Origin: Octopus vulgaris
Lineage: Eukaryota
DNA length: 64,000 nucleotides
Assembly: GCA_951406725.2 (NCBI GenBank)
Contig: OX597826.1
Location: 40,796,001-40,860,000, forward strand
Direction: 5' to 3'
The notes below the pieces were generated by a model. The model saw only the letters and a list, made by a program, of their open reading frames with translations. It was not told the DNA's origin and made no database searches. Positions 1 through 64,000 of this stretch are shown here, piece by piece. The position numbers and the translations under genes were made by a program. Each line of letters begins with the position of its first letter. Position 1 is the stretch's first letter.

Positions 1-20
1 TATAGATGTAGGTACGTACA

Positions 21-73
<53 letters not shown>

Positions 74-302
74 TAATAAATAAAATATATGCATACATAC
101 AAACATATATGTACGTACCGACATCTACATGTATATATACATGCATATATAAATATATATAAGTACAGGACACCACAAAAAGACGTAAAACTCAACAGAA
201 ACGAAAACGGAAAAGCCATTTTGTTACAACAGAAGGACAGAGACGTGGAACAGGACGAAAACGGGAAAAACATTATGTACAACAGAAAAACGAGGTACAG
301 GA

Positions 303-425
303 AAAATTCCCTTCATCAGCTGTCACTAGCAGACATAGCGTGTTTCGAAGGCAAGACAGGACACGTCTGGTCATGCTAGGCCTTCCTACGAGAGAATTAA
401 AATAAAATAACCTCGCAGAGGGGTA
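303..425 (-). ncRNA. Candidate non-circularly permuted hammerhead ribozyme, copy 1 (core intact, GUC site)
   Basis: Minus strand reads ctagcatgac-caga-CGTG-TC-CTGTC-ttgc-CTTC-GAAA-CACG-ctat-gtctgctag-t-GACAG-CTGATGA-A-GGGA. Stem III CGTG/CACG, stem I CTGTC/GACAG, weak stem II GGG/TTC, extra helix ctagca(t)gac/gtctgctag. Predicted cut between 360 and 359. Confidence 0.65.
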
Positions 426-1024
426 AAACAAGCAAGAAAAAATGTAACACAAAAAGGGACGTAACAGAGAACTGCACAATAAAATACAAGAAAAAAATAC
501 AAAATTAAAGATATATGTACAAGAAAATACAAAACGAGAAATAAATTACAATACGAGAAATCAAAATAAACAAGAGAACAACGAAAAAGACCAACGGAAG
601 GCCTTTGTTCTGGCAGGGACGGAAGAGGTAACTGGCGAGCGCTGGGAAACATGACCTTAGGGCCTGAAGGCAACGTACGAAAGGATTAGCAGTGACGAAA
701 GTGAGGAGGAGTGGGAGAGAGAGAGAGACAGATAGAGGAAGACACGCGGCTGAGAGAAGGGTGAGGAAGAGGGAGAGAGAGAAAGAGAGAGGGGAAGGCA
801 AAGCAAAGGGAGAGAATTTTCGCGTCATAATATTAAACTATAAAACAAACTGAGAGGATAGAGACGGAACGAAGTGAAAATTCGAAAAATCGAAAATTCA
901 AACGAACCCGACGCGAGGACAGCACAAATAAACGTAGAACACAACGAGAAACGAAAACATAAAAACAAACTAGGAAACGGACTTTTTTTAACAACGAAAA
1001 AACAGAGTACAAGACAAACAATAC

Positions 1025-1155
1025 AAGGAATATTCTCCTTCATCAGCTGTCCCTGGTTCGACTCAATGCGTGTTTCGAAGGTAAGGACAGAACACGATCC
1101 GGTCGAAATAGTCCTTCCTGCAAAAGAATTAAATAAAATTCTTTTGCAGAGGGGT
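1025..1155 (-). ncRNA. Candidate non-circularly permuted hammerhead ribozyme, copy 2 (core intact, GUU site)
   Basis: Minus strand reads ttcgac-cggat-CGTG-TT-CTGTCC-ttac-CTTC-GAAA-CACG-cattga-gtcgaa-ccag-GGACAG-CTGATGA-A-GGAG. It is preceded by a perfect 13-bp hairpin (1118-1149, ctgcaaaagaatt/aattcttttgcag). Confidence 0.65.
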
Positions 1156-1723
1156 AAAACAAGGAAAGAAAAAAAGTGACAAGAACAGGACGTAAAAGCA
1201 ATACAAATAAAAATACAGTACACATAAAGAATAAAAACAGGACAATGAAACCAACATTGAGGGCTTTTTTTAAGCCTAGACAATGGAAAAATTCGGAGCG
1301 CAATTTAGAATCGACTTTCTAGAGACAGAAAAAGTCGATGTTGACTTGCAGAAAGCTACGAGCAAAAGAAAGATAGTAGTCCACTCAGCAGAGAGAGAGA
1401 TGAGGAGGAGTGAGAGAGAGAGAGGAAAGGAAACCAGAAAGGGTGAAAAATAAGGAGAGATACAGGTAGAGAGGAAGACAGACAGGAAGGAAAGGTCAAG
1501 TAAAGGGTTAGAGAGTGCGCGTCAATGCACATATATATGTCTATACATATATATGTGTGTGTATATGTATACGGACATTTATACACGCGCGCTCGCGCAC
1601 ACATACACACACGAGTAAGCACACAAATGCAAATCAAGAGAGAAACAAATATTACTCGAATACCTACGGTTAAGTAATATAGTTTTTTTTACTAAAGCGA
1701 CAAAAACAGCAGAAGAGTTTCAC

Positions 1724-1818
1724 GTTTGCGTTCGTCAGACAGCCGTGATCAAGACTGGAATAAAATTTTATTCTTGATCACCACTCCGTCGAACGAGAAC
1801 GTGAAACTCTGAGTCACA
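1724..1818. repeat. Short foldback made of two partial minimal type I hammerhead motifs (PLE-like junction)
   Basis: Left half on minus: ctgt-CTGACGA-acg-caaa-cgt-GAAA-ctc. Right half on plus: ccgtcga-acg-agaa-cgt-GAAA-ctc-t-gag-TC-acag. Joined by the inverted repeat gtgatcaaga...tcttgatcac. Confidence 0.55.
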
Positions 1819-2580
1819 GATTCTTGTGATGTTTCTGCAGCTGTAATTTTAAAAATGTGTGTGTATGTATGTATGTATGTATGTATGTATGTATGTATGT
1901 ATGTATGTATGTGTGTAGGTAGGTAGGTAGGTATGTATGTATGCATGCATCTATGTATATATAGATAGATAGTTATACACACACACATATATATATATAT
2001 ACATATATATATATACATATATATATACACATATAAAAACATATATATATATATGCATATATACATACAAATATATACATACATATATATATACATACAT
2101 ACATACATACATATATATATATACGTATAGTGTAATTATTCCGCTATATGTATATGCAAGTGTATATATATATACATATATGTATTGTTTATACTATTAC
2201 TTAACTGAACGTCACGCATCCATTTCTAAGTAAATTTATCTCAATCTTTTTGATGCAACTCTATACTGTTTTCTCCCCTTCACCGTTTTCTCTCTCTCTC
2301 TCTCCCCACCCTTTCTCTTTTCTCTCTGTCGTTGTTCACACGTGACCATGGCCCATCATTCTTTTTCTCACGTGATCATCTTTCTTTTCCTTCAGGACTG
2401 GACATATTCTACCTCTCTCTTCTATCTTTTCTCATTTCAAAGAAAATATTTCTCCAGCGTTCGCTATTTTACACTCGTTTTGTTCTAACGACACTCTATG
2501 TTTATTTTCGTTCGGTTTCCCTGTATGTGTCTGCCGTCCTGTTTTTGTTTCCCTGTATGTGTCTGCCGTCCTGTTTTTGA

Positions 2581-2705
2581 CCCTCCATAAATCCAAAATT
2601 ATATTTTGGTACCTATGGGAGCAACTGTCTTCGAAAACTCATATTGTCGTTCAGTGCTCAAAATAAGGAGTATATAGACAGCCGACAACTAATGAAGGGT
2701 TGTTC
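2581..2705 (+). ncRNA. Decayed copy 3 of the permuted hammerhead motif
   Basis: ctgtct-tcgaaa-ACTCA-TA-TTGTCG-ttcagt-GCTC-aAAA-TaagGAGT-atat-agacag-c-CGACAA-CTaATGA-A-GGGT. Same strand order and same upstream CCCTC+hairpin as copies 1 and 2, but different helix sequences. Two core G>A changes. Confidence 0.5.
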
Positions 2706-4131
2706 TTTGTGAATGTTAAGGTGTCGGCTTATTTTGATAGCTTATTATAACCATTACTACCCAATTGGTACTCATTCAGTCAGGGCCGTTCCTACCGAGT
2801 TGGAATAACACTACACTTCTCGGGCAACCTCTGCACAGTAAAAATTGATATGGTACGAGAGGACCAGTGACGATGGTGGGAGAAGGAAAGAAAAGCTAAG
2901 GACATGGGAAGAAAAGAAAGGGAAGAAAAAGAAGGGGAAAAAAAGAAAAGAAAATGAGAGAAAGGGAAAGATTTGCGACGAGCTACAGCAGAGCATAAGG
3001 GAGTGGAGAAGATATGAAGTAAATACTAGACCATAATGAGATGTATACGTTAGGAAGCCCGGATGTTATTCAGGGGTCACCGATGTCTAGACACATTGAA
3101 TTTGGAACAGGAATATGCTTTAAAAATCTTGCAACTTAATGAATAAACAAGAAAATTCGCAATATGTAAACAAGAAGAGAGAGTTTTATCTAGAACATTT
3201 CAACTTTCCAAAGGCACACAAGTTACATTTGCTGTAGTACTACTCGTCATTTGACAGTTTTATCCATTTGGATGACGGGTTTCCAATTCCTTACACTTCC
3301 AACAACCAAATATATTTTGACAATGAGGCTGAAATTCATTTAATCCTGTCTAATATATATGATAAATTCATTTCCTTCCCAGGCATGTATTGCTGAGGAA
3401 ACAATTGGCTGTTTTACCTATGGTTGCATTCTCACTTGGATTCCTTCATACTGTTTCTAGCTACTTTATTGTGGATAAATATCTAGGACCTTGTGTTACT
3501 CAGGCAATTAAAGGCAGTTATAAATTATGTCACTGAATCTTTATTTATCTACGAGAATCCTGTGATGAGCATAATAGGTTTTCGAGAGCGACAAACTCAC
3601 ATACATTCATAATCATTTTGTACTATCCTACCAACATAGAAATTTTGGGTTACAACCAAGTTGTCAGTTGTGTCACATTGGCAAACTGTTTAATTTATTA
3701 AAGAATTCTGAATGTTTAGATGTAAGTTCTGAGCTTTGTCATCGCGTAAACACAGTCCCAACTCGTTATTATCAACTATAAATTTTTAAAGTCTAGCACT
3801 TAAGCAATTATTGGCAACAACAGGATTTCGCCTCCATCTTTTACATTCCTACTTCCGTTTTAAGAAAAATCCTTCTCTAAAACTTGTTTTTCTTTAAACA
3901 TTTAAACTATTTCCCTTGCACGTATCATACATTTTAGATATGATTTTCTATCCTTGTCCTCGTATACTATTCATTCATATTTTTATTCATATACACCCTT
4001 CAAAAGCAATTTATTTCCATTTTCTATGTCTACGTATTTTATTTCTCCCAACCCTTTTTTCAATATGTCCTTCAAAAGAGCGGTTACTATGTGTCAAAGA
4101 ATTAAGGCCAAAAAGCAGTCAAACAAGACTT

Positions 4132-4598
4132 TGGCTGTGTAGTTAAAAAAGCTCACTTTGCAACCAAGTGGTTTCGGGTTCCATCCCATTGCACAGCACC
4201 TTAGGCAAGTGTCTTCTCCTATAGCCCCAAAGTGACCAATGCTTTGTTAGTGAATTCGGTAGACGGAAACTGTGTTGAACCCGTTGTAAAATTATAAAAC
4301 CTTGTAAGTGGATTTGCTGGAAGGAAACTGAAAGAAGCCTGTAGTTTATATTTATGTGTGTGTGTATATGTGTGCGTATATATATGTATGTTTCTGTATG
4401 TGTTTGTCCCACCACTTCATAGCCGGTGTTGGTGTGTATACACCTCAATAACTAAGCGGTTCGGCAAAAAGAGACCGATTGAATAAGTACCAGACTTTTA
4501 AAAAAATGTCCTGGGATAGATTAGTTCGACTAAAACCATTGAAGGTGATGCCCCAGCAAGGCCGAAGTCATATGACTGAAACAAGTAAAAGATAAAAG
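4132..4598 (+). mobile_element. tRNA-derived SINE family A, diverged near-full copy
   Basis: A-box-like TGGCTGTGTAG, B-box-like GGTTCCATCCC, body ggcaagtgtcttc...gtagacggaaactg, internal (TG)n, tail gactgaaacaagtaaaagataaaag. Collinear with 23614-24037. Confidence 0.85.
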
Positions 4599-4605
4599 CT
4601 AAGAT

Positions 4606-4680
<75 letters not shown>

Positions 4681-5110
4681 TATATATATATATACATATA
4701 TATATATCGAACATTCACACACATACACACACAAACACGCGAATAAAATTACTCAAAAAATATTTCAAAGAAGAAAAAATAAGGAAATTGGCAGCACTCA
4801 AAGTGAAAAAAACATCCGGTAGTGTTGTTGTTATTGTAGTTGTCGTTGTTGTTGTTGCTTTTACTGTTGCTGCTGCTACTACTGCTGCTGCTGCTATTGT
4901 TGTTGTATGTAACATTATAAGCTTTACTGGCAGTCTCCGAATATAAACTGTTTATCCGAAAATGGGGAACGGCACAACCAGTCAAGTAGCGTTCCAGTTT
5001 ACCTTTAACAGCCTCCGTTTAATCTGGTCACTGTCGAAGCACGTGGGAAACATCAGTGACGAAAGAACAAACTTCCTTCTATCACCTCCCCCCTCCCTCT
5101 CTCTCTATCT

Positions 5111-5114
<4 letters not shown>

Positions 5115-5161
<47 letters not shown>

Positions 5162-5209
5162 TATATACATATATATATATATATACATATATATATACAT
5201 ATACATATA

Positions 5210-5243
<34 letters not shown>

Positions 5244-5268
5244 CATATACATATACATACATATATAC

Positions 5269-5317
<49 letters not shown>

Positions 5318-5484
5318 TACACATATACATATATACACATATACATATATACACATATACATATATACACATATACATATATACACATATACATATATAC
5401 ATATATACACATATACATATATACATATATACATATATACATATATACATATATACATATACATATATATATATATATATATAT
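5115..5484. repeat. Compound (TA)n/(TACA)n microsatellite
   Basis: Directly visible; source of the YI/HT-rich spurious ORFs. Confidence 0.95.
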
Positions 5485-6699
5485 AACACTCACACATTCA
5501 CACTCTCCCTTTTTCAGACTCTCTCTCCTCTCTTTTCTTCTCTCCTTCCTTCTTTCTCTCTCTTTCTCTCTTTTTCTGTAATACATTAACGTAGCCATTA
5601 TCTCAACCGTCATTTCGCTCGTTATAATAAAGCATTTCATAACATTACAATTTCATACAGAGAGACGTAGAGAATGAGAAATATAGCGCTAGATATCTTT
5701 AAAATACTACTGCTGTTAGAGAGAAGGAAAAGAAGGAAAGGGAGGTAGAGAGAGGAGAAAGGAAAGAGAGAGAGAGTAAGAGAGAGAAAGAGAGAGAAAG
5801 AAAGAGAGAAAGAAAGAGAGAAAGAGAGAGAGAACGAAAGAGAGAGAGAAAGAAAGAGAGAGAGAGAGAGAAGCTGACAGCCCGATATAGACAATTGGTA
5901 AACTTCTAAGTTCAGATTCTTTTGTCTAAAGTGTATGCTTTCGACAATTACAACTCCACCATCTTAAAAAAAATATGTGTGTAGGTATTTATATGAATGT
6001 TGTGTACTTTAGCAATGATTGGTGAGCACGAAATACCTGGTTCGATTCCTGATAACGGACCCGTTGTTGTTTTTTATTTTATCTTTTCAATTTCAGTTTT
6101 ATTATATCCGACATTATTCGATCTTCATGACTCACCAATCACTTTCTAAACAAATCAAATCACCCAACGAATATTCAGATATCACCACTCCGATAGTGAC
6201 TCACCATATTTCAAACCAATCCGATCAGCCAACATCCACAAACCACCTGCTATACACACACACTCGCACTCACATACACACACATACAGACATTCTCTCA
6301 CACACATACACACACACTCATACACGCGCGTGCTTCTAGAACTAGACAAGACCTCTCATTTTTCTCTTATTTTTCTATGGCCTGATGAACCGTAATTAGA
6401 AACCGACAGTTACTGTAATCAATCGTTACATGCATTAGCCATTTTATTTTATACACTTTACCGAACGCTCTTATTCTTATGTCGTTGTTGCAGTTATTGC
6501 TTTTGGTGTGTGTGTGTGTGTGTGTGTGTGGTGTCTGCGTGCGTGCCTGTGCATGAGTGTACGTGTGTGTATGTGTGTGCGTGTTTGTGCCGAAAAAAGA
6601 CATTTCTTTCCCCTATACCGTATGATGATTTCCTCTCTGGCAGCAGCAGTCAGTTTGAATAAAAAATACGTCATCGTCATTGTCATCACTTTATCTCTC

Positions 6700-6861
6700 T
6701 TACTCTTTTACTCTTTTACTCTTTTACTTGTTTCAGTCATTTGACTGTGGCCATGCTGGAGCACCGCCTTTCAGCGAGCAACTCGACCCCGGGACTTATT
6801 CTTTTGTAAGCACAGTACTTATTCTATCGGTCTCTTTTGCCGAACCGCTACGTAACGGGGG
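6700..6861 (-). mobile_element. SINE family A, 3' part
   Basis: (ctcttttа)n-type tail then cttgtttcagtcatttgactgtggccatgctggagcaccgcc; nearly identical to 41291-41450. Confidence 0.85.
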
Positions 6862-7240
6862 AAAAGCCAAGGCTTTCATGCTTGCATGGGTTGGACGGGT
6901 TTTCTACCACAGCACCGCAGTACACTTTTTGGAGTCCTTTGTCATCTCCTTCATAAGGTTCAGCCTCTCCAGATCAGTATTAGTGGTTTATTCTCATATC
7001 ATCTTTGATCTTCAACTCCGGCCGGTTCCTTCGGTTTGCAACAGTTGGTACTTCCTTACCCAGCTGACTGCCACCCCCTGACGCATCACATGCCGGTCAG
7101 TTCAGCTTTCTCTCTTCCATCTTCAATCTATTTATTTTTGTAGCATTGATCATGGTCACCAAAAACCAACTGCTTTAACACATTCTCGAAGTTCAGTGCC
7201 TGTGTTTTGCTTCCAAGCAACATTGCACTTCGTACTTACT
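6862..7240 (-). mobile_element. Probable decayed RTE-type LINE 3' end
   Basis: Minus strand encodes DLERLNLMKEMTKD..., then KTRPTHASMK after a frameshift, resembling RTE ORF C-termini; heavily decayed. Confidence 0.4.
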
Positions 7241-7289
7241 CAAGTATCATACAACACACCCTTCACTCGAGCAGAGAATGCCTTCGTTA

Positions 7290-7452
7290 CTCTTATATTC
7301 CTTCTGAGCTAGTGGCGTACATTGGCTGGTAATATGCCATACGGTTTCACTGTTTTGTCCACAGATTCTGCACTTATCACTTTCTACTGCGTTGTCTATT
7401 CTGTATTTTATGTAGTTTGTTCTTAGTGCTTGCTCTTGGGCAGCAAAGATTA
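7290..7452 (-). mobile_element. R4/Dong-type (RLE) non-LTR retrotransposon fragment
   Basis: IFAAQEQALRTNYIK...CRICGQNSETVWHITSQCTPLAQKEY is the CCHC knuckle region of R4/Dong ORFs; abuts (TAA)n. Confidence 0.8.
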
Positions 7453-7455
7453 TCA

Positions 7456-7496
<41 letters not shown>

Positions 7497-7605
7497 GTTG
7501 TTGTTGTTTTTGTTGTTGTTGTTGTTGTTGTTTTGTTGTTGTTGTTTTGTTGTTGTTGTTGTTGTTTTGTTGTTGTTGTTGTTGTAGTCGTCGTCGTCGT
7601 CGTCG

Positions 7606-7643
<38 letters not shown>

Positions 7644-8197
7644 GAGTGAGAGAGCAGTGCATGCCATCAAAGTGACACTGGGGTAAAATATACGAAGCCC
7701 AATATACCCATCATGACTACCCGTCTGATAAAGGTACACCAGGCACATGCATCACAACCATATGTGCGCGACATGGTGATCTCATATCAAGATAAACAGC
7801 ACATGACCTTGCAGGTGGGGCCCAGTTAGAATTTTCTTCAGGTTGAGTAGCCCATCCCGCTCAAACGGTCCCTGAATAAGGGTTGTTTAAGGATGTTGAA
7901 AGAACCACCCATGTTTCCAGAGGTGAATTATTCAAACCCCAAAGAATTCCCCCCAACACATGGCCATGATGCTCCCCCACTACTTCTGCTCGTGATCAGA
8001 GATGCACATATCGTCAGCCACTAAGGGACATGCTCAACAGGTTAAGGTCAAACAACTGACAAGCAAATCTGTGGTATTGAGCAGAATATTTGCTGTAGCC
8101 CATCTTTTATACCAAGACAAAACAATGTACATGATAACACTTCCAATCAGTTAAGATCAGAAGCCATGAGAGCCACTGCCTGGTACTGCATCAGGGC

Positions 8198-8198
<1 letters not shown>
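7644..8198 (-). mobile_element. ~555-bp non-coding interspersed repeat ('element X') flanked on both sides by (TAA)n
   Basis: Sharp boundaries into (ATT)n at both ends. A diverged partial copy at 44548-44834 shares the terminus ...gctctctcact followed by a trinucleotide run. Confidence 0.75.
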
Positions 8199-8262
<64 letters not shown>

Positions 8263-8263
<1 letters not shown>

Positions 8264-9828
8264 ATGTTTGACTTTTGCTTTGTATTTGTACAGGTTGACT
8301 CCAAGTCTTGCCCAGAGACCTCGGGACAAGTTAGAATTTCAAGTTGGTATTATAACTAGGGTGTCATATATTTGGTTTTACACACAGTATTGTTCTATAG
8401 AATGTTTAAGAAAACAAGAAAATTATAAGTTTGTTTTAAAATTTGAGATTACATAGACAGTATTTTACGTAAGATATGGACAGTTCCCATGAGCACTATC
8501 TTTTGAATTTCTGCCATTTTGGAGTTTCTTAGCATCTGAGCTAGGTAGGAATCAGCCCATCTTGCTATCCTTCTTTGGGCACCTATAACAACAGGTATTG
8601 TTTTAGTCTTGAGGTTCCACATTTTGCCAATTTCTGTTTCAAGATTTTTTATACTTGCTCAGTTTTTGGTAGGTCTTGACAGATATATTTATGTCGACTG
8701 GAACAGTCAAATCAATGAGGAAGCATGAATTTTGTCTGAAGTCTTTCAATATAATATCTGGCCTATTCGCATCTATCTTTCAGCCAGTTTGAACAGCGAG
8801 GTTCCAGAGGAGTGAGATGTGATCATTTTCAAGCACTGGAGGTGGCTTGTGTTCCCCCCCAGTTTTTATCATGGGGCATGTCCAGGTTTTTGCAAATTAC
8901 CCAGTGAATATACTGTGCTGCTCTATCATGCCTGTTGAGATATTCTGTTGGCTACTACCGTTCTTTAATATGTTGACCTGGTAGTTCCTTGGGCTTCTAT
9001 GATAAAACCTGTTTCTGATTTTAAACCAGAAGACACTAATAATTGATGGGTAAGGGCTTTGTCAACATCAGAATTATTAGCTCCCTTTTGATATTTTCCA
9101 TTGAGAGGTTTTCTTGCCATTTATCAGTAAGAATACCTAAGGCAGCAGTTTTAGCACGGGTTTTCATACGCTTAACTTTTTCTGTGCTCGTTTCTAGTAC
9201 GTCTAATTCTAGAATTTGTTGTATTTAGAACTCACTTAGATATTCTTTTGCTTGTTTTATTACTGAGTATGATGCTTTCTTGCTTTCATGCTTTGAAACA
9301 AGTTTTAACATCCAGTCCTCAGAGTTTTTCAGGTAGATGTCTAGGCCAATTGCGGCAATATTCTTGTTAGTTCCAGTTGTAAAAGTTCACGACCACCCTC
9401 TTTTCTTGGTAGGTAAAGTCGTTCTATATCTGCCATTTCGTATTTTTCTGTCAAGATAACATATTTCAGTAATTGACCAGTTAATGATATTGAAACTGTA
9501 AGTCACGACCGGTATGGCCAAAGTATTGATCGCTTCAATCCTGTTTCTTGCATTCAGCTCTGTCTTGAGTATTGCCCTTATCCTGCGGTGACATTCTCTT
9601 CTGATCCTTTCCCTCATCATTGAATGTTTGATTCCATCACCTTCAAATACCCGTAGGTATTTGTAGCTCTCCGCTGGTTCTAACTCCTTTATGACATTCT
9701 GCTGGTCAAGATTAACGTTGGATGTTTCTGTCATTTTTCTTTAGATAAAGGTGGCTTTTGCACATTTATCGAAGCCAAACTGCAACCTGATGTCACCACT
9801 GAATTGTTTAAAAATTGTTAGTAAGCCC

Positions 9829-9829
<1 letters not shown>
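8263..9829 (-). mobile_element. R4/Dong-type RLE LINE, 5'-truncated and decayed
   Basis: Minus-strand peptides FDKCAK, YKYL, LNARNRIEAINTLAIPVVTYSF, RHDRAAQYIHW, RPDIILKD, MWNLKTKTIPVVIG. 3' end runs into (TAA)n. Confidence 0.85.
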
Positions 9830-9874
<45 letters not shown>

Positions 9875-9902
9875 ATCATCATCATCATCATCATCATTAT
9901 TA

Positions 9903-10118
9903 AGGCAGCGAACTGACAGAACCGTTAGCATGCCGGGCAAAACGCTTAGCGGTATTTCGTCCGTCTTTACGTTCTGAGTTCAAATTCCGCGGTAGTCGGC
10001 TTTAATTCTTTCGGGGTCGATAAATTAAGTACCAGTGAAACGCTGGGGTCTATGTAATCGACTAGTCCCCTCCCTCACAAATTTCAGGCTTTGTGCCTTT
10101 CGTAGAAAGGATTATTAT
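9903..10118 (+). mobile_element. tRNA-derived SINE family B (short-tail subfamily)
   Basis: ggcagcgaactgacagaaccgttagc head, B-box GAGTTCAAATTC, tttcggggtcgataaattaagtaccag core, (ATT) tail. Confidence 0.85.
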
Positions 10119-10144
10119 TTTTAATATCGTCGTCCTCATTATCG

Positions 10145-10176
<32 letters not shown>

Positions 10177-10214
10177 GTCATCATCATCTCCATCATCGTC
10201 ATCATCATCATCAT

Positions 10215-11405
10215 TAGCAGGATTTTATTTTGAGCTTTGGTGACAACAACAAGCCTCCTCAAATTTCAAGAAACTTCCTTTGGATTCTTGCAGAATAGCG
10301 GATGGTATTTTTCTGCAGGTTGACAATGCGAGTTTCAATTCCAATTTCTTTCAGTTTTTTTAAATAGTATTTTTGGCACTCTGACAGAAATAAATATCCG
10401 TTTTAGTTTTCTACGGTCTCTTCCGCTCTCTGGACAGATCTCAGTTTTTTTCAATTTCTTTCATAGCGACTCTGCTATCATAGAGAATTACAAGATCTAT
10501 GATCTTACGCTGTTTGCATATTTTGTCCTCCTTAATCATATCTGATCTTTCTTCAATAGTATAGTCAGTCTTTATATGGAATCACAAGATCCTGTAATTT
10601 TCATCTTCTAACACAGCCTCTAGTTTGTGTTCATAGCACTTTTGTGTTATTTTGAAGTCACACATTCGACAAATACACTCTTTTACCTACACACTCGTAT
10701 ACATTTATACTTCTTTTGCAGTACATTGCAGTGACTCAAAATGTCGTTGATACTTTCGTCTGTTTTGTCCATCCTTGCCTTTATCGGTTTTGTTGTAATG
10801 GTTTGTTCCTGAGCGGCTATAATTAGCGTTTCGCTCTCCAGTTCCGCCAGCCAGAGCCAACGTTATTTATTTCCAACATTCTCGGTTGTTTGAATTGGCT
10901 GTGTAATTTCATTTCTTTTCATTTTCTTGTTCCATTGTTGCTCTTTTCCTCTTCGAATTCTTTTCCTGTTTCCAGTCAATTTTGGAGGTATCGCTGGCTG
11001 CATACAATATTCTTTCTTTATTCTGCACAGCATATTTTTTGAAACCCAGTATCACAGTACTAATGGTGTTTTCTGCATTTAGTAATCCTCTGCCACCTAC
11101 CTTTCTTAGTAGGTAGAGTTTGTTGGTATTACTTTTAGGGTGGTGAGAGCTGTACATAGTGAACAGCTTTCTAGTTCAATACAAGTTCTGTAGCTCGACT
11201 TCTGTACATTTCAGAAATGGAGCAGAGTACCTCAATCCTGATATAGCTAATGTATTTATGGCTTTAACGTTATTCCCTCCATTTAATCTTGTTTCCAACA
11301 CCCTCCTAATTCCCCTCATATATTCTTTAGTTATTTTCTCCCTCCTTTCTAGTTCCGTTATTCTATCGTCGTACACCGCTCGTATGTATATGTATCCCTC
11401 GTTAT
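10215..11405 (-). mobile_element. Second R4/Dong-type RLE LINE remnant
   Basis: LNGGNNVKAINTLAISGLRYSA, HHPKSNTNKLYLLRKVGGRGL, ESETLIIAAQEQ on minus; multiple frameshifts. Confidence 0.8.
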
Positions 11406-11408
11406 TTC

Positions 11409-11618
11409 ACAGCAGAACTGACAGGGTTGTTAGCACATAGGGCAAAATGTTTAGTAGTATTCCGCCCATCTTCATGTTCAAATTCCGCCGAAATAGACTT
11501 TCCTTTCATTCTTTCAGAGCCGATAAATTAAGTACCAGTTGAGATCTGGGGTCGATATAATCGACTAGCCCCTACCTCAAAATTTCTGGCCATGTACATA
11601 TAGTAGAAACGATTATTA
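11409..11618 (+). mobile_element. SINE family B, diverged
   Basis: gttcaaattccgccgaaatagacttt...gataaattaagtaccag...ctggggtcgatataatcgactag. Confidence 0.75.
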
Positions 11619-12188
11619 TGATTATTGTTCTTTAGACGTCATAACATCTCAGATTAATCAGACAATTGTTCAAAGGCTTCCAAATATGACTTCATTTTTG
11701 CTTCTCAGACAATGATTTCCAGGTGTACATTATACAACAACGGTAAAGTGTGAGTTGAGAAAAGTAAAGCAGCTATTTATAGCAAGATGAGCGACCACAA
11801 AATGGAAACCTCACTTATTGGCTAAAGATCATTGTCATCAACATGGGTGGCGAGTGGTCTCATTTTGCTACAGCAATGTTTGGGAAACGTATTAGAACAA
11901 GAACCACTAAGAAGGGGTGGCTAATTACAATAAATAAGGGACTGTACTGTTTTATGGTTCCTAGTTTGTCTTTATTATAAACTCGGCGACATTGCTCATA
12001 TAAACGCCAGTATTTACTGTGTACACATTATACACCAAAGTAAACTAGTTTGTCTCCAGGTACATGCGTCGCCCATTTCATATATACTTATAAATATACA
12101 TACATGTAACTATATATATATATACATACACACATATATATAATTATACACAACCATATATATATATATATATATACACATACATACA

Positions 12189-12248
<60 letters not shown>

Positions 12249-12284
12249 GATATATATATATATATATATATATATGCATATTTT

Positions 12285-12490
12285 TTTGTTTCAGTTATTT
12301 GATTGCGGCCATGCTGGAGTACCACCTTAAAGGGTTTTAGTCGAAGAAATCGATCCCAGCCTTTAGTCTTCGTAAACCTAGTACTTACTCTATCAGGCTA
12401 TTTTGCCGAACCGCTAACTTACATGGAAGTTAATACTTCAACACCGGCTATCAAGCAACGGTGGTGGGAGGAACACACAAAGATACACAC
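12285..12490 (-). mobile_element. SINE family A, 3' part
   Basis: gtttcagttatttgattgcggccatgctggagtaccacc...ttttgccgaaccgctaa. Confidence 0.75.
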
Positions 12491-12509
12491 ACATGCACGC
12501 ACGCACACA

Positions 12510-12517
<8 letters not shown>

Positions 12518-12586
<69 letters not shown>

Positions 12587-12771
12587 CATATATATATACA
12601 TATATACATATATATATATACATATATACATACATATATACATATATATATACATATATACATACATATATACATATATATATACATATATACATATATA
12701 TATACATATATATATATACATATATATATACATATATACATATATATATACATATATATATACATATATAT

Positions 12772-12828
<57 letters not shown>

Positions 12829-12911
12829 CATATATATACATATATACATATATATATACATATATACATATATATATACATATATACATATATATATACA
12901 TATATACATAT

Positions 12912-12954
<43 letters not shown>

Positions 12955-13289
12955 TATATACATATATATATATACATATATACATATATATATATACATA
13001 TATATATATACATATATATATATACATATATACATATACATATATACATATACATATATACATATATACATATATATATATATACATATATATATATACA
13101 TATATATATATACATATATATATATACATATATATATATACATATATATATATACATATATATATATACATATATATATATACATATATATATACACACA
13201 CATATATATATACATATATATATACACATATATATACACATATATATACACATATATATATACATATATATATATACATATATATATAC

Positions 13290-13370
<81 letters not shown>
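12518..13370. repeat. ~850-bp (TA)n/(TACA) compound microsatellite
   Basis: Directly visible. Confidence 0.95.
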
Positions 13371-13371
<1 letters not shown>

Positions 13372-13804
13372 CAAAAGTATATATACACAGGTGTGTGTGC
13401 GTGCGTGCGTGCGTGCATGCATGTGTGTGTGTGTGTTTTGTTTCTGTGTCTGTGTGATGCGAAGTATTTAACAATGATGAATGTCTAACTGGACTTCTAA
13501 TGTAAAGACAACTTTTATAAGCTGGGATAATCTTCCGTAAAGGGTGTTTATATAAATAAAAGTTGGTGGTATGATTGTTTAAAATAGATTTGTGTATATC
13601 TTCCTGATTTTTGTTTTGTCGAGCTGATCTACGTATATAAAACTGTGTGTGTGTTTATGAAACAATGTATGTGTCTGCGCAGGAGTATATACAGTATATA
13701 TACTTGTGTATATTTACGTTACTTGAGTAAGTCCCGTTCTGTATACGCATAAATGTGTGTCGTTTCCATCATTTATACGTTGTTATTATTATATGTAGTT
13801 TTCG

Positions 13805-13883
<79 letters not shown>

Positions 13884-14122
13884 TGTGTGTGTGTGTATGT
13901 GTACGTATATGTGCAAACATACGTGCATACACACACGCACGCACACATAGATACATGTGTGTATGTTTGTATGCATGAATGTATGAGTGTATTTATACGT
14001 GTGTTCATACATATATACATACATATATATGCATATAAATATATACATACATATATATACATATATATATATACATACATACACATATATACATTCATGC
14101 ATATATATATAAATACATACAT

Positions 14123-14189
<67 letters not shown>

Positions 14190-14449
14190 TGTATGTATGA
14201 TATGTTAGTGTACAAAAACAGAGAGAGATGTGAAGGAACAACAAACATGGTATATTAGTTTGACACTCAAGAAAGAATGAAAAAGTATTTGACGTTTTGA
14301 GCCAATGCTATTCTACAGAAAAGAAAGAGGAGAGAAAACAGGCGGAGAGAGGAAAAAAACGGGGAGAGAGAAAATCGTATCGGGAATGATTTGACGGTTG
14401 CATATATATATAACACATTTAACACACACACCGGTAATATTTCCATTCA

Positions 14450-14507
14450 CTTACTTATTTAATTTTCCTAAAATTTTCGTTGCGTCTTGCAACCTTTTCA
14501 ATAGTTC
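14450..14507 (-). ncRNA. Hammerhead-like motif with U3-A8 core (weak stem I)
   Basis: Minus: cta-TTGAAAA-g-GTTGC-aagac-GCAAC-GAAA-ATTTT-agg-AAAAT-TA-aataag. Confidence 0.35.
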
Positions 14508-14519
14508 AAATGATATCAG

Positions 14520-15120
14520 AAGCTTACAGTGAGACCTAAATTCAATATACAAGTGGGCCGAAATAAACAATATGCAGCTTAATGCTGGAAAATTTCAAGC
14601 ACAGCAATATCACCTCACGAATACAGTACATTCTACATGTACAGGACCCGAAGACACTAAAATCCCAGAGTCACAGGCAGTGAAAGACTTGGGAATCAGT
14701 ATGTGCAATGACGGATCATTTTATATGCACATTAGCAAAATGGCAGCAAAGTGCAGACAACTGGTAGGATGGATACTGAGGTCCTTAAAGACAAGAGACT
14801 AAGAAACTATGTTGACCTTGTGGAGAACCTTTGTTCTCAGCCGCCTGAACTACTGCTCCCAATTATGCTCCCAATTATGGTCACCACACAGTGCCAAACT
14901 AACAGCGGAGGTTGAAGCAGTCCAACGCCACTACACTAAAAAAATTGAAACAGCGCAGTGGATGAGCTACAGGGATAGCCACAGCTTCATCCTCTGCAGC
15001 GAAGGCGTGAGAGATATGCAATAATTATACATATGGAAAATCCTAGAAGGGCTAGTACCTAACTTTAGCATTGAGTGTTACAGAAATGCCCAAACTGGCC
15101 GCCATTGTATTGTACCAAAG
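14520..15120 (+). mobile_element. CR1/L2-group LINE RT C-terminal fragment, decayed
   Basis: NNMQLNAGKFQ, VKDLGISM, CRQLVGWILRS, NYCSQLWSPH (with a 13-nt tandem duplication), WKILEGLVPN. Confidence 0.8.
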
Positions 15121-15589
15121 GTACTATCAATAATTATCTTTATTACCCTGATATTATTAAGTATGTATAATGATTTCTGGAAATTTGTTCGAAGAAATTG
15201 CCGGCAATTTTTTGCTGCCGACAAAAAACTGCGCTTGCGCGGTGGATTTGAAAAATTATAATGTATAAGCAAGAGGCACATGCTGGATTTGCCTCGTACT
15301 TATATGTTTAATTTTGGCGTACATGTTGACGAAGACTTCGCCTAGCAAATTATTTTATTTGCTAAAAAAAAGTCTAAAACCATGGTCCAGAAAATAGATG
15401 GTAAATGTTTTTATTTTGCATTCCCTTCGAAATTTTATCCCTAATTAGTGGTTTGGACTTTAGCTGTTCCTTCTAGCGTAAGGGAGTCCTATGATGGACA
15501 CCTCTTATGTGTTTAAATGTACACTGTTTTTTATACATATATATATATATATGTATATACCTATTTGTGTATACATCTTCGTGTCTATG

Positions 15590-15798
15590 TTTTTCCGCTA
15601 GTCACTGCTTGACAACCGGTGCTAGTGTGTTTACGTTCCCTTCACATATTGTTTCTGCAAAACTAACCGATAAAATAAGTACCAGGCTCAACAAATTTAT
15701 ATACAGGTGCCGATTCATTCGACTAAAATTCTTCAAAGCGGCCCTCCACCCCACACCCTGGCATGGATGCAGTTTAATGACTGAAACAAGTAAAAGAT
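15590..15798 (+). mobile_element. SINE family A, 3' part
   Basis: gcttgacaaccggtgctagtgtgtttacgt...atgactgaaacaagtaaaaga. Confidence 0.75.
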
Positions 15799-17841
15799 GT
15801 ATGTACGTATATATGTATAAGTTGTGAAATCCAACTTATGGATTGGTGCTGAGGCAATCATTTACAGAACCAGTCATCTCTAGTTGCGTGAGTATTTGTA
15901 TGTGTTTGTTGTACGTGCATGTATGTCTCTGTGAGTTTGCCTTTCTATGTGTATGTTTGTGCATCTGTGTTTGTGTGTGTCTGTATGTGTGTGTATGTGT
16001 GTATGTGTGTGTGTGTGGACGCAGCTGAATGGTTAAGAAATTCATCGCGTAATAGGAGGTCCCAGTTTCGATGCCCCTGCAAGGCATCTTGGACAAGTGT
16101 CTTTACCATAGATTCCCACCTATCCACGAATTCGAGAATACAGAATCTGTATGGAATCCTCCTGGAAATGACCTGATCACTCTCTAATTCAAAGAACCAG
16201 CCTGACCACAAACTGGGACACGGTAATTCTACTCGAGAGTTACGGTAAATGTATACGTGTCTGTGGAATACTCAGCCACTTACAAAGTAATTCAATAAGC
16301 AAAGAACTCAGTTGATCTAACAACCAAGTAACTCATTGTCGAAACCAATGGAAATCCATCTACGTGTGTGCGCGCGCGTATTCCAATACAGATGTTTGTA
16401 TTAATCTTCCTTGTGTGTCTAACTTATACGGGCGCAAGGGCATCTGTATATTTGTTATGAGTTATTTCCCTTGATGGTGGTGAGATGGGAGGTGAGGAGA
16501 CTGCAGCAGTGATAATTAAACGTTTAAGAGCGTCTGGTTCCTTTGTAACTATTATTCTGTTAGGTTTAAAATTGCGAACATTCAAGGAAAACACATACAT
16601 TCAGAAAATCTTCTTATGATAATGGCAAGGGTTCTCTAACATCTGTCCCACTGTCTGAGACTGGTTGGCTCTTAAACCAAACGTTCTTTGAGTGTGTTTG
16701 GCAATAAAACCATTATTTGTTCCTTTCAAAGTTGTATTGCAATATTGGTGAGGTTTTTAAACAAATGAAACATTAAGTCGATGTTATAAATCTTCATAGA
16801 AAGGTGTGTGTATGTGTGTGTGTATGTGTGTATGTGTGCGTGTTTGTGTGTATGTGTGCATGTTTGTGTGTGTGTGTTTGTGTGTGTGTGCGTGTGTGTG
16901 TGTTGTGTGTATATATGTATATATATATATTCACGTACATACTTACATGCACACACACGCACACACACACACACACACACACAACATACACAGAAAGACA
17001 TATGCATAAAAACACATACACAAACGTTCATATATACAGATACATGTACACGCTCATACGAATAGCACATGCTGAAGCGTGCGCATACATATATACATAT
17101 ATACATACATATACACATACATATATACATGCATATGTTTGTGTGTGTGTGTACGCCCGTGTGTGCATATATGTATGAACTTTTACAGGTCATACTTATC
17201 CACGCGCGCTGAATCGGTTTGATTCTCAGCATTGCGAGATCAAATCCTAGAGGTCAATTTTTGTCATTCCTTCTTTTGTGGTCGATTAAATAGTACCAAA
17301 CCAGGAATGCGGATTGATGGAACTGTCAAAAAAACAGAATTTGTACCTGCACTTTGCATTGAGAGTTCAAATACCGGCTGACATACATGGATAGTAATAG
17401 ATTTAATCCCTTGCTCAATTTAACAACACCTTGGCTTACAAGCATTGGGAGCGGGTCTCAGGTTTAAGAATATCTTCCTCTCACCCTTCCTTCAGCCCTC
17501 CCACTCACAAGGCCCTATGGAGGGCCATGATCACAACCACACTACCACCACGATTAGAAGGCTAAGAGAATTGACCAGACGGAATTCGCAAATTAGTAGA
17601 CACTGAATAAGGGTGCAAAATTATCTTTACTTAAGCTCGTATGTTTCAAACAACTAGTCCCTATTTACACAATATGCTATGTATAGAGTTGTTGATGTGA
17701 TTATTGTATATAAGGGACTTTCTACAGCTGCGTGTCTCTACTTTTGTCTGTTAGCGACTGCTAGAGCTTGAACTGCACGCCTGATTGTTGGTACATGCTT
17801 AGACACATACATTCATGTATGTACGTATCTATATACACATG

Positions 17842-17891
<50 letters not shown>

Positions 17892-17894
<3 letters not shown>

Positions 17895-18024
17895 GGAGTA
17901 AACACATAAATGTGAAACAAGGTGGAAAAAGTACTCAAATACCAGGGGTAGAGTAATATGCTTTATTTAAAAGCAGCAGAAATTCAACAAAACTAGTTAC
18001 TCGGAGTTTCACGTACCCGTTCGA
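17892..18024 (-). mobile_element. PLE-like terminal fragment (partial HHR + AATAAA + ATATTACTC) between (TA)n tracts
   Basis: Minus: cga-acg-ggta-cgt-GAAA-ctc-c-gag-TA-ac...AATAAAgcATATTACTCtacc; same stem II/III as 1787-1818. Confidence 0.55.
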
Positions 18025-18037
18025 TATATATATATAT

Positions 18038-18102
<65 letters not shown>

Positions 18103-18108
18103 TGTGTT

Positions 18109-18173
<65 letters not shown>

Positions 18174-18358
18174 ACAGACATGCATACACACACGGGCATG
18201 AAAATCGCCTTTCCATTTAAGTACCTCACTACAAAACATAAACACACAAACAATATTTTACCTTTCAATGATGTACACACACGCACACACACGCACACAC
18301 ACATACACACACACACATACATATATACATATGTGCATGCATAAACACAGAAACACAC

Positions 18359-18457
<99 letters not shown>
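18359..18457. repeat. (GATA)n microsatellite
   Basis: Directly visible. Confidence 0.95.
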
Positions 18458-19355
18458 CGTTAGATCTTTGATGTTTGTGAAAGATCACCTTCATTGCAAT
18501 GGCGCCACAAGTACCTAAGTAGGTAGTACTTAAGGTGACTTCTTAGAGTCTCAGATTGGCATTTATTTATCCGTTTGGCACGAAACCATTAGCGATTCCA
18601 CTTAGTCGATATTTACGAAATAACGAAAACCTGCGCCTGGTCTTCATGAAATTTCAAAGAATGATTCTTTTGGAATTTGTGAAACACATTCATCTCTCAC
18701 CTCTTTGGCGACTGTGTTTGGTGTAATTACCATTCCAAACACTGCCAAAAGAGTTTTGGTGCTACACGTGGAAGTGTTGACGAATGTATATAATATGGTG
18801 TGTCAGCTGTTGAAGTCAGCCCGTTCGTTGTTTGTTTAAATCTTCTTCATTCAAATGTAACCCGATTGCTTACCCATACAAGTACCCGCACACATGCGTT
18901 GTATAAATGTATACGTCTGTGCAGGTTGTGCTCGTATGTGTACGGGCGTGCTCAGTTGTCATTATTTAGCCCTTAGGTAATCAAGTCGTAAAGTCCCCGA
19001 TTAAAGCCAATCCATTCATGACTATCTCCTCTTTATATATATATACATATAGATACATACATACATATACACATATATATATATATATATACATACATAT
19101 AGATATACATACATATAGATATACATGCATATATATACATATATATGTATATATGTATATATATGCATATATATACATTCATATATATATAAATACATAT
19201 GTATATATATGTATGTATATAATATATATATATATATCCATATATATATATACATATATACATATATACACACACACACAAACATATATATACATATACA
19301 TATATACATATATATATATACATATATATATATACTTATATATATATTATATATG

Positions 19356-19433
<78 letters not shown>

Positions 19434-19478
19434 TATACATACATATATATACATATATATATATATATACATATAGAA

Positions 19479-19581
<103 letters not shown>

Positions 19582-19589
19582 TAGCTACT

Positions 19590-20185
19590 CCTTATGCAGA
19601 GTTTGACCATCTCCTCTACCTACACCTTAGCACGATCATGACATCTGACAATGTTCTGAAAAGACACCGACATAGATTGCACATCCACCAAGAGCTGCAG
19701 ATAAGTTCACATCTTTGTGGATCTTAAAATGTCTATTGAGGCCTCCGTTAGATTTGCAAACCTGCTGGCATACACTGCATTCAATGGTGTGCAGAAACAT
19801 ATTGGCAGAATAGTTTGTGGAGGTTAGTTTTCCATGGGTTTGCAAATGAGATTTGAGCCCAGCAAAAGGTCATTGTTATTCACTTTCTCGATCGTAACAC
19901 TCTTCCTTAAATCTCTTTTGAGTCTTACGTGCGTTATCCTGGCCTCTTCAAATGCTTTCACTCTCCCCCCACCCCACTTTTGTTCGCCATCCAATTCGAT
20001 CCGAAGCAAGGGTTTCTATGTTCTCTGGATCCATTCCAAGTGACTTCGTAGTAGTCCTTATGCCGTCCTTAAACTTTTTTTAGGTTTACGCCGATAGCGT
20101 TTCCCCTCTGCAGTTCACCATAAAACAGCTGTTTCGGCATGCGTTCATCCGCCATTCGAACAATATGGCCGCACCATCTCATTTG
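19590..20185 (-). mobile_element. RTE-clade LINE 3' fragment with C-terminal C2H2-like finger
   Basis: RWCGHIVRMADERMPKQLF, GKRYRRKPKKKFKD, CSVCQQVCKSNGGLNRHFKIH on minus. Confidence 0.75.
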
Positions 20186-20464
20186 GTTTCTCAAAATCAT
20201 AGTTTAAGTTGAGGTGATGCCTGCAGATGCAATGACATCTGTGTGTGTGTGTGTGTGTGTGTGCGTGTGTATGCCTAATTTCAGAGAGGATTAGGCTGCT
20301 GTTTCTGGCAGAGAGAGATACCACGACCATAACTGAACTTAAAGAAGTGAAGTGGTTGTTATGAGCTTCATGCCCTTCCGATGACATGGTGGACATCAGA
20401 AGAGGCAGATAGCTTCAATTATTGAAATTTCTTTGGACAAACACAGAATATATGACCATACATG

Positions 20465-21317
20465 TACGAGGACTGATCAATAAGTATCCGGACTGTTGCT
20501 ATTGTAACGAAGCTAAAGCTCGCAGAGTAAAGCCGCAGGCAAAGTTTGACCTTGAACACTGTTGTGCATGCGCACTAAGTTTTAACATTCCAGCTCAATT
20601 CCGCTGTTTACAGCAGTGCTTGGAAGGAAGGTGAGTAGCGTGTGACCGTCGCTTTGACGATGACAGAGAACGTTGTCATGGTGATATTTGGTCAGAGACC
20701 TACGCAAAGTCGCAGAAAATGTATGGAGAGAAGTGTTTGAGCCGCACACAAGTGTACGAGAGGTTCTGACGTTTCCAAGATAGCCGAAAAAATGTCGATA
20801 TTGACGAACGTTCTGGAAGACCCGCAATCAGCAGAACTGAGAAAAACACCGCAGATGTGCGTGCAGCTGTGAGAGCAAATCGTCAAGTTACCATCCGTGA
20901 GTTATCAGAGGATGTGCAGATTAGTTATGGTTCAGTTCTATCCAGTATCACTGAAGAGTTTGATATGAGACGCGTGTCTACCAAGTTTGTCCCAAAACTG
21001 CTTTCAGCTGACCAAAAAGATACTCGAGTATCAGTTGTACAAGATTTCCTTGGTTGTGTCGAGAAAGATGAAAACTTTTTGAAAACTTTACGAAGGTCTC
21101 TGAAAAGGTATCGCCACAAGCTTTTAGCAAAATTTTATGCAGAATCTCTGCTCAACTTTCTCTGTCATGTTCAATGCGATGTTTACACGCTACACACCTT
21201 CCTTCCGAGCACTGCTGCGCTGCTGTGTCCAGCGGAAGTGAGTTAGAACGTTGAAATTTAGTGCTTTAGCTTCGTTACTATGGCAGCAGTCCGGATACTT
21301 ATTGATCAGGCCCCGTA
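20465..21317 (+). mobile_element. Non-autonomous foldback mariner derivative (two 5' ends)
   Basis: TA-flanked TIRs cgaggactgatcaataagtatccggactg / cagtccggatacttattgatcaggccccg. Transposase remnant VRANRQVTIRELSEDVQISYGSV...RRVSTKFVPKLLS. Right end is an inverted copy of the transposase 5' region (MTEKVEQR). Confidence 0.85.
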
Positions 21318-21325
21318 TATATATG

Positions 21326-21435
<110 letters not shown>

Positions 21436-21816
21436 AACATTCCAAACAACACAGACTCACACACAAGCAGACATATACATGCACACACACACACACACAC
21501 AGAAACACAAAAACACATCCGATTTTTCACAAAACCATGAGACATTTCAAATGTCAGATTTTCGAAGTTGAGAATGATGAGATCAATGCCAGATGACTTT
21601 TGTATTGTGTGTGTGTGTGTTTGCGTGTGTGTATGCGTGTGTGTGTGCAAGAGAGAGAGAGAGAGAAAGAGAGGGTTTGTTTGTGTGTTATATGAGTGTG
21701 CGTATGTACATGTATACATGAATATGTATATATAGATGTATAGCATATGTATATGTATGTAATTGTAAATAAATATATCTATAACATATATATACATATG
21801 TATGCCTATATACAAA

Positions 21817-21876
<60 letters not shown>

Positions 21877-21945
21877 TTTACATATGTGCTTATGTACATA
21901 TATGTCTGTGGTATGTTTTGTATGTTCATTTAAATTTTATTCGAC

Positions 21946-21984
<39 letters not shown>

Positions 21985-23041
21985 ACATGTAAAATACACA
22001 CACATGCACACATATACCGACACATGTATATGTGAACGTATACGAACCAGAAATCTATATTACAAGATCAATGACTGATGATATCATAGGCATACATTTA
22101 CCTCGGGATGTTTCAAACCCAGTTAACTCTAACAACAACAGTACCACCAACAAAAACAACATTACTCACACACTCCCGACACTTCATCATACAGTATTAT
22201 ATTCTTCATTTCTCCAATTGTATAGGGAAGCATTGTCAAGTTATAAATTTCATGCTTATTGATTTTACAGACCAGACAATTTTATCTTGACGAGACCAAA
22301 GACAAAAAGACGCTCAAGTTTTGTTTACCAAAGTGTCAAACAATTACTTAAGCCTTTGTTTCTTTTATTTCGTTGCATTCTACTCACTTTTTTTTTTTTT
22401 TTAAATTTTATTATGTACCATTCACCGAAATAATCGCTTCCATTTTCTCGCGAGATTTTACTTGATGCAAGGCATAGTTACAACTGTTTTTATCCAGCCA
22501 GACAAACGATGAACGTTTCGTTCTATCTAGACGGCTTGCCTACATTTTTTTTACAGGGCTGGAGAACCAGAACGACCGCCCTACCAGACACCGACCACAT
22601 CGATGGGATTCTGTTATTATTTGTTGTTGTTATTGTTGCTATGATTGCTGTCATGGTTGCCGTGACTGTTGTAGGTATTGTGCTCATTGTTGTGATTGTT
22701 GTTGCTTATATTGCTGACATAGATGTGGCTAATGATCCTACTTCTGTTGTTAGTATGTTATGAATGTGAGTGTACATAACACTGTGTATGTATGCCTGGA
22801 AGCTGTGTCCGCACGCGTGCATGTGTGTCTAAGTGTGTGTGGCGGGGGGGGGGAGGTCTGCATTCCAGTACCTAACTCATTTGTCAGGTTCCATTCCCAG
22901 AAATTTATTAGAAAGACAAGAAAAAATTTAAATAAACAAATTCAAAATATTCCTCACATGTGGAGAGTAGCAACTGCAATTTGATGTGACATAATGATGA
23001 GTGAACAAAACATTATACATATATTTTATTTATTTATATAC

Positions 23042-23174
<133 letters not shown>

Positions 23175-23362
23175 ATAAAATATACCATAATATGATAAAT
23201 ATATATATATAGGTTTGTGTGTATACATATATGTACATGCCCATATATTTATACGTAAATATATGTATATGTACACATATATGTATATATGTATATGTAC
23301 GTATATGTATACATATATATGTATATACGTGTATCTACATATATAAACATATGTATTTATAC

Positions 23363-23425
<63 letters not shown>

Positions 23426-23519
23426 CATATACATATATATATATATGTATATATATATAGTCATACATATATATATATTCATACATATATATATTCATAC
23501 ATATATATATATATATATA

Positions 23520-23557
<38 letters not shown>

Positions 23558-23613
23558 CATGCACACACATATATACACACACACACACAGATATATTCAT
23601 ATATATATATATA

Positions 23614-24142
<529 letters not shown>

Positions 24143-24225
24143 GGTCCCGGGTTGATTCGGGGTTAACCACAGTAAGTAAGGTACTCAATACATAGCAGAG
24201 TAAAATTAATTTATTATATAGAAGG

Positions 24226-24276
24226 AGCTTCTACAGGACTAGTACTGTTTCATTCAAGAGAAATCTTCAGGAAGCT
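24226..24276 (-). ncRNA. Type I hammerhead ribozyme motif (left arm)
   Basis: Reverse complement of 28162-28212. Confidence 0.65.
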
Positions 24277-24668
24277 ATTTAACAAGAATTGTATTAGCAT
24301 TTATACATTTAGGCAGGTTTAAAGGAGTGGTGGTGGGGGACTTTTTGGGGGTAGGCATAGCGCAAAATATCATACTTGGGGGAGTGGTCAAGGAGTCAGT
24401 GGTAAGTTAGATGAAAGAATAGATAAATAAAAAAATAAAAAAATAAAAAATAAAAAAATAAAAAAATAAAATAAAAAAATAAAAAAATAAAAAATATAAA
24501 AAATATATATAAAAAAATATATATATAAAATATATATATAAAAAAATATATATATAAAAAAAGGGGGGATAGAGTTATAGGTAAATAAGGAGATTCTCAC
24601 TTATACCTATACACACATGTATACGTATCTACACACACATACATACATACACATATATATACACACAC

Positions 24669-24713
<45 letters not shown>

Positions 24714-25586
24714 TACACACATACATACATATCTACATACACACATACATACACCCGCCCACATATACAAATTTATACACATGCACATGCCTATACCTGT
24801 CTACACATACACACACGTATATATGCATACACTCACTCCCATGCATGCACGCATACACACATGTATATATATATATATATATATACCACGACCACACATA
24901 CATATATACACATAAAAATATATATTCATACGCACATACACTCATGCACACACAACACACCTAGTTCCCTATATACACATATTTACACCTATATATACAT
25001 ACACCCACATACACCTATGTACACATATATATATATAAACATATACACGCATACATATATATACATGTGTGCACATACATACATACACACATATATACAT
25101 ACACATACACATACACATGTGTACCTATACATACCTACACATACACACATACATACATACAAATATACATATACATATATATATATATACAATCCAATAC
25201 AGGCCCATTCCCTAATTTTAATTTTATTATCTTCATTTATTACTTTTGTTATCTTTGATCGCTAGGGCTAAGAATCCTGGCAATGGCTGCATGTCCATTT
25301 GTCTGTCTACTAGAAGGCAAGTACTCATTCCCGCACGCACACTCATTAGCACGTACATTCACCCATTCGTACACTCATACACATACACGTACGCACGCGT
25401 TATATTCATACATACAAACATCTACATACGTTCACGTATATACACATACGTACTCGTACCTACAGATTCGTGTCTACACTTTAGGAGGCTAGTCTATACA
25501 TATACACCAATAAATATACATATATATATATATACCCGCATATACATACACACACACACATATATACTCCTACATACAGATACATA

Positions 25587-25642
<56 letters not shown>

Positions 25643-25822
25643 CATACACATACACACATACATATACACACACATACATACACATATATATACATACACA
25701 AACATATATACACACATATATATATACATACACACATACACACATACATACGTATACATACATACATACATCCATACATCCATACTTACATGCATTTATA
25801 CGCATACACACACCCATCTATA

Positions 25823-25854
<32 letters not shown>

Positions 25855-26134
25855 CACTCACACATACATATACAAATCTACGCACACACATACATACATA
25901 CACGTATACGCATACACGCACATACACATATACATGCGTACCCATACACGTGCACACACGCACGCGCATCCATATATATACACACACACACATATATATA
26001 CACGTGTGCAAGCATACATACATACTCATACGCGCACACATACTTACAAATACATATATGCACACACTTACACACATATATATACATACACATATACATG
26101 CATACATACATATATGCATACATACACACACGCA

Positions 26135-26178
<44 letters not shown>

Positions 26179-26237
26179 TATATACATATATAGATATATA
26201 TACACATACATACACATACACATACATACACACATAT

Positions 26238-26284
<47 letters not shown>

Positions 26285-26489
26285 TACATATATACACATA
26301 TACATACATATACATACACACACACATACATATATACATATACACTGATACACATACCCATACATACACATGCATATACTTATATCACTACATACTCACA
26401 TATATAAACATATATACATATACACACATACATATATACATGTACATACACATACGTATGCATATATATATATATACATATATATACAC

Positions 26490-26530
<41 letters not shown>

Positions 26531-26788
26531 TACATATACACATATACATGTATACATACGCAAAAATGATACACATATATACACATACACACACACAGAC
26601 AGATGCATATACATACATATATATATATAAACTACATATCTATATAAATACATACATAATACACATATACACACACATATATATACATTCATGCATATAC
26701 ATATACAAGTATACATACACATACATACACACACACGCGCACACATACATATACACACACACATATACAAATACATACATACACACAT

Positions 26789-26821
<33 letters not shown>

Positions 26822-27677
26822 CATACATGTACACATATACATATGTATATATATATCAACAAGGGAGGGTAAAGTTAATTAGTTATTAATCAATTTCATC
26901 AAGTGTTCAGTATGTAAAGGGACCATTATTATTTTGAGTAAACAATGTTAGAGGGAAAAAAATTCTCTAAGTAGTGGAAGAGGCTAAAAAACTTTATTGG
27001 CTGCTATTTCTAGAAAGTTTAGTATGTGGCAAAGTAATTTATTTTATTTTCCTAAGCCCTAATTATATAATATTTTATACATACATACACATACATAAGC
27101 ACATACATTTACACATACATATGCATATACATATATACACATATACATACAAACACATATACACATATACACACACACACACATGGGCACATAATATTGG
27201 ATTGTATATATATATATATGTATATGTATATTTGTATGTATGTATGTGTGTATGTGTAGGTATGTATAGGTACACATGTGTATGTGTATGTGTATGTATA
27301 TATGTGTGTATGTATGTATGTGCACACATGTATATATATGTATGCGTGTATATGTTTATATATATATATGTGTACATAGGTGTATGTGGGTGTATGTATA
27401 TATAGGTGTAAATATGTGTATATAGGGAACTAGGTGTGTTGTGTGTGCATGAGTGTATGTGCGTATGAATATATATTTTTATGTGTATATATGTATGTGT
27501 GGTCGTGGGTATATATATATATATATATACATGTGTGTATGCGTGCATGCATGGGAGTGAGTGTATGCATATATACGTGTGTGTATGTGTAGACAGGTAT
27601 AGGCATGTGCATGTGTATAAATTTGTATATGTGGGCGGGTGTATGTATGTGTGTATGTAGATATGTATGTATGTGTG

Positions 27678-27738
<61 letters not shown>

Positions 27739-28161
27739 ATATATATGTGTATGTATGTATGTGTGTGTAGATACGTATACATGTGTGTATAGGTATAAGT
27801 GAGAATCTCCTTATTTACCTATAACTCTATCCCCCCTTTTTTTATATATATATATTTTTTTATATATATATTTTATATATATATTTTTTTATATATATAT
27901 ATTTTTTTATATTTTTTATATTTTTATTTTTTATTATTTTTTTTATTTTTTTATTTTTTTATTTTTTTTTTTTATTTTATTTTTATTTTTTATTTTTTTT
28001 TTATTTTTTATTTATCTATTCTTTCATCTAACTTACCACTGACTCCTTGACCACTCCCCCAAGTATGATATTTTGCGCTATGCCTACCCCCAAAAAGTCC
28101 CCCACCACCACTCCTTTAAACCTGCCTAAATGTATAAATGCTAATACAATTCTTGTTAAAT

Positions 28162-28212
28162 AGCTTCCTGAAGATTTCTCTTGAATGAAACAGTACTAGT
28201 CCTGTAGAAGCT
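28162..28212 (+). ncRNA. Type I hammerhead ribozyme motif (right arm)
   Basis: AGCTTC-CTGAAGA-t-TTC-tctt-GAA-t-GAAA-CAG-tactagtc-CTG-TA-GAAGCT: 6-bp stem I, GUA site, U.U at 10.1:11.1, AATAAA about 10 nt downstream. Confidence 0.65.
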
Positions 28213-28227
28213 CCTTCTATATAATAA

Positions 28228-28264
<37 letters not shown>

Positions 28265-28297
28265 CCTATATATATATATATATATATATATATACCC

Positions 28298-28348
<51 letters not shown>

Positions 28349-28494
28349 GCATGTATACTTGTATATAGAGGCAGCTGATGATTGAGATATGTTAGATTGT
28401 TAGTATGGCTGTTAGTGTATGTGCGGAATAGTATTATACCACATCCATTTGATATATACATGTATATTTTATGGTTACGCATATACATACATAC

Positions 28495-28540
<46 letters not shown>

Positions 28541-28805
28541 TGAGAGATGGTAAAAGATGCAGGGAATGTTATATATTTGTCCACACTTATTTTCCCTTTT
28601 AATTCATCGTAAAAGTAAAAATAAAAAAATAGATTCAAAAGAGAAACGTTGGTAAATCTATGTATTTTGAAACAATAAAAACTTTTCCTACAAATACACT
28701 GCAATCATAAATGGCACGTTTGATTGGTCCCAGAAAGCAATTAAATTTTTGCAATGTTTCCTTAGTTGCAAATACATATACACACATGCAAACACACAAT
28801 TACTT

Positions 28806-28909
<104 letters not shown>

Positions 28910-29403
28910 AATATATATATATACATATATATATATATACATATATATACATATGTATATACATATATACATACATATATACATATATACATATATACAT
29001 ATATACATACATATATGTGTGTGTGTGTAATCAGTTGAACGTTAGAAAAATTACTCAAAGGACCCCCAGAATTTTGTGCATGGCACTTATCAAACCTGTC
29101 AGTTTGACGTGTGTGTGTGCGCGTGTGTGCATGTATCTGTGATTGCGTGTCTGTGTGTGAGTGATTCCGTGTGCGTGCGTGTTTGCGTGTGCATGAGTGT
29201 GTAATTTGTAAAATGGCGTCATACCTCTTCTCTAAGTCCTAAGAAAATCAAGAGCAAGCATTCGGCACAGAAAATCTGGTGGCTGTTCTAGGAGGATGAA
29301 ACTGACGTCATTCTCGTTGTTTCACTGGAACCTGGCTGCAATGTGTACACCGAAATGCGCATTGAAACTTTTAAAAAACTTGACATTTGTATTCCTTTTT
29401 TCA

Positions 29404-29474
<71 letters not shown>

Positions 29475-29996
29475 TCATCATCATCATCATTGTTCGACCG
29501 TGGTCGAGACAATGGAATTTACCATGCTACGCCAGACTTCACGGTCCATCATGGCATTACGGAGGTCCTGTTGCTGGATGCCTGTATCCCTGGAGATTAC
29601 ATCAGGGTAGGAGAGTGTGCGCCCTCTGGTATTGCGAGTAGATGGCTTCCAGAGGAGAAGAGTAGAAATTACTTCTTTTTCAGCTCTACAACAATGTCCA
29701 GCAAACTGGACTCTCCTACCTTTCACAAGAGATAACACAGGTGGTAGTTTCCCATATATTTGCATTTTGGTTGGATGGCGCTTCCACGAGAGATTTTGAG
29801 CTCTCATAAGGAGGCGAGTGTAGGTTCCATCCAACCGCCTCTCAAGCTTCTTTGATAACATCCAGGTTTCTGAGCCATATAGTAGAATTGGTTCGACTGT
29901 GGCTTTGAATATTTCAAGTTTGAAGTCTCTACTTAGATTTGATGACCAGATTTTATGCATGTCATTACAGGCTGACCAGGCCATACCTTTTCTGCC
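29475..29996 (-). mobile_element. RTE-group LINE, 5'-truncated young fragment in (CA)n
   Basis: Open frame KGMAWSACNDMHKIWSS...IFKATVEPILLYGSETW...RRVQFAGHC...DREVWR; the stop runs straight into a (TGA)n tail. Confidence 0.9.
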
Positions 29997-30329
29997 ACAC
30001 ACACACACACACACGCGCACACACACATATACACACACACTTTTATCTTCTACTTGTGGCAGTCATTAGATTGAGGCCATACTGGGGCACGGCATGGAAC
30101 AATTTGTTTTAGTCGAATGAATCGACCTCATAACATTTCGAAACCAAACACATCTTTGACATCAAACCAAGTTACCGGCAAATTGGACACCCTCAGAGGT
30201 TCCTCCTCCATCTACCGTACAGCCGGTATCTGGTGCACTCCCAGCTGAGTCTAATGAAGGATCGTCTTCGGGGACAACGACATGATGAGGCGGACAGGGT
30301 GAAAGCGGTTGTAAAAATGTGCACAACAA

Positions 30330-30490
30330 GCGCAGGTGTGGCCGTGTGGTAAGAAGTTTGCTTCCCAACGACATGGTTCCGAGTTCAGTCGCAATGCGTG
30401 GCTCTTTGCACAAATGTCTTTTACTGTGGCCTCGGATCGACCATAGCCTTGTGAGAGGATTTGGTAGACGGAAACTGAAATAAGACCGTT
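30330..30490 (+). mobile_element. SINE family A, 5' part
   Basis: gcgcaggtgtggccgtgtggtaagaagtttgcttcccaac...ggtagacggaaactgaaa. Confidence 0.8.
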
Positions 30491-30804
30491 GTGTGTGTGT
30501 GTGTGTGTGTGCATGTGTGTGTGCGTGCGTGTGCGTATACGTGTGTATGTGTGACAAAACAGTGCTGACTTCACATGTTCTTCAAAAAGGTTCCAAGAAT
30601 TGGGTTCAACGGTGGTGCAAATACATCGCATGGGATAGATACTGAGTTAAGTAGCTTCATTGTTCAAAGGATGATCTTATATACCAACACGAGTAATTTG
30701 AAGAAGCATGTCAATTGTTCACAAAAATTATGGTAACTTCTGCATTACTTTCAGGATATCCTATATGTGTGTACATACGTACACACACACACACACACAC
30801 ACTT

Positions 30805-31173
<369 letters not shown>

Positions 31174-31486
31174 TGTGTGTGTGTGTGTGTGTGTGTAATT
31201 GAAAAAAGGAATACAAATGGCTTTTCTGATAATTTTTCAACTCTGGTGTCGTTTGTTCGTTCGAAGCCCTAACTCTCCACAAATTTTATATTTTTTAAAC
31301 TTCTGGATGCTGCTGTCTTATGAAGTCTTCCTGCCTTGTCGTTAAAAGCACGAAACAGGTAGTAATAAACAGTCTACATCTGAGGAGGGGTTAGACTTCT
31401 TTTGGTATTTTGTCCCGTACTTGTCTATCGTTGTGTGTACGCATTTTTCACTTGATGGTAATGTCCTGTACTTAATATGTACTGTA

Positions 31487-32217
31487 CTTGGAAGGAAGGT
31501 GGATAGCGTGTGATCGTCGCTTTGACCATGACAGAGAAAGCTGTCAGGGCGATACCTGCTCAGAGGCATACGCAAAGTTCCAGTGTGTGAAGAGGAGTGT
31601 ATGGGCCGCACATGAGTGTACGAGGGGTTCAGACGTTTCCAAGAGGGCCGAAAGAAATTTGGATATTGACGAAATTCTGGGAGAGTCGTAATCAGCAGAA
31701 CTGAGGGAAACATCAACATGTGCATGCAGCTGTGAGAGAAATCGTCGAATCACCATCTGTGAGTTATCAGAGGATGTGCAGATTAGTTATGGTTCAGTTC
31801 AGTCCATTATCACTGAAGATTTGGGTATGAGACGCGTGTCTGCCAAGTTTGTACCAAAAGTGCTTTTCAGCTGGCCAAATAGATACTAGGGTTTCAGTTG
31901 TACAAGATCTCCTTGATTGTGTTGAGAACGATGAAAACTTATTCGAAAACTTTGCGTAGGCCTCTGAGCAGGTATCGCCATGCTTTTGGCAAAATTTGAT
32001 ACAGATTCTCTGCTCAACTTACTCTGTCATGTTCAATGCGATGGTCATACGCTACACACCTTTCTTCCAAGCAGTGCTGGAAATCACAGAGGTGAGCTGG
32101 AGCGTTGAAACTTAGTGCGCATTCACAGCAAAGTCCAAAGTTAATCTGTGCCGAGCGACTTCACTCTGCGTGCTTTAGATTCGTTTCTATGGCAACAGTT
32201 CGGATACTTATTGATCA
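31487..32217 (+). mobile_element. Second copy of the foldback mariner derivative (left TIR lost)
   Basis: Collinear with 20620-21308, same internal junction (gatgaaaactt...aaaacttt), right TIR cggatacttattgatca. Confidence 0.85.
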
Positions 32218-32310
32218 AACAATGCATGTAGACTTAAATAAGATTATTCTTCAGAATCTAATTCTTTGATAAAGAAAAAAAGGTCGCTAAAACATACGAA
32301 TGATCATTTG

Positions 32311-32416
<106 letters not shown>

Positions 32417-32931
32417 TGTGTGCGCGTGTGTGTACCTCTGTACGTTAGCGGGTGTATGAGAATGTGGCAGCTAACGTGACAGGAACCTCGTTTACCCACG
32501 TTCAATAATATCCTGAATTGTTTATAAAGTCCACCCGATATCTACCCAGCATTATATACATCCCATTGCAATTATGGCAGTAGTCATTATGTAGAAACGC
32601 AAATATATACACCCACGCACACATACACATTTACACAGTAGCATACACAGACTCACACACTTACACACACAATGACACACACACACAATCACACACGCAC
32701 ATGCACACAAGAAAGTACTCACACATGCGGACCCATAGACGAATATACATGTTTAAAACAATTTGTGCATGTTTATATACCTATTTATATATTGGAGTAT
32801 AAAATGTTATATATATTTATATACAATTGTGTGTGTGTATGTGTGTGTATACGTTATGTACAGTCAAAAACAATAAATACACACACATGTCTTTATACAC
32901 ATATACACAGATGTAAATATATGTGTGGGTG

Positions 32932-32962
<31 letters not shown>

Positions 32963-33089
32963 GCATGCATGTATTTATGCGTATATATATATATATATAT
33001 ACATATATATATACAAATATATATATATATATACACACAGACACACACAGAGGCATGCATGTATGTATGTATGTATGTATGTATTTATG

Positions 33090-33152
<63 letters not shown>

Positions 33153-33360
33153 ATATATATATATCTGCTGTAATATTTACAGCTTTTAATAAAATGTTGT
33201 AGTATGAAACAATTGTACTAAATTACCGGATTCATTCTTGTTGCTTATTTTTGATTATAATCACTCCGCATATTTTTATGGGTAACACCATAAAAATTCT
33301 GGTGCATCTAAATTAAGTGCCATATTCATTTGAATCTAAATTGTTGCTGAACTTATATAC

Positions 33361-33436
<76 letters not shown>

Positions 33437-33656
33437 GCACGCCCGGCAACGCTGGTCGCCTACCGTGAAAAATATAAAAAGAACCTTTTTCACTCTATCG
33501 TTTCAATAAATCACTATTGTTCCTGGGAGTTGTATATATTTTCTACGGATTGATTGAAGCCACTTTTCTACCTGTCCTTCGATCCCTGCATCTCTCTCTC
33601 GCTCTCTCTCTCTTTCTTTATGTATATGTATATATGTGTGTGTGTATGTATGTATG

Positions 33657-33708
<52 letters not shown>

Positions 33709-33855
33709 AGTATATATTATATCTACACGCACACGCCACCCACACATTCATGTTTCGGTATTAGTATAGGACATTAGTCATGGATGAGTTTGTGTGCGAG
33801 ATTATGTTTGTGTGTCAGTAATGGCGTAACGTGATAGACTTTATTGCAAGTTTGT

Positions 33856-33887
<32 letters not shown>

Positions 33888-33905
33888 CATACGTGCATAC
33901 GTACG

Positions 33906-33974
<69 letters not shown>

Positions 33975-34207
33975 TACATATACATGTCTATATATATATT
34001 CATACATTTGCATGATTATGTATACATATCTAATTTATAGATGTATTCGTGTGTGCTAATATATGTGTGTGCGTGTGTGAAAGTGTACACACGAATGTCC
34101 GCCAGTACGTTCATATAATTAGTTAGATTGTTGTGTTAACAAATCAGAGGAAATGAATTTAATACTGGCATCAGAACTTAAAGTGGTTAAACAGATAGCT
34201 AGCTAGC

Positions 34208-34243
<36 letters not shown>

Positions 34244-34249
34244 TGGGGG

Positions 34250-34280
<31 letters not shown>

Positions 34281-34648
34281 TAGATTGAGAGAAAGAAAGA
34301 GAGAAAGAGAGAGAGAGAGAGATGTGTAGGATACATTTGTTTAAATGGTTATAATTCTACATATGTTGTAGACGTGCGTGAATTAGAATGCTTCTGTGTG
34401 AGACCATATCTTCGTAACAGTTCCAGACGTTCTCCGATAAAGATACAAACACACACGTGTAGGGGGTGAGATTTGTTGTGGAAGTTATCTAGTGTATGTC
34501 AATGTGTGTGACTGAATATCCATGCATGCGCAGGCGCGTTCGGGCCACGCGGGGCACGACATGATGAATGCGTGCTAATGCGTTATTTCGTTAACGTTTG
34601 CTTGCGTATTATATACATACATATATATATATATGTATGCATATACGT

Positions 34649-34679
<31 letters not shown>

Positions 34680-34832
34680 CATAAATATGCATATATATAT
34701 ATACATACATATATACATGTATGCATATACACACCATTATACATATATATATATATACTTATATTATAAAATTTATGTGCATATGTATGTGTATGTATAA
34801 TTATAAAATTTATGTGCATATGTATGTGTATG

Positions 34833-34872
<40 letters not shown>

Positions 34873-34944
34873 TACCCAGGCACAAAATACTTATTTACAT
34901 TTATGAATGTATGTGTCTGTGCGTGTATGTATGTCTGGGCATCT

Positions 34945-35050
34945 ATGTCATTACTCAGTTTATTTCCAGATTTCTTACCAATAGAGAATGACTGGTTTCT
35001 GACCTAGATCTGAGGTTCTTTCATTGGAATTTCAACATCAACAAGGTATT
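34945..35050 (-). mobile_element. ~110-bp RLE-LINE 3'-UTR unit in (CATA)n context
   Basis: Reverse complement resembles 61846-61952 and 62008-62118 (gttgaaattccaatgaa...tagaaacc...ctattgg.aagaaatct.gaaataaa). Confidence 0.7.
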
Positions 35051-35063
35051 TTTGTATGTATGT

Positions 35064-35195
35064 AGGCGCAGGCATGGCTGTAGCTAGAAGTTTACCTCCC
35101 AAACATATATTTCCGGTTTCGGCCCACTGCATAGCTCCGTGAGCAAATCTCTTCTATAGTCCCGGGCCGACCAAAGCATGTGAGTGGATTTGGTA
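35064..35195 (+). mobile_element. SINE family A head
   Basis: ggcgcaggcatggctgtag...ccgggccgaccaaagcatgtgagtggatttggta. Confidence 0.7.
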
Positions 35196-35423
35196 CACAT
35201 ATATTTGGTTAAAAAGAGACGATGAACGATGGCTAGAAGAATACTGAGCTTTATTTGATAACCAGTTGATCTAGCAAACGGGGCCTCATATCAGTGCGCA
35301 TTCATGACGACGATAGGTAGGCCCGAAACGGCGCACATCCTCTCCTGATGACCCCATTTACTTGCTGGCTTCTGGTATGCGGAGCTCTCGTCTGGTAGGA
35401 CTTGCACGTGCAAGTTGTTTGCA

Positions 35424-35479
<56 letters not shown>

Positions 35480-35745
35480 CATATATAAATAAGCAAAATA
35501 AGCAACAAGGATATCCGTGTGTTTGAAAACGCTAAGAACTGAAAGCGCTTCTATACCTATTAAAGCAAAGCCCACACACATTTTGTGAAATCTCTTCCCA
35601 AAGGTTTAGTGACTTTCGACTTTCTAAAAAGGTTCTTTTCCCAATCTTAGCTCTTTGAGAAAAAAATCTTCTTTCCAAATATTATAACTGTATCAAGGAA
35701 TTTCCAAAACACTTTAAATATATGTTTATATATGTGTGTGTGTAT

Positions 35746-35814
<69 letters not shown>

Positions 35815-35821
35815 GTGTGTG

Positions 35822-36369
35822 TACAGGGTTATCCAAAAAGAATGAACCGATTTGATTAGGCAATATTTTCTAATAAGGAAAAGCAATAGAAAACTCCAGC
35901 TAAGTCACAAGTATTTACTCACAATCAACTTTTATCTCCTGGTTTGAAGTGACTAATGTGGGCACCACCTGCAGCACGGGCAACATCAATGCAATAAGAG
36001 AATTCCTCCCAAACGCGTATCAGCATATCACGATCCACTGAGTTGATCACTGTTGTTATTCGATGTTTAAAGTGATCGAGGTTGGTGAGTAGCGGTGGAG
36101 TTTTCTAAGTTTTGAACGGCTGCCACACCTGAAACATCACATAACAACAGCCATTAACTCAGTGGATCGCGATATGTTGATACGCGTCTAGGAGGAATTC
36201 TCTTATCGCATTGATATTGCCCGTGCAGCAGATGGTGGCCACATTGAACACCTGTAAGACAGGAAATAAAAGTTGATTGGGAGTAAATACTTGTGACCTA
36301 GCTGGAGTTTCCTATTGCTTTTCCTTATCAAAATATTGCATAATTAAATAGGTTCATTCTTTTTGAATA

Positions 36370-36377
<8 letters not shown>
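35822..36377. mobile_element. Foldback Tc1/mariner-superfamily MITE (two 3' ends)
   Basis: TA-cagggttatccaaaaagaatgaacc ... ggttcattctttttgaataaccct-ATA. Arms ~240 bp, each encoding a transposase C-terminus (HRITTVINSVDRDMLIRVWEEFSY.IDVARAAGGAHI). Confidence 0.85.
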
Positions 36378-36411
<34 letters not shown>

Positions 36412-36412
<1 letters not shown>

Positions 36413-36572
36413 GACGAGCTTCTTTCAGTTTCCGTCTACAGAATCCACTCACAACGCTTTGGTCGACCCGTGGCTATTGTAGAAGACACCTAACAAAAAT
36501 GTCAGTGGGATTGGACCTGGAACTATATATGGTTGAGAAGCAAGCTTCTTACCACACAGTCACGCCTGCGCC
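36412..36572 (-). mobile_element. SINE family A, 5' part
   Basis: cttctttcagtttccgtctac...cttaccacacagtcacgcctgcgcc. Confidence 0.8.
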
Positions 36573-37074
36573 TTGTCACTTTCACTCGAGTGTTCTCTAA
36601 GAGCCAACGATGTTGTCATTTTAAACCCACGAAGACATCTCCAGCTGGTTATTCAGTGCGCTTTCGCACTCGATATTTATTGCAAACGAAAGAGAACCTC
36701 TTCCACCCTAGCTCAGAGGCCACCAGATGACATGATTTCGACCTTATTGTATCATTCCAGTGGTGGGTACGCGTTTGCCCGACATAGCAGTAGTCTGACT
36801 TCGTTTGCAATATATAGAAAAACAGTGTCATGCAGTCACTGATCTTCTAACTAGCTAATATCGAACAGTGAAAATGAATGATCAAAACCCATTGGTGGAA
36901 AAATATTCATTATTTGCGGATTAACAAGGCCACCATTGGTTTCATACCAAAAGATCTTTACAATTGGTCAAGCGTGCCACATACGTGCGTGCGTGATTGT
37001 GTGTCTGTGTGTGCTTGTGTATGTGTGCGTGTGCGTGTGTGCGTGTGTGTGTGCGTGTGCGTGCGTACGTGCTT

Positions 37075-37238
37075 CGCCACTTGACTACCGATTTACTTAG
37101 CGGTCCGGCAAAACAGAAGGTAAATGAGTGCCGGCTTTAAAAAAAAATAAGTTCTGGTGTGGATCTGTTCGACTAAAACACTTCAAGGTGGTACCCCAGC
37201 GTGGCCGCATTAGCTGAAACGAGTAGTGAAAGATAAAA
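37075..37238 (+). mobile_element. SINE family A, 3' part
   Basis: acttagcggtccggcaaaa...ttcgactaaaacacttcaaggtggtaccccagcgtggccgca. Confidence 0.7.
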
Positions 37239-37324
37239 TATACATACACACACAAACATATAAGTATGTATACATATATGTATGTATGCATGTAGGTGTG
37301 AGTATATATATATATATATGTGAG

Positions 37325-37359
<35 letters not shown>

Positions 37360-37606
37360 GTATATGTATATGTATGTGCATGTATGTATGTGTATGTATG
37401 TATGTATGCATGTATGTATGTATGTATATATTTATATATATGCGTGTATAAAAATCGCGTATCAGTTGTCCAAACGTGGTGCCTCGAATGACAGGCTGGT
37501 GTGTATGTGTGTGTGAATGTGTGTGTACGTGTGCGTGTGTGCGTGTGTGTGTATGCGTGTGTATGTGTGTATGGGCATATATATATACATATATATTGTA
37601 AAATAC

Positions 37607-37645
<39 letters not shown>

Positions 37646-37666
37646 AAGAAAGGAAGAAAGAAAAGG

Positions 37667-37701
<35 letters not shown>

Positions 37702-38160
37702 AATGAGAGAAAGGAAGAAAGAAAGAGGCTATGCGCGCGTGTATGCATTAGTTGAGATTAGTTGAGTGAGTGCAGATCTGAGATTTATCAACCATCACCA
37801 TCTGAGAGAAGGCCATGTGCACACGATGTGTGTGTGTGTGTGTCTGTGTCTGTGTGTGCGCGTGTGTGTCTGTGTGTGCGTGCGCGTGTGGATACTTGCT
37901 TGTTCCTATATAGGTATATACATATGTGTATATGTATCTAATCAAATTCTCTATATATTTAAGTATACATCGTTCTTTGTGTGTGTCAGTTCACATTTCT
38001 GGGAAAGCACCCGTGTATCAGCTATCAGAGTTATCAATTTATCACACAACAGCAGCAACAACAACAACAGCAACAATATACAGAAGAAAAAAAATATACA
38101 GAACAAAAAATTATTTTAGATCTGGTTAGGCTGTAATAATAGCTGTATGTCCAGGTGTGC

Positions 38161-38201
<41 letters not shown>

Positions 38202-38357
38202 CATGTGTGCGCGTGTGTGTGTTTGCTTGTGTGCGCGTATATTTGTATGTATGTCTGTTTGTGTGTGTGTGTGTGTGTTTCTTTGTGCATGTTTATTTAT
38301 CTGCTTGTGGAAGTTTGAGCGCACACACGTGCATATATATGTGCATATATTATATAT

Positions 38358-38418
<61 letters not shown>

Positions 38419-38437
38419 GTATTTATTAATATGTAGC

Positions 38438-38545
38438 AGAAGCCAAAGAGTGACCCAAGAGCTGAGAGTTGGCACTTATCAAACGTAAGTTTGATAAGTG
38501 CTAACGCACGAAAGTTTAGGCCCTTGAGTTACTCTATTGCTTCTA
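38438..38545 (+). other. Decayed type I hammerhead-like structure with a 17-bp GTAA-capped hairpin
   Basis: agaagc..agagtgacccaagag-CTGAGA-gttggcacttatcaaac-GTAA-gtttgataagtgctaac-gcac-GAAA-gtttaggc-cc-ttgagttactct..gcttct, followed by AATAAA and ATATTACTC. Confidence 0.45.
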
Positions 38546-38633
38546 CAAAGCATTAATAAAAGATACATACATATTACTCAAGCTTTCAGTTCTATTTTTC
38601 CTGTTTGCCTCACCAAACCTATATATATATATA

Positions 38634-38862
38634 TTTCTTTACTACCCACGAGGGGCTAAACACAGAGACGACAAACAAGGACAGACAAACGGATTAAGTC
38701 GATTATATCGACCCCAGTGCGTAGCTGGTATTTATTTAATCAACCCCGAAAGGATGAAAGGCAAAGTCGACCTCGGCGGAATTTGAACACAGAACATAAG
38801 GGCAGACGAAATACGGCTACGCATTTCGCCCGGCGTGCTAACGTTTCTGCCAGCTCGCCGCC
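38634..38862 (-). mobile_element. SINE family B, full length
   Basis: Minus: ggcggcgagctggcagaaacgttagcacgccgggcgaaat...gttcaaattccgccgaggtcgactttgcctttcatcctttcgggg...gtagtaaagaaat. Confidence 0.9.
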
Positions 38863-38868
38863 TTATAC

Positions 38869-38913
<45 letters not shown>

Positions 38914-39080
38914 TATATATACAAGAACATCATAGTAGTATGTTCACTCTCCGTCTGTACTATTATCATGTTCTTAAGAATGAAATTATCTCTCTGTCTA
39001 TATATCTACGTTCTTTATAATGTTGGCAAATGAAACAGGGTTAAGAATGTGCATTGTCCATTTAATTGGAAAATTCTATA

Positions 39081-39168
39081 AGTGGCTGAAGATTGCTCGA
39101 CATTTTAAAACTGAGGTAATACTTACAGTGTTTAATAAAATGAAGTAGCATGAAACAATTGTACTACT
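39081..39168 (+). ncRNA. Minimal type I hammerhead motif with large loop II
   Basis: AGTGG-CTGAAGA-t-TGCT-(~49 nt)-AGCA-t-GAAA-CAATTG-TA-CTACT; palindromic stem III. The 3' half recurs at about 33165-33250. Confidence 0.6.
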
Positions 39169-39197
39169 CTACCTTGGATATGCTTGTTGCTTATTTT

Positions 39198-39596
39198 CTC
39201 TTTCTCTTTCTCTTTTACTTGTTTCAGTCATTTGACTGCGGCCATGCTGGAGCACCGCCTTTAATCGAGCAACTCGACCCCGGGACTTATTCTTTGTAAG
39301 CCCAGTACTTATTCTATCGGTCTCTTTTTTGCCGAACCGCAAAGTGACGGGGACGTAAACACACCAGCATCGGTTGTCAAGCGATGCTAGGGGGACAAAC
39401 ACAGACACACAAACACACACATATATATATATATACATATATACGACAGGCTTCTTTCAGTTTCCGTCTACCAAATCCACTCACAAGGCATTGGTCGGCC
39501 CGGGGCTATAGCAGAAGACACTTGCCCAAGATGCCACGCAGTGGGACTGAACCCGGAACCATGTGGTTGGTTAGCAAGCTACTTACCACACAGCCA
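39198..39596 (-). mobile_element. SINE family A, young near-full copy
   Basis: Highly similar to 23614-24037 and 41291-41692; begins at TGGCTGTGTGG. Confidence 0.9.
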
Positions 39597-39959
39597 TATA
39601 AATATATATAGTCAAAATATATAATCAAAATAGATAGTCAATTATAATATTTAATTAAATGTTGTTTAGTTTAATCGTATACACGCCAATGAATTTGTTA
39701 GATAGATGTTTTATTTGGGTTTCCAATTGGTCCTTATTTTCTTAGTTTTCTTTTCAGTCTCAACTTACTACTTGTCAGGAAGTTTTGTAAAAAAAAGGAT
39801 GAATCTATTTCGTGTTTTCTTTAAAGTTTTTTTCTTTTATTATTTTTACGACAACAAAAACCCGGGAGGCTGTTAAATTTTTTTTTTTTTTTAAACTTTT
39901 GTGTGTCTCACGTGAATATATCAAGTCTTCAAAAGAAAAAAAGTAGAGTTTCAGGAGAC

Positions 39960-40650
39960 GAGTTTGTGGGACCAAATAAGAAATAGTTTATAAAATATCT
40001 AAAATAAGATCAGTTATTGTTGATCGAAGAGAGGTGAGTTCAAACAGTACTTGTATCACACTGTAATAATGTCTAAGAAAAACATTTTTGTCCCAGGGAA
40101 ATCTTCGATTAATTATGCAACGCCTGATGTTTTACTGTCTTTCAATACCATTCTTTGATAATTGCTTTTAAATCTAAAATAATATATATCAAAACAATGT
40201 ATCAATATCATCGATACAGAAATACTTTATTATTACAGCTTTCAAGTAAGATGTTGATCGTCGGCATTGTAGAATTTCTCGTTTTTGCATTTCAGACCCA
40301 AGTTTTTTGGATTCCATGACTGTCTTTTCGTTGAGATGTATGGTGGAATGGTAGGCATTAATTGTTTGTAAAATCCATATGGCTCGCTGTTGCAGTCCTT
40401 TTAGAAACTTATAAAAAAATATAGGAATCATCATTTCATAAGGAAATATATCGTTATATATATTTATGGAAAATATTAAACACAAATTATAGCTAATACT
40501 CATTCAATTGGGGTTATGATTTTTGAAGCGAACCTTGAAATTATATTTTAAAATGAGAATTATAACATGACTATTAACTATTTTTAAATACTGTTATTAA
40601 ACAGTTTGTGGTTTGAACCAAAAGAAACAAGAGCATTTTGACAACGTTAT
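39960..40650 (-). pseudogene. Possible highly decayed Penelope-type reverse transcriptase
   Basis: Minus-strand KTVMESK...KYFCIDDI...FFLDII in the order and rough spacing of PLE RT motifs GTAMG / RYIDDI / LPFLDV; weak. Confidence 0.3.
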
Positions 40651-41051
40651 TGTCTTTAAAATAGAGAAATGACACATTGAATTGGACAGCCTTCAACAGC
40701 AGCAATAAGTCGCCATATTACAAGGTATCACCACCACCCCTAATACCAACGTTACTCCATAAGAATACCGTTGATAGAAACGAGCCTGCCAGCTAACCAC
40801 AGTTGTCCGATGAAAATTGAGCTATGCAATGTTCTTTTCCAAATCACATTCAATCCTTCATGTGGCGATAACATTTCATAAAGCAACTCAGTCAACTATC
40901 AACAGTTTCATAAGGTCATGTCATTAAAAAGTTTTCCCTCCAAAACACACGGTTCCGAGATCGACTATAATGCGCAGCACTTTAAACAAGTATTTTCTTT
41001 AATAGTCTTTTGTAAATGGAAATATGTAGGACGAAAACGGTACAGAAGACC

Positions 41052-41112
<61 letters not shown>

Positions 41113-41167
41113 GTGTGTATGTATGTATGTGCGTATATCATATACTAGCAGAGATTTTTTATTAATT

Positions 41168-41790
41168 GTGTCATGTGACTCCGGCCATACTGGAGCACCG
41201 CCTTTAGTAAAAAAAAATTAGACCAGAGGAGTTATTCTTTGTAAACCTAGTACTTAGTCTATCAGTGTCTTTTGCCGAACCGCTAAGTTATACTCTTTTA
41301 CTCTTTACTCTTTTACTTGTTTCAGTCATTTGACTGTGGCCATGCTGGAGCACCGCCTTTAGTCGAGCAAATCGACCCCGGGACTTATTCTTTGTAAGCC
41401 CAGTACTTATTCTATCGGTCTCTTTTGTCGAACCGCTAAGTGACGGGGACGTAAACACACCAGCATCGGTTGTCAAGCAATGCTAGGGGGACAAACACAG
41501 ACACACAAACATACACACACATATATATATACATATATACGACAGGCTTCTTTCAGTTTCCGTCTACCAAATCCACTCACAAGGCATTGGTCGGCCCGAG
41601 GCTATAACAGAAGACACTTGCCCAAGATGTCACGCAGTGGGACTGAAACCGGAACCATGTGGTTGGTAAGCAAGCTACTTACCACACAGCCAGAACATAA
41701 ACACAGCAACATCGGTTGTCAAGCAATGGTGGGGGTGCAAACGCAGACACATACACACACACACACACAAGTATACATATATATACGACA
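41168..41790 (-). mobile_element. Young SINE A (41291-41692) nested in an older SINE A
   Basis: The older copy breaks at ccgctaagtta (41290) and resumes at gaacataaacacagcaacatcggttgtcaagc (41693). Confidence 0.85.
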
Positions 41791-42259
41791 ATCATTATTT
41801 TGTTCCACCGGTCGATCACATACGTAAGAAAGCAGTGGAATAACGCCAGGTGATGTGTTAATCATCTGTTGTCGTCTGGTATGCATTGTGTGGGTGCTGA
41901 GGCCTTAGTCTCGTGTCGGCAAGTAGAAGTTAGGCTATAAAGCTTTTCTGAGAAGCAGATGCTGCAGGATTTGAGAGAGCCTTTATCTAACATTTCCCAG
42001 CAGATGCTACTGATCTCTTCTTTGTCTCTTGCATTCTAAACAAGTTCTGAAATCTACGATGCGTTCACCAAGTCGTGATAGTAACACAATCTTTAAATAA
42101 AATAAGCGTACTGGTTTCTGTTTGCAGATATAAATTTCTTTTTGATGTTGATAGTGATAACGACCATATGAGTACCAGTTCAACTTCAACTTTATCACTT
42201 CCGCCACCACTAATGATACAAGGTTAACTACTACTATTATGAACACTAGCCTTATAACT

Positions 42260-42301
<42 letters not shown>

Positions 42302-42479
42302 CTGTCCAATATCACGGAGGATGGAGTAGGAGAAAGAGTAGTATAAGTGAAGTGAGAGGAGAGGAAATAGTAATTCAGTGAAGGGGAAGTAGTGAGAGTA
42401 ATAGCCATGACTGAGAAGGAGTGAGAGAAAGTAATAGCAATGGGAGAGAGGAAGTGGTAAAGAGCGCGTCGTTTATCTT

Positions 42480-42663
42480 CTACAATAATAATACTCTTGT
42501 GTTTTTGTCCGTCACAACATACGGATGAGAAAGAAAGGGCTGATAGATGAATAACGAAGGAAGGGGTGGAAAAAAATCAGCTTTTCAACTCTGTGAATAT
42601 ATGTGTGTGTATGTAAAAGGGAGGTATGTGATTGTTTGTGTGTGTGTATGTGTGTGTGTGTGT

Positions 42664-42715
<52 letters not shown>

Positions 42716-43033
42716 ACATGTGTGCGTGTGTACGTGTATGTGTGTGTGTGTGCAAGGGAAGTATGTGAATGTATGTGAACATTGACAAGTGTATTAATTT
42801 AATTTACCATTCATATATTCTACTATAATAATACTCTTCTGTATTTCTCTGTCACAACATATGAATGAGAAAAGGATGGGTGATAGATGAATAAGGAAGG
42901 AAAGGGTGACGGCAAACTTGGTAGTGGGATGATGGAAGTTCTATGGTGAAAAAAATCAAACAGCGTTTCAACTCTCTGTGAGTATATGTGTGTATGTGTG
43001 CGCGTGTACAAAGGAAGTATGTGAATGTTTGTA
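42480..43033 (+). repeat. Diverged tandem duplication (units ~42480-42778 and ~42820-43033)
   Basis: aataatactctt...gtcacaacata...tgatagatgaataa...aaaaaatca...tttcaactct...ggaagtatgtgaatgt occurs twice. Confidence 0.8.
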
Positions 43034-43124
43034 TCTGTGATTATTATGTACCTTATTTTGTGCCTTGTTTATATATAAAATACTACAATTAGCCATCAAT
43101 TTTGATGGCACGTGCGCAGCTAGT

Positions 43125-43207
<83 letters not shown>

Positions 43208-43214
43208 CAACACA

Positions 43215-43855
43215 TAATGAAAAGAAATACAAATAACTGCAGAATCTGTGTTGATGCAGAAGAAATATTAAATCATATTGTCTCTGGCTGCCAGTCCTGG
43301 CTAAGAAGAAACATATTCACAGACTCGACAGAGTTGGGACCTATATACACTGGAAGCTATGTCCATACTATAAAATAACAACAACAAAAAATACGGTATA
43401 GGCACACCCCAGAAAAGGTCACAGAAAATGAGAAAGCAACCATTCTCTAGAGTATGCCAATACTCACAAGGCTTTAATGTCGGATATAGTGGTCAGAGAT
43501 CACCCCAAAAAATGTTTTATAATCAATGTATTATAACAGTAGATAACAACGTTTCTCTAAATGAAACGGAGATGCTTTCAAAATACAAAGATCGGGAAAT
43601 AGAGATAACTCGAATGTGGAGCCTAAACACGGAAGCAATTCCTATTATAGTAGGTGCATTAAGTATGATAAAAAAAGCATTTCGACAAATACATAGCAAA
43701 AACACCAGGACTTACAAGTATATTTAACATACAGAAAATAGCATCACTAGGTACCGCACACATCCTACGTACAACACTGTCAATACAGTGAAAATAAGAG
43801 AACCACGACATACCCAAAGCAAACAGAGCTACACTCGATAATGTAGTGAAAGCAC

Positions 43856-43858
<3 letters not shown>
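43215..43858 (+). mobile_element. R4/Dong-type RLE LINE 3' fragment between (AAT)n and (AGT)n/(AAT)n
   Basis: CRICVDAEEILNHIVSGC, HRLDRVGTYIHWKLC, KYKDREIEITRMWSLNTEAIPIIVGAL. Confidence 0.85.
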
Positions 43859-43938
<80 letters not shown>

Positions 43939-43997
43939 GGTAGTAGTAATAATAATAATTAATTATAATAATAATAATAATAATAATAATGATGATG

Positions 43998-44540
43998 ATT
44001 CCTTTATTAATCACAAGAGTATACATTAAGAAAAACATTATGGACCCTGCAGGACAAAACGAAGAATGTGTGTGTGTATGTATGTGAGTGTGTGTATGTG
44101 TGTGTGTGTGTGTGTGTTGTGAGGGGTTTGCGTGTAAACAAGACTATTCATTTTTAAAATCAACAATGTGTGATCCTCAATAGGGAGGAGACTTCGAGGG
44201 CTGCTCATGGAAAAACCCCATAAAAAACCATGGGTACCGTGACTTTTGGGGCAGATGCCCTTTTCCTTTTTTCCAACTACAGGCTTATGCTCAAGGCCGG
44301 CCCGCTCACTCGCACCATTCTCGCTACATTCATCCACTTTTCAGCAAACTGGCTAGAAGACATTCTTCCCTCTCTACCCTTACTTTCCTTTTCAAGCGAA
44401 ACTTGAAGACGTTGGCCAAAGAGAAAAGGATTTGTTTTCAGCCCCTTCAATCTCGTCCACCATACAACCCCTTTCGCCATGACCACCAGGCATATACAAA
44501 CAACCTTTCCTTTTTGGTTACAGGAAGGCTGCGGGGCGAA
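43998..44540 (-). mobile_element. Tx1-like (L1-group) LINE 3' fragment, copy 1
   Basis: ICLVVMAKGVVWWTRLKGL...KWMNVARM; 3' UTR with AATAAA then (ATC)/(ATT)n; homologous to 45024-45860 and 58192-59655. Confidence 0.7.
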
Positions 44541-44547
44541 TAATAAA

Positions 44548-44834
44548 GGTTTGAATAATTCACCTCTGGAGACAAGAGTGCTTCGTTCATCATCATTAAA
44601 CAAACCTTATTCAGGGACTTTTTTGAGCTGGAGGGATCACCCAACCTGAAGAAAATTCTAACCTGCAAAGTTATGCGCTGTTTATCTAGATATGAAGTCA
44701 CCATGTCGCACACATATGGCTGTGATTGCATGTGCCTGATGTGCTCTTATCAGATGGATAGTCATGATGGTTATATTAGGCTTCGTATATTTGTACCCCA
44801 GGGTCACTTTGATGGCATGCGCTGCTCTCTCACT
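44548..44834 (+). mobile_element. Element X, 3' half, with (GAA)n tail
   Basis: Diverged reverse complement of 7644-7940. Confidence 0.8.
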
Positions 44835-44866
<32 letters not shown>

Positions 44867-45023
44867 AGAAGAAGAAGAAGAAGAAGAAGAAGAAGAAGAG
44901 GAGGAAGTGGAAGAAGAAGAAGTGGAAGAGGAAGAAGAAGAAGAAGAAGAAGAAGAAGAAGAAGAAGAAGAAGAAGAAGAAGAAGAAGAAGAAGAAGAAG
45001 AAGAAGAAGAAGAAGAAGAAGAA
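44835..45023. repeat. (GAA)n microsatellite
   Basis: Directly visible; gives spurious poly-E/K/F/L ORFs. Confidence 0.95.
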
Positions 45024-45860
45024 GGATTCTTCTATTAACCACAAGGGTTTGCATTGAGAAAAATATGATGGACAACACACAAGACAAAACAGAGAACGTG
45101 TGTGTATGTGAGTTTGTGTTGTTGCTAGGGTTTGCGTGTAAACAAGACTAACAATTTTTTTTTAATTCTTTTAAATAAGAAAGAAAGAAAAAGAAAGTAA
45201 GAACTCAACAATGTGTAATCCTCAATAGAGAGGAGACGTTCGGGGGGGGGGACTGCTCATGGAAAAACTCCATAAAAAACCATGGGTACCGTTACTTTGG
45301 GGGCAGGTGCCTTTTTTACTTTCACTTTTTCCAACTACAGGCGTATTCTCAGGGCAGGCCCATTCACTCGCACCATTCTCGCCACTTTCGTCCACTTTGC
45401 AGCAAACTGTCAAAAAGACAACACTTTCCCCTTTACCGTTATTTTCCTTTTCATGTGAAACTTGAAGAGGTTGATCAGAGATTGGTCAAAGAGAAAAGAG
45501 TTTGTCTTCAGCCCCTTCAATCTCGTTCACCGTACAACCTCTTTCGTCATGGCCACCAGGCATATAAAAACAGCCTTTCCTTCCCGGTTAACGGAAGGAG
45601 ATGGGGCGATCTTCACAAAGGATTCAGTTGATAGCTAGATCCGTCCTACACGCCACAGGTCAGTAATACTCGGACACTGGACGAGTGCATGCAGGGCCGT
45701 CTCGTCGTCCTGCACGCATCCCGGACATGCTCGGCTGACGGCACTTCCGTGCCAGTAAAGTTTATCTCGAACAGGCACTGCTCGGCCAGAGATTTTTGGA
45801 AATTATTCAACGATCCCGGCCCGAAAGTTCTCTGGAAAAGAACGACTAGCTGATCTTCTT
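45024..45860 (-). mobile_element. Tx1-like LINE 3' fragment, copy 2
   Basis: Same 3' sequence as copy 1 plus LFQRTFGPGSLNNFQKSLA.QC region, also present in copy 3. Confidence 0.7.
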
Positions 45861-46099
45861 CGGCTAATGATAATAATAATATCTGCAATGTATCAACTAT
45901 TACTGAAATAAGCATTCCTATCATCAGCATTACACTTATTCACACCGTCACTACATCTACTGCTTCTTCCGTCGTCGTCGTTGTTGTTGTTGTTGTTTAT
46001 GCTAGTGCTGTTGTCTTCTTCTTCTTCCAATCAGGACTCACGCCATTAGCCACAAAGAATAATCTCTAATTCGAGCCTACTCTAAGCTACTAAAAATGC

Positions 46100-46504
46100 G
46101 TGTGGCAACATGAAGATGCACCCACCACACGCGATAGACTGGCGGTTGCACGGGCGCGAAAACTACGTTGTTATCCTCATTCCGTAAACGGTGGCTTTTA
46201 ACGGGTGGAGAGCTGAACCATCCTGGGGTACAGAGGATTCTCAATCTAGACTAGGGTCTGAAAGTTTACCACACCATAGTGGGTTACACTATGGTTCCTC
46301 TGCTTTGTGGCAGAAGTAGGCAGAAAAAGTCAGAGAAAGTTGTGGTGAAAGAGTACAGCGGGGTTCACCCTCCCGCCCCGCCAGAGCCTTGTGGAGCTTA
46401 GGTGTTTTTGCTCAATAAACACTCACAATGCCCGGTCTGGGAATCGAAACCGCGTTCTTACGACCGCGAGTCCGCTGCCCTAACCACTGGGCCATTGCGT
46501 CTCC
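46100..46504 (-). mobile_element. tRNA-derived SINE family C
   Basis: Minus head ggagacgcaaTGGCCCAGTGGttagggcagcggactcgcggtc...GGTTTCGATTCCc, then non-tRNA body; 3' boundary uncertain. Confidence 0.75.
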
Positions 46505-46541
46505 ACAGTGCTGTTGTTGCTACTTCTACTGCTACTGCTAC

Positions 46542-46586
<45 letters not shown>

Positions 46587-46887
46587 CACTAAAGTGATCT
46601 ACTGTTATTGTCATGCCTCTTTACAGTTTTCCGTGACAGCTCCATTATCTAATTATAAGAAACGTGCAACAACAATGCAATGATTCATCATACGACCACG
46701 TGAAAGATGAGCATAAACTGCATCCTCATCGACACTACTACCACTTCAACCACTACCACCGGCATCATCATCATCATAATCAATTATATCTGATGTAGAC
46801 AAATAGGTTTACAACCGCACGCAACCAAGTAACCATTACCATCATCATCTCAAACATCTAATAATAATAATAATTATCATTATTCAA

Positions 46888-47245
46888 TTTTCTGCCAAAA
46901 GGACAGCTTGGGGAAGATGGAGATTAGTCGATTACGTGGATTATTTTATCGACCGAAAGGCAAAGTCGACCTCGACGGAATTTGAACTCACAACGTAGCG
47001 ACGGGCAAAATATCTATTTCTTTACTACCCACAAGGGGCTAAACACAGAGAGGACAAACAAGGGCAGACAAACGGATTAATTCGATTATATCGACCCCAG
47101 TGCGTAACTGGTACTTATTTAATCGACCCCGAAAGGATGAAAGGCAAAGTCGACCTCGGCGGAATTTGAACTCAGAACGTAGCAGCAGACGAAATACCGC
47201 TAAGCATTTCGCCCGACGGACTAATATTTCTGCCAGCTCGCCGCC
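46888..47245 (-). mobile_element. SINE family B full copy (47014-47245) plus adjacent partial copy
   Basis: Matches 38634-38862; aaggcaaagtcgacctcg.cggaatttgaactca occurs twice. Confidence 0.9.
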
Positions 47246-47259
47246 TTAATAATAATAGC

Positions 47260-47314
<55 letters not shown>

Positions 47315-47316
47315 GC

Positions 47317-47363
<47 letters not shown>

Positions 47364-47478
47364 TAATAATAATAATAATTTCTACTATAGGTAAAAGGCC
47401 TGAAATTTTGGGGGAGGGGACAAGTCGATTGAATCAGGCATAAACCACCTAAAAGATGACATTAATTTTGTTTCCGTT

Positions 47479-47838
47479 TTGGTTGGAAAATTGTTCTCTG
47501 TGAACGAAAATGTCAGTGTTCTTAAGGTCGCTCGGCTAGGAAGATTCCAAGCGAACCCAACCGCAGATACTAGACCACGCCCAATAAGGGTAATCTTTTC
47601 TTCTGATCGGGAGGCTTCAGTCTTTCTGAACAGAGCTCAGACGCATGCCTGGGAGGACCCCAATATGGGTTTTCGCGAGGAATACTCACTAAGAGAGAGA
47701 ATTCGCCGGAGGAACCTGATATCCGAGCTAAAGATGAGGAAACAAATGGGAGAGAAGGGTTTACGAATCCAAGATGGACAGATAATCAAGTCCTACCTCT
47801 GGTCCCATGCTGTAGTGCTGACAGGGAAAGTGATGTGA
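47479..47838 (+). CDS. LINE ORF1 C-terminal part (partial)
   Basis: RLGRF...RPRPIRVIF...EEYSLRERIRRRNLISELKMRK...LRIQDGQII, typical of CR1/L2 ORF1 C-termini. Confidence 0.75.
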   Translation: MVGKLFSVNENVSVLKVARLGRFQANPTADTRPRPIRVIFSSDREASVFLNRAQTHAWEDPNMGFREEYSLRERIRRRNLISELKMRKQMGEKGLRIQDGQIIKSYLWSHAVVLTGKVM

Positions 47839-50723
47839 GGGCAAATCGAAGTGAAGTTGATACCCCCGTCAACGATGCTATCTCTGATGCCCTTTATTCT
47901 GCTTGTTCCCCAACTCCCGCCCCTCAGACTTCACAGCTCAGCATCGTCTACACCAACTCGTGCTCCTTATTCCCAAAGTTCAGTGAACTATTTACACTGG
48001 CCCTACGCGACTCCCCTGATGTGATAGCTATCACCGAGACTTGGCTGACTCCAGCAGTAAAGGACTCAGAGATCCACCTGCAGGGCTACGTCCTTTTCAG
48101 ATGTGACAGAGGAAAAAGGCGAGGTGGAGGTGTTGCTGTGTATGTTAAGTCTGAGCACAAACCGTCCTGCGGTATTCTACCCACAAATGCTCAACCTACA
48201 ACCAAATTCGATGCCGTCTATTGCAAGCTGAGCCTATCTGAGTTTTGCCTGCCCGTGTTGGCTGTCTACAGGCCGCCTCTAGCCGACCCCCAGGACGATG
48301 CTCATCTACTCGAAGCGATAAGATTCGTTTCAGCTTCGCATGACTGCTTGGTACTAGACGACTTCAACGCTCCCACGATCGATTGGCCCGCATCAATTTG
48401 TACAACATCTTCCCGGTTCGGCCAGGCCCTTCTTGACGTGGCTGAAGATTGTTTTCTATCGCAACATGTTGAATATCCGACAAGGCATCGGTCTGGGCAG
48501 CAGCCATCTATGCTAGATCTGGTATTCTCCCGCTATCCAAGATCAGTGTCAGACGTATCTGTGTGCGCCCCTCTTGCCAAGAGTGATCATGCGGTCCTGA
48601 AGTTCGTCATGCACACAACTTTTTCCACGCCCATGATTACTTCGCTGCCACGTAGAGTCTTCTCTGCAATTAATCTTGAAATTCTAACCGAGGCTTCCGC
48701 ACTTCTGGACTGGCGTTCCCTGATGACGTTGTCCTCAGTTGACGAACTATGGTCATCCCTCAAAGCATATGTAATCTGTTTGACTGACCAGGCAGTTCCC
48801 GTTGGACTTCCCAAGAGGAAGAAACACAAGCCCTGGGTGACGAAGAAGGTTAAACGAGAACGTCGACTCAGAGATATTGCTTGGGCTGAATTCAAAAATC
48901 TGGATTCGACTGCAGCTTTTGAGGTGTACAAAACTCAACGAGACCGAGCCGTGAAAATTGAAAAGAAAGAACGCTTCAGTTATGAATACAAAATCGCGGC
49001 AAATGCCAGTAGCAATCCAAAAACCTGCTTTGCCTATGTCCAGCGGAATTCCCGCTTGAACAACCAGATTGCAACGTTGGTAGACTCAACAGGCGTATCG
49101 ATTGAGGACCCTTATCAACAGAGTCAATTATTTGCCGAGGCTTTTTCAACTATTTTCAAACAAGATGATGGTCGTGAACCCCCTCCATTTGACAGATCGA
49201 TACCTCCAATGCTTCGATTGATCATCACGCGGGACCAAGTCAAACGTATTATTCAAGGCCTCGATGTCAACAAGGGTCACGGCCCTGACGGCATACACCC
49301 ACGGGTTATCAAAGCGTTGGCTCCGGTCATCTGCCAGCCCTTAACACGACTATTCAATATGTCATTGGCGACGGGTGTTATACCTGCAGACTGGAGAACA
49401 GCGATAATCTGCCCAATTTTCAAGAAAGGGAGCCGCGAAGACCCGCTTAACTACCGACCGGTTTCCCTTACATCAATAATCAGCAAGATGTTCGAAACCA
49501 TCCTTAAGAAAAGTATGATGCTCCACCTCCTAAACACAGCCTCGATCACTGATTCCCAACACGGCTTCGTGCCGAAGAGATCATGCTTGACCAACTTACT
49601 AGTAATGGAAGAATTGGTGACGCGCATCCTCGATGATAGTGATGCTGTTGACATCGTTTTATTGGACTTTGCCAAAGCTTTTGACTCGGTAAACCACCGC
49701 CTACTACTTGTCAAGCTTCAAGCATATAGTTTCCATCCGGATATTGTACGATGGGTTGGTGCCTTCCTCTCAGATCGCTCCTTCTAAGTTCAAGTTAATG
49801 GTTCGCGGTCCGACGTCTCCAGTGCGAGCAGTGGCGTGCCTCAAGGTTCAGTGCTTGGGCCCTTGTTGTTCTTAGTCTTCATAAATGACTTGCCCGACGA
49901 CCTCACGCAACACACCCTTCTATTTGCCGACGATATCAAACTGGTCGCTCCTCGCGGTAGTATAGAGGATCTTCGTCGATGCCTCCACCAAATTTGGAAG
50001 TGGTCTAACGATTGGGACCTGTGTCTGAACGTGTCAAAGTGCTGTCATCTGCCTGTCGGCTCTACTCCTGCAACTCAACTTGATTTCGAGCCGGGTCGTC
50101 TGCTGCTGGAGAGGACCGATCAGGTAAAGGACCTGGGTATCTTGGTGGATTCCTCCTTTTCGCCTTCGGCCCAGTGCGTCCATGCTGCCAACAAAGCGCG
50201 CGGAATTCTGTTTTTGATTCGACGGTCATTCGGAATGCTCACAGCAGCCATATTCCTGCCACTCTATGTCACGCTGGTGAGACCCATATTGGAGTATGGG
50301 ATTCAAGCCTCTTCTCCTTATCTCCTCAAAGACATACAGCACCTCGAAAGAGTCCAGAGGCTGGCTACCCGCATGGTTCATGGTCTCAAAAATGTGTCCT
50401 ACGAAGAAAGGCTGAGGACGCTCGACCTTTGTTCTCTTGAAAAACGCCGCCGCCGTGGTGATCTCATTCTCGCCCACAACATCATAAGCGGGAAGTGTAA
50501 CCTCTCGAAAGAGCTGTTCTTCACTCCTGCTCCGGAGCGTCGGCTGCGGGGTCATTCCGAAAAGCTCTACCTGCGACGATTTCATCTCAATCGAAGGAGA
50601 GGAGCTTTCTCCGTCCGGGTTGCGGATCCGTGGAACAAGCTGCCAGACGAGATGGTGAAGATGCCGACGACCGCTTTGTTCAAAGCCTCCCTGGACCTCA
50701 AGTGGCCTGAACTCTTTACATGA
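47835..50723 (+). pseudogene. LINE ORF2 (AP endonuclease + reverse transcriptase) with one in-frame TAA at 49785-49787
   Basis: APE motifs YTN, AITETWL, DFN, LDL, SDH; RT motifs GPDGI, YRPVSLTS, QHGF, DFAKAFDSV, GVPQGSVLGP, FADD, KDLG. ORFs 47835 and 49836 are in the same frame (2001 nt apart). Confidence 0.95.
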
Positions 50724-51497
50724 ACACCACCCTGTACTTAACTCCATGTCCCCCTACATGGCCTTGCTATTTGCTTTTGAGCCAAATTAACTAACTAACT
50801 AACTAACTAACTAACCCCAGTAGTTTACTGGCATTTTATTTTATCGACTCCGGAGAGATGATTTTAAAGTTGGCGTCTATGGTCTCAGAACTCGGGATGT
50901 TTTAAAGTGAAAGGAGAAATTAGGTGAAACATTTTCCGACGCTTTAACGATTTTGCCAGCTCACAGCTTAAATTCTGATTTAAGCGCATGAGCAAATATC
51001 ATGAGACAGAGTTTACTCGATACCACCGCACCTTCTTTTATTGATCCCCGGAGGGATAAGAGGCAAAGTTAACCCGGACAGGATTTGAACTCGGAATGTA
51101 AAGAGACGGAATGAATGCTGCGAGCTACTTCCGATGCCCAATTATTTTGAATGAACACAAACGATTTTTCACTAAATTGAGAACAGATTTAAGAAGAATG
51201 TTGTATTGTCCGAACCTTCTAAACTTTAAACATTTATCATGGAGTGTGGGTGTGTGTGTGTGTGTGTGTACGTTTGCATGTGTGTGAGAGAAAGAGAAAG
51301 AATGAGAGAAAGAGAGAGAACGATTGAAAAAGCGAGAGAAAGAGCGTGAGAAATAGAGAGTGAGAAAGGGGCATATGTTTGTGTTTTTGCGTGTAAGAGA
51401 GACTGTGCTTGTGTGTAAGAGAAAGAGAGAGTGTGTGTACATGTGTGTGAATGTATGTGCATGTGTGTACGTAAGAGTGTGCGCACGCGTACCTTCA

Positions 51498-52080
51498 TAT
51501 CAGGTTGTCAGGTACATTCGTCCGTTTATTTTTATCCAAAAGTTAACACCAAAATTTTTTATCGTACTGCTATGGCTTTCTTTTCATTTTTTTTAACTCT
51601 TCAACAGCTTTTGCTTATCGTTTGGGGAATTTCAATAAATTGTACCCCCTTTCAAGATATATGACAATGGTGTGTTAAGAAGAAAAAAGATGAGCATTTT
51701 CGACACCCGCTTCTTTTCTCTTTCACTCAAAATTCCAGAGCTAGCAGAGCCGCTTGAGAGAAGTCTCCAAAGCTGCCAAGCAGCTTGAGAAGTGCACAGA
51801 AATGGTTTTCACCCTTCAAGGAGGGGAAATTCGACCTCACAGAATTTCCGCGTTCCGGCCGACCCGTCTACTTTAATGAAAATCAGTTGAACCAACCCAT
51901 ATCCACCAGGGAATTAGCTCAGCAGATGGGCTTTTATGATACTATCACCTGTCACCTTCACTCGAGGAGTAAGGTCGAAATACTCGGTTCATGGATGTCG
52001 CACTCTCTATACAACGAAGAGAAACACAACGCACCTCTATCACGGCCAGCCTGTACGCTCGACAACAGACTACTCTTGGA
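51498..52080 (+). mobile_element. Mariner 5' remnant (family distinct from 20465)
   Basis: Possible terminus TAtcaggttgtc; EHFRHPLLF, RSAQKWFSPFKEGKFDLTEFPRSGRP, STRELAQQMG. Confidence 0.75.
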
Positions 52081-52081
52081 C

Positions 52082-52148
<67 letters not shown>

Positions 52149-54254
52149 CCTTGTCTCCATTGTTTTCTATCTCTATTTATGACTCTTCATCTACGTCTAA
52201 CACGACGTCCTTATGCCAAAGTCGTTTGAACAGTCATAGACAAACTGCAGCCTGAATGATTGAATAACATACCTACCATTAAATTATCTTGAATTTTTTT
52301 AGTAGTGCGGCCCACCTGATAATGAGCCATGTCTCATGCGGCCTGTATCTCGATAAAGGTTGTCCATTCCAGTGTTAGCACATCGGACAGAATGCAAAAT
52401 AGCATTCGCTCCGACTCCCTGTTCACTGAGTTCAAATTCTACTAAGCTCAATTCATCTCTCAATCTTTAAGATCGTTAAATAAAGTACCAGGCCAATATC
52501 GAAATCCATTCTTTATCCTGCCTCTTTCTCTCTGAAACAAACGCTTATATTCAAACCTGGAGAAAGAAATGCATTCTGCCATGTTAAAATGGCCCCTACA
52601 AGCCTTGTGTCATGACGCCGCCCTCTACATCTCCATCATGATTCAAGTCCCAATCCGCCCACATGCATACACACACATACCCAAGTACTTGGTTTGTTCT
52701 TTCTTTTGACATTTACACCAGTTTTTTCTTGCTAGTTGAAGGCGAAAAGTGACAAAAATAGTAGAGCGCCAGATAAAATACTACACAATGTTCAAACCTT
52801 TCTGTCCCTGTACGTTCAGGGATCAAATCCGACCAGTGTCGAGTTCTGTTGTTTATTACCCCCAGGATAACAGATATTTCTTCTGGGTGAGTTGATTCTT
52901 TCGACTGTACCACTCCTCTTCAATTTTCATATCTTTGTGCCAATGTAAGAAATCAATATATACATCGCGTTCTTTCTCTGTCTTGCTGTACCTTCCCACT
53001 CTCCTGTGTATCTTTATCTGTATATTTATGTAGCTTGTTATCGACTGCTATATCTATGTCTGTTTGTCTTCCCCCGTGCCCCATCTCTCAAAGGATTCTT
53101 CCCCTTCCTTCCTCTTACACTGCTTGTGTTGGTCGTGTAAAATCTGCTCGGATGGCGACGTAACTGACACGGAACATAAAGCCTACATTAACGGCAATTT
53201 CCGAAAAACAACCAGTGCCCCGCCATTAACACACACACAAACACACACACATACATACAAATATAAACAAATACACGCATTACAAATCAAATATATATAG
53301 GCATTACACATGTACATTATACACGCACATTACACACGACATCATTCGATGTTCCGGAAAATAATATTACTGAATGAAAGGCGAAAGTCATTTCTCCGTG
53401 ACTTCCCGTCAAAATAAAAATAAAAAAATGAAGGACAAAGTCGTCTGGTATTTTTTGTTAGTGTAACATACGACTTGTGAGAGCTCTCTACAGAGTAAAC
53501 TAGAGGAAGGACTAAGGAAAAAGGAAGAGAATTGTTATAATATGCTTGGTGGCTAATTTGTAGAGAATTGGGGGTGAATTTCAGGAGCATAGTAGATGCA
53601 TTAGAGCCGGGAAGACTGTTGTATATTGTTTCTTGTTATTATGTTGGTGGTGATGATAGAGTAAGCTGGGGGTAAAGATGGGAAACTAATATGATGCGTG
53701 TGTTTAATGTTATTTAAAACATCAGTTCTCCTGTTCTATCAATCAGATGGCTGTAAAATCTCTAAACAATATTGGTGGTGGGTAAGCTAATTACGGGTGA
53801 TGATGATGGTGACGACGACGATCGTGATGGAGGAGGAGAAGGAGGAGGGGAGGTGGTAGTACCAGAAAGCAGTTTACTAGAGGATGTCGAAGAAAAAGGC
53901 GAGGCCAATCGGTTTTTGATTCGATTAAGAGACATTGAGTTATAAAAAAGGTGGAGGATATGGCTGGAGAGGGAGGAATAAAACCATAAAAGACCAAGAA
54001 ATTCGAAGATGAAGAGGAATCGTTATGGTGGAAGTTCATTGCAGTAATAAAAAATAGAACAAGCCATAACAGATAATGATGTAGTTGATGATGATAATGA
54101 TGTTAATTAGTAATGGTGTTGGTGGAGGTGGTGGTGATAGTGATGGTAGTAACAATAACGATGACGGTGATGGTGAATTACAATAGTAATTAAGGTTTAG
54201 ACGATGTATTATTGTGGTGCCGTTAGTGATGTGGTTGCGGTGATAGCAATGGTA

Positions 54255-54846
54255 AATACGTTGTTGTTGTTGTTGTCGTTGGCGTGGTGGTGTTGGTTTT
54301 GCTGGTGGTGGTGGTGGTGCTGTTGGTGTTGGTGTTGGTGGTGTTGGTGTTGGTGTTGGTGGTGTTGTTGTTGGTGTTGGTTTTGGTGGTGTTGGTGTTG
54401 GTGGTGTTGGTGTTGGTGTTGGATTGGTGGTGTTGGTTTTGGTGGTGGTGGTGGTGGTGGTGGTGTTGGTGTTGGATTGGTGGTGTTGGTGGTGGTGTTG
54501 GTGTTGGATTGGTGGTGTTGGTTGGTTGGTGGTGTTGGTGGTGTTGGTGTTGGATTGGTGGTGTTGGTTTTGGTGGTGGTGGTGGTGGTGGTGGTGTTGG
54601 TGGTGGTGGTGCTGTTGGTGTTGGTGTTGGTGGTGTTGGTGTTGGTGTTGGTGGTGTTGGTGTTGGTGTTGGTGGTGTTGTTGTTGGTGTTGGTTTTGCT
54701 GGTGGTGGTGGTGGTGGTGCTGTTGGTGGTGGTGGTGGTGGTGGTTGGTGTTGGTGTGGTGTGGTGTTGGTGTTGGTGGTGTTGGTGTTGGTGGTGTTGT
54801 TGTTGGTGTTGGTTTTGGTGGTGGTGGTGGTGGTGGTGGTGGTGGT
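54255..54846. repeat. G/T-only (GGT/TGT)n low-complexity array
   Basis: Directly visible; poly-H/P/T/W/V ORFs are artefacts. Similar tracts at 55310-55430 and 63710-64000. Confidence 0.9.
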
Positions 54847-55116
54847 TTGTTAGTGAGTGTTAGAATGGGAATTGAAAGTAAGTGCTCTAGCAACCACTAT
54901 TCACTATTGCGGTACTTGTTTGGGGGTAAAGATGGTTGTTGTAATAATGGTACTAGTGATCATCGGAGTGATAATAATATTGATTGTTGTGGTTGTAATG
55001 GTGGTTGTGATTGTGTTATTGGTGGTTGTGGCGGTGGTGGTGATGGTAGTAGCTATGATTTTAGAACGATGCGAAAAATAATGGTGTTCATTTTTAATGG
55101 CTGATATTGTTTATAG

Positions 55117-55300
55117 CACCTAGTCAATCCTAATAAAGCAAACCTATATTCAGAGACTCTCCAGCCGTGAGCAACTCGTCTTTTTCTATGTATGAGCAAG
55201 GTAACCTGATTACACATTATCCAAAGTGTCTTTTTCAGGACATTAGGATATGAATTGAGGGAGACTTTGGCTGCTATCTCTTAACAAGTCGAGCGGCTAA
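55117..55300 (+). repeat. Old interspersed repeat (related pieces near 11625-11800 and 57280-57430)
   Basis: Loosely shared blocks such as tacacattat(c/a)caa, gc(t/a)gctat.t.t.a.caag..gagcg; highly diverged. Confidence 0.35.
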
Positions 55301-56036
55301 TAGATAGCAGTGGTGGTGGTTTTGGCGGTGGCGGCGGTGGTAGTGGTGGTGGTGGTGGTGGTGGTTTTGGTGGTGGTGGTGGTGGTGGTGGTGGAGGCGG
55401 CGGTGGCGGCGGCGGTGGCGGCGGCGGTAGCGTGTTAATGATGGCCACGATAGTGTCCTTGCACAGAGATAGAGATGAAGGAGAAGAAGAGGGAGAAATT
55501 ATGGATCATCCTCTCTCTCTCTCTCTTCGTCTCTCTCACGCGCGCGCGCGCAACCCCTCTCTTCTTGCCTCTCCTTTACTCTCGCTCCTCCCCATCAATA
55601 AAATGAGGAGGACATGGATAAACAGACAGAAAGAGGGGCTGACAACTCACAAGGGGCTATGTAGTGGCGCCGGGCTATTATCGTTGCGCCGGCTGTCGAT
55701 ATTGTTGCAGAGAAACAATTTATCATTTAACCCTTCATTATAGATACACCTTCCCACCTCCAACCCGCCCCCCAGTTGTTACCCACTCACACCCTACCCG
55801 AACAACTATTCTATCTATCCATCCATCCATCCATCCACACATCCTACCAACCACTGTACCCTCCCTTGCAATCAGACCTTAATGGGAAGAAGGGGACAGC
55901 GCTTTAAACGGCAATCGGAAAGAGAAGAGGGGTTGGAAAGAGATGAAAAAACCACAAAGATGGATGGGATGGAAAGGGGTAGGGGAGCTAAGAGCGTAGG
56001 GAAGGATGATGGGGAGAGAGGTGGAGGAGAGAGAGA

Positions 56037-56420
56037 ATGAGTGAGTGAGTGAGTGAGTGAGTGAGTGAGTGAGTGAGTGAGTGAGTGAGCGAGTGAGTGA
56101 GTGAGCGAGTGAGTGAGTGAGCGAGTGAGTGAGTGAGTGAGTGAGCGAGTGAGTGAGTGAGTGAGTGAGTGAGTGAGTGAGCGAGCGAGTGAGTGAGTGA
56201 GTGAGTGAGTGAGTGGGTGAGTGAGTGAGTGAGTGAGTGAATGAGTGAGTGAGCGAGTGAGTGAGTGAGTGAGTGAGCGAGTGAGTGAGTGAGTGAGTGG
56301 GTGGGTGAGTAAGTGAGTGAGTGAGTGAGTGAGTGAGTGAGTGAGTGAGTGAGTGAGTGAGCGAGTGAGTGAGCGAGTGAGTGAGTGAGTGAGTGAGTGA
56401 GTGAGTGAGTGAGTGAGTGA
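56037..56420. repeat. (TGAG)n microsatellite, ~380 bp
   Basis: Directly visible; gives the SLTH-repeat ORFs. Confidence 0.95.
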
Positions 56421-57103
56421 ATAGCGAAGCCGAGAGGAGAGGAATAAATAAGGAAGAACGAACGCAAAAAAGAGGAAGTGAGAGGAAAAAGAGAGAAATT
56501 TGGGGATATAGTAAGAGGAGAATAGTAGAGAATGAGAGTGAGAATAAAAGAGAAAGGAAGAAGTGAAGAGGAGAGACCGACAAAGAGAGAGAGAGATAAA
56601 GGAGATAGAGTGATGATTTAAGGAGAAGTGAAGAAGCGTGAATGGATGAAGGACGAGGGGAAACGAGAGCGAAGTGGAACGAAGGTTTGGGAGGAGGGAA
56701 AGGTCTAAAGAAAATTGGACGGAGAAAAATAGAGAACGAGAGCAAAAGCAAGGAGAGACAGATAGACCGATGTAAAAGAGAAAAGTAAAATCAAGGATGA
56801 AATTATGGCGGCAGAGGGGAAGTAAAAAAAGAACACGCTTTAAAATGTGCTGGGGACAAGAGAAAGAACAAAAGAATGATAATAGTGGTTGTTTAATAAC
56901 GATGATAATTAGATGCGGTCGTTGTTTCGTATACTCATCTTTATTTCTCGTCAATAGATGGTGGGTTTGTTGTATGACCAGATAAACTTCCATTAACAAT
57001 CTTTATACAATGACAGAGAGAGAGAGAGAGAAAGAGAGAAGTGAGGAATGAAGGAGAGAGAAAGAGAGAGACGGAGAGAGGCAGACAAGCAGACAGACTG
57101 GCC

Positions 57104-57134
<31 letters not shown>

Positions 57135-57459
57135 GGCAGACAGATTGACAGACAAACTGATAACGGTTGTCCACCTCATCAAAAGTCAATTGAAAAGACA
57201 GTAAAGTGGCAGAGCGATGGACTGAATTGGCTTCCAGTTATGTTCCAGGATAGTCCGTGTATTTATTTATCTGGTTAATTGTTTAAGCCTAGGTCAGCCC
57301 TGATAGATCTTATTTTATATCAAAGGTAAACCAACCGGGACATCCTTTCTATTATTCGGTCATAGTGTGTCTTGGAATACACAATTCAATGTCCATGGGT
57401 TGACGATAATGTAGCTCTAGCTAGCTCTAAAAGACGGGATTGTCACAACTGGAATATTA

Positions 57460-57678
57460 TTCTTTACTACCCACAAGGGGCTAAACACAGAGGGGACAAA
57501 CAAGGACAGACAAACGGATCAAGTCGATTACATCGACCCCAGTGCGTAACTGGTACTTAATCTATCGACCCCGAAAGGATGAAAGGCAAAGTCGACCTCG
57601 GCGGAATTTGAACTCAGAACGTAACGCCAGACGAAATACGGCTACGCATTTCGCCCGGCGTGCTAACGTTTCTGCCAG
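57460..57678 (-). mobile_element. SINE family B with 11-bp target-site duplication
   Basis: TSD caactggaata at 57446-57456 and 57679-57689. Confidence 0.9.
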
Positions 57679-58087
57679 CAACTGGAATAATTTTGGTAAA
57701 AGGTTTGCTCAACTGAGGATGACTTGAGGCTAAATAACAACAGGAGGATTACGTTTCTTCGGGTTTTTCAATTCCCTCCAATATTTAGTTCAGTCTTCCT
57801 ACGCCATGAGTTCAAATCCAGTTGTTGCTTAATCTCACCCCAGGACCATTATTCTTTTATTTTTTTATCTTTTTTTTTTACTTCCGATCATTGAATTAAG
57901 GTCATACTTCTTTCATCGATCTCTATTCGCCGAATCATTAAAATACAGAACAAGCACAAAACCATTAATTTTGAATGGGGAGGGTTAGTCGACAGAACTT
58001 AGTATTTCACTGGTACCTTATTTTATTGCCTTTCAGCTCCCTGGGGTTGATCAAAAAACAAGTACCAGTCAAATCGACCAATCAAAC

Positions 58088-58146
<59 letters not shown>

Positions 58147-58156
58147 AATAATAATA

Positions 58157-58191
<35 letters not shown>

Positions 58192-58194
<3 letters not shown>

Positions 58195-59655
58195 TCTTTC
58201 TTTATTGAACACCAGGGTCGAACACAAAACATAGAGGATGATACACAAACGAAGGACAGTGAGGTTAAACGTGTGAACAGCCAACAAACACAACGATTAA
58301 CAAAGAGATCAATTCAATAATAAGCTTCCCCAACAGGGGGAGAGTTCCACCGTAAGGTGACCAAAGAGACCTCACGCGCTTTGGACCCCTTAACACCAAA
58401 GACTCCTCAGGAAAGCACTCTCTCTTCTTCCTTTTTTCCGGCCTACAGGCCCACTTACAGCAGGCCCATTCACGCGGGCCATTCTTGCCACATTCAACCA
58501 TCTTTCATCGAACTTACTGGGTGACAGTATCCCCCACTCCAACCTCAATTACTTTTTCAGGTGGAACCTGAAAAAGTCAATGAGGCCTTGTCCCAGGAGG
58601 AAGGTACCTGTCATCAAACATTTCAATCGCATCCACCACACAATCTCTTTTGCCATAGCCACCAGACAGAGAAAAATTACCCTCCCTTCCCGGCCAAAGG
58701 AAGGAGGGAGGGTGATCTTCTCAATGGACTCGGACGATAGCCGGATCCGCCCTACACATAACAATAACTGTTCGACAAAGCTCCACAAGTCAGCAATGCG
58801 CGGACATTGCATGAGAGCATGCAGAACGGTTTCATCGCTCCGCGTGCATCTCAGACAAGCCCGACTGACTGCACACCCGTGCCTGTAGAGCTTACCACGA
58901 ACCGGCAGTGCCTCCCAGTAGCACTACTAGGCCAAGGATTTCTGGAAGTTATCCGTAGTTCCCAGTCCGAACGTCCTCCGGAAGAGACCAGCCAGTTAAT
59001 TCCCCTCGACTCCCAGGACTTCTCCGAATACGTTGTCATACTTGCCCGCCACTGATCCCCTATAGAACTCTAAGGTGAAACTTTCACCAACTGCATTATC
59101 GATAGGCCGAGGGCTGTGAGCACTTGGAGACACTCTAGGTGCCAAGCGCCCTGCCTCGGTCTACGCCTGATCCAGGACTGTCGCTCCGTCAACAGGACGA
59201 GCTGCGGAAAATCACGTTCAACAAATAATGGCGACCACACCTGCTCACCGTTAAAGTATAACTGGAAATGTAGCAGTGTCAGCACATGTCTGTGCATCCT
59301 CAGCCACGGCATGCCCAGCCCTCCATGCAACGGGTGCTGACATCAAATGGACCATCTGACAAGCGGTACCTGACGACAGTCAGGTGGTAGTATATGACGG
59401 ATGCGATGTACGTATTTGCCACCTCTGCCCGACCTTTCAGGGACAGCCTCCTCTCGACCTATTTCTGGGTGAGACTGACCACCCTGTCTGTAATCTCGCC
59501 CCAGTTCTTGTCGATTTGGAAATCTGGACCAAACCAGACCCCGAGCAACTTAACAGGTCTTTCCGTCCAACGCCCCACAACGCTGTCGATTGACACGAAC
59601 CTGCCTCACCAGGTGCCAAGCTGCAGGCCCACTGACTTCTCCTGGTTGGTCATTA
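58192..59655 (-). mobile_element. Tx1-like LINE 3' fragment, copy 3 (longest)
   Basis: HGGLGMPWLRMHRH, ETVLHALMQCPRIADLW (CCHC-type region), FLCLVAMAKEIVWWMRLK; AATAAA then (ATT)n. Confidence 0.75.
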
Positions 59656-59685
59656 CTCCTGTCACCACTTCATACTCATTATTTT

Positions 59686-60050
59686 TATTACTTCCACCTT
59701 AGCGAAAGACGGGGTATAGTTTCAGCCGTATTTGTTTGTTTGTCCTTGGACAAGATATCTCAAGAAATGCTGGATGGATTCAGATGAAACTTTCAGGGAT
59801 ATTTGGCTTCGTGACTGGTACGAACTGATTAGATTTTAGGATCGATCCGGTACCAGACAAGGATTCTGGATATTTTTCCTGCTCTTTTACTTAATTTTTG
59901 AGAGCGGTCGGGTTCATTGCTAGCATTCTCGTTTGTGAGAGCAGTCGAGTTTATTTCGGATATTCTCATTTTAAAAATCATCTCTGGCTATTCGTTGAGA
60001 GGATATTGGTGTTGCCTTCACGAAAGTTTGCACTCCCTGAGTGTTCTTGT
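59686..60050 (+). mobile_element. Helentron-associated / DINE-1-like non-autonomous element
   Basis: ttattacttccacc start, (TTTG)n/GTCC tract, caagatatctcaagaa...tggatggattcagatgaaactttcagg core, 3' stem gcactc-cct-gagtgt then cttgtt. Confidence 0.65.
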
Positions 60051-60089
60051 TATTATTATCATTATTGTTGTTGTTGTTGTTGTTGCTGA

Positions 60090-60275
60090 TAAGGTGGTGA
60101 GCTTGCAGAAATGTTAGCACGCCGAGCAAAAAATGTTTAGCGGCATTTCGTCCCTCGTCACGATCTGAGTTCAAATTCGGCCGAAGTCGACTTTGCCTTT
60201 CATCAGTTCAGTGTCGCTAAAATAAGCACCAGTTGAACCCCTCCCCTCAAATATCAGGCCTTGTGCTTATAGTAA
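60090..60275 (+). mobile_element. SINE family B, diverged
   Basis: aggtggtgagcttgcagaaatgttagcacgccgagc...gagttcaaattcggccgaagtcgactttgcctttcatc. Confidence 0.8.
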
Positions 60276-60292
60276 TAATAATAATCCTTAAA

Positions 60293-60348
<56 letters not shown>

Positions 60349-60605
60349 TGAGCTTTTTGAATTCTATTTCTTGAGTTACGCGTTACCAATTATTATTTAA
60401 ATGTGAAACTCGGAGTTTCAACTCGAGACATCTCAACTAACCCCTAATAAGCTACACACTCTCTACTCTATGAAATACATACATACATACGTACACACAT
60501 ACATACATACCTACATACATACATACATACATACATACATACATACATACATACATACATACATACACATACATACATACAAACATACATACATACATAC
60601 ATACA

Positions 60606-61085
60606 CTTACAGAAGAAGTTGATTATATTGAGACCGATGAGAATTTTGGTGGAACTTAAAATTGAAACAGCCACTAAGTTAAAACACAACCAGCCAGATG
60701 TTGTGTTGGACCACAAGGAAAACATTTGTTCTGTTGTAAAAATCAACTGCCCTCTGGACACCAATGTAGTTTGAAAACAGCAAGAGAAAGTGTACATCTA
60801 TGGACCATTAATAAATAGTTTGCAAATCCAGTACCCATAATGCACATTCAGTTGCATACCTATTATTATGAGAACAACAGGATACATACCAACCCTTCTG
60901 GAACAAAGTATGGCTGAACCTAGAGAGAATGTAAATCCTTAATTCATACATTACAAATGATCACGACATATGGGATTATAAAAATCTGCAAAACCTTCAT
61001 AAAATGTAAAGGGAGATGAACAAAACAAGATGGTTTCCTTCATAACCGTCACAAGTAGGTGACCAGTCAAAATTTACTATAAATT
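60606..61085 (+). mobile_element. RLE-type LINE 3' fragment flanked by (CATA)n
   Basis: KVKHNQPDVVL, VVKINCPLDTNV, YGPLINSLQIQYP, IPIIM..TGYIP, KICKTFIK (restriction-like endonuclease region). Confidence 0.7.
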
Positions 61086-61249
61086 AAAAAGAGAAAGAGA
61101 AAAACATACATACAGACAGACTATCTTTGAATATTGTATTCTTCTGTAACATCTTTTAAGCACCAAGTGTCGGAGTGTGTCCCTTGACCCAATTTTGCAT
61201 ACATAAGGCTGATAACATCATAAGATGAGTAAAACAACTCCTTGAGCAG

Positions 61250-61964
61250 CATTCCTTGTCTGATAACCTTAAATACATGCCCAAAGAAGCCCCCAACGTA
61301 TCATCAGATGAAAAGATGAGCGTATATCAGCAGAAGACCATGTATAGATATGTTTGCAGAAAGCTCCGAGATGATAGTAACATTGATCATCAAAGTAGTT
61401 TACCATGGGCCAACAACCGGATGTAAACATAACAGAGCTGACAGTGATTTGGGATGGAGAAGAGAAACAGTTGCGAAAATCAGCTACCCATCGGATGTTA
61501 ACATAAAGCTGAAGATCAACGAAAAAGAAAAATACCTACGTTGAACAATTGAGAAATCTGCAGATACTCTATCTAGATTACAAGTTCAGGTTTATACCTG
61601 TAATTATTGAGGCACTAGGATATGTGTCACACTGCCTAAATACCAATCTTGAGAAATTGGGCTTCTCAAAATCAGAAAGGGGAAAGCTGATTCAAAGACT
61701 ACAGATCCAATCCATCGGCGGAACTGTAAAAATCTGTAAGATTTTCCAGAAGTTTATCATTTAAATATATATATATAAATATGTCTAGACATGCAACTAT
61801 GTGCATGCATAAAAGAAAACATACAAATCTTCACATATACATACATACTCTGTTGTTGATGTTGAAATTCCAAAGAAGGAGCATTGAATTTAGATTAGAA
61901 ACCGGCTCTTTCGCTATTGGCAAGAAATCTTGAAATAAAGCTAAGCAATGCCATACATGCATAC

Positions 61965-61995
<31 letters not shown>

Positions 61996-62118
61996 CATAC
62001 ATACAAGTATACCCTATTGATATTGTTGAAATACCAATGAAGGAGCCTTGGATTTAGGTTAGAAACCGGCTCTTTCTCTATTGACAAGAAATCTTGAAAT
62101 AAAACTGAATTATGTCAA
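61250..62118 (+). mobile_element. Second RLE-type LINE 3' fragment plus tandem 3'-UTR units separated by (CATA)n
   Basis: GCKHNRAD, ISYPSDVNIKLKINEKE, LRNLQILYLDYKFRFIPVIIEALGYV...GTVKICK; UTR unit at 61846-61952 repeated at 62008-62118. Confidence 0.75.
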
Positions 62119-62141
62119 ACATACATACATACATACATACA

Positions 62142-62175
<34 letters not shown>

Positions 62176-62179
62176 AACA

Positions 62180-63150
62180 GTAGACTGAGTAGAATTATCA
62201 GGGTTTGTTGAAATAGACTCGTTTCCAAGAATAGAGAAACACTGCCTTAGAAGCTTTTAATGTTAACATAACAGAAGAATACTTAGAACATCAGGAAGAG
62301 ACCTTTACCGTTATATCCTTGATTTTAAGAAAGCGTTTAATCATGCATAACATGAATCAGTATGGCTCATAATGAAGAAATATAATATCAACGTTGCAAT
62401 AATAGATCTTATAACAGGCGGCGAGCTGGCAGAAACGTTAGCACGCCAGGCGAAATACTTAGCAGTACTTTGTCTGTCCCTACGTTCTAAGTTCAAATTC
62501 CGCCGAGGTCGACTTTGCCTTTCATCCTTTCGGGGTCGATTAAATAAGTACCAGTTACGCACTGGGGTTGATGTAATCGACTTAATGTCCTTGTTTGTCC
62601 CCTCTATGTTTAGCCCCCTGTGGGCAATAAGGAAATATATCTTATAAAAATCATTGTATGACATGCAAAATGTCTGATTTTAATTATAAATTCATCAAAC
62701 AACTGGTTTAAAACAACAGTTGGTGCCAGATTGGGTTTGTATTTTTCACAATAAACCTTCAGTGGATTTCTGTGATATCCACTGACGGAAAAACTTGAAT
62801 CATTTGAAATATTAATGTAGGTAGCTAAGACTTTAATAATCTCCATTTTGCCCGATTTGATATCGGTCTCAGATAAAATGAAAAAGACTTAAAGATCTAG
62901 CAACTCGTTTTAATACAGGTTCATGAACTGATGGAAAGCAAAGTACTAAGGAAAAGATAACTGAAAGCAAAAATTAAAACAGTGAACCCAAATTAAATAA
63001 CTGTGAAGACGCTCAATCATGTTGATTAAATTTAGTAAGTATCTGGGAAGAACACGAACAGAAGATGAGGGATCAAATTAAAAAGTGAAGTGCCAGAACA
63101 AATAGTAATTTCAGCTGCCCTGTATGGGTCCGAATTATAGCCGTTAGATG
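62180..63150 (+). mobile_element. Decayed RTE-like RT fragment interrupted by SINE B
   Basis: LDFKKAFN...WLIMKKYNI, NWFKTTVGAR, KYLG, LYGSE motifs in order. Confidence 0.6.
62417..62637 (+). mobile_element. SINE family B, full length with TSD
   Basis: TSD atcttataa at 62406-62414 and 62639-62647. Confidence 0.9.
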
Positions 63151-63162
63151 CTGAATTTAGAC

Positions 63163-63412
63163 GGGCCGTCTAAAGCTTTGTGAGTGCATTTAGTGGACGG
63201 AAATTGAAAGAAGCCCATCGTATATATATGTGTGAGTGTGTGTGTGTGTGTGTGTATCTTAGTGTATGTGTTTATCCCCCATCACGGCTTGACAACCGGT
63301 TTTGGTGTGTTTACGTCTCCGTTATATAGTGGTTCGACAAAATGAACCGATATAATATGTACTTGGCTTTAAAAAAAGTTCCGGGGCTCGATTTGTTCGA
63401 CTAAAACCCTTC
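63163..63412 (+). mobile_element. SINE family A, partial
   Basis: tttgtgagtgcatttagtggacggaaattgaaagaagccc...gcttgacaaccgg...ttcgactaaaaccc. Confidence 0.75.
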
Positions 63413-63490
63413 CGTGGTTACTGCTTCTGTTTGAAGGTGTAGTACATTCACTTAATTCACTTTATATCAACCCATGGTAACACGTGTTGC

Positions 63491-63534
<44 letters not shown>

Positions 63535-64000
63535 TATTGTTGTCGTTCATGTTGTTGTTATGGTCTCTTATTCACTCGTGGTTCAATTAACAATAATTAA
63601 GTGTCAATATTACAGTAAATATCGGAGCACTTAGTTTACAATTATTCTTGTGAAATTTGTTGTTAGTATTGCTGTTATTATTGTTGATGTTGTCACCGTT
63701 GTTGTTATTGCTGTTGTTGTTGTTATTGTTGTTGGTCGTGGTGGTTGTGGTGGTGGTGGTGGTGGTGGTGGAGGTATAAATATTGGTGCCGGTACTGGTG
63801 ATAGTTGTGGTGGTGGTGGTGTGGTGGTGGTGGTGGTGGTGGTGGTGGTGGTGGTAGTGGCAGTTGTGGTAAGGATGACGTGACGACGACGGTAGAAGTT
63901 TTGGTGCTGGTGCTGGTGATGGTGATGGTGTTGCTGGTGATACTGGCGGTGGTATTGGTGGTGGTGGTGGTGGTGGTGGTGGTGGTAGTGATAGCGGCGG

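Follow-up and report, generated by a model that had tools for sequence, protein, structure and literature searches.

The stretch of DNA analysed here, referred to as the window, comprises 64,000 nucleotides of the Octopus vulgaris genome (contig OX597826.1, positions 40,796,001 to 40,860,000). Three short repeat units are located near its start, and each contains a copy of the same hammerhead-type motif. The units have no protein-coding capacity and lack an ORF with GIY-YIG and RT. In the following list, the component parts of the minus-strand copies are given in their 5' to 3' direction, and strands x, a, a' and b, hairpin H and helix P4 are those of the fold presented below.

64 to 916, minus strand: F1 unit, a complete, non-coding Penelope-like repeat with a (TA)n end (92% to locus L012 over 871 bases).
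20 to 70, no strand: (TA)n target run that closes the F1 unit on its 3' side; relatives of the unit end likewise.
916 to 1524, minus strand: F2 unit, 5'-truncated and head to tail with the F1 unit (87.5% to locus L041 over 624 bases).
2170 to 2711 (start approximate, within (TA)n), plus strand: F3 unit, older, ending just past its ribozyme.
309 to 423, minus strand: candidate ribozyme copy 1, core intact; its score is equalled by 0 of 200 upstream shuffles.
Copy 1, minus strand, upstream parts: x 423-419; hairpin H 418-386; strand a 385-380 (G10.1 = 385).
Copy 1, minus strand, helices: P4 379-374/331-326; stem III 365-361/343-339; stem I 359-355/324-320.
Copy 1, minus strand, core: predicted cut 360/359; a' 352-347; GAAA 346-343; CTGATGA 319-313; b 312-309.
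1035 to 1154, minus strand: candidate ribozyme copy 2, core intact; 2 of 200 upstream shuffles are as good.
Copy 2, minus strand, upstream parts: x 1154-1150; H 1149-1118; a 1117-1113.
Copy 2, minus strand, helices: P4 1107-1102/1062-1057; stem III 1096-1092/1073-1069; stem I 1090-1085/1052-1047; b/x of only 3 bp, shortened by a private change.
Copy 2, minus strand, core: predicted cut 1091/1090; a' 1081-1077; GAAA 1076-1073; CTGATGA 1046-1040; b 1039-1035.
2578 to 2702, plus strand: ribozyme copy 3, core dead; 0 of 200 shuffles are as good for its upstream junction.
Copy 3, plus strand, upstream parts: x 2578-2584; H 2585-2618; a 2619-2623.
Copy 3, plus strand, helices: P4 2625-2630/2676-2681; stem I 2644-2649/2683-2688.
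Copy 3, plus strand, core: site 2643/2644; a' 2655-2659; AAAA 2660-2663 (G12A); CTAATGA 2689-2695 (G5A); b 2696-2702.

The initial annotation had described three hammerhead cores at this locus whose strands follow the order C-B-A. The cleavage-site block, the GAAA block and the CUGAUGA block were indeed found there in that order, and stems I and III, P4 and the sites 360/359 and 1091/1090 are located at the positions claimed. Copy 3 has lost its core, which had gone unmentioned: CTAATGA contains G5A (2691), AAAA replaces GAAA (G12A, 2660) and stem III is broken (2665). Its stem III had been given as ACTC/GAGT; in family 3, CTCA/TGAG adjoins the core. The stem II strand GGAG reported for copy 2 is a change peculiar to that copy; the family sequence is GGGG. 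Moreover, the true start of the motif is located further 5' than the helices originally claimed and takes in strand x and hairpin H. Both core motifs are retained in 29 of 30 members of the copy 1 family, 27 of 30 of the copy 2 family and 18 of 30 relatives of copy 3.

Genomic copies, whose collection had been proposed, were readily obtained. A search of the 2.8-Gb O. vulgaris assembly with the 16-letter gapped pattern TCGAAA-N20..34-CTGATGAAGG resulted in 5,334 exact matches (2653 + 2681), as compared with 6 (4 + 2) for the reversed pattern, and 93 of the 98 distinct matches inspected belonged to this repeat family (the other 5 did not). The initial similarity searches gave 1342, 2905 and 1964 candidates for copies 1, 2 and 3, respectively, which are not copy numbers. 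The short units are about 0.75 to 1.0 kb long. Relatives of the window units are cut short at the 5' end, occur in partial tandems, contain inverted 5' pieces and terminate in (TA)n, all of which are marks of Penelope-like elements. The expectation that the family is a cephalopod-type repeat was correct. The 3' ends of the elements Naiad_Obim and Naiad_Ovul have the same block order. The motif is a real, abundant and conserved RNA.

As had been claimed, the fold is of the hammerhead type and its blocks follow an order outside types I to III. Eckert et al. 2023 (PMC10085705) name the blocks C, G and S, and in their terms the order reads S-G-C, which is no circular permutation of C-G-S. Descriptors of types I to III are blind to it: at the Rfam gathering threshold, no matches were obtained in the window, nor in 18 metagenome loci. 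The notion that the order lacked a natural description did not survive the literature check called for at the same time, because C-B-A corresponds to type SGC, already published by these authors and validated by cleavage and stem rescue; in the literature searched, "type-SGC" occurs in their paper alone. Its accessible text gives 583 SGC sequences and places, of all its RNAs, only GCS-1 in the genome of a known organism. It also states the assumption underlying the six-permutation scheme, namely that the blocks cannot be interrupted. The published SGC descriptors demand CUGAUGAG or CUGAUGAUG; the window copies carry CUGAUGAAG and have neither, so these descriptors would miss them.

The window family and its relatives share the order site-GAAA-CUGANGA with SGC RNAs (HRIMA-1 and variants). 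They also have a joining helix, P4, which is 6 to 10 bp long in the O. vulgaris families and which we infer to be the stem I-II joining helix of Eckert et al. The difference concerns the region after A9. According to the accessible description of SGC, CUGAUGA(U)G is joined straight to stem II, whereas in the window family G10.1 is provided by an upstream strand, and two extra helices (b/x and H) come after A9. In the fold that we propose, the RNA would run, from 5' to 3', through x, hairpin H, strand a (starting with G10.1), P4, stem III, the UH cut site, stem I, a linker of 2 to 5 nt, a' (ending with C11.1), GAAA, stem III', P4', stem I', CUGANGA and b, with strand b pairing with x. We refer to it as the split-core fold.

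Strand a is located about 35 nt upstream of the predicted cut, and in the O. vulgaris subfamilies H spans the whole interval from x to a, leaving no base over. Across subfamilies, a' reads CCTTC, TGCTC, CGTTC and GGTGTC, with matching changes in a (GAAGG, GAGCA, GAACG and GACACC). We aligned 26 O. vulgaris copies by sequence only, leaving out four Naiad copies misaligned by MAFFT and not counting P4. For the 24 pairs of the split-core model, 94.7% of the cells were paired, as compared with 39 to 45% for slid controls, and 13 of the 24 pairs showed two-sided changes; the relatedness of copies can by itself outdo the shuffles of the alignment tool used. Stems I and III, which flank the cut site with A15.1-U16.1 and for which a covariation check had been suggested, were paired in 97.7% and 94.6% of the cells, respectively, with compensatory changes, and stem II formed by a/a' reached 97.7%, with 3 of its 5 pairs covarying. 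The pair G10.1-C11.1, formed through the upstream strand, is G-C in 24 of the 26 copies, and also in five clean strict hits from metagenomes, for which the descriptor did not demand the C. Covariation shows helices I, II(a/a'), III, P4, H and b/x. The active core is absent from minimum-energy folds, a method blind to pseudoknots. A helix between strand a and a downstream stretch, tentatively named P0, had been considered as the main fold and was superseded by x, H and a/a'.

Stem II had originally been placed directly after CUGAUGA, with an extra A as an unpaired insert. This placement is probably wrong, since that stem is weak and G-U rich and strand a' has a better partner upstream. The CUGAUGA block itself is probably split, which makes the RNA more unusual than first proposed. 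The competing view would be that the active form in O. vulgaris is an ordinary SGC ribozyme with one extra A, silenced by a/a' and b/x and switched by strand exchange, such that a pairs downstream and b with a'. The canonical stem II, whose strand in SGC is located within 0 to 2 nt of CUGANGA, is indeed still pairable in the extra-A families (4 bp, 94.2% of the cells), and strand a has a downstream partner (about -10 kcal/mol) in all three window copies and in six subfamily consensuses. In addition, SGC oligonucleotides published in PMC10085705 contain an extra U at this place, and the SGC descriptor given there permits it. However, the canonical stem II consists mostly of G-U pairs, only one of its four pairs covaries, and it is energetically far weaker than a/a' (-1.5 to -5.6 versus -8.7 to -12.1 kcal/mol). 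The O. vulgaris genome alone does not decide between the two stem II pairings; metagenome loci from other organisms provide the deciding test.

The autonomous elements that carry the split-core fold are Naiads. Craig et al. 2021 (PMC8557442) reported that Naiads target (TA)n, and described them, in the accessible text, as being without canonical hammerheads; eight of their entries, among them Naiad_Ovul, are labelled only "HHR_half_core". Inspection by eye of the consensus 3' ends of Naiad_Obim and Naiad_Ovul in the accessible part of the supplement revealed the same layout as that of the split-core ribozyme, and in the Naiad_Esco consensus stem II is missing and stems I and III are present. 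In the O. vulgaris genome, a pattern matching the Naiad-type ribozyme gave 714 matches versus 2 for the control. The ribozyme is located downstream of the RT, on the same strand, in 18 of 30 Naiad RT loci; 8 of 20 weaker RT matches also carry it, and in these T is the first base of b and A the last base of x. Pfam RVT_1 applied to a fragment of the O. vulgaris Naiad RT scored below the cut-off. In two O. vulgaris Naiad copies, the automatic parser missed x and the interrupted H, both recognized by eye, and for these copies 71 and 102 of the 200 shuffles were as good.

Insertion at (TA)n, loss of the 5' part, partial tandem arrangement and inverted 5' pieces are common to the window units and Naiads, but Naiads encode a GIY-YIG/RT ORF and the window units no protein. 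The latter behave like non-autonomous Naiad partners and are not themselves Naiads. The common fold and insertion pattern suggest that the short extra-A units are linked to Naiads, whose proteins probably mobilise them. There is no DNA similarity between the short units and the Naiad 3' UTR, and local tblastn detected no RT similarity in the extra-A loci. Nor did we find an autonomous extra-A element in the O. vulgaris genome: the extra-A ribozyme occurs in sense orientation behind an RT in none of 50 loci (30 + 20). GIY-YIG ORFs adjoining two family copies (L002 and L023) were considered as partners and rejected, as they belong to other Penelope-like elements and share no common boundary with the copies.

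Using full-length Naiad-type proteins as queries, we obtained 80 Naiad-like metagenome loci, which were screened on both strands with a strict descriptor covering all block orders. This resulted in six split-core hits and three hits of type CSG on the sense strand, and none on the antisense strand; one of the split-core hits (L412) is located inside an ORF and is probably false. In 54 of the loci the sequence continues for at least 200 nt past the RT match; of these, eight carry the split core and five carry CSG (one of them cut by the contig end), three and two of which, respectively, were identified by eye. Neither motif was found in the remaining 41 of the 54 metagenome 3' regions, and no Naiad relative was found in viral contigs. 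A GIY-YIG motif precedes the RT N-terminally in five of the eight split-core loci. In all eight, a/a' comprises 5 to 6 bp, H 4 to 10 bp, b/x 4 to 12 bp and P4, straight after a, 7 to 11 bp; strands a and x were chosen by maximising pairing, and this pair table is therefore biased. The junction lacks unpaired bases in five loci and has one or two in L346, L362 and L380. Upstream shuffles were as good in 0 to 2 of 200 cases for seven loci and in 17 of 200 for L346.

These loci bear directly on the choice between the two pairings. The canonical stem II is reduced to 2 bp in the O. vulgaris Naiad and to 0 to 1 bp in all eight metagenome loci, which have no stem II strand within 0 to 2 nt of CUGANGA, and their core is perfect. 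Four versions of the first pair after A9 are present (A-T, T-A, C-G and G-C); the "extra" base thus shows covariation with the base that ends x and, rather than an unpaired insert, is probably simply the start of helix b/x. Taking both sides together, we consider it unlikely that an SGC ribozyme with one extra A is the active form in O. vulgaris.

The five CSG loci (L339 to L343) are sister Naiads. Type CSG is known from two examples only, CSG-1 and CSG-2, both of metagenomic origin and shown to cleave; the accessible text of PMC10085705 names no host element for them. CSG and the split core have the same non-circular block cycle and differ in that the CUGANGA-stem II block is unbroken in the former and broken in the latter. 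Among the consensus 3' ends in the accessible part of the PMC8557442 supplement, inspected by eye, three coral entries, one other entry and Naiad_EuTe have the split form, and three nematode entries have CSG. In a quick RT tree with 76 rows, a 34-row clade (SH-aLRT 99) unites three O. vulgaris RTs with every one of the 13 loci that bear a ribozyme. Within this tree, the CSG loci are located in a 9-row clade (97), and the split-core loci and O. vulgaris RTs in a 25-row clade with a support of only 88. No order of events between CSG and the split core is claimed from this tree.

The 5' ends of copies provide an indirect sign of cutting. For 90 copies, chosen by a pattern located 3' of the ribozyme, 22 of the 5' ends map at -1 to +23 of the predicted cut, 15 at -120 to -2 and 6 at +24 to +55. 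In a second set, obtained with another pattern, 14 of 93 5' ends map at +5 to +14. The pile-up spans about 20 nt and is not at the cut point itself; it includes one low-score alignment (L295). Stalling of the RT on the structure could also explain it. Contigs from four sequencing runs, a type of data that does not reveal RNA ends, contained no joints or piled ends, an outcome that is neutral as to cutting. A reading along these lines is that the fold is conserved without cutting, or cuts only with the help of a protein, and helps the Naiad RT to bind or prime, the pile-up reflecting RT stall. It would account for the 62 of 90 copies that read through the predicted site, the scatter of the 5' ends from +3 to +23, and the location of the motif only 70 to 330 nt before the 3' end, a region in which a cut would put priming at risk; many hammerheads of Penelope-like elements are moreover poor cutters in vitro (PMC4209133, accessible text). 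On the other hand, UH and every base of the catalytic core are retained even between families that no longer share any helix sequence, the type found in sister Naiads, CSG, has been shown to cleave (PMC10085705), and few 5' ends are located at the 3' edge of the structure (the six at +24 to +55), the first place where stalling is expected. We regard this reading as improbable, slightly more so than an SGC ribozyme with one extra A. Chance pairing in a decayed repeat, without a selected RNA structure, might be suspected given that copy 3 is dead and that related copies can pass shuffle controls by kinship alone, but it is very hard to credit, as six helices and junctions with 0 to 2 spare bases recur in divergent elements on unrelated contigs, on the sense strand only, and cross-family covariation already contradicts it.

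Based on these sequence comparisons, we favour, with a probability of roughly 0.7, the reading that the motif is a candidate self-cleaving hammerhead of new topology, and that both short non-autonomous Penelope-like repeats and autonomous Naiads carry it. With marginally less assurance, we think it probable that it is an active hammerhead having a four-strand core through a four-way junction at A9/G10.1, outside the six permutations, and that together with CSG it constitutes the ribozyme of a whole branch of Naiads across animals; its role may be that of a clamp, cutting the template and yet holding it together.

The catalytic groups of the hammerhead are located outside the A9-G10.1 link, and the CChMVd hammerhead reportedly contains one extra base between A9 and G10.1. 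The split-core order would be obtained if the SGC/CSG/GCS cycle were closed by joining its ends and then re-opened between A9 and G10.1. Stacking of b/x on H, and of stem II on the core, would give a perfect four-way junction in which A9-to-b and H-to-G10.1 would be the crossing strands. This junction would be located where natural hammerheads tolerate one extra base, an insertion described as tolerated by De la Pena and Flores 2001 (cited in the accessible text of PMC4209133). Extra-base hammerheads have one unpaired base at this place, whereas the window family has two helices and the RNA ends there.

As for function, a cut after UH in the upstream copy of a partial tandem would release the RNA of the element from read-through transcripts. 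The cut pieces of the 3' copy would be held together by more than 20 bp (stems II and III, P4 and b/x), which might also favour rejoining. Reverse transcription would then mostly pass an uncut or rejoined 3' site and would often stop just behind a cut one.

While the C-B-A order is already published, the split-core fold beneath it appears to be a further, undescribed variant. No hammerhead split between A9 and G10.1 was found in the literature searched, possible variant reports (PMC4509812, PMC3334697, PMC5785218) being outside its coverage, and the accessible texts of PMC7229834, PMC3088659, PMC13725137, PMC10162972, PMC4209133, PMC6765202, PMC6155905 and PMC2632901 do not mention a break at this place. 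PMC13725137 cites PMID 26167874 for "variants containing additional helices", and an insertion of this kind may therefore have been described before. The same search revealed no permuted hammerheads in Naiads, and the tie of the split-core fold to these elements is new within that literature.

If the split-core reading is true, the best-studied small ribozyme can open inside its catalytic core and yet stay under selection, which contradicts the stated assumption behind the six-permutation scheme. Non-circular permutations would move from orphan metatranscriptome contigs into animal genomes, with thousands of copies in this one, and type CSG would gain a named host element, Naiad. It would also give a testable reason why Naiads seemed free of hammerheads, namely that descriptors sought the wrong order. 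For engineered ribozymes, a natural four-way junction at A9/G10.1 would represent a new attachment site for sensors.

The window units resemble the non-LTR retrozymes (PMC7229834; 10.64898/2026.07.22.740005) in being non-coding, ribozyme-bearing repeats that are derived from or mobilised by Penelope-like elements. The retrozymes, as described in the accessible texts, contain type I hammerheads in tandem arrays, and the 2026 preprint (Li et al., 10.64898/2026.07.22.740005) used type I models only. In contrast, the window family has another topology and is 5'-truncated; its tandem dimers have spacings of 752, 898 and 985, and most of its copies are single.

Hammerhead ribozymes of type CSG, a non-circular block order, were located in metagenome Naiad-like loci at the following positions:
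L339, 3480: type-CSG hammerhead, 3' UTR of a Naiad-like element
L340, 2930: type-CSG hammerhead, 3' UTR of a Naiad-like element
L341, 3642: type-CSG hammerhead, 3' UTR of a Naiad-like element; stem I is short
L342, 2792: type-CSG hammerhead, 3' UTR of a Naiad-like element
L343, 3433: type-CSG hammerhead, 3' UTR of a Naiad-like element; the contig end cuts the motif

Eckert et al. 2023 (PMC10085705) described only two CSG examples. The octopus genome itself contains a second, older Naiad family in which the extra-T ribozyme is present (L420, L429, L434, L435, L438, L163, L166 and L170), with a b/x helix of at most 7 bp. Hammerheads are absent from the 3' regions of the other Naiad-like clade of the RT tree (42 rows; e.g., L356, L371, L375, L382, L388 and L405), and those of its loci that were searched gave no Rfam matches.

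The pattern matches at the octopus loci L093, L115, L122 and L127 do not belong to the studied ribozyme family. In these matches a hairpin and then GAAAC come after CUGAUGA, an arrangement that resembles an ordinary type I hammerhead from another Penelope-like family of this genome. Near family copies there are also C-terminal GIY-YIG fragments that come from other Penelope-like elements:
L002, 143-679, minus strand
L023, 2443-3129, minus strand

Further such pieces are located close to family copies in L044, L012, L056, L071, L087 and L088. The GIY-YIG-bearing elements and the neighbouring family copies probably have (TA)n targets in common.

Immediately before its 3' end the F1 unit has a TA-rich self-complementary stretch (window about 64-150), a possible mimic of the (TA)n target. 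A similar stretch in inverted orientation occurs in the flank to the left of the window. An F2 unit is followed by an F1 unit with an exact head-to-tail joint at window 916, which points either to units inserting at one another's ends or to template switching. Inversion junctions are present within the ribozyme in L094, L098, L132, L211, L212 and L285. Most of these junctions lie between the cut site and the GAAA block; L212 contains two, one at strand a' and one at strand x.

Elsewhere, the window contains an inverted duplication whose arms, about 4 kb apart on opposite strands, share an identical stretch of at least 130 bases:
24154-24394, minus strand, first arm
28078-28207, plus strand, second arm

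The region at about 50300-50450 has the appearance of the end of a LINE-type ORF.
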